The position numbers and the translations under genes are program-made. From the sequence record OM386663.1: a stretch of 64,000 nt of DNA; one strand, 5' to 3'. The notes under the pieces were generated by a model. The model was not told where the DNA came from, did not search any database, and worked only from the letters and a program-made list of their open reading frames with translations. This stretch comes from Escherichia phage vB_EcoM_ESCO49. Numbering within the stretch: the first letter of the stretch is position 1; every line of letters starts with the position of its first letter. Positions 1 through 64,000 of the stretch are shown here, piece after piece.

Positions 1-463
1 TTCTGATTGGTAATTTAGCCCATCCAATTAGACCATCATCAAATTTAGACTGGTACTTTCCTTTTTTACCCTGTCGCTTCTTATAAACTTTCTCGTTAAC
101 ACAGAATCCATAAGTGCAGAATGACATTACAGAGTTAATAAAATCTGCCCAATCATGCTCCATGTCATCCATTAAAGAATTAAAGAAGTCTGCTCTTTCA
201 AGCATTTTAGGGTCTTGCTCTTTTCCCTTTGGAGGTACGAATCTCCAGTTGACTTTTCTGACAAACATCTTAATAATATTTACAGATGCTGCTACAGCAG
301 GGTCACGCATCATTAATTGGAAAGTTTTAATACTTTCAGGGAACCTTAGTGCCTGACGAGGTTCTTCATAGATTCTTCCATTCTTAACCTTCAGACCCAA
401 AGAACCTACTTCACCCATCCTAAATGGTGGTAAGCTTTCTTGTGTTTCTGTAATATCTGCCAT
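1..463 (-). CDS. putative portal protein, N-terminal part (continues past the window start)
   Basis: Minus-strand ATG at 463..461 behind an AGGTGAG RBS; frame stays open to the window edge (MADITETQESLPPFRMGEV...). Sits directly downstream of the terminase large subunit. Absent from the ORF track because it has no in-window stop. Confidence 0.4.
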   Translation of the reverse strand, partial: MADITETQESLPPFRMGEVGSLGLKVKNGRIYEEPRQALRFPESIKTFQLMMRDPAVAASVNIIKMFVRKVNWRFVPPKGKEQDPKMLERADFFNSLMDDMEHDWADFINSVMSFCTYGFCVNEKVYKKRQGKKGKYQSKFDDGLIGWAKLPIR

Positions 464-479
464 TCTTCTCACCTAGCTA

Positions 480-2096
480 TCAACGTCTAAGCCCCTCATA
501 TGGGTTTCCTCTCACTAAGTCTGTGTGAACACCCATTGATGGTGGCTTGAATAATTTAACTTCATTAAGACTGTTGAAAGCATCACTGGTAGCATCCACT
601 TGGTCATCTTTAGTTTTGCCATCACCACAAAAGCCTTCAAGCTCTTGAAAGTAAGCTTCATTCCAACTACCTCTCAAGACTTTTACAAGTCCAGCTTCAG
701 AAGCAGCAGAAAATCCCGCAAAGCGGGTAACTTTATCTTTATTTGTTGGTTTAGCTCTTGCACGATAGCCTTTCTCGGCAAGTTTCCTGATGAGGGATGT
801 TGCGTAGGATTTACCAGCAGCGCCTGGGTCTTGAGGGATAAAAATACCAGTTCGCTTACCGTCACTTTCAGCAGTCAAATTAATTTGTGTTTCGACTCCA
901 GAGGGTCTATCTCTAAATCTTACTACATCAATGATATAATAGCAACCGTCTTTTTTAGATTTACCCATCTTAACACCTGCTGTCCAGTCTGGATTAGGGT
1001 TAACCTCAGATGGTAAAGTTGCTGCTAAGTCCCATGCTCTAACATCAAATACATCTTCTGGGAGTGAATCAACAATCTCACACCATTGTCTTTGCCAATA
1101 GTTTGAACCTTCTGCACGAGCCTTCCAGTTACCAAAACGAAGTCTTGCAACGTTTACAGGAGTGTTGTTTTCCAACTTACCACGGTACTTAGGTTCTAAG
1201 AAGTCAAGGATTGGGTTATCATCAATCGTACCAGAGATAAAGGTGTATGTTTGAGGAATCTCAAGAGGGAACATTTCAAGAATCTTATCCCTTTCCCAAT
1301 CAGAAACCATCACACCATCATTCATTACATACCAACGAATACGACCACACTTTTCAGGGTCTGGATAACCTTCTTCATCTAAGAATGGTTCTACCCAATC
1401 GTAAATAAAGTGGTCTCTATCTGGGTTCATGGAAATCTTCATGTATGAATCACCTTCAGCACCAGAACGTAGACGGGTTTGTAGGTATGAAATCTGTGAA
1501 GCAGAGAAGTGTGTACCTTCGTCAAAGTAAATAGCTGAGTATTCAATACCCTGATGACCTTCAGCGTGCTTTTCAAGTTCTAGGTAGGTAAACTTGATAG
1601 TTGCCCCAGAAGGGAATGTGATAGTCATTTTCTGCTCGTGAGGAATCCCACCAAACTTACCAAATAGTTTCTTTGCAGCAGGCCATAAACCACCTTGTAA
1701 CTGTGTTGTGTTTCGACGGAAATACACAGCATTATAGTTGGGGTCTTCAATAAATCTTAAAGAGTCCATTAACAATGCGGCAGTCTTACCAGCACCAGCA
1801 GCACCACCATAAAGAACCAAGTCAGCATTAGTGTTTAAAAAAACCTCTTGAGAACCCGGCTGAGGGGCTACATAGTTCTTATCAGTCATCAATTTAAAGA
1901 TGAGGCGAACTTGGTCTGGTGTGTATCTTAATAAAGTCAGAATTTGAGTTGGAAGGAATTTAGAGGGGTCTTTACCGAATGATTTAATAATTTCTTTTAC
2001 TTCATCAGAAAGCCCCAACTCTCCAGCTAGGACTTTCCTAACATCTTCCACTCGCTTCTGCTTAACAGTATTTAAGTCCATTAAGCGCCTCCGCAA
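480..2096 (-). CDS. terL: terminase large subunit
   Basis: 538 aa; Walker A LYGGAAGAGKT near the N-terminus; size and C-terminal acidic nuclease-like region typical of TerL. Confidence 0.8.
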   Translation of the reverse strand: MRRRLMDLNTVKQKRVEDVRKVLAGELGLSDEVKEIIKSFGKDPSKFLPTQILTLLRYTPDQVRLIFKLMTDKNYVAPQPGSQEVFLNTNADLVLYGGAAGAGKTAALLMDSLRFIEDPNYNAVYFRRNTTQLQGGLWPAAKKLFGKFGGIPHEQKMTITFPSGATIKFTYLELEKHAEGHQGIEYSAIYFDEGTHFSASQISYLQTRLRSGAEGDSYMKISMNPDRDHFIYDWVEPFLDEEGYPDPEKCGRIRWYVMNDGVMVSDWERDKILEMFPLEIPQTYTFISGTIDDNPILDFLEPKYRGKLENNTPVNVARLRFGNWKARAEGSNYWQRQWCEIVDSLPEDVFDVRAWDLAATLPSEVNPNPDWTAGVKMGKSKKDGCYYIIDVVRFRDRPSGVETQINLTAESDGKRTGIFIPQDPGAAGKSYATSLIRKLAEKGYRARAKPTNKDKVTRFAGFSAASEAGLVKVLRGSWNEAYFQELEGFCGDGKTKDDQVDATSDAFNSLNEVKLFKPPSMGVHTDLVRGNPYEGLRR

Positions 2097-2102
2097 ATAG
2101 AA

Positions 2103-2303
2103 TTATTCAGAGTCTGTCGCAGTCTCTTCTTTCTTAACTTCGAACTTTTCATCAACAGCATCAAGAAGTGCATCCATAGATGCTTCTTTAATATCAATAC
2201 CTGTTGCTACAGATAATCTATCTGCAATTGCCATGATAGTATTCTGCATAAACTCTAACTTCTTGTTAGCTTCATAAAGTTCTTTATAAACGTTCTCGCT
2301 CAT
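2103..2303 (-). CDS. small hypothetical protein (66 aa)
   Basis: Track ORF 2103..2378 trimmed to the internal ATG at 2303..2301, which has a GGAGA RBS; the upstream part of the track ORF overlaps a terminator hairpin. Confidence 0.4.
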   Translation of the reverse strand: MSENVYKELYEANKKLEFMQNTIMAIADRLSVATGIDIKEASMDALLDAVDEKFEVKKEETATDSE

Positions 2304-2338
2304 TATGTTTTCTCCAAATAATAAATCTTGTTTCCCCT

Positions 2339-2363
2339 TAAAAAAGACGGCACGGAGACCGTC
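2339..2363 (-). terminator. rho-independent terminator at the end of the tRNA transcription unit
   Basis: Hairpin GACGG-CACGGAGA-CCGTC (2346-2363) followed on the minus strand by a U-run (plus-strand A-run 2339-2345). Confidence 0.5.
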
Positions 2364-2525
2364 AAGGAGAAACCACAATGTACGTCAGAGACATACTGTA
2401 TAAGTCTTCCTATAAAGTATAACTCTGTAAAAAAGCCCTGTCTAAAAATACTCTTCGGTAGCGAAAGGAAGAATACTTATAGCAGGGCATTATTATTATT
2501 TTAATTGAGAGAGAGTAAAATAACT

Positions 2526-2601
2526 TGGAGAATCCGAAGGGACTTGAACCCTTATAAACCTGTTTTGCAGACAGGCACATATCCATTTCTGTCACGGATT
2601 C
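2526..2601 (-). tRNA. tRNA-Cys (anticodon GCA)
   Basis: CCA encoded; perfect 7-bp acceptor (2530-2536 with 2595-2601); T-arm AAGGG/ACTTGAA/CCCTT; anticodon stem CCTGT/ACAGG, loop reads CUGCAAA. Confidence 0.75.
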
Positions 2602-2606
2602 GAAAT

Positions 2607-2697
2607 TGGGGGAAGATACCAGACTTGAACTGGTACACCGATTTCTCAGCTACTGGCAGTTTAGCAAACTGCTCCCTTACCTTTAGGGTTAATCTTC
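2607..2697 (-). tRNA. tRNA-Ser (anticodon GCU), type II
   Basis: Perfect acceptor (2611-2617 with 2691-2697); T-arm ACCAG/ACTTGAA/CTGGT; 21-nt variable arm; anticodon loop UUGCUAA. Confidence 0.7.
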
Positions 2698-2699
2698 CA

Positions 2700-3434
2700 T
2701 TATCTCTGTAATGCGCTCTTCATTTCTGGTGTTGCAATAGTATCAATCACACCAGTTTTACAAGCATCATCAAACCAGTCTGGTAAGATACCTGCTAAGA
2801 ACCCATTGATATTCGTTTTAAGGTACTCTGCAATAAGGGCAGCTTCTTCTTCAATCATCTGCACAACTTCATCTGCATAAGCTGTAATCTTTGAGATACC
2901 TTCATTAATCTTACTAACAGCCTGATTAGCTAAATCAGAAACAGTCTCAAGACCCTTATCAATAGCGTCTTGTAAGTCACTTAACACACCATTAACACTG
3001 TCTAGTGTGCTGTTAATCATGTCAATAGCTTGCTGACCATACTCTGTAGCAACACCCATAATACCACTAAATGGTGTACAACCAACTTGTTCTCCTGCTG
3101 CACCCATAACATTGGAGTATCCCTTTGCTACCTGCATACGTGATGAAAACTCATCAATAGACTTTTGACCGTAGTCTGTTAGGGTCTTAGTAGTTGCTGT
3201 AGTGCTTGTAAGGCTTGTTGTAAAGCTGTTTAGAAGGACTGTTGTGAGTCCAGCAGCAACAAGCTTCTCCTTCATTGTAGGGTCTGTTACAGAGCTAATA
3301 GAGCTTACAAGTGATGTAGAGGCAGCTACGGTTCCACCGAGAACTGCTGCACCAGTAATAAGTGGGTTAGAAAACCCTCTACCGGTTTTTAAGAGATTAA
3401 AAATCTCCTTACCTTGTTCTGTCATCTCTTTCAT
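2700..3434 (-). CDS. hypothetical protein (Ala/Ser/Thr/Gly-rich, about 244 aa)
   Basis: Track ORF 2700..3482 trimmed to the ATG at 3434..3432 because the upstream part overlaps a tRNA; low-complexity N-terminal half, helical C-terminal half. Confidence 0.4.
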   Translation of the reverse strand: MKEMTEQGKEIFNLLKTGRGFSNPLITGAAVLGGTVAASTSLVSSISSVTDPTMKEKLVAAGLTTVLLNSFTTSLTSTTATTKTLTDYGQKSIDEFSSRMQVAKGYSNVMGAAGEQVGCTPFSGIMGVATEYGQQAIDMINSTLDSVNGVLSDLQDAIDKGLETVSDLANQAVSKINEGISKITAYADEVVQMIEEEAALIAEYLKTNINGFLAGILPDWFDDACKTGVIDTIATPEMKSALQR

Positions 3435-3450
3435 TAAGCACCTTTGAAAT

Positions 3451-3521
3451 TGGTACTCCATATCGGATTCGAACCGATACATAACACAGATTTTAAGTCT
3501 GGCCTCTCTGCCAATTGGAGT
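3451..3521 (-). tRNA. compact tRNA, anticodon UAA (Leu by anticodon; atypical)
   Basis: CCA encoded; T-arm ATCGG/ATTCGAA/CCGAT; 6 of 7 acceptor pairs; short D-arm; 4-bp anticodon stem, loop CUUAAAA. Fold is non-canonical, so isotype is uncertain. Confidence 0.45.
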
Positions 3522-3531
3522 AATGGAGCAT

Positions 3532-3607
3532 TGGCTGGGGATGTTGGAATTGAACCAACTTCTTCGATTTCAAAGACCGAGGTTTTAACCTTGTAAACTA
3601 ATCCCCT
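3532..3607 (-). tRNA. tRNA-Gln (anticodon UUG)
   Basis: CCA encoded; T-arm GTTGG/AATTGAA/CCAAC; acceptor 3536-3542 with 3601-3607 (1:72 unpaired); anticodon loop CUUUGAA. Confidence 0.6.
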
Positions 3608-3615
3608 TTAAATCT

Positions 3616-4173
3616 TTACTTTCTCAGTGGATGAATAAAGAATGCCAACATAACTCTTTCCCTTGAGAATGCTCTTTCTTCTGGGACAACACTTTTTAGT
3701 TTCCATCCAATATAAATTCTCCAGTAAAACTGTTTACCAAAGATTTTAATTGATGGGATAAAAGCGAATAATCCCCAAGCATTGCTATTCCACATTAGGA
3801 GATAACCAGTCTGATTATCTTCAGGGTCAGAACTTACGCTGATATTACCTTTCCACTTAGTAACATCTTTTACATCTCTTCCTAATACATGGTAAGAGAA
3901 GTTATAAGCTTTGTTTCTCCAGAGCCATCCAACTCTCTGCATGTAGACACCCAGCTTACCAATCTTTCTAATCTTAGCCCATCTTTTAACGTGGCCTTCA
4001 TCACCATCAATCGGGTTGTCATAGGTCTCCATCCATCTGAATCCAAAAGGTAGATGCCCTTTCTTCTCACTGTAGAATGGAACCACGAAAGGTGCTAAGA
4101 TGACTGCTAGGGTTGCTGCAAATGGTTCTAGTAAAGCTAGGAAAATCCATGAAGCATACTTCAAATATCTCAT
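3616..4173 (-). CDS. hypothetical membrane protein embedded in the tRNA cluster
   Basis: 185-aa ORF with a hydrophobic N-terminal segment (WIFLALLEPFAATLAVILAPFVVPF); fills the gap between tRNAs without overlapping them. Confidence 0.35.
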   Translation of the reverse strand: MRYLKYASWIFLALLEPFAATLAVILAPFVVPFYSEKKGHLPFGFRWMETYDNPIDGDEGHVKRWAKIRKIGKLGVYMQRVGWLWRNKAYNFSYHVLGRDVKDVTKWKGNISVSSDPEDNQTGYLLMWNSNAWGLFAFIPSIKIFGKQFYWRIYIGWKLKSVVPEERAFSRERVMLAFFIHPLRK

Positions 4174-4192
4174 CTAAATAGCCTCTTAAAAT

Positions 4193-4270
4193 TGGTGTTC
4201 CAAGACGGATTCGAACCGTCACTAATACAAGGTTTGAGCTTGCATCCTCTGCCAATTGGGATACTGGAAC
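4193..4270 (-). tRNA. tRNA with anticodon CAA (Leu by anticodon; short variable arm)
   Basis: CCA encoded; T-arm GACGG/ATTCGAA/CCGTC; acceptor 4197-4203 with 4264-4270 (one G-U); anticodon stem 5 bp including G-U, loop CUCAAAC. Confidence 0.55.
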
Positions 4271-4271
4271 A

Positions 4272-4346
4272 TGGTACTCACTAAAGGACTTGAACCTTTT
4301 TCTTCATCTTGTAAGGGTGATGTTTTACCATATAAACTAAGCGAGT
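4272..4346 (-). tRNA. tRNA-Val (anticodon UAC)
   Basis: CCA encoded; T-arm AAAGG/ACTTGAA/CCTTT; acceptor with one mismatch; anticodon loop CUUACAA. Confidence 0.6.
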
Positions 4347-4441
4347 GTGAAAGAGGTCTGAAGTTGTGCCGCTAACTCAACTCCGTGGAATTTGTTACGG
4401 TCTTCAGTTGACACCAGCGGTCTTTCACTTGACCTCTGAAT

Positions 4442-4518
4442 TGGTGCTGCTCACAGGACTCGAACCTGCATTTCCATCCTTACAAGGGATGTGTAATAGC
4501 CAATTATACGAAAGCAGC
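4442..4518 (-). tRNA. tRNA-Thr (anticodon UGU)
   Basis: CCA encoded; T-loop ACTCGAA; perfect anticodon stem CATCC/GGATG, loop CUUGUAA; acceptor 6 bp plus G-U. Confidence 0.7.
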
Positions 4519-4524
4519 ATTATT

Positions 4525-4599
4525 TGGAGCATCCAGAGGGAATCGAACCCTCAACCTCAGTTTGGAAGACTGTAATTTTCCCGTTTAAACTATGGATGC
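4525..4599 (-). tRNA. tRNA-Gly (anticodon UCC)
   Basis: CCA encoded; perfect acceptor (4529-4535 with 4593-4599); T-arm GAGGG/AATCGAA/CCCTC; anticodon loop CUUCCAA. Confidence 0.7.
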
Positions 4600-4605
4600 A
4601 CTAAT

Positions 4606-4681
4606 TGGTGGAGAAGCAGGGAATTGAACCCTGTACTTAAGTTTGCAAAACTTATGTTTTAACCATGTAAACTACATCCCC
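4606..4681 (-). tRNA. tRNA-Ala (anticodon UGC)
   Basis: CCA encoded; T-arm CAGGG/AATTGAA/CCCTG; D-stem GUUU/AAAC; perfect anticodon stem UAAGU/ACUUA, loop UUUGCAA. Confidence 0.7.
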
Positions 4682-4687
4682 AATGTT

Positions 4688-4763
4688 TGGTACAGGTGGA
4701 GGGAATTGAACCCATCGTCTTACTGATTAAGAGTCAGCCGCATAACCATTTTGCTACACCTGC
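4688..4763 (-). tRNA. tRNA-Lys (anticodon CUU)
   Basis: CCA encoded; acceptor GCAGGUG/CACCUGU with G1-U72; T-loop UUCAAUU; anticodon stem GCUGA/UCAGU, loop CUCUUAA. Confidence 0.6.
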
Positions 4764-4770
4764 ATTAATT

Positions 4771-4847
4771 TGGTACACCTAGAGAGATTCGAACTCACAC
4801 TGAGCAGATTCTAAGTCTGCTGCCTCTACCAGTTGGGCTATAGGTGC
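4771..4847 (-). tRNA. tRNA with anticodon UAG (Leu by anticodon; short variable arm)
   Basis: CCA encoded; T-arm GAGAG/ATTCGAA/CTCAC; perfect anticodon stem GCAGA/TCTGC, loop CUUAGAA; canonical D-loop AACUGGUAG; 5-nt variable region. Confidence 0.6.
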
Positions 4848-5102
4848 ATTAAACCTTTTTAGAGAACTTCTAAGAACCTAAGCAACAAGGTTCCACAACA
4901 AGCCGTAATAACCTTAGAAGCCCTCTAAAAAGACCTAAAAAGGTCTTTGCATAGTCTTGTTTAATCCGGTGACTAGAACCTTTGGAGAGCTTGATATTAT
5001 CTCTTCTCCGTGACACCTGCTAGGTGCTTTATGAGTGTGTACGACAATACACGCGGGATACCAAAGCAACACCCTAATGAAGCTTGGCTTTAAATCTTAT
5101 TA

Positions 5103-5192
5103 GGCGGTAAGTAAAGGAGTCGAACCCTCACCGTATCTCTACAGTGGCAACTGTTTTCAAGACAGTTTGGCTACCATTAGCCGCTACCTACC
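5103..5192 (-). tRNA. tRNA-Ser (anticodon UGA), type II
   Basis: Acceptor GGUAGGU/ACUUACC; 3-bp D-stem; perfect anticodon stem ACUGU/ACAGU, loop CUUGAAA; about 20-nt variable arm; T-loop UUCGACU; 3' end CC without the final A. Confidence 0.65.
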
Positions 5193-5205
5193 CCTAATAA
5201 GACTT

Positions 5206-5288
5206 TGGCATGGGACGGAGGAGTTGAACCCCTTTGAAACGGTGTTGGAAGCCGTTGCTCATGCCTTAGAGTCTTAACATCGTCCCAT
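5206..5288 (-). tRNA. tRNA, probably Trp (anticodon CCA), 80 nt with enlarged D region
   Basis: CCA encoded; perfect acceptor (5210-5216 with 5282-5288); T-loop AGTTGAA; best anticodon loop UUCCAAC; D region is about 7 nt longer than canonical. Confidence 0.45.
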
Positions 5289-5431
5289 ACTATAATTCGA
5301 AGCTTACCGTATTATCTCAACACTGTAAAGCCCCTTCTCAGATTATTTACATGTTCTGGAAAACATGAGATACAGACCACCTCCCTACAGGAAGACCCGC
5401 TTAGGTCGTCTAAGTAATCTGCTAACTAAAT

Positions 5432-5518
5432 TGGTCGAGGCGGCAGGACTCGAACCCGCATACTCCACTTACTCGGTTAACGTCTGTTTAGAAGACAGAT
5501 GAGATACGCCCCGTAATT
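5432..5518 (-). tRNA. atypical tRNA-like gene (anticodon-type loop UCU; canonical D-arm not foldable)
   Basis: CCA encoded; good acceptor CGGGGCG/CGCCUCG and T-arm GCGGG/UUCGAGU/CCUGC; perfect hairpin UCUGU/ACAGA with loop CUUCUAA; only 7 nt where the D-arm should be and 23 nt between that hairpin and the T-arm. Confidence 0.4.
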
Positions 5519-5850
5519 ATCTTTAAAGACTCTCTTAGAAAGCCCTTAAAGATGCCCACCTTATTAATCATACCGTGGGCTAGTACGCCAAATTCTTTGA
5601 TGAGGGATTGGAAGACCTCACTGGTGTTTAGCCTATCAAGCTACTGCCAGAAAAACATTGTCGTTTGCATTTATTTTAAATTTGCAAAATAGACGCTACG
5701 CAACGAAAACTATTCAGAATATGTACAACAAATTTCCCCACATTGTGTTACGTCTAACGCTCATGTATTGGTGTTTGAATTATACATATTATGAAGTATT
5801 TTAGTTACTATAAAGTGGTCACATCTCAATGTCAACAACTTTATTGAAAT

Positions 5851-5926
5851 TGGTACTGGTAGGTGGAATCGAACCACCGACGTTCCCTTATCAGGGGAGT
5901 GTTATAACCTTCTTAACTATACCAGC
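5851..5926 (-). tRNA. tRNA-Ile (anticodon GAU)
   Basis: CCA encoded; perfect T-arm GGTGG/AATCGAA/CCACC; acceptor with G1-U72; anticodon loop CUGAUAA. Confidence 0.65.
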
Positions 5927-5927
5927 T

Positions 5928-6004
5928 TGGAGGTTCAGATGGGAATCGAACCCACATTCATAGGGCTTATGAGACCCTTGCATTACCTTATCTGCGACTG
6001 AACC
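5928..6004 (-). tRNA. tRNA-Met (anticodon CAU; elongator-type, or Ile2 if lysidinylated)
   Basis: CCA encoded; perfect acceptor (5932-5938 with 5998-6004); T-loop AATCGAA; anticodon stem AGGGU/GCCCU, loop CUCAUAA. Confidence 0.65.
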
Positions 6005-6008
6005 ATTT

Positions 6009-6084
6009 TGGTAGAAGTGGAGGGACTCGAACCCATCGCCTGTCAGATTAAAAGTCTGCCACATCACTATTCTGCTACACTTCC
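6009..6084 (-). tRNA. tRNA-Lys (anticodon UUU)
   Basis: CCA encoded; T-loop ACTCGAA; acceptor with G1-U72; anticodon loop CUUUUAA. Confidence 0.6.
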
Positions 6085-6278
6085 ATTAAATTATCTTTGT
6101 AGATAAGCTACCCAGACTTGCTTAAGGTCTGTAGCGATGTGACTTTTTGGGTTTAAATCTAGAATTTACCCTTTCACCCTTTGTGGTCGCATACTCACAG
6201 GTAAGCTTAATAACTTATCTACAAAGATAATTACCAGACCATTGTTTATCATCTTAACTAGATATCTCATAAAGTGTT

Positions 6279-6366
6279 TGGTGTGCCGTGTAGGAGTCGA
6301 ACCTACCGAGTCTCAATGACAAGGGATTTACAGTCCCCACCGCTACCATCTACGGGATAACGACAC
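6279..6366 (-). tRNA. tRNA-Tyr (anticodon GUA), type II
   Basis: CCA encoded; perfect T-arm GTAGG/AGTCGAA/CCTAC; 3-bp D-stem; anticodon stem GGGGA/UCCCU, loop CUGUAAA; about 15-nt variable arm. Confidence 0.6.
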
Positions 6367-6435
6367 ATCTAATTTCTATTCAGGCTAAGGACTTGCACCT
6401 TACAAATCGGTGAGTAATCGCTTCTCTCCTAAATT

Positions 6436-6512
6436 TGGCGGTTAGTCAGGGATTCGAACCCTGTGCCATTCGCTTAACAGGCGACCGCACATACCTTATG
6501 TGCTTCCTAACC
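6436..6512 (-). tRNA. tRNA-Asn (anticodon GUU)
   Basis: CCA encoded; perfect T-arm CAGGG/ATTCGAA/CCCTG; acceptor 6 bp; anticodon stem UCGC/GCGA, loop CUGUUAA. Confidence 0.6.
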
Positions 6513-6597
6513 ATGTTTAGTATTACCAGACCGTATCTTTCAATTTTTTCTGCTAAAAATTTAATAAATATTGCTGTAAACGGTCTTCTGTAAAATT

Positions 6598-6674
6598 TGG
6601 AGGCGGGTGCAGGAGTCGAACCTGCCGATACCATGCTAATGAGACATGTGAGACGCCCTTTCTCTATACCCGCA
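6598..6674 (-). tRNA. second CAU-anticodon tRNA (Met, fMet or Ile2)
   Basis: CCA encoded; perfect T-arm GCAGG/AGTCGAA/CCTGC; acceptor 6 bp with 1:72 unpaired; anticodon stem CAUGU/GCAUG, loop CUCAUUA. Confidence 0.6.
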
Positions 6675-6804
6675 ATTCTTAATGACCAGACCAAATCTCT
6701 TCTTTGTCCGATTTACCTTCAGATGAATAAGATTAAGTTTGCTGTAATTGGTCTTCTGTCAAAACTGGCGTTCCAGAAGGGATTTGTCTACTGGAACATT
6801 AATT

Positions 6805-6881
6805 TGGTCTCTGTTGGAGGACTTGAACCTCCGGCCTTACCGCCCCAAACGGAACGCTCTACCAAGCTGAGCTAAACAGAG
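6805..6881 (-). tRNA. tRNA-Pro (anticodon UGG)
   Basis: CCA encoded; perfect acceptor (6809-6815 with 6875-6881); perfect T-arm GGAGG/ACTTGAA/CCTCC; anticodon loop UUUGGGG. Confidence 0.65.
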
Positions 6882-7045
6882 ATAAACTTTTCAAACTCTA
6901 TGTAACCACTTTAACACTATTTTTTAGTGGCTGTCAAGAACTTTTTTAAAATATTTTCAGTATCTTAGAAAAGCTCTCGTTTCGTTTCTATGTAGAACAT
7001 ATTAAAGGGTATTAAACACATTGTCAATACCCTTTTTAAAACTTT

Positions 7046-8461
7046 TTACCAGATATAACGGTCAATCATTACTGCTTTGAGCATTACGCTGATTGGGTCA
7101 AACTTCTCACCACCAAGCAGAGCTTTTAAAGTAGCTGGAGAGAAACCAGATACCATTGCTACACCGTTATCCTTAACAGATACTTCGCAAGTACCATTAC
7201 GGTTTGCTAAGTACCAGAATACCAGTTGTGGCATCTCATATCCAGCTTTTTTGTACTTACTCTGAATTTCTTCAAAGTTTGTACGACCGTTAGCTCCATC
7301 AACCTGATTGAACTCCATATCGGAGAATATGATAAGCTTACTTGGCATATCTTTCTGAGTCAAGTTATTTCTTTTACCTGTCTCAAGAATGCGGTCAAAA
7401 GCTGCTTGTAAGTTAGTTGAGCCATATTCAACGTGTCGCATCACCTGACGATGACGGTTTTGTAAATCACCACTCAGTTCGATGAAGTGAGGGTTTGTTG
7501 AATAAACCATCAACTCATTCTTAAAGCAACCTGTATTACGTTCTGCTACATACAAGGCAAGTGATACACCAATATCAAGAGCAGTAATTGAACCAAAATT
7601 CACCCAAGACATTGAGCCTGAAACATCAGACATACATAAGATGTTTTCACCTTCTGCCATCCAGTTTGGTAGTGCCTTCCACTGCTCATTAGCAACATCT
7701 GCATCACCATACTTAACAGATTTAATCACATCATATGGGTAAACAGCACCAGCATTAATCTTAGCCTCACCCTTTGATAAGGACTCTATGTAGGCTTTGT
7801 AGCGTTCTCCATCCTTACGGTTAAACAGCTTTTGGTAACGTGCAGCAGCAAGTGAAGGAATCTTACTGTAGTCAATCTTACCAAACTCGTTAGCAGAGAT
7901 TTTTTGCTCAACTGTATCAGAGAGTGCAGACAACAGTGTGCGGTACTCTTTCTCACTCAAGTTGGCAAACTTGCAGAAACGTTTTACAAACTGCTTATGA
8001 CGTGGTTTGACTCGTGGTAACCACTTGGCTGCCAAACCTGCTGTTGCAGGGTCTAGTAATGCTGCTTCTAAATGCTTGAAGGTATCTGTCTCAAAACGAG
8101 TACCTACGAAGATTTTGAAGTCATCAAAACGACCAAGTTCTGCAATCTTATCCATAATGCGAAGAACCTGTGTAGGCTCTAAAACTTTATCTTCAATCGC
8201 TTGAAGCAAAACAGTTCTGAAGGCTTTACGCTCACCCATACCTTCTCGTACATCTCGCATATGAAGCAAAATACGAACTGCAACATCAACATCCTCACGC
8301 AAAGCTTTGTAGAACAGGTCTGGTAAGAATTCTACATTGCTACGGCTTGAACCAGCAGCTTTGTAAAAGTCTACAAGAGCAGACATTGATGAAGTATGGT
8401 TTACAGCACCATTTTCAGTTCGACCTGCATGAAGGTGCGCATGTTTAAATAACTCGCTCAT
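7046..8461 (-). CDS. vWA-domain protein with MIDAS motif (possibly TROVE/Ro60-like)
   Basis: 471 aa; DxSGS MIDAS motif in ILCMSDVSGSMSW and a second vWA strand LIIFSDMEF; N-terminal about 270-aa helical domain; sits next to the tRNA cluster. The TROVE assignment is recalled architecture, not an alignment. Confidence 0.5.
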   Translation of the reverse strand: MSELFKHAHLHAGRTENGAVNHTSSMSALVDFYKAAGSSRSNVEFLPDLFYKALREDVDVAVRILLHMRDVREGMGERKAFRTVLLQAIEDKVLEPTQVLRIMDKIAELGRFDDFKIFVGTRFETDTFKHLEAALLDPATAGLAAKWLPRVKPRHKQFVKRFCKFANLSEKEYRTLLSALSDTVEQKISANEFGKIDYSKIPSLAAARYQKLFNRKDGERYKAYIESLSKGEAKINAGAVYPYDVIKSVKYGDADVANEQWKALPNWMAEGENILCMSDVSGSMSWVNFGSITALDIGVSLALYVAERNTGCFKNELMVYSTNPHFIELSGDLQNRHRQVMRHVEYGSTNLQAAFDRILETGKRNNLTQKDMPSKLIIFSDMEFNQVDGANGRTNFEEIQSKYKKAGYEMPQLVFWYLANRNGTCEVSVKDNGVAMVSGFSPATLKALLGGEKFDPISVMLKAVMIDRYIW

Positions 8462-8542
8462 ATTTTACTCTCTTCTCTCATTTGTTGTTTGATGTGACAG
8501 ACTCTAGAGTAACTTTGTAGAGCCTGTCAACATCTTTTAAAA

Positions 8543-8914
8543 TTATTTTTTGAGAGTCGCTACAGCAGAGAACGTTGGTTTGTTATCTGTCTGAGACTGA
8601 CCACCGTTATCAGAGGTCTTCTTAGTGTCTGCTGCAAGTGCTTTCATCTCACCTGCTGAGTGAGTAAAGATGGTTTTACCGACCTCAATCATGCTCTTGA
8701 TGGTTACGTCATCTGTGTTTAACCCGAACTCTGCAAGCTTAGCAGCGTCCCTTGTAACAATCGCTTCAAACAACTTTGCAGCAAACTCAGCAGAATTATC
8801 AATGGTCAGTTGAGCTTTTACGAGAGAGCTTTTGTTACGGGAGCCTTTTGGTCTTCCAGATGGGTTTCCAGACTGGCCTTTTTTAAACTGGCCTTTGTTT
8901 GTTCTGTTTTTCAT
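8543..8914 (-). CDS. hypothetical protein with basic Gly/Pro-rich N-terminus
   Basis: 123 aa; N-terminal KGQFKKGQSGNPSGRPKGSRNK motif, helical remainder. Confidence 0.5.
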   Translation of the reverse strand: MKNRTNKGQFKKGQSGNPSGRPKGSRNKSSLVKAQLTIDNSAEFAAKLFEAIVTRDAAKLAEFGLNTDDVTIKSMIEVGKTIFTHSAGEMKALAADTKKTSDNGGQSQTDNKPTFSAVATLKK

Positions 8915-8954
8915 TGGTATGCCTCTTATAAGACCTCTTAAAAGGCTTTTAAGA

Positions 8955-8990
8955 TAAAAGATAGATATCCAGAAAGATATCTATTTAAAT
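8955..8990. promoter_or_regulatory. palindromic operator-like site in a divergent intergenic region
   Basis: Inverted repeat TAGATATC-N6-GATATCTA between the divergent genes ending at 8914 (minus) and starting at 9164 (plus). Confidence 0.3.
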
Positions 8991-9163
8991 AGCCTTTTTA
9001 GAGGAACCTTTTAAGTTATCTTCTAAGTATTTATAAGCCTATACCTTGTCAAGTGCTTTGTCAACAACTTTTTTAACTTGCAATAGTTCTTGACTTGTTG
9101 TATGGATTACTGTACCATCTTACTTAAAGCTGTAGGTCTGCCTTGTTCTACAAAGGAGACTTA

Positions 9164-9325
9164 ATGAGAAAATCAAATAAACCGAAGAAAGGTAAGAATA
9201 CCAATCACTGTAAGGAATCAAAAAGGGTAGAATTAATCTACTATTCATCCTCTGAAATTGGTCTGTACCTGTTCTTTCAAAATTACAGAAGACAAGAGGA
9301 TTATCTATGTGTAGTTCCCAATTAG
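9164..9325 (+). CDS. small basic hypothetical protein
   Basis: Track ORF 9143..9325 trimmed to the second ATG, which follows an AGGAG RBS. Confidence 0.35.
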   Translation: MRKSNKPKKGKNTNHCKESKRVELIYYSSSEIGLYLFFQNYRRQEDYLCVVPN

Positions 9326-9540
9326 AAATCGCAGATATTATAGACTTATATCAAACTGCAAAGAGTCATGGCTATATAACCTCAATTGGAAAGAATAGTC
9401 ACTATGATGCTTTGACTGGAATGTATTTCAGGGCAATGGCTCAATCTAGTGAACAACACTTAATGGTTTCTTCCAGTGAGTTTACTTCGTTTCTCTATTG
9501 CAGCAAAATTATAAACCGCAGGAGAACTGAAAAATGTTAA
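9307..9540 (+). CDS. hypothetical protein
   Basis: 77-aa ORF with AGAGGA RBS; start overlaps the upstream stop. Confidence 0.4.
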   Translation: MCSSQLEIADIIDLYQTAKSHGYITSIGKNSHYDALTGMYFRAMAQSSEQHLMVSSSEFTSFLYCSKIINRRRTEKC

Positions 9541-10124
9541 CAGTAAGTTTTAATTACAATAGTGATGGCTCTGTATCAATTAATTCACCGTATGCAAATG
9601 ACCTATTGAAAGAGTTAGTTAATCAGTGCTGTAGAGGTCTTCACTATGTCCCAACTTCTTTTAAACAGAAGACTATTGCTAATAACTTGATGCGTATAAC
9701 AGTGACGACATCGAATCCAAATTATAACTTTGATAGTGAAAGTCCGTACTCATTAGTTGCGCTTGGAGAGAGCAGCCAATTCAAACTTGTTTGCCACGAC
9801 TCAGAAACATTTCTTAAGGTATTTTCCAGCCTTATCCATAATAATAAGTACAGCTACGTTGATGGTAGTGTAAACTTCTATCCAGCAAACTATACATGTT
9901 TGTTGGTTGATAATATGCGAAAAAGTAAGCAAGAGCCTACAAAAATTTCATTTGATGTGAACTCTAGTCCAGACGCAGAAACAAGTAAGAACTTTGATAT
10001 GAGTTACGCATTGTCACTCAGTAAGAAATCCGAGTTCATTGATTATGTCAATGGATTTGGTTTTAAGTTTGATGAGAGTATGAATCTTAAAAAACTTAAG
10101 AACCTACTTAAGACCAAAACTTAA
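9534..10124 (+). CDS. hypothetical protein
   Basis: 196-aa ORF with AGGAGA RBS; followed by a hairpin terminator. Confidence 0.5.
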   Translation: MLTVSFNYNSDGSVSINSPYANDLLKELVNQCCRGLHYVPTSFKQKTIANNLMRITVTTSNPNYNFDSESPYSLVALGESSQFKLVCHDSETFLKVFSSLIHNNKYSYVDGSVNFYPANYTCLLVDNMRKSKQEPTKISFDVNSSPDAETSKNFDMSYALSLSKKSEFIDYVNGFGFKFDESMNLKKLKNLLKTKT

Positions 10125-10131
10125 GTGTGAA

Positions 10132-10160
10132 TAGGGGCTAATGCCCCTTTAACTATTTAT
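10132..10160 (+). terminator. putative rho-independent terminator
   Basis: Hairpin AGGGGC-TAAT-GCCCCT followed by a T-rich tract. Confidence 0.4.
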
Positions 10161-10171
10161 AAGGGTATTTA

Positions 10172-10546
10172 ATGCAAGCTAAGAGTGCAAAAGACTTTTA
10201 TTGCTTCCTACAAACCTATATCAATTCCGTGCAAAATGGTGAAAGGTACAACCTTAATGATGTTATCCCAACACCTTTGACATGGAGGCTTGATAAATGG
10301 CCTGAAGTAGAAATTACACCAACAAGCGAACAGTGTACCTACAATCCTGAAATCAATCTTCCAGACTCTGAGAATCTATTATATCCAATGTTCCATATTG
10401 TTGGTCTTGGAAGATTTCTTATGGATATCCAGTATGTAATTGGTAAAGATTATAAGGTTAAAGGTATTGTTGTTGGTGATGTATCTCCGCATCACAAAGG
10501 TTATTTTAGACTAAACGCACATTTAGAGGCTAAAAGAAATGATTAA
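10172..10546 (+). CDS. hypothetical protein, paralogous to the N-terminal domain of the next gene
   Basis: 124 aa; shares a conserved block with the 10539..11672 product (FLMDIQYVIGKDYKV versus FFMDLQYAIINDKDV). Confidence 0.5.
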   Translation: MQAKSAKDFYCFLQTYINSVQNGERYNLNDVIPTPLTWRLDKWPEVEITPTSEQCTYNPEINLPDSENLLYPMFHIVGLGRFLMDIQYVIGKDYKVKGIVVGDVSPHHKGYFRLNAHLEAKRND

Positions 10547-11672
10547 AGCAAAGACTTACCCAGACTTCAAAGAGTTTGTGAATGGCTTCGTTGCAAATGT
10601 AAAGGCTGGTAAGAGATATGATTTTAGAACATATCAGGAGGCTATTTTACCGCTTACCTATAGTTCATATTGGCCTGAAGCTGATATTGCAGAAGTTGAG
10701 GAGTTTGACTACGAGCCAGACTACAAAGTTCCATTTAGTGATGAGTTGCTTTACAGCATCGGTGCTCAAATGAGGACTTCTGACTTCTTCATGGACTTAC
10801 AATATGCAATTATCAATGATAAAGACGTTGATACGGTTTATTGTGAATGGTTGGCAAGAGTTAAACCATTCTCAATGCTGAATGCTAAGTTGAAGGATGC
10901 TATCAAGCCACCAGTAATCACTCAGCAGCCAACTAATCAAACAGTAAATGAAGGTGGTACACTTACCCTAAGTGTTGTTGCAACGAATGCTACTGGATAT
11001 CAATGGAAAAAGGATGGTGAGGATATCACTAGTGCCACATCTGCAACCTACACCAAAGAAAGTGCAACCACTGCTGATGCTGGTTCTTATACTTGTGTTG
11101 TGTCTGGAGAGGCTGGTACAAGTGTTACCTCAGATGCGGCAACAGTCACTGTCAACGCACTGCCTGTGATTACACAGCAACCTTCTAGCCAGACCATCAA
11201 TGAGGGTGGAAACATCAGCTTGGAAGTGACTGCAACAGGTGCAACAGGCTATCAGTGGAAGAAAGATGGTTCTGACATTCCTTCGGCTACAGAGGCCACC
11301 TATAGCAAGTCTGGTGCGCTTCCAGCAGATGCAGGTTCATATACTTGCGTTGTAACAGGTGCAGGTGGTTCTGTGGAATCTGATGCTGCAACAGTTACTG
11401 TGAACGCACTTCCAGTAATTACTCAACAGCCAACCAATCAAGAAATCACTGAAGGTGATACCTTAACGCTGAGTGTTGAGGCAACTGGTGCAACAGGTTA
11501 CCAGTGGAAGAAAGGTGAGGAAGACATCCTCGATGCAACTGCTGCAACTTACACCAAAGAAGATGCAACCGCTGCTGATGCAGGAAGCTACACCTGTGTA
11601 GTTACTGGTGCAGGTGGCTCTGTAACATCTGATGCAGCAACAGTTACAGTTAACCCAGCAGGGGAGGCATAA
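10539..11672 (+). CDS. protein with three tandem Ig-like repeats
   Basis: 377 aa; three near-identical about 82-aa repeats (PVITQQP(T/S)NQ...ATGYQWKKDG...AGSYTCVV(T/S)G...DAATVTVN) typical of an Ig I-set-like fold. Confidence 0.6.
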   Translation: MIKAKTYPDFKEFVNGFVANVKAGKRYDFRTYQEAILPLTYSSYWPEADIAEVEEFDYEPDYKVPFSDELLYSIGAQMRTSDFFMDLQYAIINDKDVDTVYCEWLARVKPFSMLNAKLKDAIKPPVITQQPTNQTVNEGGTLTLSVVATNATGYQWKKDGEDITSATSATYTKESATTADAGSYTCVVSGEAGTSVTSDAATVTVNALPVITQQPSSQTINEGGNISLEVTATGATGYQWKKDGSDIPSATEATYSKSGALPADAGSYTCVVTGAGGSVESDAATVTVNALPVITQQPTNQEITEGDTLTLSVEATGATGYQWKKGEEDILDATAATYTKEDATAADAGSYTCVVTGAGGSVTSDAATVTVNPAGEA

Positions 11673-12136
11673 TGCAACTCTCAAGAAAAGGCTTAGAAGC
11701 TATTAAGTTCTTTGAAGGTCTTAAGCTAGAGGCTTACGAAGATTCTGCTGGAATCCCTACAATTGGGTACGGAACAATCCGTATTTCTGGCAAACCTGTT
11801 AAGATGGGTATGAAGATTACCGCTGAACAAGCTGAACAGTATCTTCTTGCAGATGTTGAAAAGTTCGTTGCAGCAGTGAACAAAGCCATCAAGGTTCCAA
11901 CTTCTCAGAATGAGTTTGACGCACTTGTAAGTGAAACATACAACATTGGCATCACAGCTATGCAGGATTCCACATTTATCAAGCGCCACAATGCTGGTAA
12001 TAAGGTCGGTTGTGCAGAAGCTATGCAGTGGTGGAACAAGGTTACAGTCAAAGGTAAGAAGGTCACTTCAAACGGACTGAAAAACAGACGTAGAATGGAA
12101 GCTGACATTTATCTTGACAGTGTATACCCAAAGTAA
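11672..12136 (+). CDS. lysozyme, glycoside hydrolase family 24 (endolysin)
   Basis: 154 aa; GH24 signature FEGLKLEAYEDSAGIPTIGYGT with the catalytic Glu context, as in T4 E and lambda R. Confidence 0.75.
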   Translation: MQLSRKGLEAIKFFEGLKLEAYEDSAGIPTIGYGTIRISGKPVKMGMKITAEQAEQYLLADVEKFVAAVNKAIKVPTSQNEFDALVSETYNIGITAMQDSTFIKRHNAGNKVGCAEAMQWWNKVTVKGKKVTSNGLKNRRRMEADIYLDSVYPK

Positions 12137-12145
12137 TATCTTCAT

Positions 12146-12172
12146 AGGCTCCTTCGGGAGCCTTTTTATTTT
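12146..12172 (+). terminator. rho-independent terminator after the lysozyme gene
   Basis: Hairpin AGGCTCC-TTCG-GGAGCCT followed by TTTTTATTTT. Confidence 0.6.
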
Positions 12173-12186
12173 CTAAGGAGAAAACT

Positions 12187-12585
12187 ATGAAACTTTGGGC
12201 TAGTGACTTTGGAACTTTTAAGTACACTCGTGATGGTTCAATGGTGAGGATTATTGGCAGCCAGATTGTAGTAAGTGGTGATGAGGTTTGTACAAAGTTC
12301 ACTGTAGAGTTAGCTGAACTATCACCTATTACCCGTGCTAAGAATGGGTTTTTCAGGTTCGAGATTTACAAAGTAGATGAGTGCGGTCGGTTCAACCCTC
12401 TTGGAGAGAGTGGATTAGATATTATTTCTGAACACCCATTGACAGCAGAGCAATTGTCAGGTTATTATAAAACTCTACTTGAAAGAGAGTTAGCAACCCA
12501 CGAGTGTGAAGCAAAATATCACATAGAGCGTTGTGAAACACTCAAAGAAAAGATAAAACTAGCAGAGAGAGGTTTTTATGAATAA
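12187..12585 (+). CDS. hypothetical protein
   Basis: 132-aa ORF with AGGAGA RBS, co-oriented with neighbours. Confidence 0.45.
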   Translation: MKLWASDFGTFKYTRDGSMVRIIGSQIVVSGDEVCTKFTVELAELSPITRAKNGFFRFEIYKVDECGRFNPLGESGLDIISEHPLTAEQLSGYYKTLLERELATHECEAKYHIERCETLKEKIKLAERGFYE

Positions 12586-12973
12586 TAACAGTCATATTCA
12601 CGTTAAAGTTGATGTCAGCCGTTACAGCGAAAATGAGGAACTAGACCTGCAAGATGCTATTCTATTTGAGAAGAATGGTAATCTCCATCTGCACTTCGAA
12701 GGTACAAACACATATCTCCACAGATGTCGAGATGATGCAGATGGTTGCCCTGTTTTTGCTTGGTATAATTTAGAGTTCCCTCTTTACGCAATCCACTACC
12801 CAGATGGTGGAGAAGACTGGACAACTCAGTCAATTTTTGATGAGCTTAACGGTGTTCCGGTTGAGCAAGAAGAGCAAGAGCCTGTTGAACTGACCTTCAC
12901 CTTCGTCAAAGAAGAAACGGTTGGTGATTTGTCTGTAACTGAAGCAATTCAAGTCACACAGGTTATTCGTTAA
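12578..12973 (+). CDS. hypothetical protein
   Basis: 131-aa ORF; start overlaps the upstream stop. Confidence 0.45.
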   Translation: MNNNSHIHVKVDVSRYSENEELDLQDAILFEKNGNLHLHFEGTNTYLHRCRDDADGCPVFAWYNLEFPLYAIHYPDGGEDWTTQSIFDELNGVPVEQEEQEPVELTFTFVKEETVGDLSVTEAIQVTQVIR

Positions 12974-13266
12974 TGAGTAAAGTACAGGTTGTTTTCCCTA
13001 TTTGTGACTTCTCACTAGAGCGTGAACTTGACCTGTACGAAGAAATTACTGACGAAATTATCTGGTCTGTTGTAGAAGAGGCTATCAAGAAACTATATGG
13101 TGGCCTCTTAAACCCATCAAGTAAGAAGTTAAGCACTAAGCAAGTAGCTGACCCATATGTTTCATACGATGCCTACAACAAACCTTTTGAGAATACCTGC
13201 TTTGACCTTATGGTAGGTAATAACAAAGTCAACTATTTCTTCGTCAGAGAGTTTAACGATGAGTAA
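12973..13266 (+). CDS. hypothetical protein
   Basis: 97-aa ORF; ATGA stop/start overlap with the upstream gene. Confidence 0.4.
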   Translation: MSKVQVVFPICDFSLERELDLYEEITDEIIWSVVEEAIKKLYGGLLNPSSKKLSTKQVADPYVSYDAYNKPFENTCFDLMVGNNKVNYFFVREFNDE

Positions 13267-13603
13267 GCTCCATGTCACAGTGTACAAAAACTTCTCAGAT
13301 ATCAAAGATTCTTTAACAAATAAGCTTGACTTACAACGTAAAAGGCTCTTTTTAATGTATGACATAGACAACTACGACCATCCTAAAGAGTTTAACTACA
13401 AAGGTGGTACAAAGGTTGTTGAATTTGAAGATTCTGTGACGGTATATGTCAAGCATGACTTACCAGCAAAGGACATAGGGATGTTAGAGTATTACATATT
13501 CAAACATACCGGTATGCGTGGTGAATCTGTTAAGATATCTTCTATAGAAGTTTTTGAGAAACCTAACACACAACTTAAAAAGTATTTAATGAGGAAACTG
13601 TAA
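13259..13603 (+). CDS. hypothetical protein
   Basis: 114-aa ORF overlapping the upstream stop. Confidence 0.4.
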   Translation: MSKLHVTVYKNFSDIKDSLTNKLDLQRKRLFLMYDIDNYDHPKEFNYKGGTKVVEFEDSVTVYVKHDLPAKDIGMLEYYIFKHTGMRGESVKISSIEVFEKPNTQLKKYLMRKL

Positions 13604-14184
13604 TGTCCGAAGAGCAACAGGATATCATTCCACAAGTAACACTGGTACAACATTTTGGAAATATTGAAGGGTGTATTGCACTTTTTCAACCAAGTATCAA
13701 CTCTCCTGCAAAAGTTTGCAAGTTGACTATGAATGTTAACAATATCAGTGTTTGCCTTGTGGAAGAAGTTCAATATTTCAAGTTTAATGACAGAGAGGTT
13801 GATGCTGCACTATTGAAGTATCGAGCAAACCTCGAAAAAGATATTGACCACAAAGGACTTGTAACACTATTTGGTGACCTTCACAAGCTTCTTGAAAAGG
13901 TTATGAAACGCACATATTACATGAATAATGGTTCAATCATCACCACTTTGATTTCACCATGTATTTCAGAGCCAATTTTAACTGATGACGGTGGACACTA
14001 CGTGGTAGCATCAGCAGATTCTGATTGGTGGATGAAGAACACAGCACTTAAAACAGTGATTGATGCTATCAGAGAACACATCCCTACATTTAGTCCGTGG
14101 AAGGGTAAAAGTGATGATTTTATCGCACTGTTGAGTGAAGAGAGTAACAAGCGCAGTGCATTGCTGCCTAAAAAATACTCTTGA
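13603..14184 (+). CDS. hypothetical protein
   Basis: 193-aa ORF; ATGTCCG start overlaps the preceding stop. Confidence 0.45.
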   Translation: MSEEQQDIIPQVTLVQHFGNIEGCIALFQPSINSPAKVCKLTMNVNNISVCLVEEVQYFKFNDREVDAALLKYRANLEKDIDHKGLVTLFGDLHKLLEKVMKRTYYMNNGSIITTLISPCISEPILTDDGGHYVVASADSDWWMKNTALKTVIDAIREHIPTFSPWKGKSDDFIALLSEESNKRSALLPKKYS

Positions 14185-14256
14185 CCGAGTATACAAAACT
14201 GATTATGATGGGAGCTATTGAGAGGTAGTTCCCTTTTTAGTTTCTGGAGAATAGAT

Positions 14257-14802
14257 ATGGCTAAAGTGAAAGAACACGATAAAATTATTTTGTATGTTAA
14301 ACAGAGTCCTTCAAAGAGTGTTGAGGCTGTTGTAACACACATCTCACACAATGGAACAGTTTATTTTCGACCACTGAAGAACTTAGACTTTGACACAACA
14401 CCAAACCACACATTCAGTTCTCCTGCAAGACTGTGTGCAGGGATTGTATACTCAACCGCTGAGATTGAGTCCTTATCTTTCACAGGTGCTTACAAAAACT
14501 TTATAGGGATTGCTTTAAAGGACTCTGAGGAATCTTTTAAATTCTTCATAGAGACCAACAAAGGTTGTTACGCACATGTTATGCCAGTCTATAAGAAAGT
14601 TGACACAGAACTTACAAGCAAGTGCGAAGAGCTTAGTAGTGACCTGAAGGAGCGTAAAACAGCTATTCAGAATACCATTTACATCATTGAGAGGGACCAC
14701 TTAGAAGTTCTTTTCAGAGATATGCTAAAAGCAGGGTTTACCCCAAACGAAATTACAAGAGAAACACAACGCCAGTTCAGAAATGCTATGGTGAAAGAAT
14801 GA
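14257..14802 (+). CDS. hypothetical protein
   Basis: Track ORF 14218..14802 trimmed to the ATG preceded by a GGAGA RBS (MAKVKEHDK...). Confidence 0.45.
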   Translation: MAKVKEHDKIILYVKQSPSKSVEAVVTHISHNGTVYFRPLKNLDFDTTPNHTFSSPARLCAGIVYSTAEIESLSFTGAYKNFIGIALKDSEESFKFFIETNKGCYAHVMPVYKKVDTELTSKCEELSSDLKERKTAIQNTIYIIERDHLEVLFRDMLKAGFTPNEITRETQRQFRNAMVKE

Positions 14803-15017
14803 AAAAATTAACTACAGTTGAAGATTACTACAAACTGTCCTTGTTAGAACAGTATCGCAGAAGCCAGAATATCAGAAAATGCTACGGTAGACACGCTGAA
14901 TGTGACTTTTACCATTGCTATGATGCAGATTTAAAAGGTGTAACACCTAGAGGTAAAGTCCTACAAAGGTTTGTTGACCTTGAATGGAACAAACGATTGA
15001 GAGAGGTTGGAAAATGA
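14799..15017 (+). CDS. hypothetical protein
   Basis: 72-aa ORF; ATGA overlap with the upstream gene. Confidence 0.35.
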   Translation: MKKLTTVEDYYKLSLLEQYRRSQNIRKCYGRHAECDFYHCYDADLKGVTPRGKVLQRFVDLEWNKRLREVGK

Positions 15018-15517
15018 TTTACGAAGAAAGATACAAGATAGATTACCAGAAGACTGGTCATCATGTCTCCCTAAGAGTAACAAAACCGAATGGAGATACC
15101 GGTATCATAGCACATTTTGGTGGTGATTATTGGTACGGTACAGGTTGCTTTGAAGGCTACACTCAAGAATACTTGAAAGCTTTCTACAGAGACTTTACAA
15201 ATGACTACAACAGGCTTGTTGACGAAAAGAATAAGTGCATTAAGCATGAACACCGTGCCAGAGGTTGCCTAAGTATTGTTATGGTACTGGCGTTCTTCTT
15301 AGCAATGTTACTGACAGTATCAGTAATTAGCTGCATAGCTCAAGATTTGACAATTACACAGATTACTGCAAAGCTACATGATATCTGGTACTTGTATGTT
15401 GTTCCTTTAGCTGGTATCATCATCTCACTAATGAGGTTCAGAGTTCATAAGAAACGACTTAAGGACTCTGAAGTTAAACTTGAAGAGGTAAGTAAAGAAT
15501 GCAACCTACAATTATAG
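14984..15517 (+). CDS. hypothetical protein with C-terminal transmembrane segments
   Basis: 177 aa; hydrophobic stretch LSIVMVLAFFLAMLLTVSVISCIA and a second one near the C-terminus. Confidence 0.45.
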   Translation: MEQTIERGWKMIYEERYKIDYQKTGHHVSLRVTKPNGDTGIIAHFGGDYWYGTGCFEGYTQEYLKAFYRDFTNDYNRLVDEKNKCIKHEHRARGCLSIVMVLAFFLAMLLTVSVISCIAQDLTITQITAKLHDIWYLYVVPLAGIIISLMRFRVHKKRLKDSEVKLEEVSKECNLQL

Positions 15518-15593
15518 CTTTATGTGTTCGTTTTGCAATCGCTGAAATGATTAACAAGGCAATCTTAAAAGACGCCTATGGAGAGACTAAGTA

Positions 15594-15818
15594 ATGATTA
15601 AGACACCTGTACCAATTTTTGGATTTCCTTCTATAGAAGAATTTAAAGTTTATCTTGACAAAAACTTCTACAACGAGCAGCCTGTTACTTTACTGAAGAG
15701 TGACTTATCAGAGCTTCTTGATATGATTATCAAGGCAACTCCTGAGAAGGAACCTGAACAGAAAGCTGAGAAGAAGACTAGTAAGAAATCCGATAAGAAG
15801 ACTGAAAAGTCTGAGTAA
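15594..15818 (+). CDS. hypothetical protein with Lys/Glu-rich tail
   Basis: 74-aa ORF with AGGAGA-type RBS. Confidence 0.4.
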   Translation: MIKTPVPIFGFPSIEEFKVYLDKNFYNEQPVTLLKSDLSELLDMIIKATPEKEPEQKAEKKTSKKSDKKTEKSE

Positions 15819-15870
15819 TAACTTAGGGGTTACTTGATAGCCCCTTTGTAGAAACTTAGAAGGTAGCGAA

Positions 15871-16281
15871 ATGAAAATTAAAGAAGTAGTCCAAAAAGCA
15901 ATGCTTGACAACTCAACTAAAGATGAAATGTACAATGATATTTGTGATAAGTTGAATTGCTCAAGACATGCTGCTAAGATTCTTGTGCACTGTTTTATCT
16001 GGGAATGCTCAGAAGCTGGTGAGAATCTAAAAGAACCTGAAGTGAAAACAGTCCCTAAAGTTGGTAATGTATACCGTCTTAAAGACTTCAAGACTGGAAA
16101 GATTGTTGCAAAAGGTGTAGTAGAGTCTGTCTATCATGATGGTAAATACTTACTTAAAATATTTGAATATGATAGCCGCTATACACACTTGTGCGGTCTT
16201 ACATTCTTAGTAACAGAAGAAGACCTCATTAAAAACAATGACAACAAGTTTGCAGTACCAGATTACCAAGTTTTACGATAA
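15871..16281 (+). CDS. hypothetical protein
   Basis: 136-aa ORF with RBS. Confidence 0.45.
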   Translation: MKIKEVVQKAMLDNSTKDEMYNDICDKLNCSRHAAKILVHCFIWECSEAGENLKEPEVKTVPKVGNVYRLKDFKTGKIVAKGVVESVYHDGKYLLKIFEYDSRYTHLCGLTFLVTEEDLIKNNDNKFAVPDYQVLR

Positions 16282-16294
16282 TGGTGTGATAGCT

Positions 16295-16843
16295 ATGGAA
16301 AAAGATAACTTAAAAGAAGTTGAAGGTAACTACCTAGTCCTTGACTGGAGTGATATTCGAGAAGCATTATCCAAAGAAAGCCTTGACATACTGGAGCAGC
16401 TTGTCTTCTCAGTACGACATATCAGAGAAGTTAGGAATGGTAAAGAGCCACTTGAAGGAATCTTTGTAGAGAAGTCTTATCCGTTCTATGAAGACACTTT
16501 ACAGAAAGTTAAAATGTACTTTAAACAGAAGAACCGTAAAGTGGTCACTATGGTATCTCTTGGTGGGCAGAGTATGTCTATTATGGAAGATATCAATCCT
16601 AAGAGACCAAGTAAGGGTGTCTGTATAAAAATCACAGGGCATGAAGAGTATATCTCAATTGATGATTTTAGTGCACTCTGTAATGGTTCTGCTGTCTTTA
16701 ATGGGTTTCACTATGATATCCGAGTGTACCCAATCAAGGGAGATGCTGTTATGATGCAGATATTTGATATCAATGGTGGATTTACTCATTTTTATCAGAC
16801 AACCAAGTCATCATTGAAGACAGTTTTAGAAAGTCTGATTTAA
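16295..16843 (+). CDS. hypothetical protein
   Basis: Track ORF 16238..16843 trimmed to the internal ATG (MEKDNLKEV...) just after the upstream stop. Confidence 0.4.
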   Translation: MEKDNLKEVEGNYLVLDWSDIREALSKESLDILEQLVFSVRHIREVRNGKEPLEGIFVEKSYPFYEDTLQKVKMYFKQKNRKVVTMVSLGGQSMSIMEDINPKRPSKGVCIKITGHEEYISIDDFSALCNGSAVFNGFHYDIRVYPIKGDAVMMQIFDINGGFTHFYQTTKSSLKTVLESLI

Positions 16844-16851
16844 AATATCTT

Positions 16852-16882
16852 AAGAGCCTCCTTAATTGGGGGCTTTTTATTG
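16852..16882 (+). terminator. putative rho-independent terminator ending the plus-strand block
   Basis: GC-rich hairpin GAGCCTCC...GGGGGCT followed by TTTTTATT. Confidence 0.45.
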
Positions 16883-16889
16883 AGTGAAA

Positions 16890-18480
16890 ATTACGAAATT
16901 TATAATTTTTATAAAATTTTATCGGTTGTCCCAACCTCTGGGTCACCATCATACGTGAATAAAATATCTATCCTTCTTAACAACCTTCTTAATCTTACTC
17001 TCTATATAGTTATATAGTACTATATAGTATCTTAGTAACTATCTAGTGGTCTTAATAGCCTCTCTGTATAACCCTTCTAACAAGCCTTCTAACAAGCCCT
17101 CTAAACACTCTTCTAACAAGCCTTCTTAATAACCTATACAATCACCTTAACCATCCCTCTATACCCTCTTAGAAGCTCCTATACACCTCTTAATCTCTAT
17201 GTTACCTATGATACCCTCTATAGGTGTTCACTAGGCACTACTAAGCCTCTATATAGACTGTTTTAACAAACTTAACAGGAATATCTTTACAGACCTTATC
17301 TCACAAGGCCTAACACGGTACTAACAAGGTATCTTATAAACCTGTTTATGCCTGTATTTTAGAAAGACTGTATAGGTAATTATTCAGAATTTTAATTTTT
17401 TTTATAAAATAGGACTGTCAAGTCATTTTTTAGGGTCTTTGAAGGAACTCAAAAATATCTGTCTAGGATGTATATCTGCTTGGTAGCCCTTAACAGCCCT
17501 GTAACATCCCCTTTGCAAAATTTTAAAATATCATTAACAAACTCTTAACAACTCTCTCAAGCTCTTAACATCTCTCCAAAGGTCTTAACAAATTCTTAAT
17601 AGTTTTAACAAGAGGGTAACAAATTTCTAACAAGTGCTGAAAAGGCTTTACAGAATCTTAACAGATGATTAACAAGAGCTAACAAGTTAATTTTTAAGGG
17701 TTATTTTGTTAAGATAATTAACAAGTTCCTAACAAGTATTTAACCTTTTTAACAAGCTATTAACATGGTCACTACTCTTTTCTTATCGTTCCCTTTCTCT
17801 CTTAGTGATTCTCTAAACATACCTTTTAAAAGCTCTCTATAGCTCCTTGTAAGCTCTTTTAAGCCTCTTCCTAGTAATTACACCCCAACTATACAGACAC
17901 CTCTTTATAGAGCTTTACAGGAGCTTTTAAGGCTATGTCAAAGACTCTTACAAGGCTTTTACATGGTATTAACAGAGATTTAACAAGGGGCTAACAAGTT
18001 GCTAACAAGCATAACTATGTAGGGATTGTTAAGAATTTGTTAAAAAGATGTTAAAGGGGCTAGCATTTACGTAACTTTTACGTAACTTTTGAGTAACTTT
18101 ATAGCCCCTATAACATACTTTTAAGACACTATCAAGCCCTTTTTAGTAGTTCACGAGATACTAGTCAGCCTATAAGCTTATACCCTTATAAGGTTCTTTT
18201 AAGCCTCTAGAAAGCTTTATAAAGGGCTTTTAAGGGTGAGGTAATGCAATCCCTTAAGTTATATTGATAAGGCTGTTATAGGGCTTTATAGGGCGTTTTA
18301 GGGGTTGCCCTTCCCTTTCGGGTTATGGGCTTGTATTTAAGGGAAAGATTAGTTGATTTGATAAAAGGCTATAGAATAAGCTATAGAGTTATTGCTTTTT
18401 AAGGTATGGGATAGAGTCTATCGAACCAGTGGGGAGATTCTGGAAAGGTGAGGGAAAGGGTTGTATAAGGATTCGATAGA
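16890..18480. repeat. ORF-free region dense in short direct repeats (TAACAAG/TAACAG family and a triplicated ACGTAACTTTT)
   Basis: About 1.6 kb with no ORF over 60 aa on either strand; more than 25 copies of (C/T)TAACA(A/G)G, mostly in one orientation (for example CTAACAAGCC three times within 17060-17110, clustered copies 17540-17790 and 17960-18010); TACGTAACTTTT repeated around 18070-18105. Confidence 0.6.
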
Positions 18481-18482
18481 CG

Positions 18483-18540
18483 TAAAAAAGCCCCATTTAA
18501 GGGGCTGTATAAAGGTATCTGGGGCTATTTAGCCCCGCTG
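18483..18540 (-). terminator. tandem hairpin terminators ending the small-gene array
   Basis: Hairpins AGCCCC-ATTTA-AGGGGCT and GGGGCT-ATTT-AGCCCC; the first is followed on the minus strand by a U-run (plus AAAAAA 18483-18488). Confidence 0.45.
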
Positions 18541-18546
18541 CGTCGA

Positions 18547-18795
18547 TTAGTTGTAACCTTGTTTGCTGTAGTACAGAGAGATAATCAAGTCACCCCAATA
18601 ATGATAGTGATGCTCATCGTTTAGTGCCTCTTTTACGGCATCTTTCCAAAAGTCATCAGTTGGGTTATAGTCTGGGATAACTTGCTTGATAACTGTCTTC
18701 ACTAAGGAAAAGCATTCATCAGTTCCACCGATATCAAATTTAACATCCAGAGTATAACAGCCATAAGCGTTTACAGTTGCGCGGATAGTTGCCAT
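18547..18795 (-). CDS. small hypothetical protein (array gene 1)
   Basis: Track ORF 18547..18912 trimmed to the ATG at 18795, which follows the conserved leader CCTAAACTGGAGAaTCtAAAA; the track's N-terminal extension translates the conserved hairpin. Confidence 0.5.
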   Translation of the reverse strand: MATIRATVNAYGCYTLDVKFDIGGTDECFSLVKTVIKQVIPDYNPTDDFWKDAVKEALNDEHHYHYWGDLIISLYYSKQGYN

Positions 18796-18912
18796 TTTTA
18801 GATTCTCCAGTTTAGGAAGTAGTTTAAGGACTTTATTTAGTGGGGAGGTCATACCCTCCCCGTTGATTGACAATTTACAGATTTTTGATTGTATCGTCAA
18901 TGTCTTTTTCAA
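18796..18912 (-). promoter_or_regulatory. type A cassette: sigma70-like promoter, 5'UTR hairpin and RBS
   Basis: Minus-strand sense: TTGACG, 17 nt, TAAATT, then hairpin GGGGAGG-GTATGA-CCTCCCC, then CCTAAACTGGAGA RBS and ATG. Confidence 0.5.
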
Positions 18913-19405
18913 TATCTTTTAAAGTTTTTTCTAAGTTCTTGATATTGAAAGATAAGCCCTCTCCCAATGTCTTAGAGTAAACATCAGGGCGCAAGTCATG
19001 CAGTTCGATTTCTTCCACTTCAAAGAGACTAACCAGTTCACCGCTTACATTGTAAGCCATTGAAACAGTATTTACAGGGGCTTTGTAAAACTTGTTCAAC
19101 GACTTGATAGACCGTTCATAAGCCATTTTATAACCGTTTAAAAGGTTTTTAACGTGATTGCGAACGTTTTTACACTCATCTAAGTAAATCCCTAAGAATA
19201 ACGGCAATAACTCCGCTATAGCTTGCATAAAGTGAGAGACCACAACGGTTGCAACATTACGACGATGAACGTAATAAGCCCCTTTTCCTGATTTAGTGAT
19301 AGTTGCAAAGTGTACACCATTGCAGCGAAATTCGTAGGTATCTTTAACAGGTTTAGACATTACAGCATTTGAACGAATGAAGTTGATAGCTTTGAACTTG
19401 TTCAT
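18875..19405 (-). CDS. hypothetical protein (array gene 2)
   Basis: Track ORF 18875..19447 trimmed to the ATG at 19405 that follows the conserved leader GGAGATTCAAAATG. Confidence 0.5.
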   Translation of the reverse strand: MNKFKAINFIRSNAVMSKPVKDTYEFRCNGVHFATITKSGKGAYYVHRRNVATVVVSHFMQAIAELLPLFLGIYLDECKNVRNHVKNLLNGYKMAYERSIKSLNKFYKAPVNTVSMAYNVSGELVSLFEVEEIELHDLRPDVYSKTLGEGLSFNIKNLEKTLKDIEKDIDDTIKNL

Positions 19406-19470
19406 TTTGAATCTCCAGTTTAGGACTTTATTTAGCGGGGAGGTCATCCCTCCCGTTGATTAGTACTTTA
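19406..19470 (-). promoter_or_regulatory. type A cassette (5'UTR hairpin plus RBS)
   Basis: Conserved TTTGAATCTCCAGTTTAGG...GGGGAGGTCATCCCTCCC on the plus strand. Confidence 0.45.
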
Positions 19471-19621
19471 CTTGTTTTGATAGCTGATTGCAAGCAATTT
19501 TTTAAGTTTATCTATAAAGAGTCTTTTAAGTGAATCCCTTTTAGATAAACCCCCTCGAACAAATCTACCAATGTCAAGGGGTGTTGTCAATACTTTTTGA
19601 AAGTTTTTTGTAAGTTATTGA

Positions 19622-19963
19622 TTAACTGATAAATATTTTTTCAGGCTTTACATAGCTGATACGTTGGATTTTTAGTAGGTCATTCCAGATTAATGCGGCA
19701 ATATGAGAATAGCCGGATTCACGTAGAAGCTTCATTGTTTTACTTCTTGTTTCAAATCGGTTTACGTAGTACTCACTATTTAAAACCGTTTTATTGCCTT
19801 CATTGTCCACATGGATAATCTGCATTACTTGAAAGGGGCTTACATCCTCGCCTTTATTCCATTGTTCAAAGTATTTTAGGCACTGCATAGGTGACATCTT
19901 ATCACTAACCTGCGTTGACCAAGATGCGCCAGCTTTATCAGCAATTACGGTTACATAAGCCAT
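19622..19963 (-). CDS. hypothetical protein (array gene 3)
   Basis: 113-aa ORF starting exactly at the conserved leader. Confidence 0.5.
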   Translation of the reverse strand: MAYVTVIADKAGASWSTQVSDKMSPMQCLKYFEQWNKGEDVSPFQVMQIIHVDNEGNKTVLNSEYYVNRFETRSKTMKLLRESGYSHIAALIWNDLLKIQRISYVKPEKIFIS

Positions 19964-20045
19964 TTTTGAATCTCCAGTTTAGGGTTTTATTTAGTGGGGA
20001 GGTCATACCCTCCCCGTTGATTGACAATTTACAGATTTTTATCCG
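19964..20045 (-). promoter_or_regulatory. type A cassette
   Basis: Plus strand TTTTGAATCTCCAGTTTAGGGTTTTATTTAGTGGGGAGGTCATACCCTCCCCGTTGATTGACAATTTACAGATTTTTAT, near-identical to the copy at 18796-18912. Confidence 0.5.
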
Positions 20046-20051
20046 GCTTGT

Positions 20052-20285
20052 CTAGTCTTTTTCAATGATAATTTCATCTTGGCCGTCAACACTGTCAAAA
20101 TAGATTCCGTCGTCATCTTCTGTCTTAAAGTAGCATTTTATATCATCACTTGCGGGATAGTCTTGTCTTGCTATCTGGCAAACTTGAATAGCATTTTCTT
20201 TACTTCCTGAAAACTCCTCAAGCCCTTTAAAGTCGCATGAATACCCATTACAGGTGGAAAGGATGAGATAAACGGTTATAAGCAT
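20052..20285 (-). CDS. small Cys-rich protein with signal-peptide-like N-terminus (array gene 4)
   Basis: 77 aa; MLITVYLILSTCNG hydrophobic N-terminus, acidic C-terminal half. Confidence 0.4.
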   Translation of the reverse strand: MLITVYLILSTCNGYSCDFKGLEEFSGSKENAIQVCQIARQDYPASDDIKCYFKTEDDDGIYFDSVDGQDEIIIEKD

Positions 20286-20348
20286 GATTTAAGCCCCCTA
20301 AATGGCCCTGTACGGGCCTTAAGTTGGAAATTGGTGTCTTTGTATGGT

Positions 20349-20912
20349 TTAGCCTAAAAAGTCGCTCATATTGCGTTCTGTGAGGCTGTTGGTAATTTTG
20401 TCCAGTAGGTCACAATACACAGAGCTATCACCGCTATTCTGTACAATTTTTGCAATACTCAACAAATCATCGTCAATATAGCCCAAATTGCGGTTAGTTG
20501 TATCAGGTACAAAGAAAGGCGCATACATCGCACTAAAATTCGCGGAGTGGATACCAACAATCCAATTTTTATCAAAGTAACCTGTAAAGCTGGCGATGTC
20601 GCTCATATTGTCACAAGAATAATCGTCCTCAAGTTCTTCCTCTGGGATATCCATCTCAATTACAATCACTTCCTGCGTTTCCATTTGGAAAGCTGCCGTA
20701 ATAAGCCCCGACTCTAAAGCATTTTGAATGCAGCGTTCACGGATGTAAGAAGCTTCTTCATCTTCCAGGCATTCCGTTTTGATAATCTTATCCATCGGGT
20801 AAACGTAAAAACAATCATCCATGTAAGAGCAGTTCCAGATACCCTCCGGCTTGTCGCCACCTTTAAGCAGGTTTACAAAGTTTTTCAGAGTAGTGCCGTG
20901 ATAGCATTTCAT
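20349..20912 (-). CDS. hypothetical acidic protein (array gene 5)
   Basis: 187-aa ORF starting at the conserved leader. Confidence 0.5.
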   Translation of the reverse strand: MKCYHGTTLKNFVNLLKGGDKPEGIWNCSYMDDCFYVYPMDKIIKTECLEDEEASYIRERCIQNALESGLITAAFQMETQEVIVIEMDIPEEELEDDYSCDNMSDIASFTGYFDKNWIVGIHSANFSAMYAPFFVPDTTNRNLGYIDDDLLSIAKIVQNSGDSSVYCDLLDKITNSLTERNMSDFLG

Positions 20913-20997
20913 TTTTGAATCTCCAGTTTAGGATTTAGTGGTAAAGCTCTTTATCTGGGGCTTACTATATCGAACTATAAGCCCCTTGTAAAGTACT
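20913..20997 (-). promoter_or_regulatory. type B cassette: promoter embedded in a hairpin, plus RBS
   Basis: Minus-strand sense: TTTACA, 17 nt, TATAGT within hairpin GGGGCTTA-13 nt-TAAGCCCC, then ...ACCACTAAATCCTAAACTGGAGATTCAAAAATG. Confidence 0.5.
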
Positions 20998-21201
20998 TTA
21001 TTTGTTATTTTTTACAACTTTTAAAACTGCAAGATAGCCTAAGCAATAGGAATCACCAAAGAGAGTCCTACCCATGAAAGAATCTTCTTTAATATCCTTT
21101 GCAGTGACAGTTTTTTCTACGCCGTGGGAAAGGACTACATCACCAACTTTAATGTCTTTGATGTGTGTAGTTTCAATGGTTAAACCGTTAATAATAGCCA
21201 T
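20998..21201 (-). CDS. small hypothetical protein (array gene 6)
   Basis: 67-aa ORF starting at the conserved leader. Confidence 0.45.
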   Translation of the reverse strand: MAIINGLTIETTHIKDIKVGDVVLSHGVEKTVTAKDIKEDSFMGRTLFGDSYCLGYLAVLKVVKNNK

Positions 21202-21295
21202 TTTTGAATCTCCAGTTTAGGGTTTTATTTAGTGGGGAGGTCATACCCTCCCCGTTGATGTGTAATTTAATCTATCTAAAAACCAGTGTCAACAA
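21202..21295 (-). promoter_or_regulatory. type A cassette with clear TTGACA-17-TAAATT promoter
   Basis: Minus-strand sense: TTGACACTGGTTTTTAGATAGATTAAATTACACATCAACGGGGAGGGTATGACCTCCCC...GGAGATTCAAAAATG. Confidence 0.55.
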
Positions 21296-21300
21296 AATTT

Positions 21301-21705
21301 TTAGAGTTCTGCATAAATTGCATCACAGACATCACGAAAATCGTGATTTGTCAAATTACGCTGTAACCAAGTGGCGAAAAAATCAGCGATTGCATAATTG
21401 GCATCATACTCGACGGATAGCCATACTTTAACAGCAAATCGAAACATCTTTAAATCAAGCTCTTTATTCATTACCTTTGATTTGCCTAACATGTCGGACA
21501 TTTCATATTGTGCGCCGTCTAGCGTGATACCTGCTGCAACGTCAGCCAATGAACTTTTTACGTTTTTAACGTCTAAAATAACGCTTTGAATCTTTCCGAT
21601 AATGTTGTGCAATGTTTCATCTGGCGCTGCTGATGTCATCACATTAATCCGGTTGACGGTCAAACGTGCTTTTAAGATAGATAATTCACGGTTATTAATA
21701 GCCAT
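21301..21705 (-). CDS. hypothetical protein (array gene 7)
   Basis: 134-aa ORF starting at the conserved leader. Confidence 0.5.
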   Translation of the reverse strand: MAINNRELSILKARLTVNRINVMTSAAPDETLHNIIGKIQSVILDVKNVKSSLADVAAGITLDGAQYEMSDMLGKSKVMNKELDLKMFRFAVKVWLSVEYDANYAIADFFATWLQRNLTNHDFRDVCDAIYAEL

Positions 21706-21790
21706 TTTTGAATCTCCAATTTAGGATTTAGTGGTAAAGCTCTTTATCTGGGGCTTACTATATCGAACTATAAGCCCCTTGTAAAGTACT
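21706..21790 (-). promoter_or_regulatory. type B cassette
   Basis: Near-identical to 20913-20997. Confidence 0.5.
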
Positions 21791-22063
21791 TTAAACTAAA
21801 TGCAGCTTTTTGCCTTTTACCATGATGTAACTTGATGCGCTATTGCTACAAACATCCTGATAAATTCTGCGCAAACGCCCTTTATAGTGTACTTTCCAGC
21901 TGGTTGGAATCTTTTTACCGTATCCCGTAGCAGTTTTTTGGAATCCTGCAAGTTGCCAATTCAAAATATGCTGTTCAGCTTGTAAATCCTCAAAGTGCAT
22001 TATGCCGTTCACATAGTGGCGTAGGGTTACGTTTAAGGTGCGACCGTTGTTAGTAGTATACAT
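21791..22063 (-). CDS. hypothetical protein (array gene 8)
   Basis: Track ORF 21791..22126 trimmed to the ATG at 22063 after the leader GGAGATTCAAAAATG. Confidence 0.5.
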   Translation of the reverse strand: MYTTNNGRTLNVTLRHYVNGIMHFEDLQAEQHILNWQLAGFQKTATGYGKKIPTSWKVHYKGRLRRIYQDVCSNSASSYIMVKGKKLHLV

Positions 22064-22145
22064 TTTTGAATCTCCTAGTTTAAGGGTTTTATTTAGTGGG
22101 GGGTTATCGCCCCCGTTGATGTGCAATTTAATCTATCTAAAAACC
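22064..22145 (-). promoter_or_regulatory. type A cassette (variant hairpin GGGGGGTTATCGCCCCC)
   Basis: Same architecture as 21202-21295, with TTGACACTGGTTTTTAGATAGATTAAATTGCACATCAACGGGGGC. Confidence 0.5.
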
Positions 22146-22149
22146 AGTG

Positions 22150-22482
22150 TCAAGCATTTTGTTTTCGTTTGCTCATTTCTTGAGCAATTACAGCGTAGTA
22201 GTCTTTTAAGTCACTGGTATTTAAAGCATTTATCAGGGAATTATAATCATCAACTAACTGAAAATCATCTTTGAAGATGTCACTAATCTGGTATGTTCTC
22301 GCTTTAAATCTGAAGCTCATCTCTAGCCGCTTTATTTGCTCATCACTTAAACGCTCCAGGAAGCTCATTACAAGGCTATTATTAACCTGTTGTGTGATAG
22401 CCTTATCTGCTAAATTATAGGCTTTATATGCCTTATACAGCGCGAAAATGGCTATAATGGCGGTGACGCCGGTCATTAACAT
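22150..22482 (-). CDS. small membrane protein (array gene 9)
   Basis: 110 aa; N-terminal transmembrane helix LMTGVTAIIAIFALYKAY; its ATG overlaps the stop of a 26-codon upstream ORF. Confidence 0.5.
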   Translation of the reverse strand: MLMTGVTAIIAIFALYKAYKAYNLADKAITQQVNNSLVMSFLERLSDEQIKRLEMSFRFKARTYQISDIFKDDFQLVDDYNSLINALNTSDLKDYYAVIAQEMSKRKQNA

Positions 22483-22645
22483 GGTGTTTCCTCTTTGAAA
22501 TCAATTTTATTAAGTGACTTGCTTAGATTTTCACGGACCTTATTTGATAATTTCATTTTTTGAATCTCCAGTTTAGGATTTAGTGGTAAAGCTCTTTATC
22601 TGGGGCTATCTTATCAGCTTGATAACCCCGTGTAAAAAGGTCTAT

Positions 22646-23158
22646 TTAGTCCTTAAAGATATTCATCACTGAATCTTTTAATGCTTCCAATTGCTCCAGT
22701 ACTTCAGATTCTGCGCCTGAATTGCTCACTTCCTCTTTTAGTCTATCCTCTAAATCAACGCCGTCACTATAACACCAATCAAAAGCATAACCAAGATAAA
22801 AACTTTCTAAAACCGTTTTGCCGTTTACATCTACAACTTTCGCGGCAAGGATGTATTCTGAAGCCTCTAAATCTCTTTCTAGTTCTTCCTGTAAGCTGAC
22901 ATAAGCCTCTTTTGATGGATTTTCCCGGCCCTGTTTTGCATAGTCACTTGAAAGCTGTTTAAGGCTATAATTTAAAGGGATTGCATATTTAAAGGCATTA
23001 TGACGATAGTTGGGGTTTTTAATAGTCACGCCGCCTTGATGGTCGTCTGTAAACTCCCAATCAGCAAGATTATGGCTTGACTCGTAGCAGTTTACCGCTT
23101 CATAGATGATTGAAAATTTTTCTTTTACAACTTCAAAAGTAGCGTCTACAGTTTTCAT
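22646..23158 (-). CDS. hypothetical protein (array gene 10)
   Basis: 170-aa ORF starting at the conserved leader. Confidence 0.5.
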   Translation of the reverse strand: MKTVDATFEVVKEKFSIIYEAVNCYESSHNLADWEFTDDHQGGVTIKNPNYRHNAFKYAIPLNYSLKQLSSDYAKQGRENPSKEAYVSLQEELERDLEASEYILAAKVVDVNGKTVLESFYLGYAFDWCYSDGVDLEDRLKEEVSNSGAESEVLEQLEALKDSVMNIFKD

Positions 23159-23244
23159 TTTAGAATCTCCAGTTTAGGGGTTTAGTGATAAAGCTCTTTA
23201 TCTGGGGCTTACTATATCGAACTATAAGCCCCTTGTAAAGTACT
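23159..23244 (-). promoter_or_regulatory. type B cassette
   Basis: Near-identical to 20913-20997. Confidence 0.5.
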
Positions 23245-23628
23245 TTATTTGTTAATTTTGAAAATTGTCACATAGCCATCGCTCCCGATAATTTGAGATA
23301 CTCCAGCTTTTTCTACTGAATAGCCCATATTCTCAAGATGATAAACAGCATCATCATAACCATATGCGCCGCCCTGATAACGTCTCTTATCACATCTTAT
23401 CAGGTTTTTACCACGTCCTGCAAGTGCATTTAGTACGGCTTTTTCACTTGAAAGCGTACCATCTAACATTGTTGCCGTGTAGTGGTTGATTCTGTTCCCG
23501 TTAATATCATACTTAAAATTGAACGAGTGAACAACAACTATTTTATCGTTAAATTTTTCATCAAGCGCCTTCTCTAATACATTACGGAAATTTTCTTTAT
23601 TGATGAATTTAGGTGCACGATATGCCAT
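23245..23628 (-). CDS. hypothetical protein (array gene 11)
   Basis: 127-aa ORF starting at the conserved leader. Confidence 0.5.
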   Translation of the reverse strand: MAYRAPKFINKENFRNVLEKALDEKFNDKIVVVHSFNFKYDINGNRINHYTATMLDGTLSSEKAVLNALAGRGKNLIRCDKRRYQGGAYGYDDAVYHLENMGYSVEKAGVSQIIGSDGYVTIFKINK

Positions 23629-23716
23629 TTTTGAATCTCCTAGTTTAAGGTTGTTGATAAAGCTCTTTATCTGGGGCTTAAGATATCAACTTTTAAGCCC
23701 CTTGTAAAGTACTTTA
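23629..23716 (-). promoter_or_regulatory. type B cassette (variant)
   Basis: Hairpin GGGGCTTAAGATATCAACTTTTAAGCCCC within the same architecture. Confidence 0.45.
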
Positions 23717-23923
23717 TTAGATATCGTAGTAATAAACTGCTGTCTGTCTTATGTGCTTTCTTGTGTTTCTTGTAAGGTAGCAATTAGAGTTTATAGCCGT
23801 TTCTACATAATTGCAATAGTCAGACTCTGAAATTCTGGACCATGCGCCGCAAATTTGCATGTAAAAACGTTTTACATTTGTGTTAACGTTAGTTGTGACC
23901 ATCAATTCACGACCGTATAGCAT
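23717..23923 (-). CDS. small hypothetical protein (array gene 12)
   Basis: 68-aa ORF starting at the conserved leader. Confidence 0.45.
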   Translation of the reverse strand: MLYGRELMVTTNVNTNVKRFYMQICGAWSRISESDYCNYVETAINSNCYLTRNTRKHIRQTAVYYYDI

Positions 23924-24159
23924 TTTTAGATTCTCCTAGTTTAAGGCTATCGGGCTTATCGCCCTGTCTGATGCAAATACTAGATAACCCCGTTCAAATA
24001 GTCAATAAAATTTTTAAAAATATTTTTGGCAAAAATGTAATGAAACGGGTGCGCGCGAATACCACAAAACAGAACACAAATCAAGAATTATTTTTCAATC
24101 CGCTACAAATTTTTCTGTTGACTTTTCTTTTCGGATGTGGTAGCCTTGTGAGAAATGGC

Positions 24160-24370
24160 GACATCCCCACCTACACCCACCTACCTGCACAATTCTAAAA
24201 TGATTTTTCTTGCCCGACCTGATTTTTCTCTGCACGTTTTGAAAATGAAAAAGCTCTTTGGAGATTACCTGCACAGTTTGAAAATGAATTTTCTCTTTGG
24301 AGTTCAAGATTTTCTCTACAGATTTCTCTATAGAAATATACCTGCACAATTCTGAAATGAAAAAGCCCTC
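24160..24370. repeat. three direct repeats of about 22 bp, ACCTGCACA(A/G)TT(C/T)(T/G)AAAATGA
   Basis: Copies at about 24184-24205, 24271-24292 and 24342-24363 in an intergenic region; track ORFs here are repeat artefacts. Confidence 0.5.
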
Positions 24371-24434
24371 CTTACCTGAAAAAATCTACCAGATAAGAAA
24401 GGCTTAGTCTATTGTGAATATTATACAGAGTTTC

Positions 24435-25220
24435 TTAGTTCTTTGCGTCTAAGAAGGTTACTTCCGGTGAAGAGAAGACCGTCTCAATATCCTCATCAGT
24501 TCTTGCATAGATGTATGTATCTGCATCACTGCCAAATGTTACAGCTATCCTGTGATTGCTCTTCGACAGGTGGGTAACTAGAGCGTTACTTAGAGACATC
24601 TTTTCAACCGGAGGGTTACTTTGATGTATCTTACCTTTTCTTCGTCTGAAGAGGGTAACTGTATTGTCCGTGAACACAACTACACCTGCAAAGTATTCTG
24701 GTTCACAGTAGTTTTTCCAACCTGAGTGTAACTCGTTGTACATCTCTGTCTCGTAGACATACAGATAAACATCTACGCTCTTCATAACCTGATTGATGAT
24801 AACTGTGACAGCTTGAGGGTCCAGCCCACCGATACCTGCACCAATCATAGGTAGGCCAACCTTCTTCAACTGGTTAACTTCACAGTATCTGTTAAGTTGC
24901 TTCAAAGATGACTCTAAAGCACTGTATCGGGCGTCTTTACCAGTCTTAAGCTGAGTGTAAAGGTTAGCTATACGACCTTGTTTTAAACGTGCTACAGAGA
25001 AGTTACCCAGTAAATTTTCACAGGGTTTGTGGCCTATACCACCTGCATAGATGTAAACTTCTGTATCGGTCTCATATGCTTTTGGGTAAAGTTTAGAAAT
25101 CTTGTCAGCGATACCTGCACCCATTAAATTCATACAGTTGCAACCGTGACCAATGATGTCAAACTTACCTTTATCAAAGGCGTCAAAGATATCACCATTG
25201 ATGATTTTTACAATACCCAT
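24435..25220 (-). CDS. macro-domain protein (TARG1/DarG type, ADP-ribose binding or hydrolysing)
   Basis: 261 aa; N-terminal IINGDIFDAFDKGKFDIIGHGCNCMNLMGAGIADKISKLYP matches the NC..MGxGIA...YP pattern of TARG1/DarG-type macro domains (pattern recall, no alignment run). Confidence 0.5.
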   Translation of the reverse strand: MGIVKIINGDIFDAFDKGKFDIIGHGCNCMNLMGAGIADKISKLYPKAYETDTEVYIYAGGIGHKPCENLLGNFSVARLKQGRIANLYTQLKTGKDARYSALESSLKQLNRYCEVNQLKKVGLPMIGAGIGGLDPQAVTVIINQVMKSVDVYLYVYETEMYNELHSGWKNYCEPEYFAGVVVFTDNTVTLFRRRKGKIHQSNPPVEKMSLSNALVTHLSKSNHRIAVTFGSDADTYIYARTDEDIETVFSSPEVTFLDAKN

Positions 25221-25421
25221 TTAACATCTCTCCCAAGATTCTTTATCTTCTGAAGGCTTTACACGTTGCCCTTCGTGGTCTACCCAGATGCACCCACAGC
25301 CTTCACAGATTACTGGCATTGCATAACCAGCTTTAAAGTCATCTTCAGTGATAAGACCTTTTAAGTCACCTGTATCACGTCCAAACATTTCGATAGAACA
25401 GTCTTTGCAGAAGTCAGCCAT
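25221..25421 (-). CDS. small Cys-rich (zinc-binding-like) protein
   Basis: 66 aa with CxxC ... CEGCGC cysteine pairs. Confidence 0.4.
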   Translation of the reverse strand: MADFCKDCSIEMFGRDTGDLKGLITEDDFKAGYAMPVICEGCGCIWVDHEGQRVKPSEDKESWERC

Positions 25422-25433
25422 ACAATATACACC

Positions 25434-25661
25434 TTATAGTTCGGTTTCTCGTAATTCTTTACCTTCATCATAGAAGCATTTATAGAATGTGTCTATAGAG
25501 ATTCTGGCAAAGGTGAGGTCTTCAAAGTATTCCTCTGGAGTTGTCCCTGTAAAACTAAAACTGTCGAGGCTGTAAAATGGTATCACTGTGTCGTGACTCA
25601 CGAAAACACATGCTGACGTGACTTCTCCAGTATCTTTGTCAATTACCTCTAGAGCTTTCAT
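25434..25661 (-). CDS. hypothetical protein
   Basis: 75-aa ORF co-oriented in a tight operon. Confidence 0.4.
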   Translation of the reverse strand: MKALEVIDKDTGEVTSACVFVSHDTVIPFYSLDSFSFTGTTPEEYFEDLTFARISIDTFYKCFYDEGKELRETEL

Positions 25662-25962
25662 AGCTTACCTTTTCGGTTAGTTCATATAAATCAACATGCT
25701 CAATACTGTCAATGTTGATATCAATCTTTTTGAAACGTTCTATCACTTCGTTGGCAGTCATCCATATCAGACACCAATGATTCTTGATGGATTCTTCAAG
25801 AAGGTCAACACAATCTTTAAAGGTTTTTGTATCACTCCTTGTTCCAACTACTGCAATTGTCCCATATAGCCACTTACCATTGTCATAAGTTACTTGTGCT
25901 ACACCAACCTCTTTACCTTTCTCGTAGTAAACAGCTACAAAGTCTCTTCCATTAATCTGCAT
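25639..25962 (-). CDS. hypothetical protein
   Basis: 107-aa ORF. Confidence 0.4.
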   Translation of the reverse strand: MQINGRDFVAVYYEKGKEVGVAQVTYDNGKWLYGTIAVVGTRSDTKTFKDCVDLLEESIKNHWCLIWMTANEVIERFKKIDINIDSIEHVDLYELTEKVSYESSRGN

Positions 25963-25964
25963 AG

Positions 25965-26234
25965 TTACTTCCTCGTTTTAAGAACTGCTAAGATTTCTTT
26001 AGAGTCTGGTAAGAACCATGTGTAGTGATTTTCTTTGATTTCTGGATGAGTGTCAACCTTTATTTTGCACTCTTTACCAACATGCTTAAGCTGTGCTGTG
26101 ACACCTTGCATAAAGATATGGCACATCACATTATCCATAATGGTTGGTGAGAAATCAATTCGCATATAAGTTTCTTTTGGTCGTGGTAACAGTAAGTAAC
26201 CCTCTACATAGAAAGTATCTTGGTTCTCTGTCAT
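25965..26234 (-). CDS. hypothetical protein
   Basis: 89-aa ORF. Confidence 0.4.
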   Translation of the reverse strand: MTENQDTFYVEGYLLLPRPKETYMRIDFSPTIMDNVMCHIFMQGVTAQLKHVGKECKIKVDTHPEIKENHYTWFLPDSKEILAVLKTRK

Positions 26235-26500
26235 TGCTGCTTATTCCCTAGTAAAATCATGTCAATAAGGTTGTTAGCTTTGATTGTGCACTGGTAAAAG
26301 CCGTCACGATAGAACTCAAGTGCTGCTGCTACATCACTGCCTGTGTTGCCTTTGATGATATACCGTGACTCTTCTTGAGTGTACTTATCACTCTCACTTA
26401 CTTGGGAGTTTTTGAATGTACTGCTCACTTTGTTCGTTGAACACCCTGACATAATTATCAGTAACACAAACATTATAAAACTCTGGCTTAGTTTTTTCAT
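26231..26500 (-). CDS. outer-membrane lipoprotein, o-spanin-like (Rz1-like)
   Basis: 89 aa; signal peptide with lipobox LIIMSGC; overlaps the 3' part of the upstream i-spanin-like gene in another frame. Confidence 0.55.
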   Translation of the reverse strand: MKKLSQSFIMFVLLIIMSGCSTNKVSSTFKNSQVSESDKYTQEESRYIIKGNTGSDVAAALEFYRDGFYQCTIKANNLIDMILLGNKQQ

Positions 26501-26741
26501 ATGTTAGTACCTCTTTTGTATGCTTATTCTTAGCAAGCACATCTTTCAAATCATTTTTGTAATTGGTGCTCAGTGTGGCTAACCCTTCCTGATAAGCATC
26601 TTTAGCAACACTTATGAGCTTCTGATTGTTTAGCTCAGCTTCAGCAACTTGATAGTCTCTGTAAGAGTATCCTCCCCAGACACCTGCCCCAACTAAGAAA
26701 ACAATTATGAAAGTGGCTTGACAGAACTCTTTAAATGTCAT
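26394..26741 (-). CDS. i-spanin-like protein (Rz-like)
   Basis: 115 aa; N-terminal transmembrane helix FIIVFLVGAGVWGGY followed by a coiled-coil-like region; overlaps the lipoprotein gene. Confidence 0.5.
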   Translation of the reverse strand: MTFKEFCQATFIIVFLVGAGVWGGYSYRDYQVAEAELNNQKLISVAKDAYQEGLATLSTNYKNDLKDVLAKNKHTKEVLTYEKTKPEFYNVCVTDNYVRVFNEQSEQYIQKLPSK

Positions 26742-26759
26742 TTAACAATCTCCTGAAAT

Positions 26760-26785
26760 GAAAAAGGCTCCCGAAGGAGCCTGTA
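26760..26785 (-). terminator. rho-independent terminator
   Basis: Hairpin AGGCTCC-CGAA-GGAGCCT; on the minus strand it is followed by a U-run (plus AAAAA 26760-26764). Confidence 0.5.
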
Positions 26786-26793
26786 TCTTAACC

Positions 26794-27258
26794 TTAACCG
26801 AGGACTTTAGCAAGGATATTCGCAGCCATCGAAGAGGCTTTTGCAGCAGCAACTACGCCAGCTTTGATAGCACTATCCTTGATAGCAGATACCGTTGCAG
26901 CATCAGTAAAGAGATAAGTAGTTGTTTTAGAACCACTTGTAAAGGAAAGCATAAGAGCAGTTTCCAGATTGAAAGAGCGATACGGAGCACCTTCTTTAAC
27001 GATACCTTCAGCACCTAACTCTGAAGCCATACCCATATCATAGATAGTCATCAGGTTTTCTTTGTGTGCAGTCGTTGAACCAGCACCTTTGACGTGTTTC
27101 TTAACATTCAGAAGAGCACGATACTCCCGGATGTTACCGTCTGCTTTTACATTGACAGCACGGAAGATTTTACCTTCAAAGTTGCTCTTGATAATGTTAC
27201 GAACTACTTCAGATTTGTTTGCTGTAACGTCCAGTGCTACCGTAATGATACTGTTCAT
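26794..27258 (-). CDS. hypothetical protein
   Basis: 154-aa ORF, Ala-rich C-terminus. Confidence 0.45.
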   Translation of the reverse strand: MNSIITVALDVTANKSEVVRNIIKSNFEGKIFRAVNVKADGNIREYRALLNVKKHVKGAGSTTAHKENLMTIYDMGMASELGAEGIVKEGAPYRSFNLETALMLSFTSGSKTTTYLFTDAATVSAIKDSAIKAGVVAAAKASSMAANILAKVLG

Positions 27259-27267
27259 AAGTTTCTC

Positions 27268-27963
27268 TCAATGTTTAACTAACATGGTTTTAATGTGTGG
27301 AAGGATTCTGTTTACCTTCTGCACATTCTTCTCTGTATCTTCTATAAAACATACTATATTAAAGTAAGGCAGAATGCAAGACTGAATCATCCTCACTTTC
27401 AAACTTTCTGCACTTATAGAGTTAGCCCCAAAACCACGCATAAAAAGCATGTAGTCATGCTCTATGTAATGCCTTAAAAACATCTCAGTAGGTATTCTCT
27501 GAGATTCACCCCTCGCTGTCAAGAGTCCAATGGCAGCATGGTTGGCAATTGCATCAATAATATTGAAAACATACGTTGGTTTTGCACTTACAGAGTCAAG
27601 CAAATTAGTGTACTGTGAAAATGAACCATCAATCAGTTCCGTTGAGCAATCTTCGTGATTAAAATTTGTAAGGACACCATCAATATCTGCTAAGATGAGG
27701 TTACCTTTTTCTACAAGGTCTTTATTGACTATGACTAAACTGTCACGTCTTACACCTATAGATTGCCCCGTCTCTTTATCCACAACGTTCACAATCGGTT
27801 CTGAAGTGTGGAACTCTTCAAGTGAACATACAACTTCTCTTGCAGTGTCTTCAAAATCCCTACACTGTTCTGGAGTCCATACACCGGAATCAAGACCTAA
27901 CTCATGAGGGTGTAAGTCATAAGCATGACACAGTACTTCATCAGACTTTCTTAATTTTTTCAT
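27268..27963 (-). CDS. HAD-superfamily phosphatase (possible 5'-deoxynucleotidase)
   Basis: 231 aa; HAD motif I ILADIDGVLTNF (DxDG). Confidence 0.5.
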   Translation of the reverse strand: MKKLRKSDEVLCHAYDLHPHELGLDSGVWTPEQCRDFEDTAREVVCSLEEFHTSEPIVNVVDKETGQSIGVRRDSLVIVNKDLVEKGNLILADIDGVLTNFNHEDCSTELIDGSFSQYTNLLDSVSAKPTYVFNIIDAIANHAAIGLLTARGESQRIPTEMFLRHYIEHDYMLFMRGFGANSISAESLKVRMIQSCILPYFNIVCFIEDTEKNVQKVNRILPHIKTMLVKH

Positions 27964-28489
27964 GGTTTACCTTAGAAATGTTTGTTGCAAATTCACATTG
28001 AGCAATAACTTTCATGTTGTTATAGACATCTTGAGAATATTTCTTAGCTTTAGGGATTCTGTACGAATACCCAGCATTATATGATGCTAAAACTTTTTGT
28101 AAAGTCTTCTTTGACTTTGGCTGACCATGCACCTTTGTCCAAAACTCAAGTTCTTTGTGCGTTTCCTTTGCAGCATAGTCAAAATCTTTTAAGAGTTTCT
28201 TTTTAGCCACATTAGGACTAATTTTGTTACGCTTTACAACAGTCTTCAAGTGATTCTGGAAAATACCATAGTCGTGGGTCTTTTTATTCTCTACCTTCAG
28301 ACCTAACTCTGACTCTTGTAAGGCTATAGCTGCTAGAGTAATACCCCAGCCTTTCCCCATATTATTCTCACCATACTGGTAAGCTTTTAACATGTTTACT
28401 TTTTGGCTAATTGATAGCTCTGGGCAGTCAACTGCATAAGATAAGTGTGCTGTAAACATTAAGCACAAACCTAGAATCAATTTCTTCAT
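27941..28489 (-). CDS. secreted lytic transglycosylase-like protein
   Basis: 182 aa; N-terminal signal peptide MKKLILGLCLMFTAHLSYA; ALQESELGL...YGIFQN resembles the SLT catalytic Glu and G(L/I)(M/F)Q motif. Confidence 0.45.
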   Translation of the reverse strand: MKKLILGLCLMFTAHLSYAVDCPELSISQKVNMLKAYQYGENNMGKGWGITLAAIALQESELGLKVENKKTHDYGIFQNHLKTVVKRNKISPNVAKKKLLKDFDYAAKETHKELEFWTKVHGQPKSKKTLQKVLASYNAGYSYRIPKAKKYSQDVYNNMKVIAQCEFATNISKVNHEKIKKV

Positions 28490-28589
28490 TGGTTCTCCTG
28501 TTTAGTTTATCGTGACAACAATTATACAGCACTCTGCACAAAATACAAATAAAAAAGGCCGCCGAAGCAGCCTTTTAAGAAATTACTTA

Positions 28590-29699
28590 TTAGATTTCAC
28601 GTTTACGTTGGGAGATAAGTTCTCCAGCAGTACCAACGATGACATGTAAAGCTTCAGTCTTGCCATCCCATGCTTTCAGCACTTTACGTTGATTATCAAC
28701 GATTGCTGCAACTTCATAACGAGACGAGCGCATCTTCATATCGTTGTAATCAGTTGGTACGGATACAACGTCTCGTGGATGGACACGAACCTTCAGAATT
28801 GTGTCACCTGAGAAGCAACGAACATAATCCCAAGCACCAACATGAAGACCTTGAGAGCAAGTCACGTTACGATTATTATCAACCATCCAACGTGGCATTT
28901 CTACAATGTTACCCAAATCATTAGGTACTCTGTGGGTGTGGGAGTCAACCAGCTTGCCTTCACGAGTAGATACTTTCTTCCAACCAATGATGTAGCCTTC
29001 TTCATCAATTTCAACATCAAGGTGAGATACAAAGCCCCAAAGTTGTTCTACAGAGTCTTTAGATGGGTTTTCCATCAGTTTTTCGAAGAACATCACGAGG
29101 CGTTCAAAACCTTTATCTCCAGTCTTCATCATGTGAAGAATACGGTCAACCAGAGTAGAACGCATCTCAACAGCACCGTAGAATAGCTTGTCACCTTTGA
29201 TTGTGATAGCGCCCTGAGTGAAGTTTTCGATAGACTTACGAATATTCATCAGTTCAAATGCTTTCTTGAACTCACCTTTCACAACATGAACTACAATCTC
29301 TTGATAGTTCGGATGAGTAGACTCAACAATTTCAGATTCTGAACCATAAGTCATAATTACAGAATCACCAGTAATCATGTACTCAATATTGTCATCTTTC
29401 TGCATAGCTTCATGCAGTTTATTTACCGGAGCTTTCTGTACAGACTCTTTAACGACCTTTTCAACTTGTTTGCCAGATTTCTTTTTAAAGGTCTTAGCAA
29501 CTTGCTTCAAAGTCTTCGTAGCTGGTGTAGAAGTCGCCTTCTTTTTCCCTTTTAAGGTTGCTTCATGACGCTCTACAGCACGACCAACTGAACGGGTTGA
29601 AGTATTAAATTTCTGTGCAATAGCTGTTTTAGTCAGCTTACCTTCTTTAACCAGTTTGTAAATTTCTGCGTCAATCTGTGCTTTAGTTTTAGTAGTCAT
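28590..29699 (-). CDS. rIIB: rIIB-like protein
   Basis: 369 aa; C-terminal region matches T4 rIIB as recalled (LFY...RSGLVDRIL, CSQGLHV, KVRVHPRDVVSVPTDYNDMKMR); lies directly downstream of the rIIA-like gene. Confidence 0.75.
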   Translation of the reverse strand: MTTKTKAQIDAEIYKLVKEGKLTKTAIAQKFNTSTRSVGRAVERHEATLKGKKKATSTPATKTLKQVAKTFKKKSGKQVEKVVKESVQKAPVNKLHEAMQKDDNIEYMITGDSVIMTYGSESEIVESTHPNYQEIVVHVVKGEFKKAFELMNIRKSIENFTQGAITIKGDKLFYGAVEMRSTLVDRILHMMKTGDKGFERLVMFFEKLMENPSKDSVEQLWGFVSHLDVEIDEEGYIIGWKKVSTREGKLVDSHTHRVPNDLGNIVEMPRWMVDNNRNVTCSQGLHVGAWDYVRCFSGDTILKVRVHPRDVVSVPTDYNDMKMRSSRYEVAAIVDNQRKVLKAWDGKTEALHVIVGTAGELISQRKREI

Positions 29700-29778
29700 C
29701 TTATTACTCTCTCTTGTTAGTTAATCAATCAATTTGTGAGGCTATTCTAAGGGGCTTTGAAGCCCCTTGTCAAACACT

Positions 29779-32145
29779 TTAATCGTAAATTGTTGTACCT
29801 TCTGGAACACATTTCACATTAAAGCCTAAAAACTTACTCACTTCGATAGGTGATACCTTATTCCAATCTAAGTGTGAAAGCAAGAAGTTTTCTTGTTTTC
29901 TTTTTGAAAGATAGTTTGTCAGCTTGATAACCATGCGGTCACCTGCTTTCTTAATCTTTTTGTACAGTTTTGTGTCATTATCAAGGCATGACTTCAAATC
30001 CTGAAGAACACTGATAGTGTAAGTGTATGCAAACGGTGCAGCCACATACTGAATCTTACCAAACATTGCCTCAACAGCATCTTCATTCCCTTCTAAGAAG
30101 ATTGTCTTAATAGTATCCCTTGAATAACAATACCCGCGAGAAATCTTCCTGTTATTGAACGTAAAGTTTCTGGCAATAATCCTACTGCTTGTAAGGTCGA
30201 GGACACCATCCATGTAGATGCGTGTCATATACCTGTTATGGTTAATCCAATGAACATCAGTTAAGCTGTCGTTCAAGAGCTTCTCATCTACTTCAATCCA
30301 GTCTTCTGGTATCTTTTTCCAATTTGCTTTTCGGAAAACATAGACTGTCTTACCTGTAACATTAGCAACTGACTTAGCTACATCCTCTGGAGATGAGCAA
30401 AAACATCTACCATCAACTGTGTCACCTACTGCCTTAATATAAAGCTGAGGCTCTTCAATTGTGTCTAAGTCTTCTGACACCTCTTTGTATGAAGCTTTAG
30501 TTTCTGCTGGAACAGCTTTCCAGAGTTTTACAACACCTCTTACAGCTTCTTTACGCTGATAGTGATGTTCCTTATCAGACATCTTCACAATCTTTAACAA
30601 GCTTTTATCAAGTTTGTGCAGATTGATTAAGTCATCTAGCTCTTTCTCTGTAGAGAATACAAAGACAATACCATTGTATCTGTGAAACAGATTTGACTCA
30701 CTGGCGTAGTCTCGACATGCACCACGCAAAATTTGATTGCGTCCTACAGTCTTCTCAGTACCGTTTTTATTGCGACGGTCATTAATCACGAACAAAAACT
30801 GTTCAATTTGGCTTTTACGCATTGCACCAAAGATATTGAACATGCTTGCCTCTTGAGTGTAGGAAAGTGCTGTTACACGAATCTTACTCTCTAAAGAGTT
30901 GAACTTGACATAAGCAACTGGGTCATAAAGATAATCTACTTTAGGGATATTGTTCCCGTTCCTATCAACCTTAATATTGCCTTTACCGTCACGTTCATAA
31001 ATGACTGAGCCGTCTTCTGCGTAGATAATTCCACGACGAATGTTTAACAATTCTTCTTCCAGAGAATCAAGCTTAACGCCTCCCCACTCTAGCTTTGGAC
31101 ACACAGCATTAAACATCTCTCGTGAGTTCAAACGTAACTCTGCATAAGCCTGTGCAGCATCCATGAGTGTAGGTTGGCTATTAACTTTCTTGATAACATC
31201 CTTTGTAATTGCTTCAGTTATCTTTTTGGTAGCCTCGATGATAACATTTTTTGTCGTATCATTCATCTGCAATGCTTCACGAGAAGCTGCTATAGCAACT
31301 GAACCAATAGGCATGTAGATGTTTACAAGGTCTACGCTCCTACGGAAAAACTCTGGCAAGACTTTGAAGAAATCATCACCAAGTAATGCTTCCATGTTCA
31401 CTGGATAGGCAATATTACCCATCACCACATTAAACTCTATCCTATTACCACTAGAACGCCAGCTTTGCTTATGAATCATGGCATCATAAACACCTTCTTC
31501 ACGGGCAATGACGTTCATATCTGCTAATACATCGTCGTACTCAATATTACTTTCTGGTTTTACAGCAAAGTATGAGTACACATTTCCAGCTTCTTCAAAG
31601 AACTTTGAGATACGGTGGTCAGCAACTGCCACACGTACAGCTAAACCATTAGGTTCTTTTGTTGGGTTAGTGGTCAGCTTAGTTACTTGAGGGATACCAT
31701 TCTCAAGATAAACAGAGTACTTATTAACAACACCATCAACATAGCTAGATACTGTGAATGACTGAGCAATTGCAAATGGGGATTTTGAGCCGATACCCAT
31801 TGCACCAATGTAGTCATTAGAGTCATTCTTCGTAGAAGCCCCGTAGTTTAGGTACAAACTCATAACTTTATCATGAGTCAATCCAGTTCCAAAATCACGA
31901 ACTTCAAAGTAAGGCTCAAAACGAGTAGGTAAATGCACATGGAACGGGATATTCTCTTTTCCAGCTTCTTTCTGAGCATCTACTGCATTGCATGACAGTT
32001 CACGAATCACTGCCCTTTCTTTAAATGTGTATACACCAGAACTCAGAAGGCTGAACATTTCAGGTGTCATTGTAATCTGTGCTTGAGATGTCTCCAAAGA
32101 AGTTGAACTCTTAATCACTTCTGCGTGGTCATTTACCATGCGCAT
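29779..32145 (-). CDS. rIIA: rIIA-like protein (GHKL/Bergerat-fold ATPase N-terminus)
   Basis: 788 aa; N-box ERAVIRELSCNAVDA, G1 box RDFGTGL and G2 NDYIGAMGIGSKSPF, as in T4 rIIA. Confidence 0.75.
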   Translation of the reverse strand: MRMVNDHAEVIKSSTSLETSQAQITMTPEMFSLLSSGVYTFKERAVIRELSCNAVDAQKEAGKENIPFHVHLPTRFEPYFEVRDFGTGLTHDKVMSLYLNYGASTKNDSNDYIGAMGIGSKSPFAIAQSFTVSSYVDGVVNKYSVYLENGIPQVTKLTTNPTKEPNGLAVRVAVADHRISKFFEEAGNVYSYFAVKPESNIEYDDVLADMNVIAREEGVYDAMIHKQSWRSSGNRIEFNVVMGNIAYPVNMEALLGDDFFKVLPEFFRRSVDLVNIYMPIGSVAIAASREALQMNDTTKNVIIEATKKITEAITKDVIKKVNSQPTLMDAAQAYAELRLNSREMFNAVCPKLEWGGVKLDSLEEELLNIRRGIIYAEDGSVIYERDGKGNIKVDRNGNNIPKVDYLYDPVAYVKFNSLESKIRVTALSYTQEASMFNIFGAMRKSQIEQFLFVINDRRNKNGTEKTVGRNQILRGACRDYASESNLFHRYNGIVFVFSTEKELDDLINLHKLDKSLLKIVKMSDKEHHYQRKEAVRGVVKLWKAVPAETKASYKEVSEDLDTIEEPQLYIKAVGDTVDGRCFCSSPEDVAKSVANVTGKTVYVFRKANWKKIPEDWIEVDEKLLNDSLTDVHWINHNRYMTRIYMDGVLDLTSSRIIARNFTFNNRKISRGYCYSRDTIKTIFLEGNEDAVEAMFGKIQYVAAPFAYTYTISVLQDLKSCLDNDTKLYKKIKKAGDRMVIKLTNYLSKRKQENFLLSHLDWNKVSPIEVSKFLGFNVKCVPEGTTIYD

Positions 32146-32331
32146 AATACTTTCCTCTTAGTTTACTGTTAAATTACTTATTAAACATTCTACCAGAACC
32201 ACCACACATAGGGCAACAACCTGCTCTTGTATAACCTTCTCCATTACAGTAGTAACATCTCTTGTGCTCTGCATAGTACTTGCAAAGAAGGTAAACAAAA
32301 ACTGCTACACTACCAAGTGACAGTAAAATTT

Positions 32332-32667
32332 CTATCCAATATGCTTGCATGACTCACCTCTCATATTTTTGTAAAGGATAAAGCTTCTGTCATGGACGAT
32401 ACTTGTAGATACTGCAAAGTTACTTTCAAGCATCTGTTTGTTTGGATTGTAGAAGCTTTCTTTAAACTCGTCAAGCGCAAATTGGTGATGTTGTGGAAGA
32501 CCTTTTACACAGATTTTTATTGTGATTGCTGCTGCAATCTTGCCAGTCAGTTCTTCTTTAGCTGCTACTAAAATTTTGTTAAGAAACTTTTCACCATCTT
32601 CAGGTTTTTTAATGTTTTCCCAACGTTCTTCTAGGACAATGTTAATGTTCAACTCTTTGATTTTCAT
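32332..32667 (-). CDS. hypothetical protein
   Basis: 111-aa ORF. Confidence 0.45.
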   Translation of the reverse strand: MKIKELNINIVLEERWENIKKPEDGEKFLNKILVAAKEELTGKIAAAITIKICVKGLPQHHQFALDEFKESFYNPNKQMLESNFAVSTSIVHDRSFILYKNMRGESCKHIG

Positions 32668-32683
32668 AGTCTTCTCCAGAAAT

Positions 32684-32710
32684 TAAAAAGGCTCCCGTAG
32701 GAGCCTCTTA
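32684..32710 (-). terminator. rho-independent terminator downstream of the NAMPT-like gene
   Basis: Hairpin AGGCTCC-CGTA-GGAGCCT; U-run follows on the minus strand (plus AAAAA 32684-32688). Confidence 0.5.
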
Positions 32711-32720
32711 TCATATACTT

Positions 32721-34502
32721 TTAAAGCTGCTTGTCAATAATATTTCGAATATCACCAAGAGTTGTGTAACCGAACTGCTCAGAGTCGCTAAAGACTAAAC
32801 GTAAAGCACAAGCTGGGTGGTCAAGTACGTCTGCAAAACTCTGGAATCCATAGCCATCTACAGCTTTCAGCTTATCACCATCCCACATAGGTGCTACACC
32901 ACCAAAGGCAGACTTCTTAACACCACTATCTGTTTTAGGGTCTTTTGCAAGCATAATCTCTTTACCACCAATGCTTGCAAGAGTTGCTTTGACAGCAAAT
33001 GCAAAGGTGTCACGAGTCATGTACTGGTAAGTGTAAGAGCCTACACCAAATACTACGTTAGAGCTTGCAAAACCCATTTCATACAGACGATTCAGGATTT
33101 CGTTTGCACGTTCCAGCGTGATAGAGTCACCATAGATAAGGCCGATGTGCTCATCCAGTACCTTAAACCCTTTAGAGTTAATAGTTCCCCCAAAGATGTT
33201 GTACAGTGTCTTAATAGCTCCATCAATTTCAGCTACAGGACGTGTTACAACATTTGCAGAACCAACCATATAAGCATTCTTCAACATCACCGTATCAGCA
33301 ACTTCAAAGTCTTCTCTGTCAACAACCATTTCGTAGCCTTCTGACAGTAGCCATCCAGCAATACCATAGTCGATGTTTTCAAGCTTCATGTTCAGAACAG
33401 CATTCAACATTGTGTCGCTGGCTTCCAGCTTGCTTAGGTGCTCGTAATAAGCCTTCTTAGCACATTCTAAGTGGATTGCTTTATAACCTGTGACAATATG
33501 TACAGGGTCTCCAGAGTCAGGACGAATTACCAGTTTGCCATCACGTTCCATAATTTCTTTACGAAGTGCTGGTAAAATTTCTGACACAGCTCTCCAGAAG
33601 TTATAAGTGTCTGAAACAATACTTGCAATACCAGTTGGGTAAGTTTCTGTTAAGAAACGACGGAAGGTTTGCAACTCACCTTTAAATCGTCTTTCTTCTT
33701 CAACCAACTCGTTACCACCTTCCCAAGCAATGTTTGCACACATTACAGAGTGTTCAGTGGCTGGTACAGAGCTTCCAATATCAGAGATTGGATAGGTCTG
33801 CCCATAGATACGTTTAGCCGTGTATACAGCAGGGAAGCTATCAGTCCCTTTAAAGCTGGTTAAGTGGCCTACAGCATTGAATGCGTCATCAGTAAAGCCT
33901 GACATACCACGCATAGCAAAGTCATGGCACTGATAAGGTAAATGCAAGTCATTGTCGCAAGTAAGGTCAGCCCACTTCTTACAGATACGTTTGTAGTGTA
34001 ATGCAATAGTAGCAATGGTGCAAGCTTTCCAAATCTCAGCAGAGAAAGCATCCTCCAGATACCCTGCTACCCAATGGAAACCTGAAACAGTGTTCTGGAA
34101 GACAATCATTGGGACACGCATCGGGACAACTGTGCCTTCTTCTACAGCGTATACTTCAACCGGTAGATAACCTAAGTCGTGAAGTGCTTCCCAATGCTCT
34201 CGACCGATAGCATCTTTACCCAGAACACCATTCATGACTTCTAAGATTTCGTCAACTGCTTCTTTTTTATCACGTTCAAAGAAAGTGGCGTTCCAGTGGT
34301 CTATTAAGTAATCTTTAACAAAACGTTGAATACCAAAAGCCACTACACCATCAATTGCTAAGGGGCTGTTAAACCATTTATCACTACGTGGTGTCAGGTT
34401 GAACATCAAGTATTCTGTTGCACTAGGGTACTGGTAAACATGACCAGATTTGTAAGCATCTGCGTTTAAACCTGCTGGTACTGCATAAAGTGATTTAGTC
34501 AT
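32721..34502 (-). CDS. nicotinamide phosphoribosyltransferase-family protein (NadV or Namat-like)
   Basis: 593 aa; NAMPT-like N-terminus (DAYKSGHVYQYP) and full NAMPT length; directly downstream of a Prs-like gene. Confidence 0.7.
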   Translation of the reverse strand: MTKSLYAVPAGLNADAYKSGHVYQYPSATEYLMFNLTPRSDKWFNSPLAIDGVVAFGIQRFVKDYLIDHWNATFFERDKKEAVDEILEVMNGVLGKDAIGREHWEALHDLGYLPVEVYAVEEGTVVPMRVPMIVFQNTVSGFHWVAGYLEDAFSAEIWKACTIATIALHYKRICKKWADLTCDNDLHLPYQCHDFAMRGMSGFTDDAFNAVGHLTSFKGTDSFPAVYTAKRIYGQTYPISDIGSSVPATEHSVMCANIAWEGGNELVEEERRFKGELQTFRRFLTETYPTGIASIVSDTYNFWRAVSEILPALRKEIMERDGKLVIRPDSGDPVHIVTGYKAIHLECAKKAYYEHLSKLEASDTMLNAVLNMKLENIDYGIAGWLLSEGYEMVVDREDFEVADTVMLKNAYMVGSANVVTRPVAEIDGAIKTLYNIFGGTINSKGFKVLDEHIGLIYGDSITLERANEILNRLYEMGFASSNVVFGVGSYTYQYMTRDTFAFAVKATLASIGGKEIMLAKDPKTDSGVKKSAFGGVAPMWDGDKLKAVDGYGFQSFADVLDHPACALRLVFSDSEQFGYTTLGDIRNIIDKQL

Positions 34503-34547
34503 CTTTTAATCTCTCTCAAAATGGGGTTTTTAAGCCCCTATAAAGTT

Positions 34548-35453
34548 TTAATCAAGGTTTGCTACAGTAACTTGACCATAATGTGTTAAGCCACGGTCTT
34601 TAGCTTCCCCTAAAGAGTTTGTAGTGTAGATATGGTCAATGCCATTGTCAAGAAGGTTTTCAACATCTTTAGAGAAGATACCATGTGTTACATAAAGTTC
34701 CACACGTTTTGCACCTGCTTCACGAAGATGTTTCGCTGCTTCTATGAAGGTTCGACCACCATCACAAATATCATCAAGAATCATGACAGTTTTATCTGTC
34801 AAATCAACATCATCAAGGATTCGCATACCAGTTATTTCACCAGTCTTAAGGTTGCGTACTTTAGACATTGTGATATATGGTTTATCCACCTCTTTAGCAG
34901 TCTCTGCAATCTTCTTAGAAGCACCTGCATCTGGGGCTACTAAGTAATCAATCAGAGGGTCATTTGCATAGTGGACTGCAATCTCCTTTTGAGGAATACT
35001 TTGGAAGCAGTTGAAAAGGTTATCTGGAACGTAACTATGAGGGTCAACTGCACAGACTGCATCAAAACCCATTGCATTAACCTGTTGTGCAAACACTTTC
35101 AAAGCTGCTGCATCACCTTTAAACATGTGACGGTCGTAACGTGCATTTGGCAAATAGTAAAAGATAGCAGTCTTCATAGCAAACTTATGAGGTACTAAAT
35201 CATCAATTGCTTCTTTAGCAAGTGCCACAGCAAACAATGTGTCCTTGTCATAGCCTTTTACAATAATAACCACATTGTTGATGGATGATGCTGCATAAGC
35301 AGTAAAATCAACAAGCTCTTGTGAAAAGTGTCCACCAATCTCACCAGAAGGGAACTGGATGATGTTAAACTCTTCTTCATGAGACCCTTTTGTCGGTGAA
35401 TGAATTATAACACGAATCGATGTCTTCATAGTTTTCCCTCTCTTTATTCCCAA
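34548..35453 (-). CDS. ribose-phosphate pyrophosphokinase (Prs)-family protein (possible ADP-ribose pyrophosphokinase, Adps-like)
   Basis: 301 aa; phosphoribosyltransferase binding loop VMILDDICDGGRTF; Prs-like two-domain length. Confidence 0.65.
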   Translation of the reverse strand: MGIKRGKTMKTSIRVIIHSPTKGSHEEEFNIIQFPSGEIGGHFSQELVDFTAYAASSINNVVIIVKGYDKDTLFAVALAKEAIDDLVPHKFAMKTAIFYYLPNARYDRHMFKGDAAALKVFAQQVNAMGFDAVCAVDPHSYVPDNLFNCFQSIPQKEIAVHYANDPLIDYLVAPDAGASKKIAETAKEVDKPYITMSKVRNLKTGEITGMRILDDVDLTDKTVMILDDICDGGRTFIEAAKHLREAGAKRVELYVTHGIFSKDVENLLDNGIDHIYTTNSLGEAKDRGLTHYGQVTVANLD

Positions 35454-35851
35454 ATAACCTTTCTACGCTTTATCTGGATAATGTTCTTTTTACAATATTC
35501 GATAGCTTCATCTATTGACCCAAAACTTTCCTTCTCCACAAAGAAGCGAACTTCACCATCTTGTATCTTTTGTTCTTCGGCTGTTGGCTCTTCAAGTATT
35601 TTACTTGATACTTCTCTGTTAATCTGCATTACATACTCGAAAGAGTTCTTCTTGTACCCAACTATTTTAATGTAACCCCTCTGGCGAAGACGATTGAACC
35701 GAGTTGACTTGTTTGTCTTGGATACATCTGGAAATTCCTTGTCATGGATACTACGTATCTGTGAGCAAGTAAATGTTTTATCATAACCAAACTCATTATA
35801 CAGGACTTTTAACAGTTCAATCATAACATCACTCCCAAATAACTTTTGCAT
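35444..35851 (-). CDS. paralogue A2 of a four-gene winged-helix-like family
   Basis: Track ORF 35444..35896 trimmed to MQKLFGSDVMIELLKVLYNEFGYDKTF, matching paralogue 36315..36737; shared C-terminal motif EAIEYCKKNIIQIKRRKVIWE. Confidence 0.5.
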   Translation of the reverse strand: MQKLFGSDVMIELLKVLYNEFGYDKTFTCSQIRSIHDKEFPDVSKTNKSTRFNRLRQRGYIKIVGYKKNSFEYVMQINREVSSKILEEPTAEEQKIQDGEVRFFVEKESFGSIDEAIEYCKKNIIQIKRRKVIWE

Positions 35852-36293
35852 GTTTAACTTTAATAAGATGCTCTTTGCAGTGCTCAATAGCTTCATCTAG
35901 TGTTTTAAACATAACATCCGCGATAAAGTATCTTACGTCAGGTTGTACATCAACATCTTTAACCTCAGATAAGTTTGATTTTTGTGAACTCCCCAACTCT
36001 TCACGCGTGTTATTTAGCATCCTTGACAGTTGTATGTGCTTCTCCATAAAGGCTCGATTTAATTGATTAATACTTAGTCTACCTTTGCTTTTTACCTGCC
36101 CTACAGTCAGCAGTACACCAGACTGTCTTAACATTGTTAGATACCCACGGGTATTACTGATTGACTGGCCTCGTATAAAAAGGCTATTCTCTCTTAATGC
36201 GTCAATTGCTTCGTTAGAGTCAAAAGTGTTTTCTGTCCCGAAGGTTTTGTATAAAATCTCTATTACGTGCTTCTGTAAATTGCAAAAAATCAT
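35829..36293 (-). CDS. paralogue B2 of the same family
   Basis: MIFCNLQKHVIEILYKTFGTENTFDSNEAIDAL... matches 36715..37167; C-terminus EAIEHCKEHLIKVKHAKVIWE. Confidence 0.5.
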   Translation of the reverse strand: MIFCNLQKHVIEILYKTFGTENTFDSNEAIDALRENSLFIRGQSISNTRGYLTMLRQSGVLLTVGQVKSKGRLSINQLNRAFMEKHIQLSRMLNNTREELGSSQKSNLSEVKDVDVQPDVRYFIADVMFKTLDEAIEHCKEHLIKVKHAKVIWE

Positions 36294-36314
36294 AGTGTAT
36301 TCCTAATCAAATGT

Positions 36315-36737
36315 TTAAACTTCTTCCCAAACAATACGCTTTCTTTTTGTTTGGATAACCGTTCTCTTACAATGCTCAACTGCTGCCTCCATACTGGTAA
36401 AGTGTATGTCACCTATGAAGTATCCTACTTCACCTACACTAACCTCTTCATCCTTTTGTTGATGGCCATTACAATTTAGAAGCACATTTTTAGCTTTGCT
36501 TTCATTGATTCTCATAAGATACTCATTATTAAATCCTGTCGCTCCAACAACACTAATGTACCCACTTTTACGTAATCTGTGAGACCAATTAGCTTTATCC
36601 CTGATTGAAGCATGTGGTAGATATTTATTAAAAACCTTAGTTAGTTGTGAGCCAGAAAATGTTTTATCATAGCCAAAATTTATATACAGAACCTTCAGAA
36701 GCTCAAACATGTTATTACTCCCAAATAATTTTTGCAC
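36315..36737 (-). CDS. paralogue A1
   Basis: MQKLFGSNNMFELLKVLYINFGYDKTF...; C-terminus EAAVEHCKRTVIQTKRKRIVWEEV. Confidence 0.5.
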   Translation of the reverse strand: MQKLFGSNNMFELLKVLYINFGYDKTFSGSQLTKVFNKYLPHASIRDKANWSHRLRKSGYISVVGATGFNNEYLMRINESKAKNVLLNCNGHQQKDEEVSVGEVGYFIGDIHFTSMEAAVEHCKRTVIQTKRKRIVWEEV

Positions 36738-37167
36738 GTTTTACTTTGATAATATACTTTTTGCAGTGTTCAACAGCATCTTGGAGTGTATCAAACATCA
36801 ACTCACCAATAAAGAATTTTATGTCTGGAGACACACCTACACCACTTAAGTCTTTTTGCTGCTCTTCACGTTGGTTTCGTGGCTCTTTAAGTAAATAGTC
36901 TAGCTGAATGTGCTTCTCAATAAAACCTCTATTTAATTGGTTGATGAGCATCCTCCCTTGTTGCTTAATCTGTCCTACCACGATGAGCACACCCCACTTT
37001 CTCATCTGAGTCAAGTAGTACCTGATGTTTGCTATTGGCTGTTTTTTGATGTAATCACTTCCTTCTTGTAGGGCTTCAATAGCTTCATTTGAGTCAAATG
37101 TGTTATCTGTCCCAAACTTATTGTATAGAATCTCAATAATTCTTTTTTGGAAGCTGCAAAAAATCAT
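36715..37167 (-). CDS. paralogue B1
   Basis: MIFCSFQKRIIEILYNKFGTDNTFDSNEAIEAL...; C-terminus DAVEHCKKYIIKVKRAKIIWE. Confidence 0.5.
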   Translation of the reverse strand: MIFCSFQKRIIEILYNKFGTDNTFDSNEAIEALQEGSDYIKKQPIANIRYYLTQMRKWGVLIVVGQIKQQGRMLINQLNRGFIEKHIQLDYLLKEPRNQREEQQKDLSGVGVSPDIKFFIGELMFDTLQDAVEHCKKYIIKVKRAKIIWE

Positions 37168-37176
37168 AATTTTCTC

Positions 37177-37455
37177 TCAATCAAAAGTTACGTTTGTTAC
37201 TGCCATTGCAGATTTGCATTTTACAGGGTCTACAACGTGATAAAGTACACTACAGTTACCTGTGCTGTCTGGTACAGGCTTTACCCATTGCTGCTTTATA
37301 GTTGGTTCTCCTAAGTCTTTGTAAGAGCCGTCTGTAAAATTGTTTACCATCTCAAGTGCAATTGGTTCTGGGACATGACCACGTATCATGTACATTTCAC
37401 AACCATTACCACCATCGCTGACTAGTGGTAAAATCTCCCACTTTTCTTTAGCCAT
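37177..37455 (-). CDS. hypothetical protein
   Basis: 92-aa ORF. Confidence 0.4.
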   Translation of the reverse strand: MAKEKWEILPLVSDGGNGCEMYMIRGHVPEPIALEMVNNFTDGSYKDLGEPTIKQQWVKPVPDSTGNCSVLYHVVDPVKCKSAMAVTNVTFD

Positions 37456-37963
37456 TGTAAGTCGCCCTATAAACTGTCTCGAACTTCAACAGGAGAGATA
37501 TTGCCAAATCTGTATAGTTGTTGTCAAGCACATCTGGCATATTATTTTTGATATATTTCTCTTGCTCTTCATAGGTCATCTTAGGAGTGCTTAGAAGGTT
37601 ATCTCCTTGCTTCTGGTTATCAAGTTTAGTCTGGATAAACCAGTTTGCACAGTGATGCTCACCACCCTTTGTAACAGGTTTGTGGTGGCCTAATGTGAAG
37701 GATTGACTACCTGTGTATCTGCAAAGTTTATTGAGTACTGTAATGGTGTTCTTCACAACAAAACATTCATACAGGTTGTCTATGGTGTAGTGTGGGTAGT
37801 AGCGGAATAGTGCTCTTTCACGAGTGCTATCACGATTCCAGAGAATCATGTGATTAGAGTTTGAAGGGTCATATTGGTGGGAGTCAATGAACTCTTGGCG
37901 TTCCTCAAAGCTGAGTCTTAACACTGACATTGCAGCAGAACGTTTCAGGTTTGACAGGTACAT
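37448..37963 (-). CDS. putative HNH-type endonuclease
   Basis: 171 aa; GHHKPVTKGGEHHCANWFIQTKLDNQKQG resembles an HNH core (His-His ... Asn ... His). Weak call. Confidence 0.35.
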   Translation of the reverse strand: MYLSNLKRSAAMSVLRLSFEERQEFIDSHQYDPSNSNHMILWNRDSTRERALFRYYPHYTIDNLYECFVVKNTITVLNKLCRYTGSQSFTLGHHKPVTKGGEHHCANWFIQTKLDNQKQGDNLLSTPKMTYEEQEKYIKNNMPDVLDNNYTDLAISLLLKFETVYRATYNG

Positions 37964-38014
37964 ATTATCTCCAAAATAAAAAGGGAACCTTTACAGTTCC
38001 CTTATAGTATTTGT

Positions 38015-38335
38015 TTACTGAGCTACTTTCAAGATGCTTGTGAACGAGATTTCACTCTCATCCATAAACTCTTTTGCTTCTCCAGTAACTTTTACAAAGT
38101 TATCTAGGCAGAGAATCTTCTTATCTTTCTTGCTGTAGGTTAGCTTAACCTTTTCAATATCTTTCTTAGAGCTTTCCTCTTCATTAAAGAGCTTTACAGC
38201 TTCTTTGAATGGGAGGTATGAGCCATCATCATCGCTAATAAAACCTGTACCACAATAGTAGAAGTTATATTCTTTAGCCATAAACTGGCACAGTACGAAA
38301 ATCTGTAATTTGCGAGTGTTATAAACTTTACCCAT
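38015..38335 (-). CDS. hypothetical protein
   Basis: 106-aa ORF. Confidence 0.4.
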   Translation of the reverse strand: MGKVYNTRKLQIFVLCQFMAKEYNFYYCGTGFISDDDGSYLPFKEAVKLFNEEESSKKDIEKVKLTYSKKDKKILCLDNFVKVTGEAKEFMDESEISFTSILKVAQ

Positions 38336-38337
38336 GA

Positions 38338-38679
38338 TTATTTAGCCTTCTTATTACGTTTATGGTTACGAGCTTTCTTAGCTGCTCGTTTAATAGCTGC
38401 TGCACCAGACGGACGGTGGGCTTGTTTCTTACCACCTTTATCACGGCCTACATAGATACTTTTCATAACCTCATTAGCCAGCTTCTCCTCCATCTTAAAG
38501 TTCTGCATAAGATGAGTCACATCAACACCAGTGAGCATACCTAATGAAGCTAGTGCTGCTTTTACTTTTGATTTAAAACTATTCCAGAGTCCCATTTCAT
38601 ATCTCTCTCTCAATCTTTTCACAAATGTTTTAAGTTCTCCTTCAGTGACACCAATGGTTAAGTTTGTTCTGTAGAACAT
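38338..38679 (-). CDS. hypothetical protein with basic C-terminal tail
   Basis: 113 aa; C-terminus RPSGAAAIKRAAKKARNHKRNKKAK. Confidence 0.4.
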   Translation of the reverse strand: MFYRTNLTIGVTEGELKTFVKRLRERYEMGLWNSFKSKVKAALASLGMLTGVDVTHLMQNFKMEEKLANEVMKSIYVGRDKGGKKQAHRPSGAAAIKRAAKKARNHKRNKKAK

Positions 38680-38720
38680 TGTAAAGTGGTCTTTACCGAT
38701 AACCTACTTTACAACGAGAT

Positions 38721-39206
38721 TTACTCTGCTCTCCACTGGCAATCACCTTGCCATCCATACTCTTTTCTCCAGAGGTTTTGGTTATCAGAACCACGATATG
38801 GTTTAGCTGTTGGTTTAGATAAATCATACTTGCCATCAATCACCACGTCAATGTATTTCATCACATCAAGGTGAATTTTTTCGTGTAGTTGAAAACCTGT
38901 CCAAAGCCATATAGACTTCTCTGGATAAACAGTTTTAATACGTTTACATATATTGGTAACCTCTTGAATATTTCTATCATCCAGAGGTTCTCCACCAAGT
39001 ATTGACAAACCACTGACAGCATTATCACCCATTAGTTGGATGATTCCGTAGAGGTTTGCATAAGTAAACTCTTTACCAGCATTAAACTTCCAAGACTCCC
39101 TGTTAAAGCAGCCTTCGCAGTGATGCTTACAACCAGCTACGAAGAGGCTTACACGAACCCCTTCACCATTAGCTGTGTCAAATGGTCTAATCTCCATGTA
39201 ATTCAT
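38721..39206 (-). CDS. nrdG: anaerobic ribonucleotide reductase activating protein (radical SAM)
   Basis: 161 aa; CxxxCxxC cluster in VAGCKHHCEGCFN; immediately downstream of nrdD. Confidence 0.75.
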   Translation of the reverse strand: MNYMEIRPFDTANGEGVRVSLFVAGCKHHCEGCFNRESWKFNAGKEFTYANLYGIIQLMGDNAVSGLSILGGEPLDDRNIQEVTNICKRIKTVYPEKSIWLWTGFQLHEKIHLDVMKYIDVVIDGKYDLSKPTAKPYRGSDNQNLWRKEYGWQGDCQWRAE

Positions 39207-39270
39207 CTAGTCACCTCACCAATAAAAAGGTGGTGTAAGCCTATCAAGGCCCACACCACCTTGTCAAGTT

Positions 39271-41415
39271 TTACATAGAAACCCTATCCTTAATTTCTGC
39301 CATCTTAGCGTCATTCATTCGAGACTGACCTTTAATTTTTGTGAATGACAAGTACCCGCACACCCTGTTAATCACAGAGATATCGTGTGAATGACAAACC
39401 TCACATTCTTCAACATCAGCCTTTGGTCTGTTACCACAATGTTCACAGATTGCTAAGTCAAAGTTAAGTCCCTGATAGAAACCTTTCAACATCCCTCTGG
39501 TAATACAACTTTTAAGTGCTGATAAGTTTTCTGGATTAGCCACCCTTACATACTGGATTCTGCCGCCTCTACAGATATGGAAGAATGGCTCTTCTAAGTC
39601 CTGCTTCTCAAATGGTGTAATGTCTGCTGCAACATTCATATGGAAACTATTTGTAAAGTATTCCTTATCAGAAACACCTTTGATAACGCCAAACATATCT
39701 CTGAACTGTTTTAGCTGAGTTCCACAAAGTGATTCTGCTGGAGTGCCATATACCGCATACAAGAAGCCATCTTCGTTCTTAAACTCTTCAGTTTTCATGT
39801 TAATGTATGCCAGAACATCATATGCAAAACTACAGCTTCCAACTTCATGGAGTCGTTTACCCTCAGCAAGAACAGATAGCTCATCAAGCGCAGTAACCCC
39901 AAAAGAGGCTGTGAAAGATTTCACGATATCCCAACCAACCTTATCAGTAGGCTTCTTAGTCCCTTTGTACAGACCACCTTGCGTAAATGCAAGAGGGTTA
40001 GAACTTGCTGGCATATTAGCAATCATTTCGTAACGTTTCTTGTGGAAGCTGCGAATCATCTCTAGGTACTTATCAAGCTCTTTCCAGAAATCTAAACCAT
40101 TCTCTTTAGAATACTGGTAAATCATTGGTAAGTTCAAAGATACAGCACCAATGTTAGCACGACCAACGTAGAACTCTTCCCCATTCTCGTTAAAATATGG
40201 AGATAAGAAGGCTCTGCAACCCATCGGGGAAATTACCTTACCAGAACGCTCAAAAGCCTCTGCTACAGCACCATGACCAGATACACTTAAGAAATCTGGA
40301 TACATTGCTTTAGAGCAACACTCAATGGCTTTACTGTACAGGTGTCCTTGACAGATATTCTCATCGTGTCTCTTCTGGTCATAAATATAAACCAGTTTAG
40401 GGAATACAACAGGCTTCTTGCTCTTACCTTGTCCATTCATACGAACATCTAGGAGGGTACTTGCAATCATGTATTGTAGTCGGTTATCTTCATTGGCCAT
40501 ATCTGAGTCAAGTAACCCGAATGTCAAAGTTGTGAATGCAAAATCCCCACGGCTACAAGGCACAGTGTTTAGTTTCATTTCAAGTGACTGGAAACCTTGA
40601 GTCAGTTCAATCTGTAGCTGCTCCATGACATAATTGTGGTAATGTTCTTTAGGAATACCATAAGATGCTGCTTTCTCAGCATGATAGCGTAGAGACTTCT
40701 TAGCATATGGCACAAGTACCTTATCAATCTCTGCTAAAGTAAAACCACCAAATTGCTGTGCAGTTGCTGAAAGAACTACATCACCAATAACCTGTAATGC
40801 CGACAGTACAGACTTCGGTTCACAATATTCGATGCCAGACATTTCAAAGCCACCTTTCAGGACTTTACCAATGTCAAACAGACAACAGTTGATACCACCG
40901 AAAATTAGGTCTCTTAAATCATGGATATAGATAAACCCTTTTTCAATGGCTTCAAGTTCCTCTGGTGTTAAATGGTACTGTTTAAAGATTTCTTTAGTCA
41001 GATAACCACGAATAATTGAGCCTTTTGTAGAAATTAAACTGCTGTCAAAGTTAGCATTCTCTCTGTCACCTAAGAAGAGTGTATCTTTGGTCTTCTGGTA
41101 AAGTTCATCCCAATTTTGAGCAACTTCTTTACGGTAATTTCTATATGTTGAGTAAGACTCATAAATCTCGTGATTGACTTCTGCCAAAGCACCCTCAACA
41201 ATACTGTGAATATCATTTACTGAAATGAGTAAATTATTCTGCTTAGTGGATTTTACCAGAACCCTCATAAATGCTGACTCAAGAGCTTGGGTAACATCTG
41301 GCGGGAGTTCTTTATACCCAACCCTATTAGCTGACTTTGTGACTGCTGTTAAAACTTTTTTGATATCAGGTTCTTCGAGTGAGCCATTCTTTTTAATAAT
41401 CTGTACTTTGTTCAT
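39271..41415 (-). CDS. nrdD: anaerobic ribonucleoside-triphosphate reductase
   Basis: 714 aa; C-terminal Zn-ribbon CEHCGN...CEVCHSHD and glycyl-radical region RVCGYLS. Confidence 0.8.
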   Translation of the reverse strand: MNKVQIIKKNGSLEEPDIKKVLTAVTKSANRVGYKELPPDVTQALESAFMRVLVKSTKQNNLLISVNDIHSIVEGALAEVNHEIYESYSTYRNYRKEVAQNWDELYQKTKDTLFLGDRENANFDSSLISTKGSIIRGYLTKEIFKQYHLTPEELEAIEKGFIYIHDLRDLIFGGINCCLFDIGKVLKGGFEMSGIEYCEPKSVLSALQVIGDVVLSATAQQFGGFTLAEIDKVLVPYAKKSLRYHAEKAASYGIPKEHYHNYVMEQLQIELTQGFQSLEMKLNTVPCSRGDFAFTTLTFGLLDSDMANEDNRLQYMIASTLLDVRMNGQGKSKKPVVFPKLVYIYDQKRHDENICQGHLYSKAIECCSKAMYPDFLSVSGHGAVAEAFERSGKVISPMGCRAFLSPYFNENGEEFYVGRANIGAVSLNLPMIYQYSKENGLDFWKELDKYLEMIRSFHKKRYEMIANMPASSNPLAFTQGGLYKGTKKPTDKVGWDIVKSFTASFGVTALDELSVLAEGKRLHEVGSCSFAYDVLAYINMKTEEFKNEDGFLYAVYGTPAESLCGTQLKQFRDMFGVIKGVSDKEYFTNSFHMNVAADITPFEKQDLEEPFFHICRGGRIQYVRVANPENLSALKSCITRGMLKGFYQGLNFDLAICEHCGNRPKADVEECEVCHSHDISVINRVCGYLSFTKIKGQSRMNDAKMAEIKDRVSM

Positions 41416-41436
41416 TATTGCCCCTTTACATTCTAA

Positions 41437-41462
41437 AAAGGTCTCCGAAGAGACCCTTTCAT
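41437..41462. terminator. hairpin terminator
   Basis: GGTCTC-CGAA-GAGACC flanked by A-run and T-run. Confidence 0.45.
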
Positions 41463-41463
41463 T

Positions 41464-41670
41464 TTAAATCTTTTTAGAAAACTTCGCAAAGAGTTCTCTT
41501 AGTTTTTCAGTGATACCTAACTGTATCTCTAATATTTCAAAGATAACCCATAGTAACATGGCTCCAAACAACGAACCTTGTTCAAAGTCAGTAAATAGGT
41601 TAACAATAAACATACCAATCACAATAGCTGGTGCATCAACAACCAAACCTTCCCAAATGCGTTTAAGCAT
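41464..41670 (-). CDS. small membrane protein
   Basis: 68 aa with two hydrophobic segments. Confidence 0.4.
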   Translation of the reverse strand: MLKRIWEGLVVDAPAIVIGMFIVNLFTDFEQGSLFGAMLLWVIFEILEIQLGITEKLRELFAKFSKKI

Positions 41671-41905
41671 TATTCACCTCTGCCATAAAATTCTGTAGCG
41701 TCCCAACAGGTTTTAGGTTTTGTCCATCAGTTTTCATGATGAATGGCATCTGACGAACTGGCATCTGTGCAATATCCATTAGTTCTGATAGCTCATAATC
41801 CTGCCCTAACATTCTCACAACATGGTCAATACCACGAGCTTTTGCAAAATTCTTTGCAGTCTCACACTGAGGGCATCCAGTTTTGGAGTAAATTACATAA
41901 GTCAT
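41663..41905 (-). CDS. glutaredoxin-like protein (NrdH/NrdC-like)
   Basis: 80 aa; CPQC active-site motif in YSKTGCPQCETAK; adjacent to nrdB. Confidence 0.7.
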   Translation of the reverse strand: MTYVIYSKTGCPQCETAKNFAKARGIDHVVRMLGQDYELSELMDIAQMPVRQMPFIMKTDGQNLKPVGTLQNFMAEVNNA

Positions 41906-43038
41906 TAAGGAACCTCTAAAAATCCACTATTCAAATCGTCTACAACAGTATTCAATAGGTACGCACCGTTCTGTTGCTCCTGATTAGCATTCTGCTCTTT
42001 ATCAATTTCCATCTTCTTAATCATGTACTTCAAAGGTGGTTCTTTAGGAGCTACAAAATCTCTTTGAATACCAAACATATCATACAGCGGGGCAGCATTA
42101 TAGTAAACCCACTCATGAAGAAGCTTTGTATTTAAGCCAACTACAGCACGTCCTTCGGAGAAGATATAATACGACCATTTCTCTTCACTTTCAACTACTT
42201 CATCTAAGATTACTTTAATCTCTGGAAGAATTTGTTGAAAGGCTTTCTGCCACTCATCGTCTCTTAAAGTTTCTTTTAAAACTTCAATATCAATTTTAGT
42301 GTGAAGGATTTCGTCAAGCATAATTTTCTGGACAGCTTGAGCAATACCCTGAAATTTATCTTGAGCATCAAGTGCAAAGGTACATGCAAAGGATGCCATA
42401 AAAGATATACCTTCCAGTGCAGTCACTGCAAATAGACCTTTCAGAATCACTTTATGGAAGTGTAAAGGGTCTTTGTCCAGAAGTGAGTCACGCACATAAC
42501 TCAGACGATAGTTTATACCTTCATCCAGTAATTCTTCAAGAACACGATTCACAGTTTTTAATCGGTCTTGCACAGCAACATTCTGGTTAATCTCATCTAA
42601 GATTGTTTCAGGGTTTTTAATACATTGTCTTACAATCTCTGAGTAAGTAAGAGCATGTAGGTTTTCAATCTCAGACTGCTTCATAATTGCAGTTGCATAG
42701 ATGTCATCAGAGATAAATGGTGCAAAGGCAAATGCCAAGCTCTTAGCAACTTGAGTGTCTGCTTCCCATTGCCACTTAAGAATCTCAAGCATTACACCTG
42801 ACATAGATGCTGGAACACTCTCAAAATCAAGACGTGATTGTTCAAAAGGGAACTCATCTTCTGACCAGTCTTGTGCTTTTTGTTGTTTATAAAGTTCAAA
42901 GATTTTTGGGTAGTGCTTGTTAAGTGAGTCAAAAGTTTTTCTCTCACCACCTAAAAAGATTGGGTGCTGGTTAATCATAGTGTGATTTCTCCTTTCTTTA
43001 TCATTTCTGAGGCTTGTTTTCTGTCTAAAACTTCCCAA
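41905..43038 (-). CDS. nrdB: ribonucleotide reductase class I beta subunit
   Basis: 377 aa; ferritin-like fold with conserved Glu/His iron ligands and C-terminal Tyr region; downstream of nrdA. Confidence 0.8.
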   Translation of the reverse strand: MGSFRQKTSLRNDKERRNHTMINQHPIFLGGERKTFDSLNKHYPKIFELYKQQKAQDWSEDEFPFEQSRLDFESVPASMSGVMLEILKWQWEADTQVAKSLAFAFAPFISDDIYATAIMKQSEIENLHALTYSEIVRQCIKNPETILDEINQNVAVQDRLKTVNRVLEELLDEGINYRLSYVRDSLLDKDPLHFHKVILKGLFAVTALEGISFMASFACTFALDAQDKFQGIAQAVQKIMLDEILHTKIDIEVLKETLRDDEWQKAFQQILPEIKVILDEVVESEEKWSYYIFSEGRAVVGLNTKLLHEWVYYNAAPLYDMFGIQRDFVAPKEPPLKYMIKKMEIDKEQNANQEQQNGAYLLNTVVDDLNSGFLEVP

Positions 43039-43232
43039 TTTTCTTTGTTGAACATCTCATAAGGTCTTGCGTAGACTTTACCATCTGCTGTAGAGATGTA
43101 AGAGATACCAGCAACCCATGAGTCATCCTTTTGTTTTATCATCATATCTGTGCTACTCACATAGTACATCGTTTTCCGAGGCTTGTGAAGCAAGTATATA
43201 GGCCGCTCATGTTTTTCTATTAAATCTTTCAT
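42975..43232 (-). CDS. small hypothetical protein between nrdA and nrdB (uncertain)
   Basis: Track ORF 42975..43316 trimmed to an internal ATG; overlaps the nrdB start, so it may be spurious. Confidence 0.25.
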   Translation of the reverse strand: MKDLIEKHERPIYLLHKPRKTMYYVSSTDMMIKQKDDSWVAGISYISTADGKVYARPYEMFNKENWEVLDRKQASEMIKKGEITL

Positions 43233-43287
43233 GGTCTTTCCAAAGTTATTTTTAGAGGGTCTTTTACGACCCTCATAGTTGTTAAAA

Positions 43288-45522
43288 CTAAACACCACAA
43301 CCCTCGCAATAAGCATCTTGCAGTGCAGATTTACCTACACCAATGCGACTGTTAAGGTAGTACATGGTTTTCATACCTACCGAGTTGGCATAAATCATGT
43401 ACTTCAAAGCTTGAGCCAATGATACCTTCTTAGACTTTGCATAGTCAACATAGAAATCTGAAGAGATAGCTTGACCAGTGAACTTTTGAACAATTGCATA
43501 ACAATCAATCAGGTCAAAGGTGTCAATATCCCAAGCAATTTCATAAACATACTTCAACTCTTCATAATCTGGAACAATAAACAGCACGTTACCAGTTGCA
43601 GACTTTTTAGTTAAAATAAAGTCACGAATTGGGTACAAGCCATTTGTCGTATTAGTTGCTAGTGAAGAACTCTCATTAGGCATGTAAGCTTCTAATACAG
43701 AGTTTCGGATTCCACCATTTTCTTTGATACGTTGTGCTAAGTCATCCCAATCATATCGTAGTTTTGCATCATGCTTTTCATCAATCTTCTTGTTAGCTGT
43801 TTTTGGAGGAACCCAGCCTTCAGGATACTTAGTGAACTTCATGTACTCTGGAACACCACGCTCTCTAGCAAGTCTCAGAGAGGCTTCATGCAGATAGTAA
43901 GAGTGCATCTCTGCAAGTTCATGAAGCTTCGTCTTACCTGCTCGTGAAGAGTAGTTCACGTAGTTCTTCGCAAGGTAATGAGCCACATTTGTAAGGCCAA
44001 TCCCAACAGAACGACGCTTCTGTACATGGTTACGCATCGACGGATACGGATAATCCATAAGGTCAATAACGGAATCAACCATTGCAAGAGCATAATAAGC
44101 AACGTCAGCGTATTCATCTTCTGAAATTCTCCCTGCAACCAAACTAGCTAGGAAGCAAAGAGCCACCTCACCATCCTCTTTCACAGCATCGTCTCTGTAA
44201 AGGTCTGTCTCTTTCTCAAAACCATACACTGGCAACACAATTTCCATACAAAGATTTGACATCTTCAATGGCTCTTTAAATGGTGTATGTGTGTTCGCAT
44301 TGTTAGTGAAGAATGGATACACACGACCTGTAGCATAACGCTGTTGGATAAACAGCTTAGCAATTTCACGAGCCTTTACCCGTCTGTGCTTAACTCCTGA
44401 ATGTACTGCGTGACCAACTGCCATAGCAAACTCATCAGCAGATGCTGTGTAGAACATGTCATAGAGTTTTGGTGCATCTTTGTAAGAGAATAGCAACCAA
44501 TCTGTATCATACTGAACACACTGCCAGAAATAATCGTTTGTGCCGAAGGAGTAGTCCATCTCATTAATACGCTTAGAAGGAACCGTTGTAGGGTGCTTCA
44601 AACGCAGTAAATCTTCAATCTGCGGGTCTAGAGCAGTGTAGAAGTTATTAGCTGAACCACCACGGCTCTTCTGTTTGTTTGCCTCTACAGATGAACGTAC
44701 AAGCTTGTAATAAGGTAGTTTACCCATGTGCTCAATCGTATTTTGACGGATACCATCACCAATAGTGCGAGTCTCCATCAGCATACCGATACCAGCTTGC
44801 TTCGTAGTCATATCATAAGCAACCTTTGCAGCAATACCAAGTGATTCAGCAGTGTCATTCGCCTTAATCAAACAGCATGACGCATAACCTGATTTAGTTG
44901 CTCTTAAACCATTTAAATAAGGCGTAGGAGCGTTAATCTTCAGGTCAGATAGGTAAGTGTACAGCTTGATAACATCTTGTAACCTACGGTGCTTTGGTTG
45001 CTTCTCAAAGGCTTTCATAGCCATACCCATAAACATAAACTGTGGTGACTCAAAAAGTCTTCCAGTTTTAATATCACGGATACCATACTTGTCTCTGAAC
45101 TGTTTCAAGACTGCATAACCGTAAGAGATATCTTTTGAGTGTACGATGTAACCTTGCAGGTATTCAAGCTCTTCCTGTGAATAATCCATCTTCTCCCAAA
45201 GTCCTGCTCTCTCCATATTTTTAACGAAGGTAATCAGCGTAGGAACCTTAGTAAAGCCTCCAAAGGCTTCTTTGTAGATAATACCCAAAAGTAGCCGTCC
45301 AGCCATATCTGAGTATTCTTGAGTTTGTTTATCAACACAAACATCAATCATGGCTTGGTGCATCTCTTTTGTAGTGCAACCTTCATAGATACGTTTCATA
45401 GCTTCCATAGTGACTTCTGACCAGATAATTCCACGTTTATCTGCCCATGATGCCCACTTATTCAGTCTTTCTGGGTCAAAGCTTACTACTGTACCGTTTG
45501 ATTTTTTAATTGTCTTAATCAT
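43288..45522 (-). CDS. nrdA: ribonucleotide reductase class I alpha subunit
   Basis: 744 aa; ATP-cone-like N-terminus, active-site region NLCMEI, C-terminal CEGC redox pair. Confidence 0.85.
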   Translation of the reverse strand: MIKTIKKSNGTVVSFDPERLNKWASWADKRGIIWSEVTMEAMKRIYEGCTTKEMHQAMIDVCVDKQTQEYSDMAGRLLLGIIYKEAFGGFTKVPTLITFVKNMERAGLWEKMDYSQEELEYLQGYIVHSKDISYGYAVLKQFRDKYGIRDIKTGRLFESPQFMFMGMAMKAFEKQPKHRRLQDVIKLYTYLSDLKINAPTPYLNGLRATKSGYASCCLIKANDTAESLGIAAKVAYDMTTKQAGIGMLMETRTIGDGIRQNTIEHMGKLPYYKLVRSSVEANKQKSRGGSANNFYTALDPQIEDLLRLKHPTTVPSKRINEMDYSFGTNDYFWQCVQYDTDWLLFSYKDAPKLYDMFYTASADEFAMAVGHAVHSGVKHRRVKAREIAKLFIQQRYATGRVYPFFTNNANTHTPFKEPLKMSNLCMEIVLPVYGFEKETDLYRDDAVKEDGEVALCFLASLVAGRISEDEYADVAYYALAMVDSVIDLMDYPYPSMRNHVQKRRSVGIGLTNVAHYLAKNYVNYSSRAGKTKLHELAEMHSYYLHEASLRLARERGVPEYMKFTKYPEGWVPPKTANKKIDEKHDAKLRYDWDDLAQRIKENGGIRNSVLEAYMPNESSSLATNTTNGLYPIRDFILTKKSATGNVLFIVPDYEELKYVYEIAWDIDTFDLIDCYAIVQKFTGQAISSDFYVDYAKSKKVSLAQALKYMIYANSVGMKTMYYLNSRIGVGKSALQDAYCEGCGV

Positions 45523-45540
45523 TTTCGAATCCTACAGATG

Positions 45541-45566
45541 AAAAGAGCCTCCGAAGAGGCTCCCTA
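45541..45566 (-). terminator. rho-independent terminator
   Basis: Hairpin GAGCCTC-CGAA-GAGGCTC; U-run on the minus strand. Confidence 0.45.
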
Positions 45567-45568
45567 GT

Positions 45569-45907
45569 TTAAATCTTGAAAATTTGCTCATTCTGCCACA
45601 TATCGTAAAACTTATCACTTACTTTTGTGACTGAAGAGGTGTGCATACAATTCAGGGAGAACCATGATGATGTATTATCATCCCTAAGTGTTTCAAGTTT
45701 TTGTGTAGCGTTCACATCCATGTCTGCAACAACGTAATTACCTCGCATCTTGCAAACAATTCTTCCAAACAAGATTGCACTTCTGCCTCTTCGGTCATCA
45801 CAGTACATAACTGTGTCTCCGTGCTTGATGTCTTGTCCGATACTGTCAACACCTAACTTAGCACCTGAGATGATGTCATCATAAGATAGCTTTTTTGTTT
45901 TAGACAC
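45569..45907 (-). CDS. hypothetical protein
   Basis: 112-aa ORF. Confidence 0.45.
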   Translation of the reverse strand: MSKTKKLSYDDIISGAKLGVDSIGQDIKHGDTVMYCDDRRGRSAILFGRIVCKMRGNYVVADMDVNATQKLETLRDDNTSSWFSLNCMHTSSVTKVSDKFYDMWQNEQIFKI

Positions 45908-46232
45908 GGTATTTCTCCAAGTTTCTTTTCAGATACAGCCAACCATAGTCAGTCCTTTCTACACCCATAAAGAGCGGAGCCATCACAACTTTACCAAAAG
46001 TATTCCTGTGTTGGCAGATTTCAAAAGAATACTCTTTTTCAATGTCAATCCCGTATTTGTACAGGACTGCTTTTAAAACTTGTTCATTATCCAGAAGTGT
46101 ATCTGGAGTCTCACCATACTTTTCAAGTAACGGGTCATTCATAAACACCGTCATAGAAATATTGTAGTTTGAGAAGTGGCTCTTCTGAGCCACACCCTCT
46201 TTATTAATGTTCTGTGAATCCATTATAACCAA
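45900..46232 (-). CDS. hypothetical protein
   Basis: 110-aa ORF. Confidence 0.45.
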   Translation of the reverse strand: MVIMDSQNINKEGVAQKSHFSNYNISMTVFMNDPLLEKYGETPDTLLDNEQVLKAVLYKYGIDIEKEYSFEICQHRNTFGKVVMAPLFMGVERTDYGWLYLKRNLEKYRV

Positions 46233-46959
46233 CCCCTTTTAACCAGCACTTCAGGTTATTAGCATCATAATTCAGTTTCGGGTATGAGGTTACATGGAAC
46301 TGCTCACCATCATAGTAGACAATATCTGCAATCCATAGTCCATTCTCTTTACAGAAATCTTTATCTGCTTTAGAGGTAATTGGATTAACTTCTACAAAAC
46401 CATCTACACCCAAATCCTTTAAGCTACCTACAAGACCTTTGCAGATAACGCATGTCTCAGATACTACCACAAAAAGTTCTTGGCTTTCAAGTTCTACAAT
46501 GTATTCACCAAGCTGTACTTTAGGGAGATTCGATTGCTTCATAATCTTCCCATCTGCTGCACGAACAATCGCATACCACTCTTTACTATCAACTACTGAC
46601 ATTCTGATAGTACACTCTTGACCAGTACGCTTTTCAATGTCTGCAAGACGTTTTAAAGCTTCTTCATAGTCATCTGTGTACTTCAGGTCGTTATTATGGC
46701 AAACAGCTTCCATAGCACCATTATGGTCATGTTGTGACAGGTAAATCAAACCGTCAAGAACATATTGCAAATCTGCCTGAGCATCCAGTGTCTCAATGGG
46801 GTCTTTCTCTTCAATTGCTTTTACAAGCTCTTTTGCTTCTTCAAGCATACACAGAGATTGAGATTTTAAAGATTCCCAATACTCATCACTATAAGGTTGC
46901 TTTTGAGTGTTCCCACAACGAAGGTTCCAGTTTTTTACTGATTCTCTTGAGTTAAACAT
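46204..46959 (-). CDS. hypothetical two-domain protein (N-terminal MazG-like region possible; C-terminal CxxC region)
   Basis: 251 aa; N-terminal helical EEAKELVKAIEE...DAQADLQYVLDGLIYL; C-terminal SETCVICKG. Weak call. Confidence 0.3.
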   Translation of the reverse strand: MFNSRESVKNWNLRCGNTQKQPYSDEYWESLKSQSLCMLEEAKELVKAIEEKDPIETLDAQADLQYVLDGLIYLSQHDHNGAMEAVCHNNDLKYTDDYEEALKRLADIEKRTGQECTIRMSVVDSKEWYAIVRAADGKIMKQSNLPKVQLGEYIVELESQELFVVVSETCVICKGLVGSLKDLGVDGFVEVNPITSKADKDFCKENGLWIADIVYYDGEQFHVTSYPKLNYDANNLKCWLKGVGYNGFTEH

Positions 46960-47198
46960 TCGGACTCCTTAAAATATTTGTTAACCTTTAGCTCTCGTGT
47001 TTCAATATATTCTAGATGCTCACGTAGCTCTTGACGTTTAAGCATTAGGTGCTGTATTTGAGATTCAACAGCTTCAACTTCTTTAATTATTGACTCTCTA
47101 GCATTTGCAAGGATGCGCTCAAGTTCTTCAATCTTGCTGTCAACTTTTGCTACATGACTCACAGCTTTGCTTTTGTTAAACATTTTATTCTCTCTCAA
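46935..47198 (-). CDS. small coiled-coil protein
   Basis: 87 aa, heptad-like pattern. Confidence 0.4.
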   Translation of the reverse strand: MRENKMFNKSKAVSHVAKVDSKIEELERILANARESIIKEVEAVESQIQHLMLKRQELREHLEYIETRELKVNKYFKESECLTQENQ

Positions 47199-47204
47199 TA
47201 GTTA

Positions 47205-47702
47205 TCAAGCACAATTTGCTTTCATTACCTTGTGGATTCTTTTTTCAGCATCTTCATAAGTTTCTTTAGTAATAAACTTAATTGCTGCAATATTGGCATT
47301 GTAGAAGAGTCTGAGCTTCGAGTCAATCCTTTTTGTCATTACATCGAATTTATGTTGAAGGTTTGCTTCACCATAGACTAGGCCACCTTTTGTGTAGTAG
47401 GTCTGAATAATGTAAAAGTCAAAAAATTCTTTCCCAAAGCTCTCAATATCTTTTTTAATATACTCAGAAGAGGTTTCGTAAGTCATCCAATCGCTTTCCT
47501 TAGTGACTATCTTCTTCCGAGTCTTACCAGCAACTTTTCTTTTGGTCACGCTATTAAACTGTTTCCTTCCTATATAATATTGTCCAGTCTTCTTACAGTG
47601 TACTAAATAGACAAAGCCAAAATGTTTAGTGGGGTCAACTTCCCCACATAAAGATACCCAATGACCATAGGTGGGGCAATTGCCAAATCCTTTAATCTTC
47701 AT
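47205..47702 (-). CDS. GIY-YIG domain nuclease
   Basis: 165 aa; GFVYLVHCKKTGQYYIGRK matches the GIY-(x10)-YIG core. Confidence 0.55.
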   Translation of the reverse strand: MKIKGFGNCPTYGHWVSLCGEVDPTKHFGFVYLVHCKKTGQYYIGRKQFNSVTKRKVAGKTRKKIVTKESDWMTYETSSEYIKKDIESFGKEFFDFYIIQTYYTKGGLVYGEANLQHKFDVMTKRIDSKLRLFYNANIAAIKFITKETYEDAEKRIHKVMKANCA

Positions 47703-48732
47703 TCATACACGGCTCCCAATTATATTTCTTGAAAGAGAAATCGTCTTTCTTATTTCTTTCCTGATAAGCTAAGAAAAAGTGTTGCTGCATTAACTCTAAG
47801 GGTGTTCTGGTAATTGTTTGACCATCCCACGAGACATAAGTGTACGACTCTTTCTTAGCATAAAGCTCATAAATTGCATCAAGACACTCTTTGTAAGTGG
47901 TTTTACCTTCAAGGGCTTTCATTACAGTAGCCTTACCAACGCCCTTTAAACCAAAATAATTATCCGCGTTATCACCAGCCACAGCTTGATAACAAAGGAA
48001 TTTGAAACCTACACCAACTGTCTTCTTAGCTTTTGGTGTTGATTTTATTGGGCAATCCCAAATTTCACCAACGTTGTTATCAGCAATGAAAATCAAAGGT
48101 GACTTTTCATAGGTCATATCAATGCAGTAAGTCCCTTCAGCTTGGCGAAGGTCTTTATCAATACTCATTAAGGCAGCCTTTTTACCCATCTTTTCAGCTT
48201 TAGCAATAACGATAGAGTCAGCTTCAAATCCATCAAGAATTAGTTTGAACTCTGGTCTTGACAGAAGATATTCACGACAAGCAACTAAGTGTGTTGGTGT
48301 GACAGCATCTTTGCGGTTACCTTGATATTGGTGCTCAAGACCTTTAATGTCTTTATGCTTATGCACACCTTTCTCTGTTAAATAGCCTACCCAAGTTCTC
48401 TCTTTACCAACAACCTTAAGCCATTCCTGAAGCACCTGTTGAGTAGCCATGATAGCTTCTTTTTCACTCTTAGCTTCTTTCCAAGTCTGTCTTTCCCATT
48501 CATCTTCATCAAATGTCAGGCCAAGCTCTTCCACAAGGATTCTCTGGTCTGCTAACCATCTTGCAGCATCTTTCGCATTATCAAATGGCTCAGACTCTTC
48601 TGCTGTGAGTTTATTGACGTATTTATATTTTGCTTTCTCAACTACACAAGCACCTTTATAGGCAATACTGTCAGAGTCAATAAAGACGTGTGTAACTGAA
48701 TCGGGAAGTTTTGTTAATGTGTACTTCTCCAT
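47692..48732 (-). CDS. 5'-3' exonuclease / flap endonuclease (FEN family, RNase H-like)
   Basis: 346 aa; acidic N-terminal active-site cluster VFIDSDSIAYKG and H3TH-type motif AGDNADNYFGLKGVGKATVMKAL. Confidence 0.6.
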   Translation of the reverse strand: MEKYTLTKLPDSVTHVFIDSDSIAYKGACVVEKAKYKYVNKLTAEESEPFDNAKDAARWLADQRILVEELGLTFDEDEWERQTWKEAKSEKEAIMATQQVLQEWLKVVGKERTWVGYLTEKGVHKHKDIKGLEHQYQGNRKDAVTPTHLVACREYLLSRPEFKLILDGFEADSIVIAKAEKMGKKAALMSIDKDLRQAEGTYCIDMTYEKSPLIFIADNNVGEIWDCPIKSTPKAKKTVGVGFKFLCYQAVAGDNADNYFGLKGVGKATVMKALEGKTTYKECLDAIYELYAKKESYTYVSWDGQTITRTPLELMQQHFFLAYQERNKKDDFSFKKYNWEPCMNED

Positions 48733-48794
48733 TATGGCTCTCCATATGAAAAAGCCCCATACTGAGTACAGGGCTTTAAAGTAACTTTTAGAGA

Positions 48795-49649
48795 TTAGTC
48801 TTCTGTATCGAAGTCTTCATCTTCTTCGTCATCTGGGTCTGGCAAATCTTCTTCATCATCATCAGAATCATTCGAAGGTTTGTGGTCTGTTGCGTCTTCT
48901 TCAGTGATTTCACCGTTATCTTCAACACCATCAAGACCAAGCATAGCCAGTTCATCTTCATCCAGTTCAGGTTCACCATTAGCACCGTTACCACCAGCGT
49001 AAGGTACAAGAGTATCAATGATAAACTGTTCCTGAATAGGTTTTGTCAGAACATTGTTCTCAAAAGTGTAGAAGTGAGTAGAAAGAATCACACTACCAAA
49101 AGAACCGTTACCAACTGCAATATCTGGATGAATTACATCATAGTTCTTGTCATCTTCATGTTTATCAGATGCTTGAGCTTTGATTTTCTTCATCGGCTGT
49201 TTAACAGCTACACGCTTACCATTTACTTCTTCAATCAGCATTACAGGGAATGACTGTTTAGCTGTCCATACAGCACCATCTTTATAAGCTGCTGCACGAC
49301 TTACTTTCAAGATGTGGTAAGTGTCTGCTTCAAAAGGTGGTTTACAACCAAACTTCTCTTCGAAGTCATCTGCATCAACTGCTTCAGTAGTGACTTTATC
49401 CCAACCTTCTGGGTTCTTCTTAGACTTAGTAAACTCTTTAAATAGTTTGTTACCGTCTTCTGCCAGAATTGATACGCTGTAGTTACAGTCTTTGCCTGGG
49501 AATTTCTTATCAATAGACTTACCTTTCCCCGGACGTGGTGAAGTGTTCAGGTAATAAAACCAGACATCTTTCAGCAGGTAACGCAGAGTTTGACGTTCAG
49601 TACCATTGTACTTCTCTACCGGAGCTTTCATTTTAACAACTTTAGACAT
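48795..49649 (-). CDS. single-stranded DNA-binding protein with acidic C-terminal tail
   Basis: 284 aa; C-terminus DDDEEDLPDPDDEEDEDFDTED; located beside primase-helicase and FEN genes. Confidence 0.5.
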   Translation of the reverse strand: MSKVVKMKAPVEKYNGTERQTLRYLLKDVWFYYLNTSPRPGKGKSIDKKFPGKDCNYSVSILAEDGNKLFKEFTKSKKNPEGWDKVTTEAVDADDFEEKFGCKPPFEADTYHILKVSRAAAYKDGAVWTAKQSFPVMLIEEVNGKRVAVKQPMKKIKAQASDKHEDDKNYDVIHPDIAVGNGSFGSVILSTHFYTFENNVLTKPIQEQFIIDTLVPYAGGNGANGEPELDEDELAMLGLDGVEDNGEITEEDATDHKPSNDSDDDEEDLPDPDDEEDEDFDTED

Positions 49650-49868
49650 TATTTTAAACCTCTATCTCAATTTATGAAGAGTACCAATTCTAATTTGTTG
49701 ACACTCTATTGTCAAATACTAATTACTGGAAGTTGTGCTTATCTTTAGAAGCTGCTTTACGTGCAGTTTTTCCAGTTCTTACACGTTTTTCTTCATAGTA
49801 TTTTGCTGGTTTTCCAGCAGTGGCTTTTAAGGAATCCCCAAAAACTTTTTCAAATGCTTTAGAGTGTT

Positions 49869-50162
49869 TCATGATATTCTCCGATATACTTGATATTCAA
49901 ACACGTTTTCTTTCATTATAAACAGCCAGCTAATGTTATGCTGATGCAGCGCAATGACGACTGTAATCATGTTCTGGTGGAAATCTTCTTTTGCCTCAAC
50001 TTCCCCATCGCATTTCATGAGGAGCATTCTATAGAACCTATCAAGCTTTGTCAAACACTCTTCCTGAAATTTATTTAAACTTTTTTCTTCAAAGAAGGGT
50101 GTGAACCCCTCTCTTTTATAACTATCACTCAGTTTCGAATGGGCAGTCATCTGCATCCTCAC
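49869..50162 (-). CDS. hypothetical protein
   Basis: 97-aa ORF. Confidence 0.4.
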   Translation of the reverse strand: MRMQMTAHSKLSDSYKREGFTPFFEEKSLNKFQEECLTKLDRFYRMLLMKCDGEVEAKEDFHQNMITVVIALHQHNISWLFIMKENVFEYQVYRRIS

Positions 50163-52116
50163 TTAATACAGGTGGAATCGTTGAGCTTTGACGCTGCTCT
50201 TCAGTATAGACTTCACCAGTATCACGGTCAAACACTTCATCCTCATAATGTGGCAGAGAGTCATCGTAATGGTCTTCAGCTTCACCAATACCAAACTGTT
50301 GGCGAATATTCTCTGCTGCACCATCAATGTCAACTCCACAACCAGATGCTTTGATAAGACGCCCTGTATCTGGATTGTACCAAGTATGACCAGCAATACC
50401 AGTTGACTTACCGTGACGACGACACTTAGTTAACTTGATTTTTGTCAAGTTTTTCTTAACAGGGTCTGGGTCAACCTTGTTACGCATTAACAGAATGTTG
50501 TTCATAGAAATCTGGAAATACGCACCAGAGCCTTTAATATCCTCTTCAGAGATATCTCCACCTTCAGAGTTAGCCTTCTGACCACCTGCACTCTTACGAA
50601 CGTGACAGACGTTTACCTGTGCATACTGGTAGCGTTTGCAACGACGCAATAGCTCAGATAAAACTTCCTCTTCATCCGTATCTGAACGTGACAGAGCCAA
50701 CGTAATAGGGTCAAGAATAATAATCTTACAGTCTAAGCTGTTAACAAGATAGTCAACAAACTCCAGCAAGTTATCTTGGTCAATTGCCCCTTGATGGTCT
50801 ACGATGTGGATACGACGACCTTTAGATAGTTCTGCGTGTGCTTCCTTCAATTCATCCCAATCACGTTCGTCATAAGGAATCTCAGAAATCTGCTTACTCA
50901 GGTGGATTGCACAGAGCATCTCCATCAACTCTTCATAGGTATCTTCTACAGGAATTACACCAATGTTGTAATCGGTATCTTTCCAAGCAGTATAAATCAT
51001 TTCACGAGTGTATGCAGATTTACCCACTGAAGATGGTGCTGCCAGAGTTGTAATCTCACCTAAACCATAACCACCATAAGTCAGCCTGTTCAAATCTCCG
51101 AAAGACTCTGGGAAAGGAATCAATGGAATCTGACCACGATTCTTCATTGCCTCAAAACCATCTGCAAAGTTCTTGATACCAGCAGGACAGTAACGAGGTG
51201 CATTGTAGATACGCTGCTTAAACCCTTCCAGAACTGTATCTTTCTCTTTATAGAACTTTGTCCACCACTCGTTAAGGTCTTTTACACCTTCTGGATACTG
51301 GAATAAACGAACCTTCTCAATAGGTAGGATACCAGCAGCCTCTTTAGTGGCTTTAGCACCTGCTTCATCGTTATCAAAGCACAAGTAAATCTCATCAAAT
51401 GATGTGATGTACTGATAGTTATCCTTGATAGACTTGATGTTTGCACCTGATGGAACAGATACGTGACAGTAATTCTTACGACGAGACTTGTCCTTAATCG
51501 CAAGAGAAGTCATATAGATTGCTGTCGCACATTCCATCTCACCTTCCCAGATGAATAGACGGTTACCACCTTCTGGAGCAATCCATGAACCGAACATTGC
51601 CAGTTCACCTTTAATGTCTCCAACACCACCTGAGAAGTCTTTTAGCTTACCGCGTAGGTGCTCTTTTGGATGGTCTTCTGGATAACGATGACGTACACGG
51701 TAACCGACGTGCTCTAGCTTACCATCTTCATTACGTTTGTAAGTTGGATAGAAATGCGCATCAATTTCACCATCACTGTCAATGTCAACCTTGATACCTA
51801 AGCGTTCAAGGACTTTTGCAGGAATCTTCCTGTCTTTCAAGTCCATTGCTTCAAGGTTTTCTTTCACATCGTCTAAATCCATTCCACGGAAAGTACGGTT
51901 TTTATTGTCTGAACCAGTAGAATAAGTGCTCACGATTTGTCCTTTATCAAAATCCCACTCTGGGAAACCTTTGTTACAACTAAAGCAAGTCATCGAATAA
52001 GAATCATCGTCATGATGATAGATTGAACCAGCATCTGATGAACCACAACGTGGACATGCACAATGACCAATAAACTGACCAGCCTCTTTCAATTTACGAC
52101 CTTTAGACATTAGCAC
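50125..52116 (-). CDS. bifunctional DNA primase/helicase (T7 gp4-like)
   Basis: 663 aa; N-terminal Zn-ribbon CPRCGSS...CFSCNKG, TOPRIM-like middle region, C-terminal DnaB-type Walker A AAPSSVGKSAY. Confidence 0.75.
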   Translation of the reverse strand: MLMSKGRKLKEAGQFIGHCACPRCGSSDAGSIYHHDDDSYSMTCFSCNKGFPEWDFDKGQIVSTYSTGSDNKNRTFRGMDLDDVKENLEAMDLKDRKIPAKVLERLGIKVDIDSDGEIDAHFYPTYKRNEDGKLEHVGYRVRHRYPEDHPKEHLRGKLKDFSGGVGDIKGELAMFGSWIAPEGGNRLFIWEGEMECATAIYMTSLAIKDKSRRKNYCHVSVPSGANIKSIKDNYQYITSFDEIYLCFDNDEAGAKATKEAAGILPIEKVRLFQYPEGVKDLNEWWTKFYKEKDTVLEGFKQRIYNAPRYCPAGIKNFADGFEAMKNRGQIPLIPFPESFGDLNRLTYGGYGLGEITTLAAPSSVGKSAYTREMIYTAWKDTDYNIGVIPVEDTYEELMEMLCAIHLSKQISEIPYDERDWDELKEAHAELSKGRRIHIVDHQGAIDQDNLLEFVDYLVNSLDCKIIILDPITLALSRSDTDEEEVLSELLRRCKRYQYAQVNVCHVRKSAGGQKANSEGGDISEEDIKGSGAYFQISMNNILLMRNKVDPDPVKKNLTKIKLTKCRRHGKSTGIAGHTWYNPDTGRLIKASGCGVDIDGAAENIRQQFGIGEAEDHYDDSLPHYEDEVFDRDTGEVYTEEQRQSSTIPPVLSEDADDCPFETE

Positions 52117-52303
52117 CTCTTCGTTGTAGTTCTACCTTCAGTCCATTTTCAATCTTGTTCAGTTCATGAATTTCATCTGCAATCTCTTTCCTTCGTGATT
52201 CAACTCTCTTAAGACGTTCAATCATTACCTCATTGGAAAGAGATGAGAGTTCCACTAAACGGTGGTCAATAACTTTAAAATTGTCTTTTACTCTCATCTT
52301 CAT
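52103..52303 (-). CDS. small hypothetical protein
   Basis: 66-aa helical ORF. Confidence 0.4.
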   Translation of the reverse strand: MKMRVKDNFKVIDHRLVELSSLSNEVMIERLKRVESRRKEIADEIHELNKIENGLKVELQRRGANV

Positions 52304-52311
52304 TCTCTCTT

Positions 52312-53055
52312 TTAAATCTTCAGGATAGCTCTTAGCTTGCCCTCAAGGTCTTCAATAGTACCATTATTATGAATAATGTCACGCTCATATTTTGTAGAAA
52401 TGCCATTTTCTGAGACATGTGATGAAACTTTGTCCACATTGTCTCTTTTTACTTCAATAGTTTGGTGTGCAAATCTACTCAACCACTCAGCTTCAGAGTC
52501 AAATCTTAAATCACTGATTAAAACAACACCTTCTTGATTTCTAAGTGAGCACATTTCATAGAATCTAACCATTCGTTTTTCGAGGTCTTTAGCCCAGAAC
52601 TTGTCACCCATAACTTTACGGATAACTTCAGTGCCCCAAATCTGTTGAATTTGTCTTGATGAGAATTTATACTTTTTGCTAAACCCCAGACGTGTCAATA
52701 GAGTCGGTTTAGCAACCTTCTTAAGCTCCATGATTAATCGTCCGGTTAACTCTGACATAAGCTTAAAATCCATATGGTAACGTTCACCTTTGAAGGTGAA
52801 CTCCGTAGCTTCGGTAACTTTTAACATTAGTTCAGGATATGATAAGTCAAAAACCTGTGGAGTCTCTTTAGTTTCACCATACAGGTCATTCCAAGTCAAG
52901 TCAAATATCTTTGATGCAGATAGTTTAAGGTTGTCTGCAAAGGCCATTACTTCAACATTGTAGCCATACTCATCCTCTAAGATGTTCTTCACAATAGAAC
53001 ATGAGGTGTCTTTTCCAGAACGTGCCTTTCCAGTAAATGCAATGATTTTACTCAT
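52312..53055 (-). CDS. deoxynucleoside monophosphate kinase (T4 gp1-like)
   Basis: 247 aa; N-terminal P-loop IAFTGKARSGKDT resembles T4 gp1 (FLSGVKRSGKDT). Confidence 0.65.
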   Translation of the reverse strand: MSKIIAFTGKARSGKDTSCSIVKNILEDEYGYNVEVMAFADNLKLSASKIFDLTWNDLYGETKETPQVFDLSYPELMLKVTEATEFTFKGERYHMDFKLMSELTGRLIMELKKVAKPTLLTRLGFSKKYKFSSRQIQQIWGTEVIRKVMGDKFWAKDLEKRMVRFYEMCSLRNQEGVVLISDLRFDSEAEWLSRFAHQTIEVKRDNVDKVSSHVSENGISTKYERDIIHNNGTIEDLEGKLRAILKI

Positions 53056-53116
53056 TTTATCTCCCTTAATTACTAAAAAGCCCCCAACTAAGGAGGCTTG
53101 TAAGATTTATAAAGGC

Positions 53117-53917
53117 TTAGTGCAGTTGCTCAGCAGACTCTTTTTCAGCCATAGCTGAGAGTTGCTTCACAAAATCATCACCGAAGTTAATGCGCAGTTT
53201 CTCTTCAATGATTGAAGCACCAATGTTCACCAAAACATCATTGATTGCTTGCATACTAACACCACCAGTCATCTCCTCAATGAACTCCATACTCACACCC
53301 ATCATCTGTGAAAGTTGGATTAGTGCAACGATATTCATCATTGTAGAGATAGCTGGAATCATCAGTGCAACTTTCACCTGAAGTGGCTCTATATCAGCTA
53401 CAAAGTCATTCTCAACAGCTTCTTTCAAAGATTCTTTAGTTTGCTGGACAATCTCCTTGATTCGTGGGTTTAGTTCTTCTACACCCCAATCAAGCTTTTC
53501 ATATCGTGACAGCTTTTCTTCCATACGCTTCTCAAGAACAGCCATAACAGCACTTGTTGATGAGATAAGTGTATCAATAATGAAATCAGTGTCCTTAGTC
53601 AGCAACAGTTCCTTATCTTCGTCTGACATCCTGATATAGTCATTCTTTTGCATTTCATAAAAAATGAACTCAGCAAGTGCATCAACACCAACCGCAATAG
53701 ATGCCAGAGCAAGTGTAGTGTCTGTCAACATCATGTTAACCTGTTCTGCAAAAGCATCGTTATCAGACTTGTCTTTAGGCAGATTGTAGCTTGCAGGCAT
53801 AAACTGTTCTGTGTAGTTGTTTCCACGAAGAATCATAGCCATACTTTCTACGGCATTGATTAAGAACGCTTCGTCAATACCCTTTTCTTCAAGCATCTTT
53901 TCTACATCGATATTCAT
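53117..53917 (-). CDS. hypothetical protein
   Basis: 266-aa ORF. Confidence 0.45.
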   Translation of the reverse strand: MNIDVEKMLEEKGIDEAFLINAVESMAMILRGNNYTEQFMPASYNLPKDKSDNDAFAEQVNMMLTDTTLALASIAVGVDALAEFIFYEMQKNDYIRMSDEDKELLLTKDTDFIIDTLISSTSAVMAVLEKRMEEKLSRYEKLDWGVEELNPRIKEIVQQTKESLKEAVENDFVADIEPLQVKVALMIPAISTMMNIVALIQLSQMMGVSMEFIEEMTGGVSMQAINDVLVNIGASIIEEKLRINFGDDFVKQLSAMAEKESAEQLH

Positions 53918-53918
53918 A

Positions 53919-54341
53919 TTATTTCTCTCTCAGTTGGTTAAGTTTCTTTCTAGAACATTTTAAGTTTTCGGATGAAGAAAAGTCAAGTGTCTTTTCAGAA
54001 CGTGGATAATAGTGCCTATCCCAAGAAGTTTCAACATCATTAATCAGTGACGCTAGATTACACAGGTCTGTACCACTTTGCAACCTCTTTTTAAGAGAAT
54101 CTAGTAAAGCAACTGTGTCTTTAGCTTTACGTCTCGCTGTAGCAACATCTTTCATATGCTCAAATACAGAGCATTTTAAGTCATCTTCATAGTTTTCAGA
54201 TAACTCTATTTCATGTTGTATATCAACCATTCTCCTGTGATGGTGAGCATATTCCCGTTGAGCAGCAATGTCAAGTTCTTCCAACTTCTGCAAAGCTCTA
54301 ACAAAGTCAGCTATGTCTGGGTGAACAAACATTTTCTGCAT
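53919..54341 (-). CDS. hypothetical protein
   Basis: 140-aa ORF. Confidence 0.45.
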   Translation of the reverse strand: MQKMFVHPDIADFVRALQKLEELDIAAQREYAHHHRRMVDIQHEIELSENYEDDLKCSVFEHMKDVATARRKAKDTVALLDSLKKRLQSGTDLCNLASLINDVETSWDRHYYPRSEKTLDFSSSENLKCSRKKLNQLREK

Positions 54342-54598
54342 GTAAGCCTCTTTTAAGTAACTATTAAGTTTTAATCTTTTATCTTAACGTATTCTATACG
54401 TTATACTTTAAAGCTTTTTAAAAGCTATTAAATAATCTTTTAAGAGTTTTAAAGTATCTGTATAGTTAAACTGTTAAGTAACCTTTTAAGTAAAAACCCA
54501 CTTCGCAAAGATTAACACCTTGTCAAGTACATTGTCAACTTGCTTTTTATAATTTTTTGCAGTAATGTATGAGGTTAATGATTGTAGAGGGAGTAAAA

Positions 54599-57298
54599 AT
54601 GGAAAACGTAGATTTTAAAAACTTACATTTAGTTGGCGATACAGAAACTGATGGTTTGCTCCTTGAGTTCACTAAAGTGCACGTAATGGCTTTCGCAGAC
54701 TATAAATCTGACGATGAAGAGCCACCTGTATGGGTCTTTACAGATGAGCCTATCCTCGGTCACAAGTACACTAAGTACATCAAGGGTGGTTTGCGTGAAG
54801 GTGTTGAGTTTGCGTTAAAGGCAAAACGTCTTTGCATCCATAACGGTCTAGGTTATGACTGGTGGGTTTTCAATCACATTGCACCGGATTTATGGAACTT
54901 TGATAATCCAAAGTGTAAGCCGTGGAGTAATTTCTTTCAGGATTCTCTTATCCAGTCCCGTGTTCAGTGGATGGATAGACCAACTCCAAAGGGTTATAAA
55001 GGTGCTCATGGCTTGGCTGCATGGGGTGCTCGTGTTGGTGTTCGTAAACCAGAGATTGAGCATTGGGGTGTGTGGAATGCAGAAATCTTCACTCGTGTTG
55101 TAGAAGATATCCGTATTAACGCCAAAACTAAACGGGCACTTGATAATGAATATCTCAAGCTTAAGAAGTGTGGCATAGACACTTATGAAACCTACATGCG
55201 AGCTAAAGAAACATCTTTCTGGATGAGTCAACAAGCTATCAATGGTTGGAAAGCTGATAAAGAGCTTATGGAGTTCCATGTGAAGGAACTTGACAAGTTG
55301 ACTAATGAGCTTGCTTCAGAGGTTGAACCACATCTACCTCCAACTATTAAGACTAAAGGTAAAGTCACTGGAGAAGAGTTTGCAAAAGCTTGGAATGAGT
55401 ATGTTGAAACATTTGGTCATGCAGATGGACTGAAAAGAATTACCAAGTACCCTAAGACAAAGTATCGTCAGCAGGTACGTAACGGTGAGATGCAAACATA
55501 CGAAATCAAACCATTTGGTAAGCCAACTACAAAGATTTTTAACATTGAAAAGAGAAATTGCTATACACCAACCAACTCTGTAACTGGTGAAGAGTACAAG
55601 GAAGGTTTTGTAGCAATGAAGGATGCTCGTGCAATTTGCAATGAGTTGAATGCAAAGATTGGTAAGAAGTGCAAAGACTGGAAGCCAGTAAAAACAGTCA
55701 AAACTGTGAAGTATTATAACAGCCACGTTGTTAACCACTTTGAACTTGAGTCAAGTCGCTACACAGGTTTGATTGATGCACCATATACACCAATTGAGTT
55801 TGAAGTTTCTCGTATGACTCAGGTAGCAGTTGTTAAAGACTACTTGAAATCAGTTGGTTGGATTCCAGATGACTGGAACTACAAGAAAGACTCAGACGGT
55901 CGCCCTGTCAAAGTTTGTCGTTTCAAAGACAATAAAAAGATGATTACAAAACATCCTAAGTGGCAGGAGATGGTTGAACGGTGTGGTTTGAGTTATGTTG
56001 AACATGAAGGTGTACAGTACATTGAGCATAACTGGTCTGTGAAGAAATACACAGATTTGCTTGAACCTTGCTTAATCCGTACTTCACCAAAACTTACTGA
56101 ATCATCTTATGACACGATTGAAGGTGAGCTTGGACAGAAGATTGCGAAATACTACACTTTGATGCACAGACGCAGAACTATTGAGAACTCAAAGGATGAT
56201 GAAAAAGGTTGGTTAAACCAGATTCGTCCCGATGGTCGCCTTAGTGCTGGTGCAATGGTGTTTGGTACTTCAACTGGACGTATGACACAATATGGTATTG
56301 TAAACGTACCATCTGGTGCTGCTGTCTATGGAGCACCTATGAGGGAGGTTTGGATTTGTGAGGAAGGGACTAATGTTGTCTCTGTTGATATGAACTCAGC
56401 CCAGCTAGTTCTTCTTTGTAACTTTATGGGTGATAAAGAGTTCACTAAAGCGGTAACGCAAGGTAAAGAAGAGATTGAGTTCATTCGTCAAGAAGATGGA
56501 CGCTATTACTGTAAACATTTTGATGAGTACCTCAATCCAGAGATTGATAAGTACCTTCGCTATGACTCTGAGAATGACCTGTACGTTGTCTATTCAGGGA
56601 CTGATGCACATACACTGAACAGTATCTACTTTAGCTTGAACGATGAGCAGGACATCTTGACTTGTCGAGCTACTCAGGATGAGAACCTTCTTCATGAGAT
56701 TAGCAAAGGTCGTAAGAAAGCTAAGAATGGTATCTATGCACTGCTGTTCGGTGCAGGTGACGAGAAGTTTGCTAAGACGATTAAAGCTGCAACTACTCAG
56801 GAAGGTGCGCTAACTAAACAGACTTACTTTATTCGTTTGCCTAAAATTAAGAAGCTGTTAGATGACTTGGAAGCTGACTACAAAGCAACTAAAAAGGCAC
56901 TTGAAGAGGTATTTGGTAAGACTGCTGCAATTTCTAAAGGGGGTTTTGTAAAGGTTGCTGGAGCTTGGTTGTGGTGTAAATCTCCACATAAGTTATTGAA
57001 TTATTTGCTCATGGGTTCGGAAAGTCAGATTCAGAACGAGGCAATTAACCTTGCTTGTAGAAGAGCATGTGAAGAAGGATTGACAAAATTAAATGGACGA
57101 AAACCAGCAATCGGTGCTAGGCTTTTGCTGGCATACCACGATGAAAACAGTTGGGAATGCCCAGAAAGTATGACTCAAGAAGTTAAAGCCATAACTGACT
57201 GGATGTATGGTCAGGCATCTAAGAATTTAGGTTTGAAGAGTGAGACGCTTGTAACTGGCACAGGTAAGGTTGGTAAGAGCTGGTATGAGGTACACTAA
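54599..57298 (+). CDS. DNA polymerase, family A, with 3'-5' exonuclease domain
   Basis: Track ORF trimmed to the ATG after an AGGGAG RBS; Exo I motif GDTETDGL; polymerase motifs A (VSVDMNSAQL), B (RKKAKNGIYALLFGAG) and C (YHDENSWE). Confidence 0.85.
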   Translation: MENVDFKNLHLVGDTETDGLLLEFTKVHVMAFADYKSDDEEPPVWVFTDEPILGHKYTKYIKGGLREGVEFALKAKRLCIHNGLGYDWWVFNHIAPDLWNFDNPKCKPWSNFFQDSLIQSRVQWMDRPTPKGYKGAHGLAAWGARVGVRKPEIEHWGVWNAEIFTRVVEDIRINAKTKRALDNEYLKLKKCGIDTYETYMRAKETSFWMSQQAINGWKADKELMEFHVKELDKLTNELASEVEPHLPPTIKTKGKVTGEEFAKAWNEYVETFGHADGLKRITKYPKTKYRQQVRNGEMQTYEIKPFGKPTTKIFNIEKRNCYTPTNSVTGEEYKEGFVAMKDARAICNELNAKIGKKCKDWKPVKTVKTVKYYNSHVVNHFELESSRYTGLIDAPYTPIEFEVSRMTQVAVVKDYLKSVGWIPDDWNYKKDSDGRPVKVCRFKDNKKMITKHPKWQEMVERCGLSYVEHEGVQYIEHNWSVKKYTDLLEPCLIRTSPKLTESSYDTIEGELGQKIAKYYTLMHRRRTIENSKDDEKGWLNQIRPDGRLSAGAMVFGTSTGRMTQYGIVNVPSGAAVYGAPMREVWICEEGTNVVSVDMNSAQLVLLCNFMGDKEFTKAVTQGKEEIEFIRQEDGRYYCKHFDEYLNPEIDKYLRYDSENDLYVVYSGTDAHTLNSIYFSLNDEQDILTCRATQDENLLHEISKGRKKAKNGIYALLFGAGDEKFAKTIKAATTQEGALTKQTYFIRLPKIKKLLDDLEADYKATKKALEEVFGKTAAISKGGFVKVAGAWLWCKSPHKLLNYLLMGSESQIQNEAINLACRRACEEGLTKLNGRKPAIGARLLLAYHDENSWECPESMTQEVKAITDWMYGQASKNLGLKSETLVTGTGKVGKSWYEVH

Positions 57299-57359
57299 TT
57301 AGTATTGACAAGGTGCTCAGGGAAGAGTACCTTATACTATATCTTGTATAGGAGGGCTT

Positions 57360-57578
57360 ATGACACTTTCAGAGATTGAAGTTCAGTTGCAATGTGCTGG
57401 TTATTCTCAAAAAGAGATTGAAGGAATGTTTATTGTTCTTTGCAGTGGTTCTAGAAATTTGAAGGTAAGTCCTGAATTTCTTCGTCGAGTAGATATCTTT
57501 ATTGCTGGAGGCAAAATTGCAAAAGACAAGACAGGGTACTTAAAAGGTGAACGTGTAGACATCGAGAATTTGCTATGA
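57360..57578 (+). CDS. small protein, paralogue 1 (shared C-terminal GGKIAKD(K/R)TG.LKGER.DI motif)
   Basis: 72 aa; C-terminus IAGGKIAKDKTGYLKGERVDIENLL matches the 57766..57999 product. Confidence 0.5.
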   Translation: MTLSEIEVQLQCAGYSQKEIEGMFIVLCSGSRNLKVSPEFLRRVDIFIAGGKIAKDKTGYLKGERVDIENLL

Positions 57579-57784
57579 GCCACCGTGGAAGAACCCATGC
57601 AGCGATGATGAAAGGTGCTTCAAAGGAAACTATCAAGAATCGTAAACAGAAGTTGTTTGAGAGAATGAACAGGTTAATTGACAATTCATCTCTTTCAGGT
57701 TCTGAGAAGGTTTTCTTGAAAGGTAATCTGAAAAGCATTGCACAAGAACTTATTGACATTGAGTATTGGAGACATCAAAAATGA
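57575..57784 (+). CDS. small basic hypothetical protein
   Basis: 69-aa ORF between the two paralogues; ATGA overlaps on both sides. Confidence 0.4.
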   Translation: MSHRGRTHAAMMKGASKETIKNRKQKLFERMNRLIDNSSLSGSEKVFLKGNLKSIAQELIDIEYWRHQK

Positions 57785-57999
57785 CACTTGCAGACGTTAT
57801 TCAGCAACTTCACGACAATTGCTACACTCCAGAGATGATTCAGGAGATGCCCATTGTAGTGATGCCTAGTAAGTTTGTAAAAGCTTTTAATGGTGATGCT
57901 TTAAGGTCTGCGCATATCCTTATTGTTGACGGTAAGATTGCAAGAGACCGTACAGGAGTCCTTAAGGGTGAACGTATTGATATTCTGGAGTTGATATGA
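57766..57999 (+). CDS. small protein, paralogue 2
   Basis: 77 aa; C-terminus VDGKIARDRTGVLKGERIDILELI. Confidence 0.5.
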   Translation: METSKMTLADVIQQLHDNCYTPEMIQEMPIVVMPSKFVKAFNGDALRSAHILIVDGKIARDRTGVLKGERIDILELI

Positions 58000-58265
58000 A
58001 TAGACTGTATAGTCTCTGGAGAAGTATTATGTGGAAAGCAGTAATTGCACTTGGTGTTATTTTTCTATCTGGCTGCAATCCTTCTTATGAAGATAAAAAT
58101 GCTTCTTACAGTCTCCCACCAGAGATGCAAGATTGCATAGTCTATGAGTTATATGGTGATACTACAAGTAGAGATATTGTTGTTGTAAGATGTCCAAACT
58201 CTCAAACAACAACATCTTATAGCTATGGCAAAAATGGCCAATCACATACTACGGTTATTGAGTGA
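57996..58265 (+). CDS. putative lipoprotein
   Basis: 89 aa; signal peptide with lipobox FLSGC. Confidence 0.45.
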   Translation: MNRLYSLWRSIMWKAVIALGVIFLSGCNPSYEDKNASYSLPPEMQDCIVYELYGDTTSRDIVVVRCPNSQTTTSYSYGKNGQSHTTVIE

Positions 58266-58272
58266 GGTTTTC

Positions 58273-58482
58273 ACGATGGAAGTCCTAGTAAACTATATCT
58301 ATCGTTATGATGTTGTTCACTCCACTACAACCATAGCTCAACGTAATCCAATCGTCCCACGAGAAGGTGAGTTTGTTCGCATTGAGGGTTGGACTTACAC
58401 TGTGGAAAGCATCATTCATAAGTTTGATGTTGCTGGCGATGTTCAAGTTATCGACGTAGAAATTGGTAGTAAGAGAAAATGA
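58273..58482 (+). CDS. small hypothetical protein
   Basis: Track ORF 58225..58482 trimmed to the ATG after a GAGG RBS. Confidence 0.35.
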   Translation, partial: TMEVLVNYIYRYDVVHSTTTIAQRNPIVPREGEFVRIEGWTYTVESIIHKFDVAGDVQVIDVEIGSKRK

Positions 58483-59579
58483 CAACACTGTACAAACAAA
58501 ATAAAGATGGCTCTTTCAACGTCTGGTCATGTACTGCTGTAGGTGATAAAGTTATTACAACCTACGGTAAAGAAAATGGCAAGATGATGTTTGAAGAGTA
58601 TACAGCAGAACCTAAAAACATCGGTAAAAAGAATGAGCGTAACGCTGAACAGCAAGCTCTCTTTGAAGTTGCTGCTAAGTATAAAAAGCAAGTTGACCGT
58701 AAAGGGTATGCTTACACAAAAGAGTCTGCACAGAATACTGAAAAGGTAGGTGTACAGCTTGCTCATGATGCTGCAAAGGTTAGTCATGCAAAGTATCTGA
58801 AGTTCCCTGCTGATGCCCAACCAAAACTTGATGGTGTCCGTTGTAGAATTTCAAGAGATGCTGATTCAGTCAGTTTCACAGCTTATTCTCGTGAGAATAC
58901 TGTTTACAACGTTCCAGCAGAACTAATTCCAGATTTGCTTTTGTTGCTTAAATTACATCCACAAGTTGAAGACTTTGATGGTGAGATTTATGCTCATGGT
59001 TGGGACTTAGAAGATATTGTGTCTATGGTTAAGAATGCTGACAATCCAGACCGTCACCTGCTTAAATTCTACTGGTATGATATCTGTGACAATTCAAAAT
59101 CTTGGCCTGAGCGTCGTGAAGTTATTGATAACTCACCCATTGTTGAACTTGGGGATACCTGTAGAGTTGTTCCTGTACAGACTGTCCGTGTAAATTCTTG
59201 GGAAGAGTTTGATGAAGCTCACGATAAGTGGGTTGAAGCTAAGTTTGAAGGTGCAATGTACCGTTCAATCTCTGAAGACTCCTTCTATGAGTGTTGTCAC
59301 CGTTCATACTTCTTGATTAAGCACAAGAAGATGCACACTGAAGAGTTTAAAGTGACTGGTGTCAAGACCGATAAGCGTGGTCATGGTAAGTTCGTTGTAG
59401 AGACTCTTCCTAACGTCTTTGTAGATGTCTCATGGAAGACTACTCATGAGAAGAAACAGTATCTTGCTGAACATCCTGAAGAGTTTATCGGGAAACCTTT
59501 AACGGTTCAGTTCCAGAAGATGACTCGTAAGGGTTCTTTACAGTTTCCTGTTGGCCTCGTTATTCGAGATTATGAATAA
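58479..59579 (+). CDS. ATP-dependent DNA ligase
   Basis: 366 aa; adenylation motif I KLDGVR in AQPKLDGVRCRI; T7-ligase-like size. Confidence 0.75.
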   Translation: MTTLYKQNKDGSFNVWSCTAVGDKVITTYGKENGKMMFEEYTAEPKNIGKKNERNAEQQALFEVAAKYKKQVDRKGYAYTKESAQNTEKVGVQLAHDAAKVSHAKYLKFPADAQPKLDGVRCRISRDADSVSFTAYSRENTVYNVPAELIPDLLLLLKLHPQVEDFDGEIYAHGWDLEDIVSMVKNADNPDRHLLKFYWYDICDNSKSWPERREVIDNSPIVELGDTCRVVPVQTVRVNSWEEFDEAHDKWVEAKFEGAMYRSISEDSFYECCHRSYFLIKHKKMHTEEFKVTGVKTDKRGHGKFVVETLPNVFVDVSWKTTHEKKQYLAEHPEEFIGKPLTVQFQKMTRKGSLQFPVGLVIRDYE

Positions 59580-59861
59580 AAGTTGTTGACATAAAAAATT
59601 TGGTGAGTATACTGAGCAGCATAAACCAACGGGTACTCACCAGCATCACTTAAGAGTCTTTTAAGAGGGTTTTTAAGTGATGTCCAGTGTTGTATGGTTT
59701 GGTATGGTTTGGTAAGGTAGGGTTTGGTAAAGTATGGAAGGATGGCAGTAGCCTTATAAAAAATCTGCCAAGTAAGCTATAAAATCTGTTGACAAGTCAG
59801 GTGTTATAGCTTATTTTTATACTCAATGTAATACAAAATTTAATATAACTTTGAGGTCATT

Positions 59862-60245
59862 ATGAAAAAGATTTTATTAGCTGCTGCAATGGTTATGGCA
59901 ATGAATTTACCAGTCAATGCAACAGAACTTCCAAATGTGAACTTATCAGGTGTTCCAGAAGACACTTGCCAGATTGTTAAAGGTGTTGCTCTATATAAAG
60001 GTGAGCTACTTAAACCAATCTCTGAAGAGTCTTTAACAGAGATGACTGATAAGGTGACTGACTACCAGTATCGCGTTCTTGCAGAGTATTTCCTGCAATC
60101 TGCAAATATTAAAGAGAAACACCATGATGATATTGATGTACAGGTTATGCTCAATCATCGTATCCAGTTTAAAGAAGATTTGATGCAAAAAGCTATGTAT
60201 GGTGTTGAGTATTTCTTAGAAAACAGAAGCTGCACAGGTATTTGA
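59862..60245 (+). CDS. secreted hypothetical protein
   Basis: 127 aa; N-terminal signal peptide MKKILLAAAMVMAMNLPVNA. Confidence 0.45.
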   Translation: MKKILLAAAMVMAMNLPVNATELPNVNLSGVPEDTCQIVKGVALYKGELLKPISEESLTEMTDKVTDYQYRVLAEYFLQSANIKEKHHDDIDVQVMLNHRIQFKEDLMQKAMYGVEYFLENRSCTGI

Positions 60246-60246
60246 T

Positions 60247-60459
60247 ATGGCTCTTAAAAAGTTACATCCCAGAAGCGGTTATGGTAAGATAATTGACGAT
60301 ACAGACGGCTTTACAGTCTTTACAGTTATCTGTCAAGATGATTCACAGATTGAAAAGACTCTTGATGATTATCTTAACGATGAACGTGAAAAGGTTAGGG
60401 CTACAAACATAGACTCACTGATTGACACTTCACGCAAACGGAAGAAGAAAGATGAATGA
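60247..60459 (+). CDS. hypothetical protein
   Basis: 70-aa ORF. Confidence 0.4.
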   Translation: MALKKLHPRSGYGKIIDDTDGFTVFTVICQDDSQIEKTLDDYLNDEREKVRATNIDSLIDTSRKRKKKDE

Positions 60460-60751
60460 GGTTTTTGACCCTTATGCCCCACAAGATGATTGGGAGGCTG
60501 ATAGAGAGGCTGAAATGGAGAGTTATATTTGTCCAATGGATGTAGACGAAATGAGAGACTTCGTTGCACATCGTTTTAAGAGAGAGATTAAATCCAGAGG
60601 TCTTTCTCAAGAGCAAGTTGCTAAAATTTGTGGTATCTCTCAGGCTCGTGTATCCAACATAATCCATCTCACTGGTAACGTCTCCCTTGAGTATATGTTG
60701 GAAGTGTGTGAAAAATTTGGTGTTAATTTCAATTTAAGGTTGGCAGATTAA
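60422..60751 (+). CDS. HTH (XRE-like) DNA-binding protein
   Basis: 109 aa; helix-turn-helix LSQEQVAKICGISQARVSNIIH. Confidence 0.55.
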   Translation: MTLHANGRRKMNEVFDPYAPQDDWEADREAEMESYICPMDVDEMRDFVAHRFKREIKSRGLSQEQVAKICGISQARVSNIIHLTGNVSLEYMLEVCEKFGVNFNLRLAD

Positions 60752-60752
60752 T

Positions 60753-61112
60753 ATGAAACGTGAAAACATTATCTACTCTGAAAACTTCGCATTAGGCTTT
60801 TACGGTGCACCTACTCACCTTGAAAAGTATTATGGTGTAAAGATTCTTTCCAATCTCATTATGGCTTACAAAGATGGTAAGATTAAGCACACTGAGAAGA
60901 AACGTGTCATGGGTTATATGGCTGTAGGTTCAGCAATCTCGAACATTAAGCTGGAAACAACTAGCAGTCAGATTGTGAAAGACCACTTCATCAAAGAGCT
61001 TTACCAGAATCTTGATGGTGTAGATGTTCAGGCTGTTTGGCTGGATGTTGATGGTCATAACTACACAAGTTTTGTTTTCAAAAACGATGACATTAAGTGC
61101 TTGTTCCCATAA
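60753..61112 (+). CDS. hypothetical protein
   Basis: 119-aa ORF. Confidence 0.45.
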   Translation: MKRENIIYSENFALGFYGAPTHLEKYYGVKILSNLIMAYKDGKIKHTEKKRVMGYMAVGSAISNIKLETTSSQIVKDHFIKELYQNLDGVDVQAVWLDVDGHNYTSFVFKNDDIKCLFP

Positions 61113-61125
61113 TAGGTGATTAGCT

Positions 61126-61641
61126 ATGATTGATATCTTCTTACAAGATGCTCATGCAGATTTCCTTAAAGAGATGCTTAAAAAGTTTATGGCTTCACAG
61201 TATGAGAATGAAACATCTTTTAAAATAGTTACATGTGGCGATGAAGCTGGTTTTGTTGAGATTGAACATGAAGGTACTGGAAAGACTGTTTGTAAGCTAC
61301 CTGATAGTATGTTCTCTAACACATTCTTAACAAAGACTAGTATAAATGTTAAGCTTGTACCGCAGATTGAAACATACTCTGGTACAGATTACCCTAAAGG
61401 TTTCAAGTCACTGATGAAGTATTTCTTAGATGACTTTGTGAGTAATCTTATGAGGGAGGTAAAAGAAAGTCGTACAGTGTTAACTGTAGAGAATATGGGA
61501 GGCACTATAAGGGTTACTTCTGACTGTTTTGTTATGAACCTCTTCGACTTCGTTCCTAAGAACTTTGATGGAATTCTGGATGAAGAAGATGACTGTGTAG
61601 ACTTTATATTGGTTCTTGAACCAGTTTTTGAGGTTAAATAG
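61126..61641 (+). CDS. hypothetical protein
   Basis: 171-aa ORF. Confidence 0.45.
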   Translation: MIDIFLQDAHADFLKEMLKKFMASQYENETSFKIVTCGDEAGFVEIEHEGTGKTVCKLPDSMFSNTFLTKTSINVKLVPQIETYSGTDYPKGFKSLMKYFLDDFVSNLMREVKESRTVLTVENMGGTIRVTSDCFVMNLFDFVPKNFDGILDEEDDCVDFILVLEPVFEVK

Positions 61642-61902
61642 ATGAAAATTGAACACTGCTATGGGTCTGACGGAACACCTATCCGATGTCCACATTGTGG
61701 GTGTACAGACTTACAAGGTGAGGTAAGTGAAATAGTCAACGGTCATATTGCTGAAGAGAGTACAAGGTGTACAGGATGTAATGAAATCATTGCTTTCTGG
61801 GCTTATGGTTCATACCAACCTACACCACACTTAATCTACCATAGCAATAAAGCTGTGAAGAATGTTATCAACTGGTTTATTAAGAAAGGATTTACAAAAT
61901 GA
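61642..61902 (+). CDS. small zinc-ribbon protein
   Basis: 86 aa; CPHCGC ... CTGC cysteine pairs. Confidence 0.4.
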   Translation: MKIEHCYGSDGTPIRCPHCGCTDLQGEVSEIVNGHIAEESTRCTGCNEIIAFWAYGSYQPTPHLIYHSNKAVKNVINWFIKKGFTK

Positions 61903-62444
61903 TTAAATTAATCTTTGCAAGTGGTGAAAATGGAGAGTTTGGTACTCCAACTGGTATGCCGTGGCCTCGACATAAGCAAGATATGCAAGAGTTTAAGAGA
62001 CTCACTAAAGACAACTTAGTAGTTATGGGTAATGAGACTTTTAAGACTCTAGGTAGTAAGCCTTTACCAGAACGTGAAAATCTTATCTTAACAAACTCTG
62101 TTCCATATTTGGGTATAGACTTTGACAAAGACGATGTAATGTATGCTAAGGCTAGTAAAGAGTCCTTTGGAGCATTTTTGAAGTATCTTGATAGCTCTAT
62201 TGATGAAGATGTCTTTGTAATTGGTGGTGCAGGTGTTCTTGTCGATGCTTTGCCGTATGCTGGTGTAGTTTTCCATACAGTTTTCCATAAAGTTACTGAA
62301 GAGGCCACTGTGTATTTACCTTTTGAAAACTTCTTCGATAAACTGTATGATAGCCGTGTATTTGCAAAGGTGCAGTCAAGACCCTCAGATGATGGTAAAG
62401 CAACCTTTGAGATTTATGTTCCACAAGTAAAAGGACACTTTTGA
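61899..62444 (+). CDS. frd: dihydrofolate reductase
   Basis: 181 aa; DHFR N-terminus LIFASGENGEFGTPTGMPW and NADPH-binding GGAGVL; directly upstream of thymidylate synthase. Confidence 0.75.
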   Translation: MIKLIFASGENGEFGTPTGMPWPRHKQDMQEFKRLTKDNLVVMGNETFKTLGSKPLPERENLILTNSVPYLGIDFDKDDVMYAKASKESFGAFLKYLDSSIDEDVFVIGGAGVLVDALPYAGVVFHTVFHKVTEEATVYLPFENFFDKLYDSRVFAKVQSRPSDDGKATFEIYVPQVKGHF

Positions 62445-62445
62445 T

Positions 62446-63345
62446 ATGTCACAAGCTGATTTGAGTTATAAAAATATCCTGAACCATGTTTTATCAGTCG
62501 GTGAACTGCGTACTACACGAACTGGAGATGTTATCTCTGCATTTGCTCCACCACAATTTCGTTTTGATATGAGAACTGGTTTCCCACTCTTAACATCTAA
62601 ACAGGTGTTTACACGGCAAGTTATTGGGGAAGCTTTATGGTTCCTGAATGGTGAGAATAAGCTTGGTGAACTCCGTTATCGTACTTGGGGTGAAAATGAT
62701 GGGGAACGCTGGACTATCTGGTCAGATGATTTTAAACGTTGGTTAAGCTCTAACTATTCTTCTGAACAAGACTGGTTAGAAGATGCAGGTGGTAGAATCT
62801 ACGGGGTTCAGTGGAGAAACTTTGAAGGTCATAATGGTTGTGTTGTAGACCAGTTAGAGACCTTAGTAACGAAGATGAAGGGTGATATCACAGACCGTTA
62901 CATGCTTGTTAATGCTTGGAATGCAGCAGACATTGCAGCCAACTCGATGGCTTTAGCACCTTGTCATGTTCTGTTTCAGATTTATATCACTAACGAAGGT
63001 GAAGTTGACTTACAATGGTATCAACGCTCTGTAGACACCTTTTTAGGACTTCCGTTTAACATTGCATCTTATGGTTTTATTCTGGAAGTTCTTTGCAAGA
63101 TGACTGGATACACTCCACGGTACTTGATAGGTGTCTTTGGAGATACTCAGATTTATCAGAACCATATGAAGCAGGTTTATGAACTGATGAACAATGAAGA
63201 GTTTCATGCACCTACTTTTGAGATTGGTGTGCAGCTTAATACTCTAAGTGATTTAAAACATCTTACTGCAAGTGATTTTATTGGTGGCATTAACAACTAC
63301 CAACATGCAGGAAAGATTGAAGCACCTTTGTCAGTAGGTAAGTAA
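62446..63345 (+). CDS. thyA: thymidylate synthase (ThyA type)
   Basis: 299 aa; conserved active-site region LAPCH and folate-binding regions. Confidence 0.8.
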   Translation: MSQADLSYKNILNHVLSVGELRTTRTGDVISAFAPPQFRFDMRTGFPLLTSKQVFTRQVIGEALWFLNGENKLGELRYRTWGENDGERWTIWSDDFKRWLSSNYSSEQDWLEDAGGRIYGVQWRNFEGHNGCVVDQLETLVTKMKGDITDRYMLVNAWNAADIAANSMALAPCHVLFQIYITNEGEVDLQWYQRSVDTFLGLPFNIASYGFILEVLCKMTGYTPRYLIGVFGDTQIYQNHMKQVYELMNNEEFHAPTFEIGVQLNTLSDLKHLTASDFIGGINNYQHAGKIEAPLSVGK

Positions 63346-63349
63346 AACA

Positions 63350-63380
63350 AAAAAGGCTCCCGTAAAAAGGAGCCTTAAAA
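63350..63380. terminator. bidirectional rho-independent terminator
   Basis: Hairpin AGGCTCC-CGTAAAA-GGAGCCT flanked by A-run and T-run, between convergent genes. Confidence 0.55.
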
Positions 63381-63388
63381 TTTTATTT

Positions 63389-63754
63389 TCAGTGTTCTTC
63401 TGTATTCTTCTCAGTAATAGCTTGGAGGGCTGATACTGATTGAGCCAGATTATTCACACTGTCAGAGAATTTATCAAGAGTTTTGGTAAGTTTTGCGTTT
63501 TCACCCTTAACATTCTCTAACTGAACTTTCTGGTTCTCCATCCCTAACTGAAGCAGTCTCATGTCAGACTGTAAATCACGAATAGCTGAATAGTTACTAC
63601 TTGTGTAATTATCCAACTGTTGTAACTTTGTTTTGACAGACACCTCTTGTTTACCACTTGACACTTGCATGGTGGTATACATTCCGATAACACTAAAAAT
63701 ACCAACTACAATTGCACCAATATTGTTTTTAAAAGCTTCCTCTAGCCACTTCAT
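63389..63754 (-). CDS. membrane-anchored coiled-coil protein
   Basis: 121 aa; N-terminal transmembrane helix IGAIVVGIFSVIGMY then heptad-rich region. Confidence 0.45.
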   Translation of the reverse strand: MKWLEEAFKNNIGAIVVGIFSVIGMYTTMQVSSGKQEVSVKTKLQQLDNYTSSNYSAIRDLQSDMRLLQLGMENQKVQLENVKGENAKLTKTLDKFSDSVNNLAQSVSALQAITEKNTEEH

Positions 63755-63949
63755 TTATTTCTCCCCCTTAAAAGCTTTTTCTAAGTTGTCTACGAACTCA
63801 TCATCAATAGGTGTGTCTGTTTTACTCGCAAGATATCTTGCAAGCTTAAAGAACACTTTCTCAATCATGTATTCACTTAGAAGGGATAAAATGAGTTTCC
63901 AGAAGAAACTACCTAGATTTTTTAGAAGAATTGCTAGGATTGTAGGCAT
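63755..63949 (-). CDS. small membrane protein (holin-like topology)
   Basis: 64 aa; hydrophobic N-terminal half and charged C-terminus. Confidence 0.35.
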   Translation of the reverse strand: MPTILAILLKNLGSFFWKLILSLLSEYMIEKVFFKLARYLASKTDTPIDDEFVDNLEKAFKGEK

Positions 63950-64000
63950 TTAATCACCTCATCAGCCAAGATGGTGAGAATACCCATAAAGAATATTAAC

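What the first reader, a model, noticed from the sequence alone, without database searches (positions are those of the whole stretch)
2526..6881. tRNA cluster of about 21 genes with several non-canonical members
All are on the minus strand and most encode CCA. Three tRNAs carry Leu anticodons (UAA at 3451-3521, CAA at 4193-4270, UAG at 4771-4847) but have short variable arms, unlike type II bacterial tRNA-Leu. One (5432-5518) has good acceptor, T-arm and anticodon hairpin but only 7 nt where the D-arm should be. One (5206-5288) is 80 nt with an enlarged D region. There are two CAU-anticodon tRNAs, and I found no Asp, Glu, Phe, His or Gly(GCC) genes. All folds were done by hand.
Basis: partly seen in the sequence, partly recalled or inferred. 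Interest (0 to 1): 0.55.

Follow-up and report, generated by a model that had tools for sequence, protein, structure and literature searches.

The report
Phage tRNA cluster with non-cloverleaf tRNAs
This is the known tRNA gene cluster of a Felix O1-like phage, but one of its 21 genes belongs to a widespread, phage-only class of arginine tRNAs that do not fold as a cloverleaf, are missed by standard gene finders, and that I could not find described in the literature.

Summary
Window 2526-6881 (minus strand) holds exactly 21 tRNA-type genes of a Felixounavirus (about 96-97% identical to Felix O1 relatives). ARAGORN finds 19. Rfam adds 5435-5513. Only comparative analysis supports 5206-5288.

The cluster itself is known. 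Three results go beyond the annotation.

(1) The three Leu-anticodon tRNAs are type-II-derived. They keep A73 and the 3-bp D stem with loop CAAYUGGYAGA but have lost the long variable arm. The same design occurs in unrelated phages.

(2) Locus 5432-5513 is a UCU-anticodon tRNA with no D hairpin. C11-N12-C13 pairs with a GNG that lies 3' of the anticodon arm, so this helix encloses the anticodon arm. A D-loop-like UAANUGGA follows it. I collected 110 distinct relatives, and 19 of 20 pairs show compensatory changes. Of these, 108 carry Arg anticodons and have A after the GG; the three with Ile anticodons have U there. The element was found in only 2 of 185,579 species genomes and in no complete E. 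coli genome. In sister phages a canonical tRNA-Arg(UCU) occupies the same site.

(3) Locus 5206-5288 is a conserved CCA-anticodon (Trp-type) tRNA with an 8/4 acceptor/T arrangement, a 9-nt connector and a 9-nt anticodon loop.

Aminoacylation and decoding are inferred, not shown.

The parts
6805..6881 (-). tRNA-Pro(UGG), canonical, CCA encoded
   Evidence: ARAGORN; Rfam 57.7 bits
6598..6674 (-). tRNA with CAU anticodon (first of two). Atypical: U1.C72 mismatch, 3-nt connector between acceptor and D stem, U37, U73
   Evidence: ARAGORN. Not reported by Rfam tRNA even at E<=10. The Felix O1 homologue has Cove score 28.9 (PMC3185647).
6436..6512 (-). tRNA-Asn(GUU)
6279..6366 (-). tRNA-Tyr(GUA), type II with long variable arm and a weak D stem
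   Evidence: ARAGORN. Missed by the Rfam tRNA model (only a tRNA-Sec hit at 32 bits). Flagged as pseudo in Felix O1 records.
6009..6084 (-). tRNA-Lys(UUU)
5928..6004 (-). tRNA with CAU anticodon (second of two), loop CUCAUAA, U73. Met or Ile2(k2C) identity not resolved.
5851..5926 (-). tRNA-Ile(GAU)
5432..5513 (-). Non-cloverleaf tRNA-Arg(UCU) ('ncArg'). Order of elements: acceptor CGGGGCG; U8 A9 U10; C11 U12 C13; A14; anticodon arm UCUGU-CUUCUAA-ACAGA; bulge CGUUAACC; GAG, which pairs with C11-C13; D-loop-like UAAGUGGA; GUAU; T arm; acceptor 3' strand; A73; CCA.
   Evidence: Rfam 33.4 bits with D arm deleted. 99.4 bits with family model R1, where ordinary tRNAs score <=34. Covariation.
5206..5288 (-). 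Non-canonical CCA-anticodon (Trp-type) tRNA. Order of elements: 8-bp acceptor AUGGGACG; connector AUGUUAAGA; D hairpin CUC-UAAGGCAU-GAG; 5-bp anticodon stem with 9-nt loop C-UUCCAAC-A; UCAAA; 4-bp T stem; G73; CCA.
   Evidence: Missed by ARAGORN and Rfam. Conserved with compensatory changes across Ounavirinae.
5103..5192 (-). tRNA-Ser(UGA), type II; the only gene in the cluster without an encoded CCA
4771..4847 (-). tRNA-Leu(UAG), 77 nt, short variable region, 3-bp D stem with loop CAACUGGUAGA, A73
4688..4763 (-). tRNA-Lys(CUU)
4606..4681 (-). tRNA-Ala(UGC)
4525..4599 (-). tRNA-Gly(UCC)
4442..4518 (-). tRNA-Thr(UGU)
4272..4346 (-). tRNA-Val(UAC)
4193..4270 (-). tRNA-Leu(CAA), 78 nt, short variable region, D loop CAAUUGGCAGA, A73
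3532..3607 (-). tRNA-Gln(UUG)
3451..3529 (-). tRNA-Leu(UAA), 79 nt, short variable region, D loop CAAUUGGCAGA, A73
2607..2698 (-). tRNA-Ser(GCU), type II
2526..2601 (-). tRNA-Cys(GCA), last gene of the cluster
6908..7027 (-). Two sigma-70-like promoters with a perfect TTGACA -35 hexamer (7027-6999 and 6937-6908), upstream of tRNA-Pro
   Evidence: Consensus scan. The total number of sites is not above the shuffle expectation, so their role rests on position only.
5807..5835 (-). Sigma-70-like promoter TTGACA-17-TATAGT (11 of 12 matches), upstream of the ncArg / Trp-type / Ser block
2700..3482 (-). ORF of 260 aa embedded in the cluster; homologue of Felix O1 ORF49, a hypothetical protein
3616..4173 (-). 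ORF of 185 aa embedded in the cluster; homologue of Felix O1 ORF48, 'phage conserved protein'
2429..2488 (-). Terminator-like compound hairpin (GCCCUG...CAGGGC followed by UUUUUU) downstream of tRNA-Cys
   Evidence: Read directly from the sequence. The scan did not report it because the loop is too long.

Best explanation
The region is the tRNA gene cluster of a Felix O1-like (Felixounavirus) phage.

**Expression and role of the cluster.** The 21 genes are probably transcribed from host-type sigma-70 promoters as multi-tRNA precursors. Host enzymes would then cut them out, and CCA is already encoded in 20 of the 21. Host synthetases would charge them, and they would supply codons that the AT-rich phage uses far more than its host does: AGA, UUA, CUU/CUA and others.

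**The three Leu tRNAs.** These are tRNA-Leu that have lost the long variable arm. They keep what E. coli LeuRS needs: A73, A14/A15, G18G19, A20a and a U before the T stem.

**Gene 5432-5513.** This is the phage's tRNA-Arg(UCU), built on a non-cloverleaf plan. The 5' strand of the D stem (C11-N12-C13) pairs with a GNG located 3' of the anticodon arm. The result is one continuous D*/anticodon arm at a three-way junction. The D-loop sequence (UAANUGG-A20) follows as a single strand that can reach the T loop and present A20 to ArgRS.

**Gene 5206-5288.** This is the phage's only Trp-type (CCA) tRNA, again with a conserved but irregular core.

**What is shown:** gene presence, conservation, helices supported by covariation, anticodon distribution, restriction almost entirely to phage sequence, and in-situ exchange with a canonical tRNA-Arg(UCU).

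**What is inferred:** transcription, processing, charging with Arg, Trp or Leu, and use on the ribosome.
For: **Identity of the cluster.** The region is 96-97% identical over all 4.7 kb to Felixounavirus genomes. The annotated Felix O1, VpaE1 and Sf13 clusters are colinear with it.

**Leu tRNAs.**
- ARAGORN folds show 3-bp D stems, loops CAAYUGGYAGA and A73.
- Long-arm Leu tRNAs of other phages have the same type of D arm.
- 40 distinct short Leu-anticodon tRNAs were found, 19 of them in unrelated viral contigs.
- E. coli LeuRS needs A73, A15-U48, G18G19 and A20a, but not the long arm (PMC9976931).

**ncArg structure.**
- 43-sequence alignment: 99.1% of cells paired, 15 of 20 pairs with double changes, 0 of 500 shuffles as good.
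- 110 distinct sequences: 98.2% paired, 19 of 20 pairs with double changes.
- The enclosing helix reads 11-44 CG107/AU2/GC1, 12-43 UA52/CG27/AU19/GC12, 13-42 CG106/GC3.

**ncArg identity.**
- An anticodon-blind IMG/VR scan gave only Arg anticodons: UCU 84, ACG 12, CCU 10, UCG 1.
- Covariance-model searches added four members with Ile anticodons (three, one more).
- The base after UAANUGG is A in all 108 Arg members of alignment A7, and in all 92 Arg members of the overlapping alignment A8. It is U in all four Ile members. This matches the known A20 (Arg) and U20 (Ile) identity rules (PMC9976931).
- The loop CUUCUAA carries the Arg determinants C35 and U36, and the discriminator is G or A in most members.

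**ncArg context.**
- The flanks of ncArg in the window align base for base with the flanks of a canonical tRNA-Arg(UCU) in VpaE1 and Sf13.
- A same-anticodon canonical tRNA lies in the same fetched locus for only 3 of 138 family genes.
- AGA makes up 166 of 579 Arg codons in the window.
- The Felix O1 genome paper noted that a tRNA for the over-used AGA codon was expected but not found (PMC3185647).
- The pattern occurs in 2 MAG contigs out of 185,579 species genomes and in 0 of 5,426 complete E. coli genomes.

**Trp-type gene.**
- 100% of cells paired, 8 pairs with double changes, and slid controls give none.
- It has G73, A1-U72 and a CCA anticodon (identity rules).
- Sf13 and Wc4-1 annotate tRNAs for 19 amino acids, lack only Trp, and both carry this gene.
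Against: - No expression, processing or aminoacylation data were available. All functional statements rest on sequence logic.
- Folding energies are no better than shuffled sequences (z = 0.04 for ncArg and -1.56 for the Trp-type gene). This is common for tRNAs, but it gives no support.
- The three-dimensional feasibility of the nested D* helix is argued, not modelled.
- The ncArg discriminator varies (G 50, A 37, U 20, C 3). CCA is encoded in only 61 of 107 members of the wider family.
- The Trp-type gene has a 9-nt anticodon loop (or a C.A closing pair), so ordinary triplet decoding is not assured.
- The Trp-type alignment is shallow: 10 distinct sequences from one subfamily.
- The promoter scan is not enriched over shuffles (12 sites found against 9.7 expected).
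- The loci used for the co-occurrence counts were fetched through the element itself, so they are a biased sample.
Confidence: 0.77

Rival explanations
1. The two loci that the gene finders miss (5432-5513 and 5206-5288) are decaying pseudogenes or tRNA fragments left by recombination and homing-endonuclease traffic in the cluster.
For: The cluster is clearly rearranged between strains. Relatives carry HNH endonuclease ORFs between tRNA genes, one of them overlapping the ncArg homologue in Felix O1. tRNAscan-based annotations label neighbouring genes 'pseudo' or 'OTHER'.
Against: Pseudogenes do not keep every helix through compensatory substitutions. ncArg does so in 110 distinct sequences from unrelated phage groups, and the Trp-type gene does so across Ounavirinae genera. 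Pseudogenes would also not show an anticodon set limited to Arg and Ile that tracks position 20.
Confidence: 0.03
2. ncArg exists mainly as an anti-defence device. It would be either an Arg tRNA whose altered core makes it invisible to a host tRNA-cleaving or tRNA-modifying defence enzyme, or a decoy for such an enzyme. Codon supply would be secondary.
For: - The family is almost confined to phages and spreads across unrelated phage groups.
- It replaces a perfectly good canonical tRNA-Arg(UCU) at the same site. Codon supply alone does not explain why a different fold would be preferred.
- Phage tRNAs are known to rescue phages from tRNA-targeting defences, and some of those defences cleave outside the anticodon, for example in the variable loop of tRNA-Tyr (abstracts of PMC11555353, PMC13096335 and PMC12673091).
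Against: No defence system aimed at the D arm of tRNA-Arg was identified here. A pure decoy would not need four different Arg anticodons, several isoacceptors per genome or position-20 identity matching. This reading is compatible with the main explanation rather than opposed to it.
Confidence: 0.15
3. The anticodon hairpin of 5432-5513 is mis-assigned. The gene would be a Leu(UAA) tRNA, as annotated for its homologue in phage 121Q, or an Ala-accepting tmRNA-like RNA because of G3.U70 and A73.
For: GenBank KM507819 annotates the homologue as tRNA-Leu(taa). The window copy has G3.U70 and A73. Rfam gave weak tmRNA-type hits nearby.
Against: - The UCU hairpin is a 5-bp stem, all five pairs covarying, with a constant U33-N3-A37 loop.
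- GUUAAYC has no flanking stem, and other subfamilies replace it with 3-5 nt.
- G3.U70 is not conserved: phi92 has G3-C70, and pair 3-70 takes five pair types.
- The tmRNA hits score 10-21 bits against a gathering score of 47.
Confidence: 0.02
4. The CCA-anticodon gene 5206-5288 is not a plain Trp decoder. Its 9-nt loop (or C31.A39 mismatch) and altered core would make it a UGA-reading, frameshifting or regulatory tRNA-like RNA.
For: The 9-nt loop, flanked by C...A (C...C in Wc4-1), is conserved. Changes in the tRNA-Trp anticodon stem are reported to allow UGA reading (abstract of PMC13092985). That D-arm changes do the same is my own recollection.
Against: - It is the only Trp-type gene in otherwise complete 19-amino-acid sets.
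- The inner 7 nt, YUCCAAM, is a normal Trp-type loop with U33 and A37.
- UGA is used as a stop codon in 11 of 52 long ORFs of the window.
- No recoding signal was seen.
Confidence: 0.15
5. The short-arm Leu-anticodon tRNAs are not leucine acceptors. They would reassign or mistranslate Leu codons, or be inactive.
For: [quoted passage not shown] The short arm is therefore unusual.
Against: They keep A73 and the Leu-type D arm. E. coli LeuRS does not use the long arm or the anticodon. They are conserved in many phage lineages. Loss of the long arm removes the main SerRS determinant.
Confidence: 0.06

Closest known systems
Felix O1 tRNA gene cluster (Whichard et al. 2010, PMC3185647; GenBank NC_005282)
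   Same: Same genomic position (next to the terminase large subunit gene and the 'RNA-binding protein' gene), same strand, same gene order, and about 96% nucleotide identity.
   Different: The window lacks Felix O1's Glu, Asp, Phe, His, Gln(CUG) and Arg(ACG) genes and its three HNH endonuclease ORFs, but has an extra CAU tRNA. The published list of 22 tRNAs omits the ncArg and Trp-type genes, which are present in Felix O1 too.
Canonical bacterial and phage tRNA-Arg(UCU), such as the allele in phage VpaE1
   Same: Same anticodon, same loop sequence CUUCUAA as the VpaE1 allele, the D-loop sequence AAYUGGA with A20, a normal T arm, and the same genomic slot in sister phages.
   Different: There is no D hairpin. 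The 3' strand of the D stem and the D loop lie after the anticodon arm instead of before it, giving a three-way junction instead of a four-way junction.
D-arm-lacking mitochondrial tRNAs of animals, such as mt tRNA-Ser(AGY/UCU) (reviewed in PMC7609411 and PMC9976931)
   Same: There is no D hairpin between the acceptor and anticodon stems, yet these tRNAs still function in translation.
   Different: The mitochondrial tRNAs are shortened, lose the G18G19/T-loop contacts and work with specialised organellar factors. ncArg is full length (79 nt plus CCA), keeps a canonical T loop and a UGG-A20 segment, has a 3-bp surrogate D helix, and must use ordinary bacterial factors.
Type II bacterial tRNA-Leu
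   Same: The window's three Leu tRNAs share its A73, 3-bp D stem and D loop AAYUGGYAGA, and carry Leu anticodons.
   Different: The variable region is 5-8 nt instead of a 10-nt-plus stem-loop. The review cited says this occurs only in animal mitochondria.
8/4 and 8/5 tRNAs (allo-tRNAs, bacterial tRNA-Sec; reviewed in PMC7609411). The details of this comparison are from my own knowledge.
   Same: The Trp-type gene can form an 8-bp acceptor stem and a 4-bp T stem, 12 bp in total.
   Different: It has no long variable arm and no Ser or Sec features. It carries a CCA anticodon with G73 and A1-U72, and has a 9-nt connector and a 9-nt anticodon loop. The alternative 7/5 reading with an A49.C65 mismatch cannot be excluded.

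Membership tests
Felix O1-type phage tRNA cluster | Nucleotide homology and colinearity with annotated Felixounavirus clusters | tested here: met
   96-97% identity over 100% of 4.7 kb, with 219 records covering at least 80% of the query. Gene order matches L001, L050 and L054.
Canonical cloverleaf tRNA (Rfam RF00005) - locus 5432-5513 | Score at or above the curated gathering score | tested here: met
   33.4 bits against a threshold of 29, reached only by deleting the D arm and inserting 20 nt.
Canonical cloverleaf tRNA - locus 5432-5513 | D stem-loop between positions 9 and 26 (four-way junction) | tested here: not met
   Only UAUCUCA lies between the acceptor and anticodon stems. C11-C13 pair with a GNG 3' of the anticodon arm. 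ARAGORN calls only 5 of 138 family genes.
Canonical cloverleaf tRNA - locus 5432-5513 | 7-bp acceptor stem, 5-bp anticodon stem with 7-nt loop (U33, purine 37), 5-bp T stem with GTTCRA loop, discriminator plus CCA | tested here: met
Bacterial tRNA-Arg identity set (A20, C35, U/G36, A/G73; PMC9976931) | C35, U36 and A/G73 present | tested here: met
   The window copy has C35, U36 and A73. Across the family the discriminator is G 50, A 37, U 20, C 3.
Bacterial tRNA-Arg identity set | A20 in the D loop | tested here: inconclusive
   No D loop exists in the usual place. The base after UAANUGG is A in all 108 Arg-anticodon members and U in the Ile-anticodon members, which argues that it is position 20. 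Recognition by ArgRS was not tested.
Bacterial tRNA-Arg | Aminoacylation by ArgRS and decoding of AGA/AGG | not testable with these tools
   Needs biochemistry.
Canonical cloverleaf tRNA - locus 5206-5288 | Detection by Rfam RF00005 or ARAGORN | tested here: not met
   No tRNA hit even at E<=10. Relaxed ARAGORN gives only a spurious overlapping 'Pyl(cta)' call.
Canonical cloverleaf tRNA - locus 5206-5288 | 2-nt connector (positions 8-9) and 7-nt anticodon loop | tested here: not met
   The connector is 9-10 nt and the loop is 9 nt, or 7 nt closed by C.A.
Bacterial tRNA-Trp identity set (G73, A1-U72, C34 C35 A36) | These nucleotides present | tested here: met
   The window copy has G73, A1-U72 and CCA. 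Some relatives have G1.U72 or G1-C72 (identity rules).
Type II tRNA-Leu | Long variable arm (stem-loop of more than 10 nt) | tested here: not met
   Total lengths are 77-79 nt with variable regions of about 5-8 nt.
E. coli tRNA-Leu identity set (A73, A15-U48, G18G19, A20a) | These nucleotides present | tested here: met
   All three have A73, the D loop C-A-A-Y-U-G-G-Y-A-G-A and a U immediately before the T stem (identity rules). Charging was not tested.
tmRNA tRNA-like domain / tRNA-Ala identity | Conserved G3.U70 | tested here: not met
   It is present in the window copy but not conserved in the family. Pair 3-76 of alignment A4 reads GC 22, AU 7, GU 7, UA 4, CG 3.
Animal mitochondrial D-armless tRNA | Truncated length (about 55-65 nt) and loss of the canonical T-loop/D-loop elements | tested here: not met
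   ncArg is 79 nt plus CCA and keeps GGTTCGA and UGG. The defining features themselves are taken from general knowledge and from PMC7609411.

The most novel reading that the evidence does not exclude
Locus 5432-5513 would be the first noticed member of an undescribed structural class of transfer RNA found almost only in phages. In this class the D arm is split and permuted. The 5' D-stem strand pairs with a strand placed after the anticodon arm, and the D loop follows as a free strand, which makes a three-way junction. The class is used for at least four Arg anticodons and two Ile anticodons, follows the standard position-20 identity rules, occurs in phages of Proteobacteria and Actinobacteria and in many uncultured viral contigs, and is missed by ARAGORN in about 96% of cases. 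If this is right, phage tRNA repertoires have been systematically under-counted, including the 'missing' AGA tRNA of Felix O1. It would also mean that bacterial ribosomes, EF-Tu, RNase P and class Ia synthetases accept a non-cloverleaf tRNA.
Probability: 0.5. Interest if true: 0.85.

Novelty: new variant of a known kind. Interest (0 to 1): 0.7.

Why it matters
**What is ordinary.** The cluster as such is a known feature of Felix O1-like phages.

**What is not ordinary.** The content of three of its slots matters more.

- The cloverleaf is treated as near-universal outside animal mitochondria. A full-length tRNA family with a different junction topology, working with ordinary bacterial machinery, would be a natural experiment on what the ribosome, EF-Tu, RNase P, the modification enzymes and ArgRS/IleRS really require.
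- It would explain an anomaly the Felix O1 authors recorded: no tRNA for the heavily used AGA codon.
- It would show that phage tRNA censuses based on tRNAscan-SE or ARAGORN miss a recurrent class.
- It would give a concrete candidate for tRNAs shaped by the arms race with tRNA-targeting defence systems.
- The short-arm Leu tRNAs contradict the textbook statement that tRNA-Leu keeps its long arm everywhere except animal mitochondria.
- All of these RNAs could serve as compact or orthogonal tRNA scaffolds.

Tried and rejected
1. **Ala or tmRNA-like identity for ncArg.** Suggested by G3.U70 plus A73, but the pair is not conserved, and the Rfam tmRNA hits are far below threshold.
2. **Pairing of C11-C13 with the second GAG (in UGGAG).** That GAG exists only in the window's subfamily. 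Other subfamilies have UGGACACAU and similar, while the first GNG covaries perfectly.
3. **The Leu(UAA) reading annotated in phage 121Q.** No stem flanks GUUAAYC.
4. **Thermodynamic support.** RNAfold z-scores are uninformative.
5. **Relaxed ARAGORN (-ps80).** It gave only a spurious 'Pyl(cta)' call overlapping the Trp-type gene and did not find ncArg.
6. **A wider family for the Trp-type gene.** A pattern scan that left the D region free returned only Ounavirinae-sized contigs.
7. **Literature.** Eight full-text searches, for phage tRNAs lacking a D arm, non-canonical phage tRNA-Arg, short-arm phage tRNA-Leu and Felix O1 tRNAs, found no description of these structures. Absence from this library is not proof of novelty.
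8. **A strict census of ncArg against the canonical allele in all 418 related GenBank records.** This could not be done from summary counts. Only the fetched loci were counted.
9. **A second copy of the GTATCTCA motif at about 5375.** Judged a chance 8-mer.
10. **tRNAscan-SE.** Not available, so no Cove or Infernal isotype scores were obtained.

Full report
**1.

The 4.7 kb around the finding is 96-97% identical over its full length to many Felix O1-like phages (Felixounavirus, Ounavirinae). In all, 418 GenBank phage records match. In Felix O1, VpaE1 and Sf13 the homologous stretch is the annotated tRNA cluster, lying between the terminase large subunit gene and an 'RNA-binding protein' gene.

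- ARAGORN finds 19 tRNAs in the whole 64-kb window, all on the minus strand between 2526 and 6881.
- Rfam's tRNA model finds 18, including 5435-5513, which ARAGORN misses. It misses Tyr 6279-6366 and the CAU tRNA 6598-6674.
- A T-loop motif scan marks exactly 21 tRNA-type genes in the cluster and none elsewhere in the window.

Twenty of the 21 genes encode CCA. No Asp, Glu, Phe, His or Gly(GCC) gene exists in the window. That is strain variation: Felix O1 has Glu, Asp, Phe, His, Gln(CUG) and Arg(ACG) in the same cluster, plus three HNH homing-endonuclease ORFs that the window lacks.

**2. The three Leu tRNAs**

All three (3451-3529 UAA, 4193-4270 CAA, 4771-4847 UAG) are 77-79 nt. Each has a 3-bp D stem, an 11-nt D loop CAAYUGGYAGA, a variable region of about 5-8 nt, a U just before the T stem, and A73.

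Long-arm Leu tRNAs from other phage clusters have the same kind of D arm, GUGGYG-GAAUUGGUAGA-CRC. The window's genes therefore look like type II tRNA-Leu that lost the arm.

In the loci I fetched, 40 of 79 distinct Leu-anticodon tRNAs are 81 nt or shorter. Nineteen of these come from contigs unrelated to Ounavirinae, including Streptomyces phages and jumbo-phage contigs.

According to the identity review PMC9976931, E. coli LeuRS needs A73, the A15-U48 pair, G18G19 and A20a, and needs neither the anticodon nor the long arm. The same review states that tRNA-Leu keeps the long arm everywhere except animal mitochondria. I infer that these are leucine acceptors. That inference was not tested.

**3. 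Locus 5432-5513 ('ncArg')**

*Anatomy.* Read on the minus strand:

- acceptor CGGGGCG
- U8 A9 U10 C11 U12 C13 A14
- anticodon arm UCUGU-CUUCUAA-ACAGA
- CGUUAACC
- GAG
- UAAGUGGA
- GUAU
- T arm GCGGG-UUCGAGU-CCUGC
- acceptor 3' strand CGCCUCG
- A73, then CCA

Rfam aligns it only by deleting the D arm.

*Distribution.* BLAST showed that this 84-nt element is 85-88% identical in phages unrelated to Felix O1. These include 121Q/PBECO4 jumbo phages, phi92-like and other myoviruses of about 140-150 kb infecting E. coli, Klebsiella and Serratia, and T5-like Klebsiella phages. More distant matches occur in Streptomyces and Vibrio phages. It is almost never annotated.

*Covariation.* Pattern scans of IMG/VR and two covariance models gave 110 distinct sequences. 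The acceptor, anticodon and T stems all covary. In the 43-sequence alignment 99.1% of cells are paired, 15 of 20 pairs show double changes, and 0 of 500 shuffles do as well.

*The enclosing helix.* C11-N12-C13 pairs with the GNG that follows the anticodon arm.

- In 107 sequences collected without any requirement for complementarity, N12 and the middle base are U-A 58, C-G 23, A-U 17 and G-C 9, with no exception.
- On the model-based alignment the three pairs read CG107/AU2/GC1, UA52/CG27/AU19/GC12 and CG106/GC3.
- The helix is flanked by an invariant U10/U45 and by position 14/41, which is A.C (45) or C.A (44).

This helix encloses the anticodon arm. The molecule is therefore a three-way junction, not a cloverleaf. 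The strand after the helix, UAANUGGA, matches the D loop of canonical tRNA-Arg (AACUGGA in the VpaE1 allele).

**4. Why ncArg is most likely a working tRNA-Arg**

- *Anticodons.* A scan that left the anticodon free returned only Arg anticodons: UCU 84, ACG 12, CCU 10, UCG 1. Some contigs hold two or three members with different Arg anticodons.
- *Position 20.* The covariance models added four members with Ile anticodons (UAU, GAU). Exactly these have U instead of A after UAANUGG, and they have A73. A20 is the main ArgRS determinant and U20 is an IleRS determinant (PMC9976931). The element thus obeys standard identity rules at the position I equate with 20.
- *Same slot as a canonical gene.* In VpaE1, Sf13 and other Ounavirinae a canonical tRNA-Arg(UCU) sits at the same site. 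The flanks align base for base up to the gene boundaries.
- *Little redundancy.* A same-anticodon canonical tRNA lies in the same fetched locus for only 3 of 138 family genes. This sample is biased, because the loci were fetched through the element.
- *Codon demand.* AGA is 166 of 579 Arg codons in the window. The Felix O1 genome paper listed AGA among over-used codons for which a phage tRNA 'might have been expected' but was not found (PMC3185647). The ncArg homologue lies at about 25951-26032 of that genome.
- *Near-exclusive phage origin.* The core pattern occurs on only two MAG contigs among 185,579 species-representative genomes. The element has no match in 5,426 complete E. coli genomes.

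**5. Locus 5206-5288 (Trp-type)**

Neither ARAGORN nor Rfam finds it. It is conserved in 235 Ounavirinae records and never annotated as a tRNA.

The consensus fold has:

- an 8-bp acceptor stem (or 7 bp plus an A49.C65 mismatch in a 5-bp T stem)
- an invariant 9-nt connector AUGUUAAGA
- a small D hairpin CNC-UAAGGCAU-GNG, whose middle pair covaries (U-A 5, A-U 5)
- a 5-bp anticodon stem with four covarying pairs
- a 9-nt loop C-YUCCAAM-A
- UCAAA
- a 4-bp T stem, then G73 and CCA

All cells pair, eight pairs show double changes, and slid controls show none. The sample is only 10 distinct sequences.

G73, A1-U72 and CCA are the bacterial Trp determinants. Sf13 and Wc4-1 annotate tRNAs for 19 amino acids and lack only Trp, and both carry this gene. 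I read it as the phage's tRNA-Trp. The 9-nt loop leaves room for unusual decoding.

**6. Other members of the cluster**

- The CAU tRNA 6598-6674 has a U1.C72 mismatch, a 3-nt connector, U37 and U73. It fails the Rfam model.
- The second CAU tRNA, 5928-6004, is regular apart from U73.
- I could not decide which of the two is Met and which, if either, is Ile2.
- tRNA-Tyr has a weak D stem and is called a pseudogene by tRNAscan in Felix O1 records.

**7. How the cluster probably works (inference)**

Three minus-strand sites with a perfect TTGACA hexamer lie just upstream of tRNA-Pro (7027-6999 and 6937-6908) and upstream of the ncArg/Trp/Ser block (5835-5807). The Felix O1 paper reports no phage RNA polymerase and host-type promoters. 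Many genes are 1-13 nt apart. This fits polycistronic precursors cut by host RNases. The tRNA set matches codons enriched in this 38.9% G+C genome, namely AGA, UUA, CUU and CUA.

Why a non-cloverleaf Arg tRNA should displace a canonical one is unexplained. Evasion of a host tRNA-targeting defence is the most attractive idea. Nothing found here supports it directly.

**8. Comparison with known systems, and novelty**

The cluster is a known feature, so on that level the finding is 'already known'. The short-arm Leu tRNAs, the Trp-type gene and above all the ncArg class are variants of a known kind (tRNA).

The closest analogue to ncArg is the D-armless tRNAs of animal mitochondria. Those are truncated and organelle-specific. 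ncArg is full length and keeps the T loop, the GG-A20 segment and a surrogate D helix.

Eight full-text searches found no description of any of these structures. This library lacks most subscription journals, so prior description cannot be ruled out.

**9. Caveats**

- All function is inferred.
- Covariation counts are inflated by shared ancestry. However, four Watson-Crick types at pair 12-43 occur across many different acceptor and anticodon stems.
- The model-based alignments lean towards the model.
- The IMG/VR patterns fixed several core bases, so the family's true variability is under-sampled.

Noticed in passing
window 6675-6804, 6513-6597, 6085-6278 (minus strand): Three tRNA spacers share a repeated element, ACAGAAGACC...GGUCUGGUAAU, whose ends can pair. 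In addition, a 22-nt inverted repeat (95% complementary) at 6089-6110 / 6211-6232 encloses 100 nt (repeat finder, families D6, D9 and I1). They may be processing hairpins or scars where relatives carry the Glu and Asp tRNA genes.
   Followed up: partly
window 6598-6674 (minus strand): This CAU-anticodon tRNA has a U1.C72 mismatch, three nucleotides between acceptor and D stem, U37 and U73. Rfam's tRNA model does not report it even at E<=10, and its Felix O1 homologue has Cove score 28.9. Whether it is an initiator-like, elongator or non-standard tRNA is open.
   Followed up: partly
window 5514-5850 (minus strand): A 337-nt stretch with no tRNA gene lies between the strong promoter-like site 5835-5807 and ncArg. 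It is conserved in VpaE1 (L050 3200-3447) and contains a 27-nt imperfect inverted repeat (5702-5728 / 5780-5806). Its function is unknown; Rfam gave only sub-threshold tmRNA-type hits.
   Followed up: no
L001 (Felix O1) 3081-3494, 4412-4804, 5292-5777; relatives Alf5, heid, JN01: HNH homing-endonuclease ORFs sit between, and partly overlap, tRNA genes in relatives. One overlaps the 3' end of the ncArg homologue in Felix O1. The window has none in its cluster. tRNA content differs between strains in step with these insertions, which suggests endonuclease-driven cassette exchange.
   Followed up: partly
window 5473-5480 (ncArg bulge CGUUAACC) and 5271-5280 (Trp-type connector GAUGUUAAGA): Both non-canonical genes carry GUUAA next to their CNC/GNG helix. 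This may be coincidence or a shared tertiary motif. Other ncArg subfamilies replace the bulge with UGAAA, AGAAA or AGAA.
   Followed up: no
L197, L180, L189, L175, L208, L049, L033 (IMG/VR contigs): Some uncultured viral contigs carry two or three nested-D-stem tRNAs with different Arg anticodons (L197 has CCU, UCU and ACG). L210, L207, L173 and L220 carry Ile-anticodon versions. In L173 and L220 these sit about 4-14 nt from a canonical tRNA-Ile(GAU).
   Followed up: partly
L212, L234, L130/L136, L049, L025: Whole sets of short-arm (75-78 nt) Leu-anticodon tRNAs occur in unrelated viral contigs. L212 has CAG, GAG, UAA and CAA versions. Loss of the tRNA-Leu long arm is therefore recurrent in phages and not special to Felix O1-like phages.
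   Followed up: partly
window 5103-5192 (minus strand): tRNA-Ser(UGA) is the only one of the 21 genes without an encoded CCA (it ends GCC-U). It scores better against Rfam's tRNA-Sec model (39 bits) than against the tRNA model (33 bits), though below the Sec threshold of 47.
   Followed up: no
GenBank records labelled Campylobacter phage A132, C3 and A110a, and Listeria phage LPML1: These records match the window's ncArg region at up to 100% identity, or carry Ounavirinae or coliphage-like tRNA clusters. Their host labels look doubtful, possibly from contamination or mislabelling.
   Followed up: no

What the first reader, a model, noticed from the sequence alone, without database searches (positions are those of the whole stretch)
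4347..4441. 95-nt structured element between tRNA-Val and tRNA-Thr that is not a tRNA
AGAGGTC (4352-4358) pairs with GACCTCT (4431-4437) and CTGAAG (4359-4364) with CTTCAG (4402-4407), giving nested long-range stems, but there is no T-loop or cloverleaf. It may be a small stable RNA, a processing substrate, or a degenerate tRNA remnant.
Basis: seen in the sequence. Interest (0 to 1): 0.4.

Follow-up and report, generated by a model that had tools for sequence, protein, structure and literature searches.

The report
Conserved non-tRNA RNA in phage tRNA array
A 95-base stretch wedged between two tRNA genes of a Felix O1-type phage is most likely an unannotated, conserved, folded small RNA rather than a tRNA or junk spacer. 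It is a concrete but unproven candidate partner for the phage's neighbouring Ro60-like anti-defence protein.

Summary
The window is a Felix O1-like phage (Felixounavirus). Its tRNA array lies on the minus strand, and the element (4347-4441) exactly fills the slot between tRNA-Thr and tRNA-Val.

- **Replacement fold:** three nested inner helices form one long hairpin behind a 10/10-nt internal loop.
- **Family search:** ARAGORN and Rfam find no tRNA, YrlA, Y RNA or any other family here.
- **Distribution:** 259 phage records carry it, namely Ounavirinae plus six Avunavirus records, and E. coli genomes have nothing comparable.
- **Conservation:** between Felix-type and Av-05-type phages it is 83% identical with a 27-nt invariant core. 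That matches the tRNAs (77-88%), while true spacers cannot be aligned.
- **Covariation:** two base pairs show compensatory changes with G·U intermediates, and one lineage has a matched 2-bp deletion.

Most likely it is a small RNA excised from the tRNA precursor by tRNA-processing nucleases, acting through its invariant apical hairpin. Expression and function are untested. A Ro60-like gene sits 2.6 kb upstream, so a Y-RNA-like role is possible. Against this, the motif matches only approximately, and Av-05 has the element without that gene.

The parts
4347..4441 (-). Whole element, as RNA 5'-AUUC AGAGGUC ... GACCUCU UUCAC-3'. It fills the slot between the encoded CCA end of tRNA-Thr (4442) and position +1 of tRNA-Val (4346).
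   Evidence: Covariance model R1 matches window 4345-4443 on the minus strand at 125.9 bits.
4431..4437 (-). P1 5' strand, AGAGGUC. It carries the GGUC of the GGUCAAG stretch that partly resembles the Ro60-contact motif GGUCCGA; the AAG lies in the adjacent internal loop (4428-4430).
   Evidence: Column 10-90 changes from G-C to U-A in four Av-05-type sequences, with a G·U intermediate in L188. L187 has lost two base pairs on both strands.
4352..4358 (-). P1 3' strand, GACCUCU.
4421..4430 (-). 5' side of the large internal loop, AAGUGAAAGA. It is 8 nt long in Av-05.
4359..4368 (-). 3' side of the large internal loop, CACAACUUCA.
4416..4420 (-). P2 5' strand, CCGCU.
   Evidence: Column 26-74 changes from G-C to A-U in L182, with a G·U intermediate in L212.
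4369..4373 (-). P2 3' strand, AGCGG.
4406..4411 (-). P3 5' strand, UCAACU.
   Evidence: The only change is U-A to U·G, seen in the Av-05 lineage and in L187.
4377..4382 (-). P3 3' strand, AGUUGA.
4401..4405 (-). Invariant 5-nt bulge, GAAGA.
   Evidence: Invariant in all 25 distinct sequences.
4383..4400 (-). P4 hairpin, CCGU-AACAAAUUCC-ACGG. It is the apical part of the 27-nt core that is identical in Felix-type and Av-05-type phages.
   Evidence: Rare variants occur in loci that were fetched through a neighbouring protein rather than by sequence pattern: L158 has loop U to A and L160 has G to A.

Best explanation
The element is a gene for a small, structured, non-tRNA RNA that sits in the phage tRNA array as if it were one more tRNA cassette.

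**Shown**
- It lies on the tRNA strand, 4 nt after the encoded CCA of tRNA-Thr and 5 nt before tRNA-Val.
- No promoter-like or terminator-like site lies next to it.
- It folds as a closing stem P1, then a 10/10-nt internal loop, then a long irregular hairpin (P2, P3, GAAGA bulge, P4, 10-nt loop).
- It is kept under purifying selection across two phage subfamilies.

**Inferred**
- It is transcribed as part of the polycistronic tRNA precursor.
- Host tRNA-processing enzymes release it. RNase P cutting at tRNA-Val +1 would make its 3' end, and 3' maturation of tRNA-Thr would make its 5' end.
- P1 pairs the two ends and protects the roughly 86-95-nt product from exonucleases.
- The invariant apical hairpin (bulge plus loop) is the working part, recognised by a protein or RNA partner that is not yet known.
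For: - **Position and strand:**
- **Spacing:** the spacers to the flanking tRNAs are 4-5 nt, like the 1-7-nt spacers between neighbouring tRNAs.
- **No separate transcription signals:** no promoter-like or terminator-like site lies adjacent.
- **Fold:** z = -2.96. RNAalifold predicts the same four helices on its own.
- **Covariation:** 97.4% of cells are paired against 31-47% when partners are slid. Two pairs have double changes, each with a G·U intermediate. In 0 of 500 shuffles were the observed covariation score or percentage paired reached.
- **Matched deletion:** L187 has lost 2 bp on both P1 strands.
- **Selective retention:** against Av-05 the element is 82.8% identical. tRNA-Gly is 88.5%, other tRNAs 77-79%, the DUF7338 gene 74.8%, and intergenic spacers do not align.
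- **Portable unit:** in Av-05 the upstream neighbour is tRNA-Gly and the downstream neighbour is an ORF, so the element moves as a unit.
- **Not coding:** +1 indels among variants break both the GTG-started 18-codon frame on the minus strand and FelixO1 'ORF107' on the plus strand.
- **Spread:** it is found in 259 phage records, about as many as the 253 that hold the surrounding tRNA block.
Against: - No expression or end-mapping data exist, so every processing step is inferred.
- Diversity is low. Most sequences are over 95% identical, and covariation rests on about three independent events.
- P3 and P4 show only wobble changes, so they are supported by conservation rather than by covariation.
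- Strand evidence from one-sided changes is modest: six G·U events fit the minus strand and three C·A events fit the plus strand.
- In the L187 lineage the whole tRNA block, spacers included, is 89% identical. Only the Av-05 comparison therefore shows selective retention.
- No partner or target was found. The element has no complementarity above chance to the rest of the 64-kb window and no similarity to E. coli genomes.
Confidence: 0.5

Rival explanations
1. It is a Y-RNA-like partner of the phage's own Ro60-like protein (window 7046-8461, minus strand). P1 and the start of the internal loop would be the Ro-binding module. The invariant apical hairpin would tether an effector such as a host exoribonuclease, as in Ro60/Y RNA/PNPase complexes.
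For: - **The neighbouring protein looks Ro60-like.** It carries DUF2828 plus a vWA-like DUF7788 domain. Its homologues are annotated 'Ro-like RNA binding protein'. A profile of the family best matches the Thermus phage Ro60 homologue, PDB 9L5Y/9KOP, at E = 2.5e-4 (PMC12135203).
- **Independent report.** In the Felixounavirus Bas63, gp130 lies directly upstream of the tRNAs and is reported as structurally Ro60-like. It counters the Ppl defence system, and the authors guess that some 'tRNAs' are Y RNAs (PMC11482910).
- **Same layout in a relative.** In Klebsiella phage FBKp34 a 52%-identical homologue is followed by a sub-threshold YrlA match (39.6 bits) and then the tRNA array.
- **Partial motif match.** The 5' strand reads GGUCAAG, or GGUCGAG in L019 and L025. 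The Ro-contact motifs are GGUCCGA and GNCGAAN0-1G.
- **Same strand and close by.** The element lies 2.6 kb downstream of the gene.
- **Pattern in Av-05.** Av-05 lacks the gene, and there the stem motif has drifted while the apical core is intact.
Against: - Av-05-type phages keep the element with no Ro-like gene anywhere in the genome.
- The CGAA / GNCGAAN0-1G motif is not matched exactly.
- The element has no T-arm or D-arm and gives no YrlA or Y_RNA match, even at E<=10 on 121 nt.
- gp130 alone protects T7 against Ppl, so that activity needs no Felix-encoded RNA.
- Several other unassigned spacers in the array could hold the partner RNA instead.
Confidence: 0.17
2. It is a cis-acting part of the tRNA precursor, for example an entry or cleavage site for RNase E or RNase III. 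Alternatively it is a folding insulator that helps the neighbouring tRNAs or the downstream mRNA mature. In either case the product has no function of its own.
For: - It is embedded in the polycistron with no signals of its own.
- In Av-05 it lies about 30 nt upstream of an ORF start, in a 5'-UTR-like position.
Against: - A 27-nt stretch with an invariant loop and bulge is more than a spacer or generic nuclease site should need.
- Every other junction between adjacent tRNAs in the block from Leu(tag) to Leu(caa) manages with 1-7 nt.
- Its neighbours differ between lineages, with Thr, Arg or Gly upstream and Val or an ORF downstream.
Confidence: 0.15
3. It is a decayed tRNA gene, a pseudogene left in its old slot.
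For: - It occupies a tRNA-sized slot with tRNA-like spacing and has a 7-bp terminal stem like an acceptor stem.
- Felix O1 arrays do carry pseudo-tRNAs (PMC3185647). There is also an unrecognised tRNA-like sequence at about 5195-5290.
Against: - It has no T-loop or D-loop and no tRNA-clan score at E<=10.
- It is as conserved as real tRNAs across subfamilies, with compensatory changes.
Confidence: 0.06
4. It acts at the DNA level, as a homing-endonuclease or recombination site, or as a relic of a small mobile insertion. The hairpin would then be incidental.
For: - HNH and other endonuclease genes are inserted at various points in this tRNA block in related phages.
- The element travels as a cassette between contexts.
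- Both strands fold about equally well.
Against: - Compensatory changes with G·U intermediates favour an RNA helix on the tRNA strand.
- It has no terminal repeats and only one copy per genome.
- Insertions in relatives are not adjacent to it. In FelixO1 the insertion lies between tRNA-Thr and tRNA-Gly.
Confidence: 0.07

Closest known systems
Phage T4 small stable RNAs, species 1 (rnaC) and species 2 (rnaD)
   Same: They are non-tRNA RNAs of about 120-140 nt encoded in line with tRNA genes on the same strand, directly after tRNA-Arg. Their function is still unknown. They are stable products of the tRNA transcription unit; that last point rests on my own knowledge of the T4 literature.
   Different: There is no sequence similarity. 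T4 rnaC carries a canonical T-arm, CCGGGUUCGAAUCCCGG, and this element has none. The T4 RNAs sit at the end of the cluster rather than between two tRNAs, and they are longer.
Bacterial and phage Y RNAs (YrlA, Rfam RF02553; Thermus phage Yrl1/Yrl2)
   Same: - The size falls in the 80-130 nt range.
- The 5' and 3' ends pair into a stem that flanks a large internal loop, followed by a further stem.
- The element is encoded on the same strand near a Ro60-like gene that adjoins the tRNA genes.
- The 5'-strand sequence GGUCAAG or GGUCGAG resembles GGUCCGA.

Sources.
   Different: - The element has no tRNA-like T and D arms.
- The CGAA motif is not matched exactly.
- No covariance-model match is found.
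- Av-05 has the element but no Ro-like gene.
- Binding to the protein is untested.
tRNA (RF00005), including armless or pseudo-tRNAs
   Same: It has a 7-bp terminal stem, occupies a slot in a tRNA array, and has tRNA-like spacing to its neighbours.
   Different: It lacks a D-arm, a T-arm and a 7-nt anticodon loop. Neither ARAGORN nor Infernal finds a match.

Membership tests
tRNA (RF00005 / ARAGORN) | Cloverleaf with a T-arm (GTTCRANNC-type loop) and a D-arm | tested here: not met
   ARAGORN finds none. A motif scan finds no T-loop or D-loop in 4347-4441.
tRNA (RF00005 / ARAGORN) | Covariance-model score at or above the gathering score of 29 bits | tested here: not met
   No tRNA-clan match appears even at E<=10 on 4.8 kb or on 121 nt.
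tRNA (RF00005 / ARAGORN) | 7-bp acceptor-like terminal stem | tested here: met
   AGAGGUC/GACCUCU forms 7 bp. The length is not fixed: 8 bp in Av-05 and 5 bp in L187.
Y RNA / YrlA (RF02553, RF00019) | 80-130 nt, with the 5' and 3' ends paired in a stem that flanks a large internal loop | tested here: met
   95 nt, with P1 and a 10/10-nt internal loop. The criterion is taken from PMC4201824 and PMC12135203.
Y RNA / YrlA (RF02553, RF00019) | Ro-binding motif on the 5' strand (GGUCCGA in animals; GNCGAAN0-1G or CGAA in bacteria and phages) | tested here: inconclusive
   The window reads GGUCAAG, L019 and L025 read GGUCGAG, and Av-05 reads UGUCAAU. These are near matches only, and CGAA is absent.
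Y RNA / YrlA (RF02553, RF00019) | tRNA-like T and D stem-loops (the YrlA subclass) | tested here: not met
Y RNA / YrlA (RF02553, RF00019) | Covariance-model match | tested here: not met
   No YrlA or Y_RNA match at E<=10. As a positive control, the same tool finds a YrlA-like RNA in phage FBKp34.
Y RNA / YrlA (RF02553, RF00019) | Encoded next to a Ro60 orthologue | tested here: inconclusive
   This holds in Felix-type phages, where the Ro-like gene lies 2.6 kb upstream on the same strand. It fails in Av-05, where tblastn finds no homologue in the whole genome.
Y RNA / YrlA (RF02553, RF00019) | Physical binding to Ro60 | not testable with these tools
   Needs RIP, CLIP or a gel-shift assay.
T4-type small stable RNAs of tRNA clusters (rnaC/rnaD) | Non-tRNA RNA gene in line with the tRNAs on the same strand, with no promoter or terminator of its own | tested here: met
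T4-type small stable RNAs of tRNA clusters (rnaC/rnaD) | Accumulates as a discrete stable RNA in infected cells | not testable with these tools
   No transcriptome of a Felix O1-like phage was found.
T4-type small stable RNAs of tRNA clusters (rnaC/rnaD) | Sequence or structural homology to rnaC or rnaD | tested here: not met
   The folds differ, and rnaC has a T-arm. BLAST of the element against 50,697 phage records finds only Ounavirinae and Avunavirus.

The most novel reading that the evidence does not exclude
The element is the missing RNA subunit of a Felixounavirus Ro60-like ribonucleoprotein. It would be a Y RNA of a new, non-tRNA-like type, produced by tRNA-processing enzymes. Its closing stem would bind the gp130-type Ro60 homologue, which is already linked to countering the Ppl defence system. 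Its invariant apical hairpin would recruit a host factor.
Probability: 0.17. Interest if true: 0.75.

Novelty: new member of a known kind. Interest (0 to 1): 0.48.

Why it matters
Felix O1-type phages are classic Salmonella and E. coli typing and therapy phages, yet this element is unannotated in every record inspected, or covered only by a spurious ORF. If it is real, it adds a gene to about 250 sequenced genomes. It also gives a second example, after the T4 species 1 and 2 RNAs, of phages placing non-tRNA RNAs inside tRNA operons so that host tRNA enzymes manufacture them.

Recent work found that the Ro60-like protein encoded just upstream counters a bacterial defence system, and the authors guessed that its RNA partner hides among the 'tRNAs'. 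This element gives that guess a specific sequence to pull down, delete or mutate.

Tried and rejected
1. **Known RNA families.** Rfam was run at the gathering score, at E<=10 over 4.8 kb, and at E<=10 over 121 nt. Nothing relevant matched.
2. **Hammerhead ribozyme.** The sequence contains CUGAAGA and GAAA, but the order and spacing of the boxes cannot form the three-helix core. This was checked by inspection, and Rfam finds no match.
3. **K-turn at the GAAGA bulge.** The non-bulged strand reads AG where GA is required, and that position varies in Av-05. This was checked by inspection.
4. **Mimic of a host RNA.** BLAST against 5,426 E. coli genomes gives only one chance 24-nt hit.
5. **Antisense regulator of a phage target.** There is no complementarity above chance in the 64-kb window. 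One 11-mer was found against 3.4 expected, and 14 10-mers against 12.8. A duplex-energy scan timed out.
6. **Bacterial homologues.** Eleven exact 20-mer hits in bacterial metagenome-assembled genomes all fall in glutamine-amidotransferase genes at the GICYGLQ active-site motif, with no similarity in the flanks. This is a coding coincidence.
7. **Degenerate pattern scan of viral contigs.** The pattern TCAACTGAAGA-N12-24-AGTTGA returned mostly chance hits.
8. **More distant homologues via the neighbouring DUF7338 gene.** Model R1 finds nothing in L167 or L169-L176, nor near the Ro-like genes of four other phages.
9. **Small ORFs on either strand.** Frame-breaking indels rule them out.
10. **Own promoter or terminator.** None is present.
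11. **Bas63 check.** The GenBank accession I guessed for Bas63 turned out to be Bas51, so Bas63 itself was not examined.

Full report
**What the window is.** The 801 bases around the finding match 253 phage records, nearly all Felixounavirus and close relatives. The 95-mer itself is 100% identical to Salmonella phage Felix O1 (AF320576.1, 27805-27899). ARAGORN finds 19 tRNA genes between 2526 and 6881, all on the minus strand. The interval 4347-4441 is bounded exactly by tRNA-Thr(tgt) 4442-4518, whose CCA end is encoded, and tRNA-Val(tac) 4272-4346.

**Checking the observation.**
- The second stem is off by one base. CTGAAG lies at 4358-4363, so it shares C4358 with the first stem.
- The 95-mer folds better than shuffled copies. 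On the minus strand it gives -30.7 kcal/mol with z = -2.96, and on the plus strand z = -2.74.
- A 7-bp inverted repeat at this spacing is common. The window holds 215 of them, so the stem alone proves nothing.
- No tRNA and no Rfam family matches at any threshold tried.

**Relatives.**
- BLAST finds the element in 259 of 50,697 phage records. These are Ounavirinae plus six Avunavirus records (Vequintavirinae), such as Av-05 and TH18, at about 82% identity.
- No comparable match exists in 5,426 E. coli genomes.
- Further variants came from viral and metagenome contigs.
- Sequences fetched by an exact 20- or 21-mer are circular evidence for core invariance.
- Loci fetched through the neighbouring DUF7338 protein are not circular in that way. 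All Felix-type ones carry the element, with rare core variants in L158 and L160.
- A covariance model built from nine variants (R1) finds nothing in more distant phages that share the DUF7338 gene (L167, L169-L176). It also finds nothing near the Ro-like genes of four other phages. The family is narrow.

**Structure.** On 25 distinct sequences aligned to the model, RNAalifold predicts the same four helices independently.
- 97.4% of cells form standard pairs, against 31-47% when the 3' partners are slid by one to three columns.
- Two pairs show compensatory double changes, and each has a G·U intermediate.
  - P1 column 10-90 goes from G-C to U-A in the Av-05 lineage, with G·U in L188.
  - P2 column 26-74 goes from G-C to A-U in L182, with G·U in L212.
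- In L187, P1 has lost two base pairs on both strands.
- P3 and P4 vary only by wobble changes.
- One-sided changes give six G·U events that fit the minus strand and three C·A events that fit the plus strand. This is a modest vote for the tRNA strand.
It competes with P3, so I reject it.

**Is it under selection?** The informative comparison is window against Av-05.

| Feature | Nucleotide identity |
|---|---|
| The element | 82.8% |
| tRNA-Gly | 88.5% |
| Other tRNAs | 77-79% |
| DUF7338 gene | 74.8% |
| Intergenic spacers | not alignable |

- A 27-nt core, GUCAACUGAAGACCGUAACAAAUUCCA, is identical in both.
- The neighbours differ. In Av-05 the element follows tRNA-Gly and precedes an ORF. 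In Felix-type phages it follows tRNA-Thr or another tRNA and precedes tRNA-Val.
- It therefore behaves as a conserved, portable unit and not as a decaying pseudogene.
- One caveat applies. In the divergent Felix-like contig L187 the whole tRNA block, spacers included, is 89% identical, so that comparison does not single out the element.

**Other readings tested.**
- No promoter-like or terminator-like site lies next to it.
- Indels among variants break the short frames on both strands, including the 'ORF107' annotated in AF320576.
- There is no complementarity to the rest of the window above chance.
- Eleven exact 20-mer hits in bacterial genomes are a coincidence with the GICYGLQ active-site codons of glutamine amidotransferases.
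- T4 rnaC and rnaD are the obvious precedent for non-tRNA RNAs inside phage tRNA clusters. They share no sequence or fold with this element, and rnaC has a T-arm that this element lacks.

**The Ro60 lead.** The gene directly upstream of the array (7046-8461, minus strand) carries DUF2828 plus a vWA-like domain.
- Its homologues occur in 709 phage records, many annotated 'Ro-like RNA binding protein'.
- A profile of the family best matches the Thermus phage Ro60 homologue, PDB 9L5Y/9KOP, at E = 2.5e-4. That protein binds two phage Y-like RNAs (PMC12135203).
- In the Felixounavirus Bas63, gp130 lies directly upstream of the tRNAs and is described as structurally Ro60-like. It counters the Ppl defence system, and the authors guess that some 'tRNAs' are Y RNAs (PMC11482910).
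- In Klebsiella phage FBKp34 a 52%-identical homologue is followed by a sub-threshold YrlA match and then the tRNA array.
- No YrlA-like RNA is detectable anywhere in this window, so the partner RNA in Felix-type phages is unidentified.

**How well the element fits a Y RNA.**
- For:
  - It has the general Y-RNA shape of stem, large loop and stem.
  - Its 5' strand reads GGUCAAG, or GGUCGAG in two variants. That is close to the Ro-contact motif GGUCCGA.
- Against:
  - The CGAA motif is not matched.
  - There are no T or D arms.
  - The Av-05 genome has the element but no Ro-like gene.
  - gp130 alone rescues T7 on Ppl.
- I therefore keep this as the most novel reading that the evidence does not exclude, at about 17% probability.

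**Verdict.** This is a real, conserved, structured, non-tRNA element, most likely a small RNA cut out of the tRNA precursor by host tRNA-processing enzymes. Expression, ends, partner and function are all untested. It belongs to a known kind, the small RNAs embedded in phage tRNA clusters, but it has no recognised family.

Noticed in passing
window 7046-8461 (- strand): A 471-aa Ro60-like protein (DUF2828 plus vWA-like DUF7788) is encoded directly upstream of the tRNA array. A profile of the family matches the Thermus phage Ro60 homologue (PDB 9L5Y), and the Bas63 counterpart gp130 is reported to counter the Ppl defence system. No canonical YrlA RNA is detectable in the window.
   Followed up: partly
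window ~5195-5290 (- strand): An unannotated tRNA-like sequence has a 10-bp terminal stem, a T-arm (GGGGUUCAACUCCUCC) and an encoded CCA. Both ARAGORN and Rfam miss it. Its 3' half is conserved in Av-05 (L002 1589-1640).
   Followed up: partly
window 5435-5513 (- strand): Rfam finds a tRNA here (33.4 bits) that ARAGORN does not. By position it corresponds to tRNA-Arg(tct) of related phages.
   Followed up: no
window 6675-6804 and 6085-6278 (- strand): Related Felix-type phages have tRNA-Glu and tRNA-Asp in these gaps (L158, L187). This window yields no tRNA call there, so the genes may be lost or degenerate.
   Followed up: no
L226 8003-8116; L228 7895-8018 and 8025-8140; L227 3494-3613: Unusually long (111-124 nt) tRNA-like RNAs have normal acceptor, D and T arms but a conserved two-hairpin insert (...AAAAAC-hairpin-UAUUCAGCA...) in the anticodon region. 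In three unrelated phages they lie within a few kb of the DUF2828 Ro-like gene: just downstream in FBKp34 and LPCS28, about 2.3 kb upstream in LAh_6. They may be a separate class of Ro-associated tRNA mimic.
   Followed up: partly
L226 7707-7814 (Klebsiella phage FBKp34): A sub-threshold YrlA (RF02553) match of 39.6 bits, with clear T-like and D-like arms, lies between the DUF2828 gene and the tRNA array.
   Followed up: partly
window 4366-4575 (+ strand): The mechanical ORF antisense to the element and to tRNA-Thr and tRNA-Gly reads ...LRGICYGLQL..., which resembles the glutamine-amidotransferase active-site motif. This explains the chance 20-mer hits in bacterial genomes. The equivalent 'ORF107' in AF320576 is almost certainly spurious.
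   Followed up: yes
window 3616-4173 (- strand); L002 1697-2239: A DUF7338 protein gene is embedded in the tRNA array. It is shared at 79% amino-acid identity with Av-05 and at about 60% with T4-like and Vi01-like phages, always among or near tRNA genes.
   Followed up: partly

What the first reader, a model, noticed from the sequence alone, without database searches (positions are those of the whole stretch)
6085..6240. tRNA-free spacer flanked by two copies of the same palindromic hairpin
TTATCTTTGTAGATAAG (6087-6105) and its reverse complement CTTATCTACAAAGATAA (about 6208-6225) flank about 100 nt containing further hairpins (CAGAC-TTGCTTAAG-GTCTG). The pair can form either two local hairpins or one long-range stem that encloses the spacer, as expected for a small structured RNA or processing signal. 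No ORF is present.
Basis: seen in the sequence. Interest (0 to 1): 0.45.

Follow-up and report, generated by a model that had tools for sequence, protein, structure and literature searches.

The report
Conserved structured RNA before phage tRNA-Lys
The inverted repeat is real and forms the 24-base-pair closing stem of a roughly 145-nucleotide folded non-coding RNA that FelixO1-like phages keep just upstream of their tRNA-Lys gene, beside a Ro60-like protein gene; no database or paper I could search describes it.

Summary
The window is a Felixounavirus. The spacer lies in a minus-strand tRNA operon between tRNA-Tyr and tRNA-Lys(UUU).

The arms (6089-6112 / 6209-6232) are the only long inverted repeat in 64 kb. 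They form helix P1 of a minus-strand RNA, which encloses three hairpins (P2-P4).

- **Covariation:** across three diverged alleles, 98.2% of pair cells are paired. Nine pairs change on both sides, against 0-1 in slid controls. G·U pairs fit only the minus strand.
- **Conservation:** thirteen lineages, down to 50% identity in the neighbouring protein, keep a 22-28 bp stem of unrelated sequence. It encloses 78-116 nt, ends 0-11 nt before tRNA-Lys(UUU), and in most lineages is preceded by a hairpin with a CUU-NNN-CAA loop.
- **Local hairpins:** weak, and present only in the window's allele.
- **Exclusions:** no Rfam family, tRNA, conserved ORF, terminator or extra copies.
- **Context:** the ORF heading the operon (7046-8461) has a Ro60 fold. 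Relatives carry YrlA-like permuted tRNA modules next to the element; the window has lost its copy.

Best reading: an RNA excised from the tRNA precursor, with RNase III cutting P1 and RNase P cutting at tRNA-Lys. It is probably linked to the phage Ro60/Y-RNA system. Expression, cleavage and function are untested.

The parts
6085..6088 (-). 4-nt linker (RNA: UAAU) between helix P1 and the 5' end of tRNA-Lys(UUU)
   Evidence: The linker is 0-11 nt long in 13 lineages.
6089..6112 (-).
6113..6131 (-). P4 hairpin CAGAC[CUUAAGCAA]GUCUG. It abuts the P1 3' strand with no gap. The loop lies at 6118-6126.
   Evidence: The stem covaries (CAGAC/GUCUG, CAAACC/GGUUUG, CAGUC/GACUG, CCGUUC/GAACGG, AAAGUC/GACUUU) while the loop motif CUU-NNN-CAA is kept.
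6132..6148 (-). Junction between P3 and P4. Mostly unpaired; the small predicted helices here have no comparative support.
6149..6171 (-). P3 hairpin GGGU-AAAUU-CUA-GAUUU-AA-ACCC, with the palindromic apex UCUAGA
   Evidence: A-to-G changes in L054 keep the pairs as G·U. The equivalent hairpin in allele B has 3 pairs with changes on both sides. Allele C has ACUAGU at the apex.
6174..6204 (-). P2 region UUACCU-GUG-A-GU[AUGCG]AC-CAC-AAA-GGGUGA, containing the recurring GAGUAUGC-type motif
   Evidence: (GUG/CAC becomes GGG/CCC in allele C). The exact pairing is less certain than for P1 and P4.
6209..6232 (-).
6233..6246 (-). Orphan 3' half (RNA: ..AACAAUGGUCUGGU) of a bulged closing helix. In relatives this helix closes a YrlA-like permuted tRNA module. 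Its 5' partner is deleted in the window.
6257..6258 (.). Deletion junction. About 320 nt present in most relatives are missing here: tRNA-Asp, a terminator-like hairpin, one bulged-helix unit and the permuted tRNA-like module.
6009..6084 (-). tRNA-Lys(UUU), the invariant downstream neighbour of the element
6279..6366 (-). tRNA-Tyr, the upstream neighbour in this window only; the upstream neighbour differs in relatives
6908..7027 (-). Two sigma-70-like promoters (TTGACA-17-TAATAT; TTGACA-18-TAAAGT) ahead of tRNA-Pro. They are the likely source of the transcript that carries the element.
   Evidence: Consensus matches only.
7046..8461 (-). Ro60-like protein gene (Pfam DUF2828 + DUF7788) at the head of the tRNA operon
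   Evidence: PMC11482910

Best explanation
The spacer encodes a non-coding RNA module of about 145 nt on the minus strand, co-transcribed with the phage tRNAs.

**Structure.** The two arms pair over a long range into a 24-bp helix (P1). P1 closes a four-way junction carrying three hairpins (P2, P3, P4). P4 sits directly against the 3' strand of P1 and presents a conserved 9-nt loop (CUUAAGCAA).

**Proposed working.** The polycistronic precursor starts at the sigma-70-type promoters near 7000/6920. P1 then acts as an excision stem, like the stems that flank 16S and 23S rRNA. Host RNase III cuts the 22-28 bp duplex. RNase P cuts 4 nt downstream, at the 5' end of tRNA-Lys(UUU). This frees the downstream tRNAs and releases a cloverleaf-shaped RNA of roughly 120 nt. 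I take that RNA to be a functional product rather than waste. It most probably works within the same tRNA-centred module as the neighbouring Ro60-like protein and the YrlA-like RNAs.

**Shown:** the structure, its strand, its conservation and covariation, its fixed position before tRNA-Lys(UUU), and the Ro60 fold of the neighbouring gene.

**Inferred:** transcription from those promoters, RNase III and RNase P cleavage, accumulation of the product, and any link to the Ro60-like protein.
For: **P1 and P4 are real helices.** On 18 distinct sequences of three alleles, 98.2% of 492 pair cells are paired. Nine of 28 pairs change on both sides, against 0-1 when the partner columns are slid. 0 of 500 shuffles reach the observed values.

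**The RNA is on the minus strand.** 50 G·U cells fit only that strand.

**The architecture is conserved.** Thirteen lineages have P1 sequences that are unrelated but always 22-28 bp long. P1 encloses 78-116 nt and ends 0-11 nt before tRNA-Lys(UUU). In seven of these lineages the two arms were folded as a duplex, giving -27.6 to -32.7 kcal/mol.

**The interior is conserved too, which argues for a functional product.**
- The P4 loop CUU-NNN-CAA is kept while its stem covaries.
- A GAGUAUGC-type motif recurs in P2.
- The allele-B consensus is a four-way junction, and P3 has 3 pairs with changes on both sides.

**Processing precedent.**
- A near-perfect duplex of 22 bp or more is the classical substrate of E. 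coli RNase III (established knowledge).
- RNase III takes part in T4 tRNA maturation (PMC4810235).
- A second long stem of 23-26 bp, whose sequence differs between lineages, ends 1-2 nt before tRNA-Leu(UAG) in the same operon.

**Context.**
- ORF 7046-8461 gives an AlphaFold model with pLDDT 85. Its ten best PDB matches are all Ro60/TROVE over the full length.
- tblastn of the ORF matches mycobacteriophage 'Ro-like RNA binding protein' at E = 8e-79.
- The same gene heads the tRNA array in all relatives examined.
- YrlA-like permuted tRNA modules lie next to the element or next to its tRNA-Lys in the relatives where these spacers were examined.
Against: - There are no expression, end-mapping or cleavage data for any member.
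- The window's own phage has lost the adjacent YrlA-like module and keeps the element. A strict functional dependence on that module is therefore unlikely.
- The element lacks the Ro60-binding motif of known Y RNAs. GNCGAAN0-1G / CGAA is absent in the window and occurs by chance-like match in only one allele-B subgroup.
- P1 has no conserved bulge.
- The second long stem in the operon encloses only about 40 nt with no obvious conserved interior. Long stems here could therefore be processing signals and nothing more.
- tRNA genes of phage Bas63 were mostly non-essential in laboratory hosts (PMC11482910). A strong phenotype is not expected under standard conditions.
Confidence: 0.5

Rival explanations
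1. The element is purely a cis-acting processing and leader element. The long stem only marks an RNase III cut, or shields and insulates the precursor, so that tRNA-Lys(UUU) and the downstream tRNAs mature properly. The enclosed RNA is a by-product that is degraded.
For: - P1 length and stability are constant while its sequence is free.
- Its 3' end is always 0-11 nt from the 5' end of tRNA-Lys.
- A second, simpler long stem sits just before tRNA-Leu(UAG).
- RNase III is involved in T4 tRNA maturation (PMC4810235).
Against: - A mere cleavage stem would not need a conserved interior. The P4 loop sequence is kept across lineages whose P1 is completely different, and P4 and P3 covary.
- The enclosed length stays within 78-116 nt.
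- Diverged alleles are exchanged as whole units between otherwise near-identical genomes.
Confidence: 0.28
2. The element is itself a Y RNA. Its terminal stem is the binding site of the phage Ro60-like protein, and its loops tether a host enzyme such as PNPase, as in bacterial and Thermus-phage Ro60/Y-RNA particles.
For: - It has the general Y-RNA architecture: a long stem formed by the 5' and 3' ends, with a large internal multiloop.
- It lies on the same strand as a Ro60-fold gene and 814 nt downstream of it. This meets the 4-kb criterion of Chen et al. 2014 (PMC4201824).
- Phage Ro60 proteins do bind adjacent Y-like RNAs (PMC12135203).
- The PhageMaP preprint already guessed that Y RNAs hide in the Bas63 tRNA array.
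Against: - No GNCGAA/CGAA motif and no conserved bulged helix in P1.
- No Rfam Y-RNA or YrlA match in six loci.
- Better Y-RNA candidates exist in the same operon. These are units closed by a sequence-conserved bulged helix plus a UACAGCAA box, several of which carry the T-arm / closed acceptor / D-arm layout of YrlA.
- A near-perfect 24-bp duplex is much longer than known Ro-binding stems.
Confidence: 0.13
3. The element is an anticodon-arm decoy. P4 (a 5-6 bp stem with a 9-nt loop, CUU-NNN-CAA) stacked on a long helix imitates a tRNA anticodon arm. It would soak up or block host anticodon nucleases that attack tRNA-Lys(UUU), helping the adjacent phage tRNA-Lys.
For: - The linkage to tRNA-Lys(UUU) is invariant.
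- The P4 loop begins CUU and ends AA, like the tRNA-Lys anticodon loop CUUUUAA. In the window's allele the stem CAGA(C) equals the anticodon stem of the neighbouring tRNA-Lys.
- Phage tRNAs are thought to counter tRNA-cleaving defences (cited in PMC11482910).
- The existence of diverged alleles suggests an arms race.
Against: - The similarity of the stems is not kept in other lineages.
- The loop has 9 nt, not 7.
- No experimental support exists. The resemblance was noticed by eye.
Confidence: 0.06
4. The element acts at the DNA level. It would be a cruciform or operator pair, the terminal inverted repeats of a miniature mobile element, or a homing-endonuclease target, with no role as RNA.
For: - Each arm is a palindrome in this allele, as protein-binding sites often are.
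- HNH endonuclease genes are inserted nearby in some relatives.
- The region is mosaic.
Against: - G·U-type covariation is strand-specific.
- Arm sequences are unrelated between lineages while the pairing is kept.
- The palindromes are not conserved.
- There is one copy per genome, always at the same place, with no other copy in the window.
- There is no target-site duplication.
Confidence: 0.03

Closest known systems
Y RNAs / YrlA (Ro60-associated non-coding RNAs of bacteria and phages; Chen et al. 2014, PMC4201824; Thermus phage phiLo Yrl1/2, PMC12135203)
   Same: - The 5' and 3' ends pair into a long stem that closes a large structured loop.
- It is encoded on the same strand within 1 kb of a Ro60-fold gene.
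- It is processed from a longer transcript next to tRNA-like RNAs.
- Relatives carry true YrlA-style modules (T arm, closed acceptor stem-loop, D arm) immediately beside it.
   Different: - No GNCGAA/CGAA motif and no conserved bulge.
- The stem is a near-perfect 22-28 bp duplex.
- No T-loop or D-loop signatures.
- No match to Rfam models.
- The associated protein belongs to DUF2828/DUF7788 rather than the Pfam TROVE family, and is recognisable as Ro60 by fold.
RNase III excision stems of rRNA operons and RNase III sites in phage T4 tRNA / T7 early transcripts
   Same: Long-range pairing of the flanks gives about two helical turns or more of duplex. The duplex encloses an RNA to be released and separates neighbouring genes of a polycistronic stable-RNA transcript.
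   Different: - Cleavage has not been shown here.
- The enclosed RNA is only about 100 nt.
- The enclosed RNA carries its own conserved hairpins.
Small stable RNAs in the phage T4 tRNA cluster (species 1 and 2, rnaC/rnaD). From my own knowledge; not checked here.
   Same: Non-tRNA stable RNAs of about 120-140 nt, encoded among phage tRNA genes, co-transcribed with them and cut out by the tRNA-processing enzymes. Their function is still unknown.
   Different: - No sequence or structure comparison was possible with the tools used.
- T4 has no Ro60-like gene at its cluster, as far as I know.
tRNA
   Same: Four-way junction. The last hairpin (P4) stacks directly on the closing helix, as the T arm does on the acceptor stem. 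It sits in a tRNA array.
   Different: - The closing helix is 24 bp rather than 7 bp.
- There are no D-loop or T-loop motifs and no CCA end.
- Neither ARAGORN nor the Rfam tRNA model detects it.

Membership tests
Y RNA / YrlA | Long stem formed by the 5' and 3' ends, closing a large internal loop | tested here: met
Y RNA / YrlA | Encoded near (within 4 kb of) a Ro60 orthologue and on the same strand | tested here: met
   The Ro60-fold ORF 7046-8461(-) ends 814 nt upstream of the element. The criterion comes from PMC4201824.
Y RNA / YrlA | Ro60-binding motif (GNCGAAN0-1G in bacteria, GGUCCGA in animals, CGAA in phage phiLo) in a bulged helix | tested here: not met
   A regular-expression search on five alleles found it absent in the window. 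The only match is in the Sf13 subgroup of allele B, at a different position (P2).
Y RNA / YrlA | tRNA-like domain with a T arm, an acceptor-like stem-loop and a D arm | tested here: not met
   There is no tRNA, YrlA or Y RNA hit at E up to 10. That layout is found in the neighbouring module of relatives, not in this element.
Y RNA / YrlA | Bound by Ro60 in vivo or in vitro | not testable with these tools
   Needs RIP/CLIP or gel-shift experiments with the phage protein.
RNase III processing stem | About 20 bp or more of mostly Watson-Crick duplex RNA, here formed by long-range pairing around the excised segment | tested here: met
   22-28 bp in 13 lineages; duplex energy -27.6 to -32.7 kcal/mol in the seven lineages folded as duplexes.
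RNase III processing stem | Staggered cleavage by RNase III; altered processing in rnc mutants | not testable with these tools
   No transcript-end data were available.
tRNA | Cloverleaf with a 7-bp acceptor stem, D-loop and T-loop signatures, and an anticodon loop of 7 nt | tested here: not met
   ARAGORN and the Rfam tRNA model find nothing in 6085-6278.
Miniature inverted-repeat mobile element | Several copies per genome or between genomes at different sites; conserved terminal repeats; target-site duplication | tested here: not met
   There is a single copy, always at the same site. Arm sequences are not conserved between lineages.
Intrinsic terminator | G+C-rich hairpin followed by a U tract | tested here: not met
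   The scan found none in the element. P1 is followed by UAAU and then a tRNA.

The most novel reading that the evidence does not exclude
FelixO1-like phages of E. coli and Salmonella carry a previously unrecognised RNA-protein system. It would consist of a Ro60-like protein, YrlA-like permuted-tRNA RNAs, a phage tRNA-Lys(UUU) and this cloverleaf RNA with its RNase III-length stem. In this reading the element is a new class of phage RNA. It would act with the Ro60 particle to protect or repair the phage's tRNA supply against host tRNA-cleaving defences, or to hijack a host exoribonuclease.
Probability: 0.15. Interest if true: 0.8.

Novelty: new variant of a known kind. Interest (0 to 1): 0.6.

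Why it matters
FelixO1 and Bas63 are tractable model phages of Salmonella and E. coli. Their tRNA arrays are annotated as tRNAs plus empty spacers or spurious small ORFs.

This work shows that one spacer is a conserved, covarying structured RNA. Its neighbours include a Ro60-fold protein and YrlA-type RNAs. Together these turn a vague suggestion in the literature ('some tRNA genes may be Y RNAs') into named coordinates that can be deleted, probed and pulled down.

It also gives a concrete case for asking two questions: how phage tRNA operons are cut up, and what non-tRNA passengers in them do. The second question has been open since the T4 'species 1 and 2' RNAs.

Tried and rejected
- **Rfam.** Searches at permissive E-values on the window, on phage finno and on five diverse relatives matched no family over the element.
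- **tRNA or pseudo-tRNA.** Rejected.
- **Two local hairpins, operator pair, or a mimic of a CRISPR repeat.** I noticed by eye that UUGUAGAU resembles the end of Cas12a repeats. I dropped this because the local palindromes are weak and confined to one allele.
- **Mobile element with terminal inverted repeats.** Rejected.
- **Terminator or internal promoter.** None found.
- **Small protein.** No conserved ORF.
- **Ro-binding motif.** Not found.
- **BLAST of three distant variants against isolated phage genomes.** No match, so those variants are known only from metagenome assemblies and from Yersinia phage P778.
- **Covariance model of P1+P4 searched over 87 loci.**
  - It recovered the close alleles strongly. 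L151 scored E = 0.003, and L154 and L150 only weakly.
  - It found nothing convincing next to the distant (40-45% identical) Ro60-like genes. A loop-motif scan agreed. The family therefore appears limited to FelixO1-like phages.
  - The model leaves the roughly 95-nt interior unstructured, so it is a poor detector of remote members.
- **Similarity between P4 and the AGACC/GGUCU closing helices of neighbouring units.** I considered that this might mark a common protein site. It is not kept in allele C or in more distant lineages, so I do not rely on it.

Full report
**Where we are.** The window is a FelixO1-like phage (genus Felixounavirus). An excerpt around the finding matches 264 phage records, mostly at 90-99% identity. 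Nineteen tRNA genes lie on the minus strand between 2526 and 6881. The finding is the 194-nt spacer between tRNA-Tyr (6279-6366) and tRNA-Lys(UUU) (6009-6084).

**The observation.** The two 17-mers are at 6091-6107 and 6214-6230. The inner hairpin CAGAC-TTGCTTAAG-GTCTG is at 6113-6131.
- The repeat finder reports arms 6089-6110 / 6211-6232: 22 nt, 95% complementary, 100 nt apart.
- It is the only long inverted repeat within 300 nt anywhere in the 64-kb window, apart from one AT-rich palindrome.
- No further copy of the arm occurs beyond chance.
- Both strands fold better than all 200 shuffles, with the long-range stem in the minimum-energy and centroid structures.

**Relatives, and the window's deletion.** About 190 Felixounavirus records carry the same element at 95-99% identity. 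In most of them the spacer is about 320 nt longer. The extra sequence holds tRNA-Asp, a terminator-like hairpin and further structured units. The window has lost this stretch; homology ends at 6257/6258. The element itself is intact.

**Diverged alleles and covariation.**
- About 60 records carry a second allele (B). These are some Felixounavirus such as tootiki, plus Suspvirus and Mooglevirus. Allele B has almost identical flanks but a strongly diverged interior.
- Metagenomic relatives whose neighbouring protein is 63% identical carry a third allele (C).
- On 18 distinct sequences of the three alleles, the P1 + P4 structure is paired in 98.2% of 492 cells. Nine of 28 pairs show changes on both sides. 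Sliding the 3' partner by 1-3 columns gives 0-1 such pairs and 29-44% pairing. No shuffle out of 500 reaches the observed values.
- Allele B has lost one base pair on both sides of P1 at the same position.
- Fifty pair cells are G·U. On the plus strand they would be A·C, and pairing would fall to 88.4%. The functional molecule is thus an RNA of the minus strand, the strand of the tRNAs.
- In allele B alone, RNAalifold gives a four-way junction (P1, P2, P3, P4), with three more doubly changed pairs in P3.

**Local hairpins.** Each arm of the window's allele can fold on itself. This is worth only -3.0 to -3.4 kcal/mol, against -28.5 kcal/mol for the duplex of the two arms. In the other lineages the arms have no equivalent self-structure (0 to -0.5 kcal/mol for the corresponding region), while the duplex stays at -27.6 to -32.7 kcal/mol. 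The 'two palindromic hairpins' are a peculiarity of one allele.

**Distant relatives.** I fetched loci around homologues of the neighbouring protein at 50-63% identity. One of them is Yersinia phage vB_YenM_P778. In every lineage that has a tRNA-Lys(UUU), the sequence just upstream folds into a closing helix of 22-28 bp.
- The helix sequence is unrelated to the window's.
- It encloses 78-116 nt.
- It ends 0-11 nt before the tRNA.

Immediately 5' of its 3' strand, with no gap, there is usually a 5-6 bp hairpin with a 9-nt loop: CUUAAGCAA, CUUUAGCAA, CCUUAGCAA, CUUUAGUAA, CCUAUGCAA or CUUGAACAA. Its stem differs from lineage to lineage. A motif of the type GAGUAUGC recurs in the first hairpin.

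The upstream neighbour varies: Tyr, a tRNA-like module, Asp or Ala. So does the gene after tRNA-Lys: Met or Leu. The pairing of element and tRNA-Lys(UUU) does not vary.

**What it is not.**
- No Rfam family matches it in the window or in six relatives, even at E up to 10.
- It is not a tRNA.
- It has no conserved reading frame.
- It has no terminator or internal promoter.
- No Y-RNA motif GNCGAA/CGAA is present, except a stray match in one subgroup.

**The neighbourhood.** The operon is headed by ORF 7046-8461 (minus strand).
- Pfam sees only DUF2828 and DUF7788. Sequence search of the PDB finds nothing.
- An AlphaFold model built from 32 homologues has pLDDT 85 and pTM 0.87. Its ten best PDB matches are all Ro60/TROVE proteins aligned over their full length. 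They include frog Ro60, Deinococcus Rsr and the Ro60 of Thermus phage phiLo.
- tblastn also links the ORF at E = 8e-79 to mycobacteriophage genes annotated 'Ro-like RNA binding protein'. The family occurs in 709 isolated phage genomes.
- A 2024 preprint noted the Ro60-like fold of the Bas63 orthologue (gp130). It speculated that some 'tRNA genes' downstream might be Y RNAs (PMC11482910).
- Two strong sigma-70-type promoters lie between this gene and tRNA-Pro. No promoter-like site lies within the element itself (6085-6232).

**Y-like units nearby.** Several spacers are closed by a conserved bulged helix: 4 bp, an AGA/G internal loop, then 7-8 bp of AGACC.../...GGUCU. A UACAGCAA box follows the helix. 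The base pairs next to the conserved core covary.
- Two complete units are in the window (6513-6597, 6675-6765).
- An orphan 3' half abuts P1 at 6233-6246.
- In most Felixounavirus relatives the unit that ends there encloses a T arm, a closed 7-bp acceptor-like stem-loop and a D arm, in that order. ARAGORN accepts these parts as a tRNA once the order is un-permuted.
- In more distant lineages the same kind of unit lies just after tRNA-Lys(UUU).

This is the layout described for YrlA (PMC4201824). The best Y-RNA candidates of these phages are therefore these units, not the element under study. The element, tRNA-Lys(UUU) and a YrlA-like unit are nevertheless neighbours in the lineages where these spacers were examined.

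**A second long stem.** Just before tRNA-Leu(UAG), at about 4849-4940 (minus strand), the window has another helix of about 26 bp enclosing about 38 nt. Allele-C phages have a 23-bp helix of different sequence at the same place.

**How it most likely works.** A near-perfect RNA duplex of 22-28 bp is what E. coli RNase III cuts (established knowledge). RNase III is known to take part in T4 tRNA maturation (PMC4810235). RNase P must cut 4 nt downstream of P1 to make tRNA-Lys. I therefore read P1 as an excision stem, like those around 16S and 23S rRNA. It would separate the upstream and downstream tRNAs and release the enclosed cloverleaf RNA.

Because the interior is conserved in shape, size and loop sequence, I think the released RNA is a product with its own role. 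That role is probably connected with the Ro60-like protein and the YrlA-like RNAs. This last step is inference from linkage only. The main rival is a purely cis-acting processing and leader element. The readings as a true Y RNA, an anticodon-arm decoy or a DNA-level site are less likely, for the reasons given under the rivals.

**Novelty.** None of the GenBank records inspected annotates the element; some place spurious 'hypothetical proteins' over it. The FelixO1 genome paper does not mention it. My literature searches found no description. It is a new structured-RNA family in a known setting: non-tRNA RNAs inside phage tRNA operons, next to a Ro60 system.

Noticed in passing
window 7046-8461 (-): The 471-aa ORF heading the tRNA operon (Pfam DUF2828 + DUF7788) has a full-length Ro60/TROVE + vWA fold. 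It is homologous to mycobacteriophage 'Ro-like RNA binding proteins'. The family is in 709 isolated phage genomes. In 25 of 75 distant loci it lies within 4.5 kb of tRNA genes, almost all on the same strand.
   Followed up: yes
window 6513-6597 and 6675-6765 (-); orphan half at 6233-6246: These are repeated spacer units closed by a conserved bulged helix: UUAC or UGAC, an AGA/G internal loop, then AGACCNN/NNGGUCU. A UACAGCAA box follows. The flanking base pairs covary. They are candidate Ro60-binding, Y-RNA-like units that lack a tRNA-like domain in this phage.
   Followed up: partly
L001 about 1960-2075 (phage finno); L067 9484-9594; L151 8002-8115; L152 8320-8431; L153 8235-8346; L154 6041-6157: In relatives the same bulged-helix unit encloses a circularly permuted tRNA-like domain (T arm, closed 7-bp acceptor stem-loop, D arm), which is the YrlA architecture. 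ARAGORN calls it a tRNA when un-permuted. Rfam does not detect it. The window has lost its copy.
   Followed up: partly
window 6257/6258: A deletion of about 320 nt relative to most Felixounavirus genomes removes tRNA-Asp, a terminator-like hairpin, one bulged-helix unit and the YrlA-like module. Some relatives instead carry an HNH endonuclease gene between tRNA-Asp and tRNA-Tyr.
   Followed up: partly
window about 6762-6797 (-): tRNA-Glu is a pseudogene here. A 44-nt internal deletion at a CAAAT microhomology leaves only the acceptor stem and part of the T arm (GTTCCAGTAGACAAATCCCTTCTGGAACGCCA). ARAGORN does not call it.
   Followed up: yes
window about 4849-4940 (-); L066 9905-9994: A second long stem (26 bp here, 23 bp with a different sequence in L066) encloses about 40 nt and ends 1-2 nt before tRNA-Leu(UAG). 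It is possibly another RNase III-type processing stem. It gave a weak miRNA-precursor-like Rfam hit.
   Followed up: partly
window 5206-5288 (-): An unannotated tRNA-like sequence. It has an 8-bp acceptor stem, a 5-bp stem with a 9-nt loop CUUCCAACA at the anticodon position, a T-arm-like hairpin and a 3' GCCA. Neither ARAGORN nor Rfam calls it.
   Followed up: partly
window 5435-5513 (-): A tRNA that Rfam detects (33.4 bits) and phage finno annotates as tRNA-Arg, but ARAGORN misses.
   Followed up: no
window 5515-5909 (-); also L003 883-1187 and L066 8789-8978: Recurrent sub-threshold matches to tmRNA / permuted tmRNA models in the 337-nt spacer between tRNA-Arg and tRNA-Ile. This spacer also holds a strong sigma-70-like promoter (5835-5807).
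   Followed up: no
L003 1365-1545 versus window 6085-6260: Two strongly diverged alleles of the element coexist within the genus Felixounavirus, between almost identical flanks. Allele B is shared with Suspvirus and Mooglevirus. This points to replacement of the whole element by recombination.
   Followed up: partly
L151 6591-6661, L152 6598-6668, L153 6607-6681: Directly after the Ro60-like gene, ARAGORN reports tRNA-like genes with abnormal anticodon loops ('???', 4-nt or 2-nt anticodon). The one in L151 scores 48.6 bits with the Rfam tRNA model.
   Followed up: no
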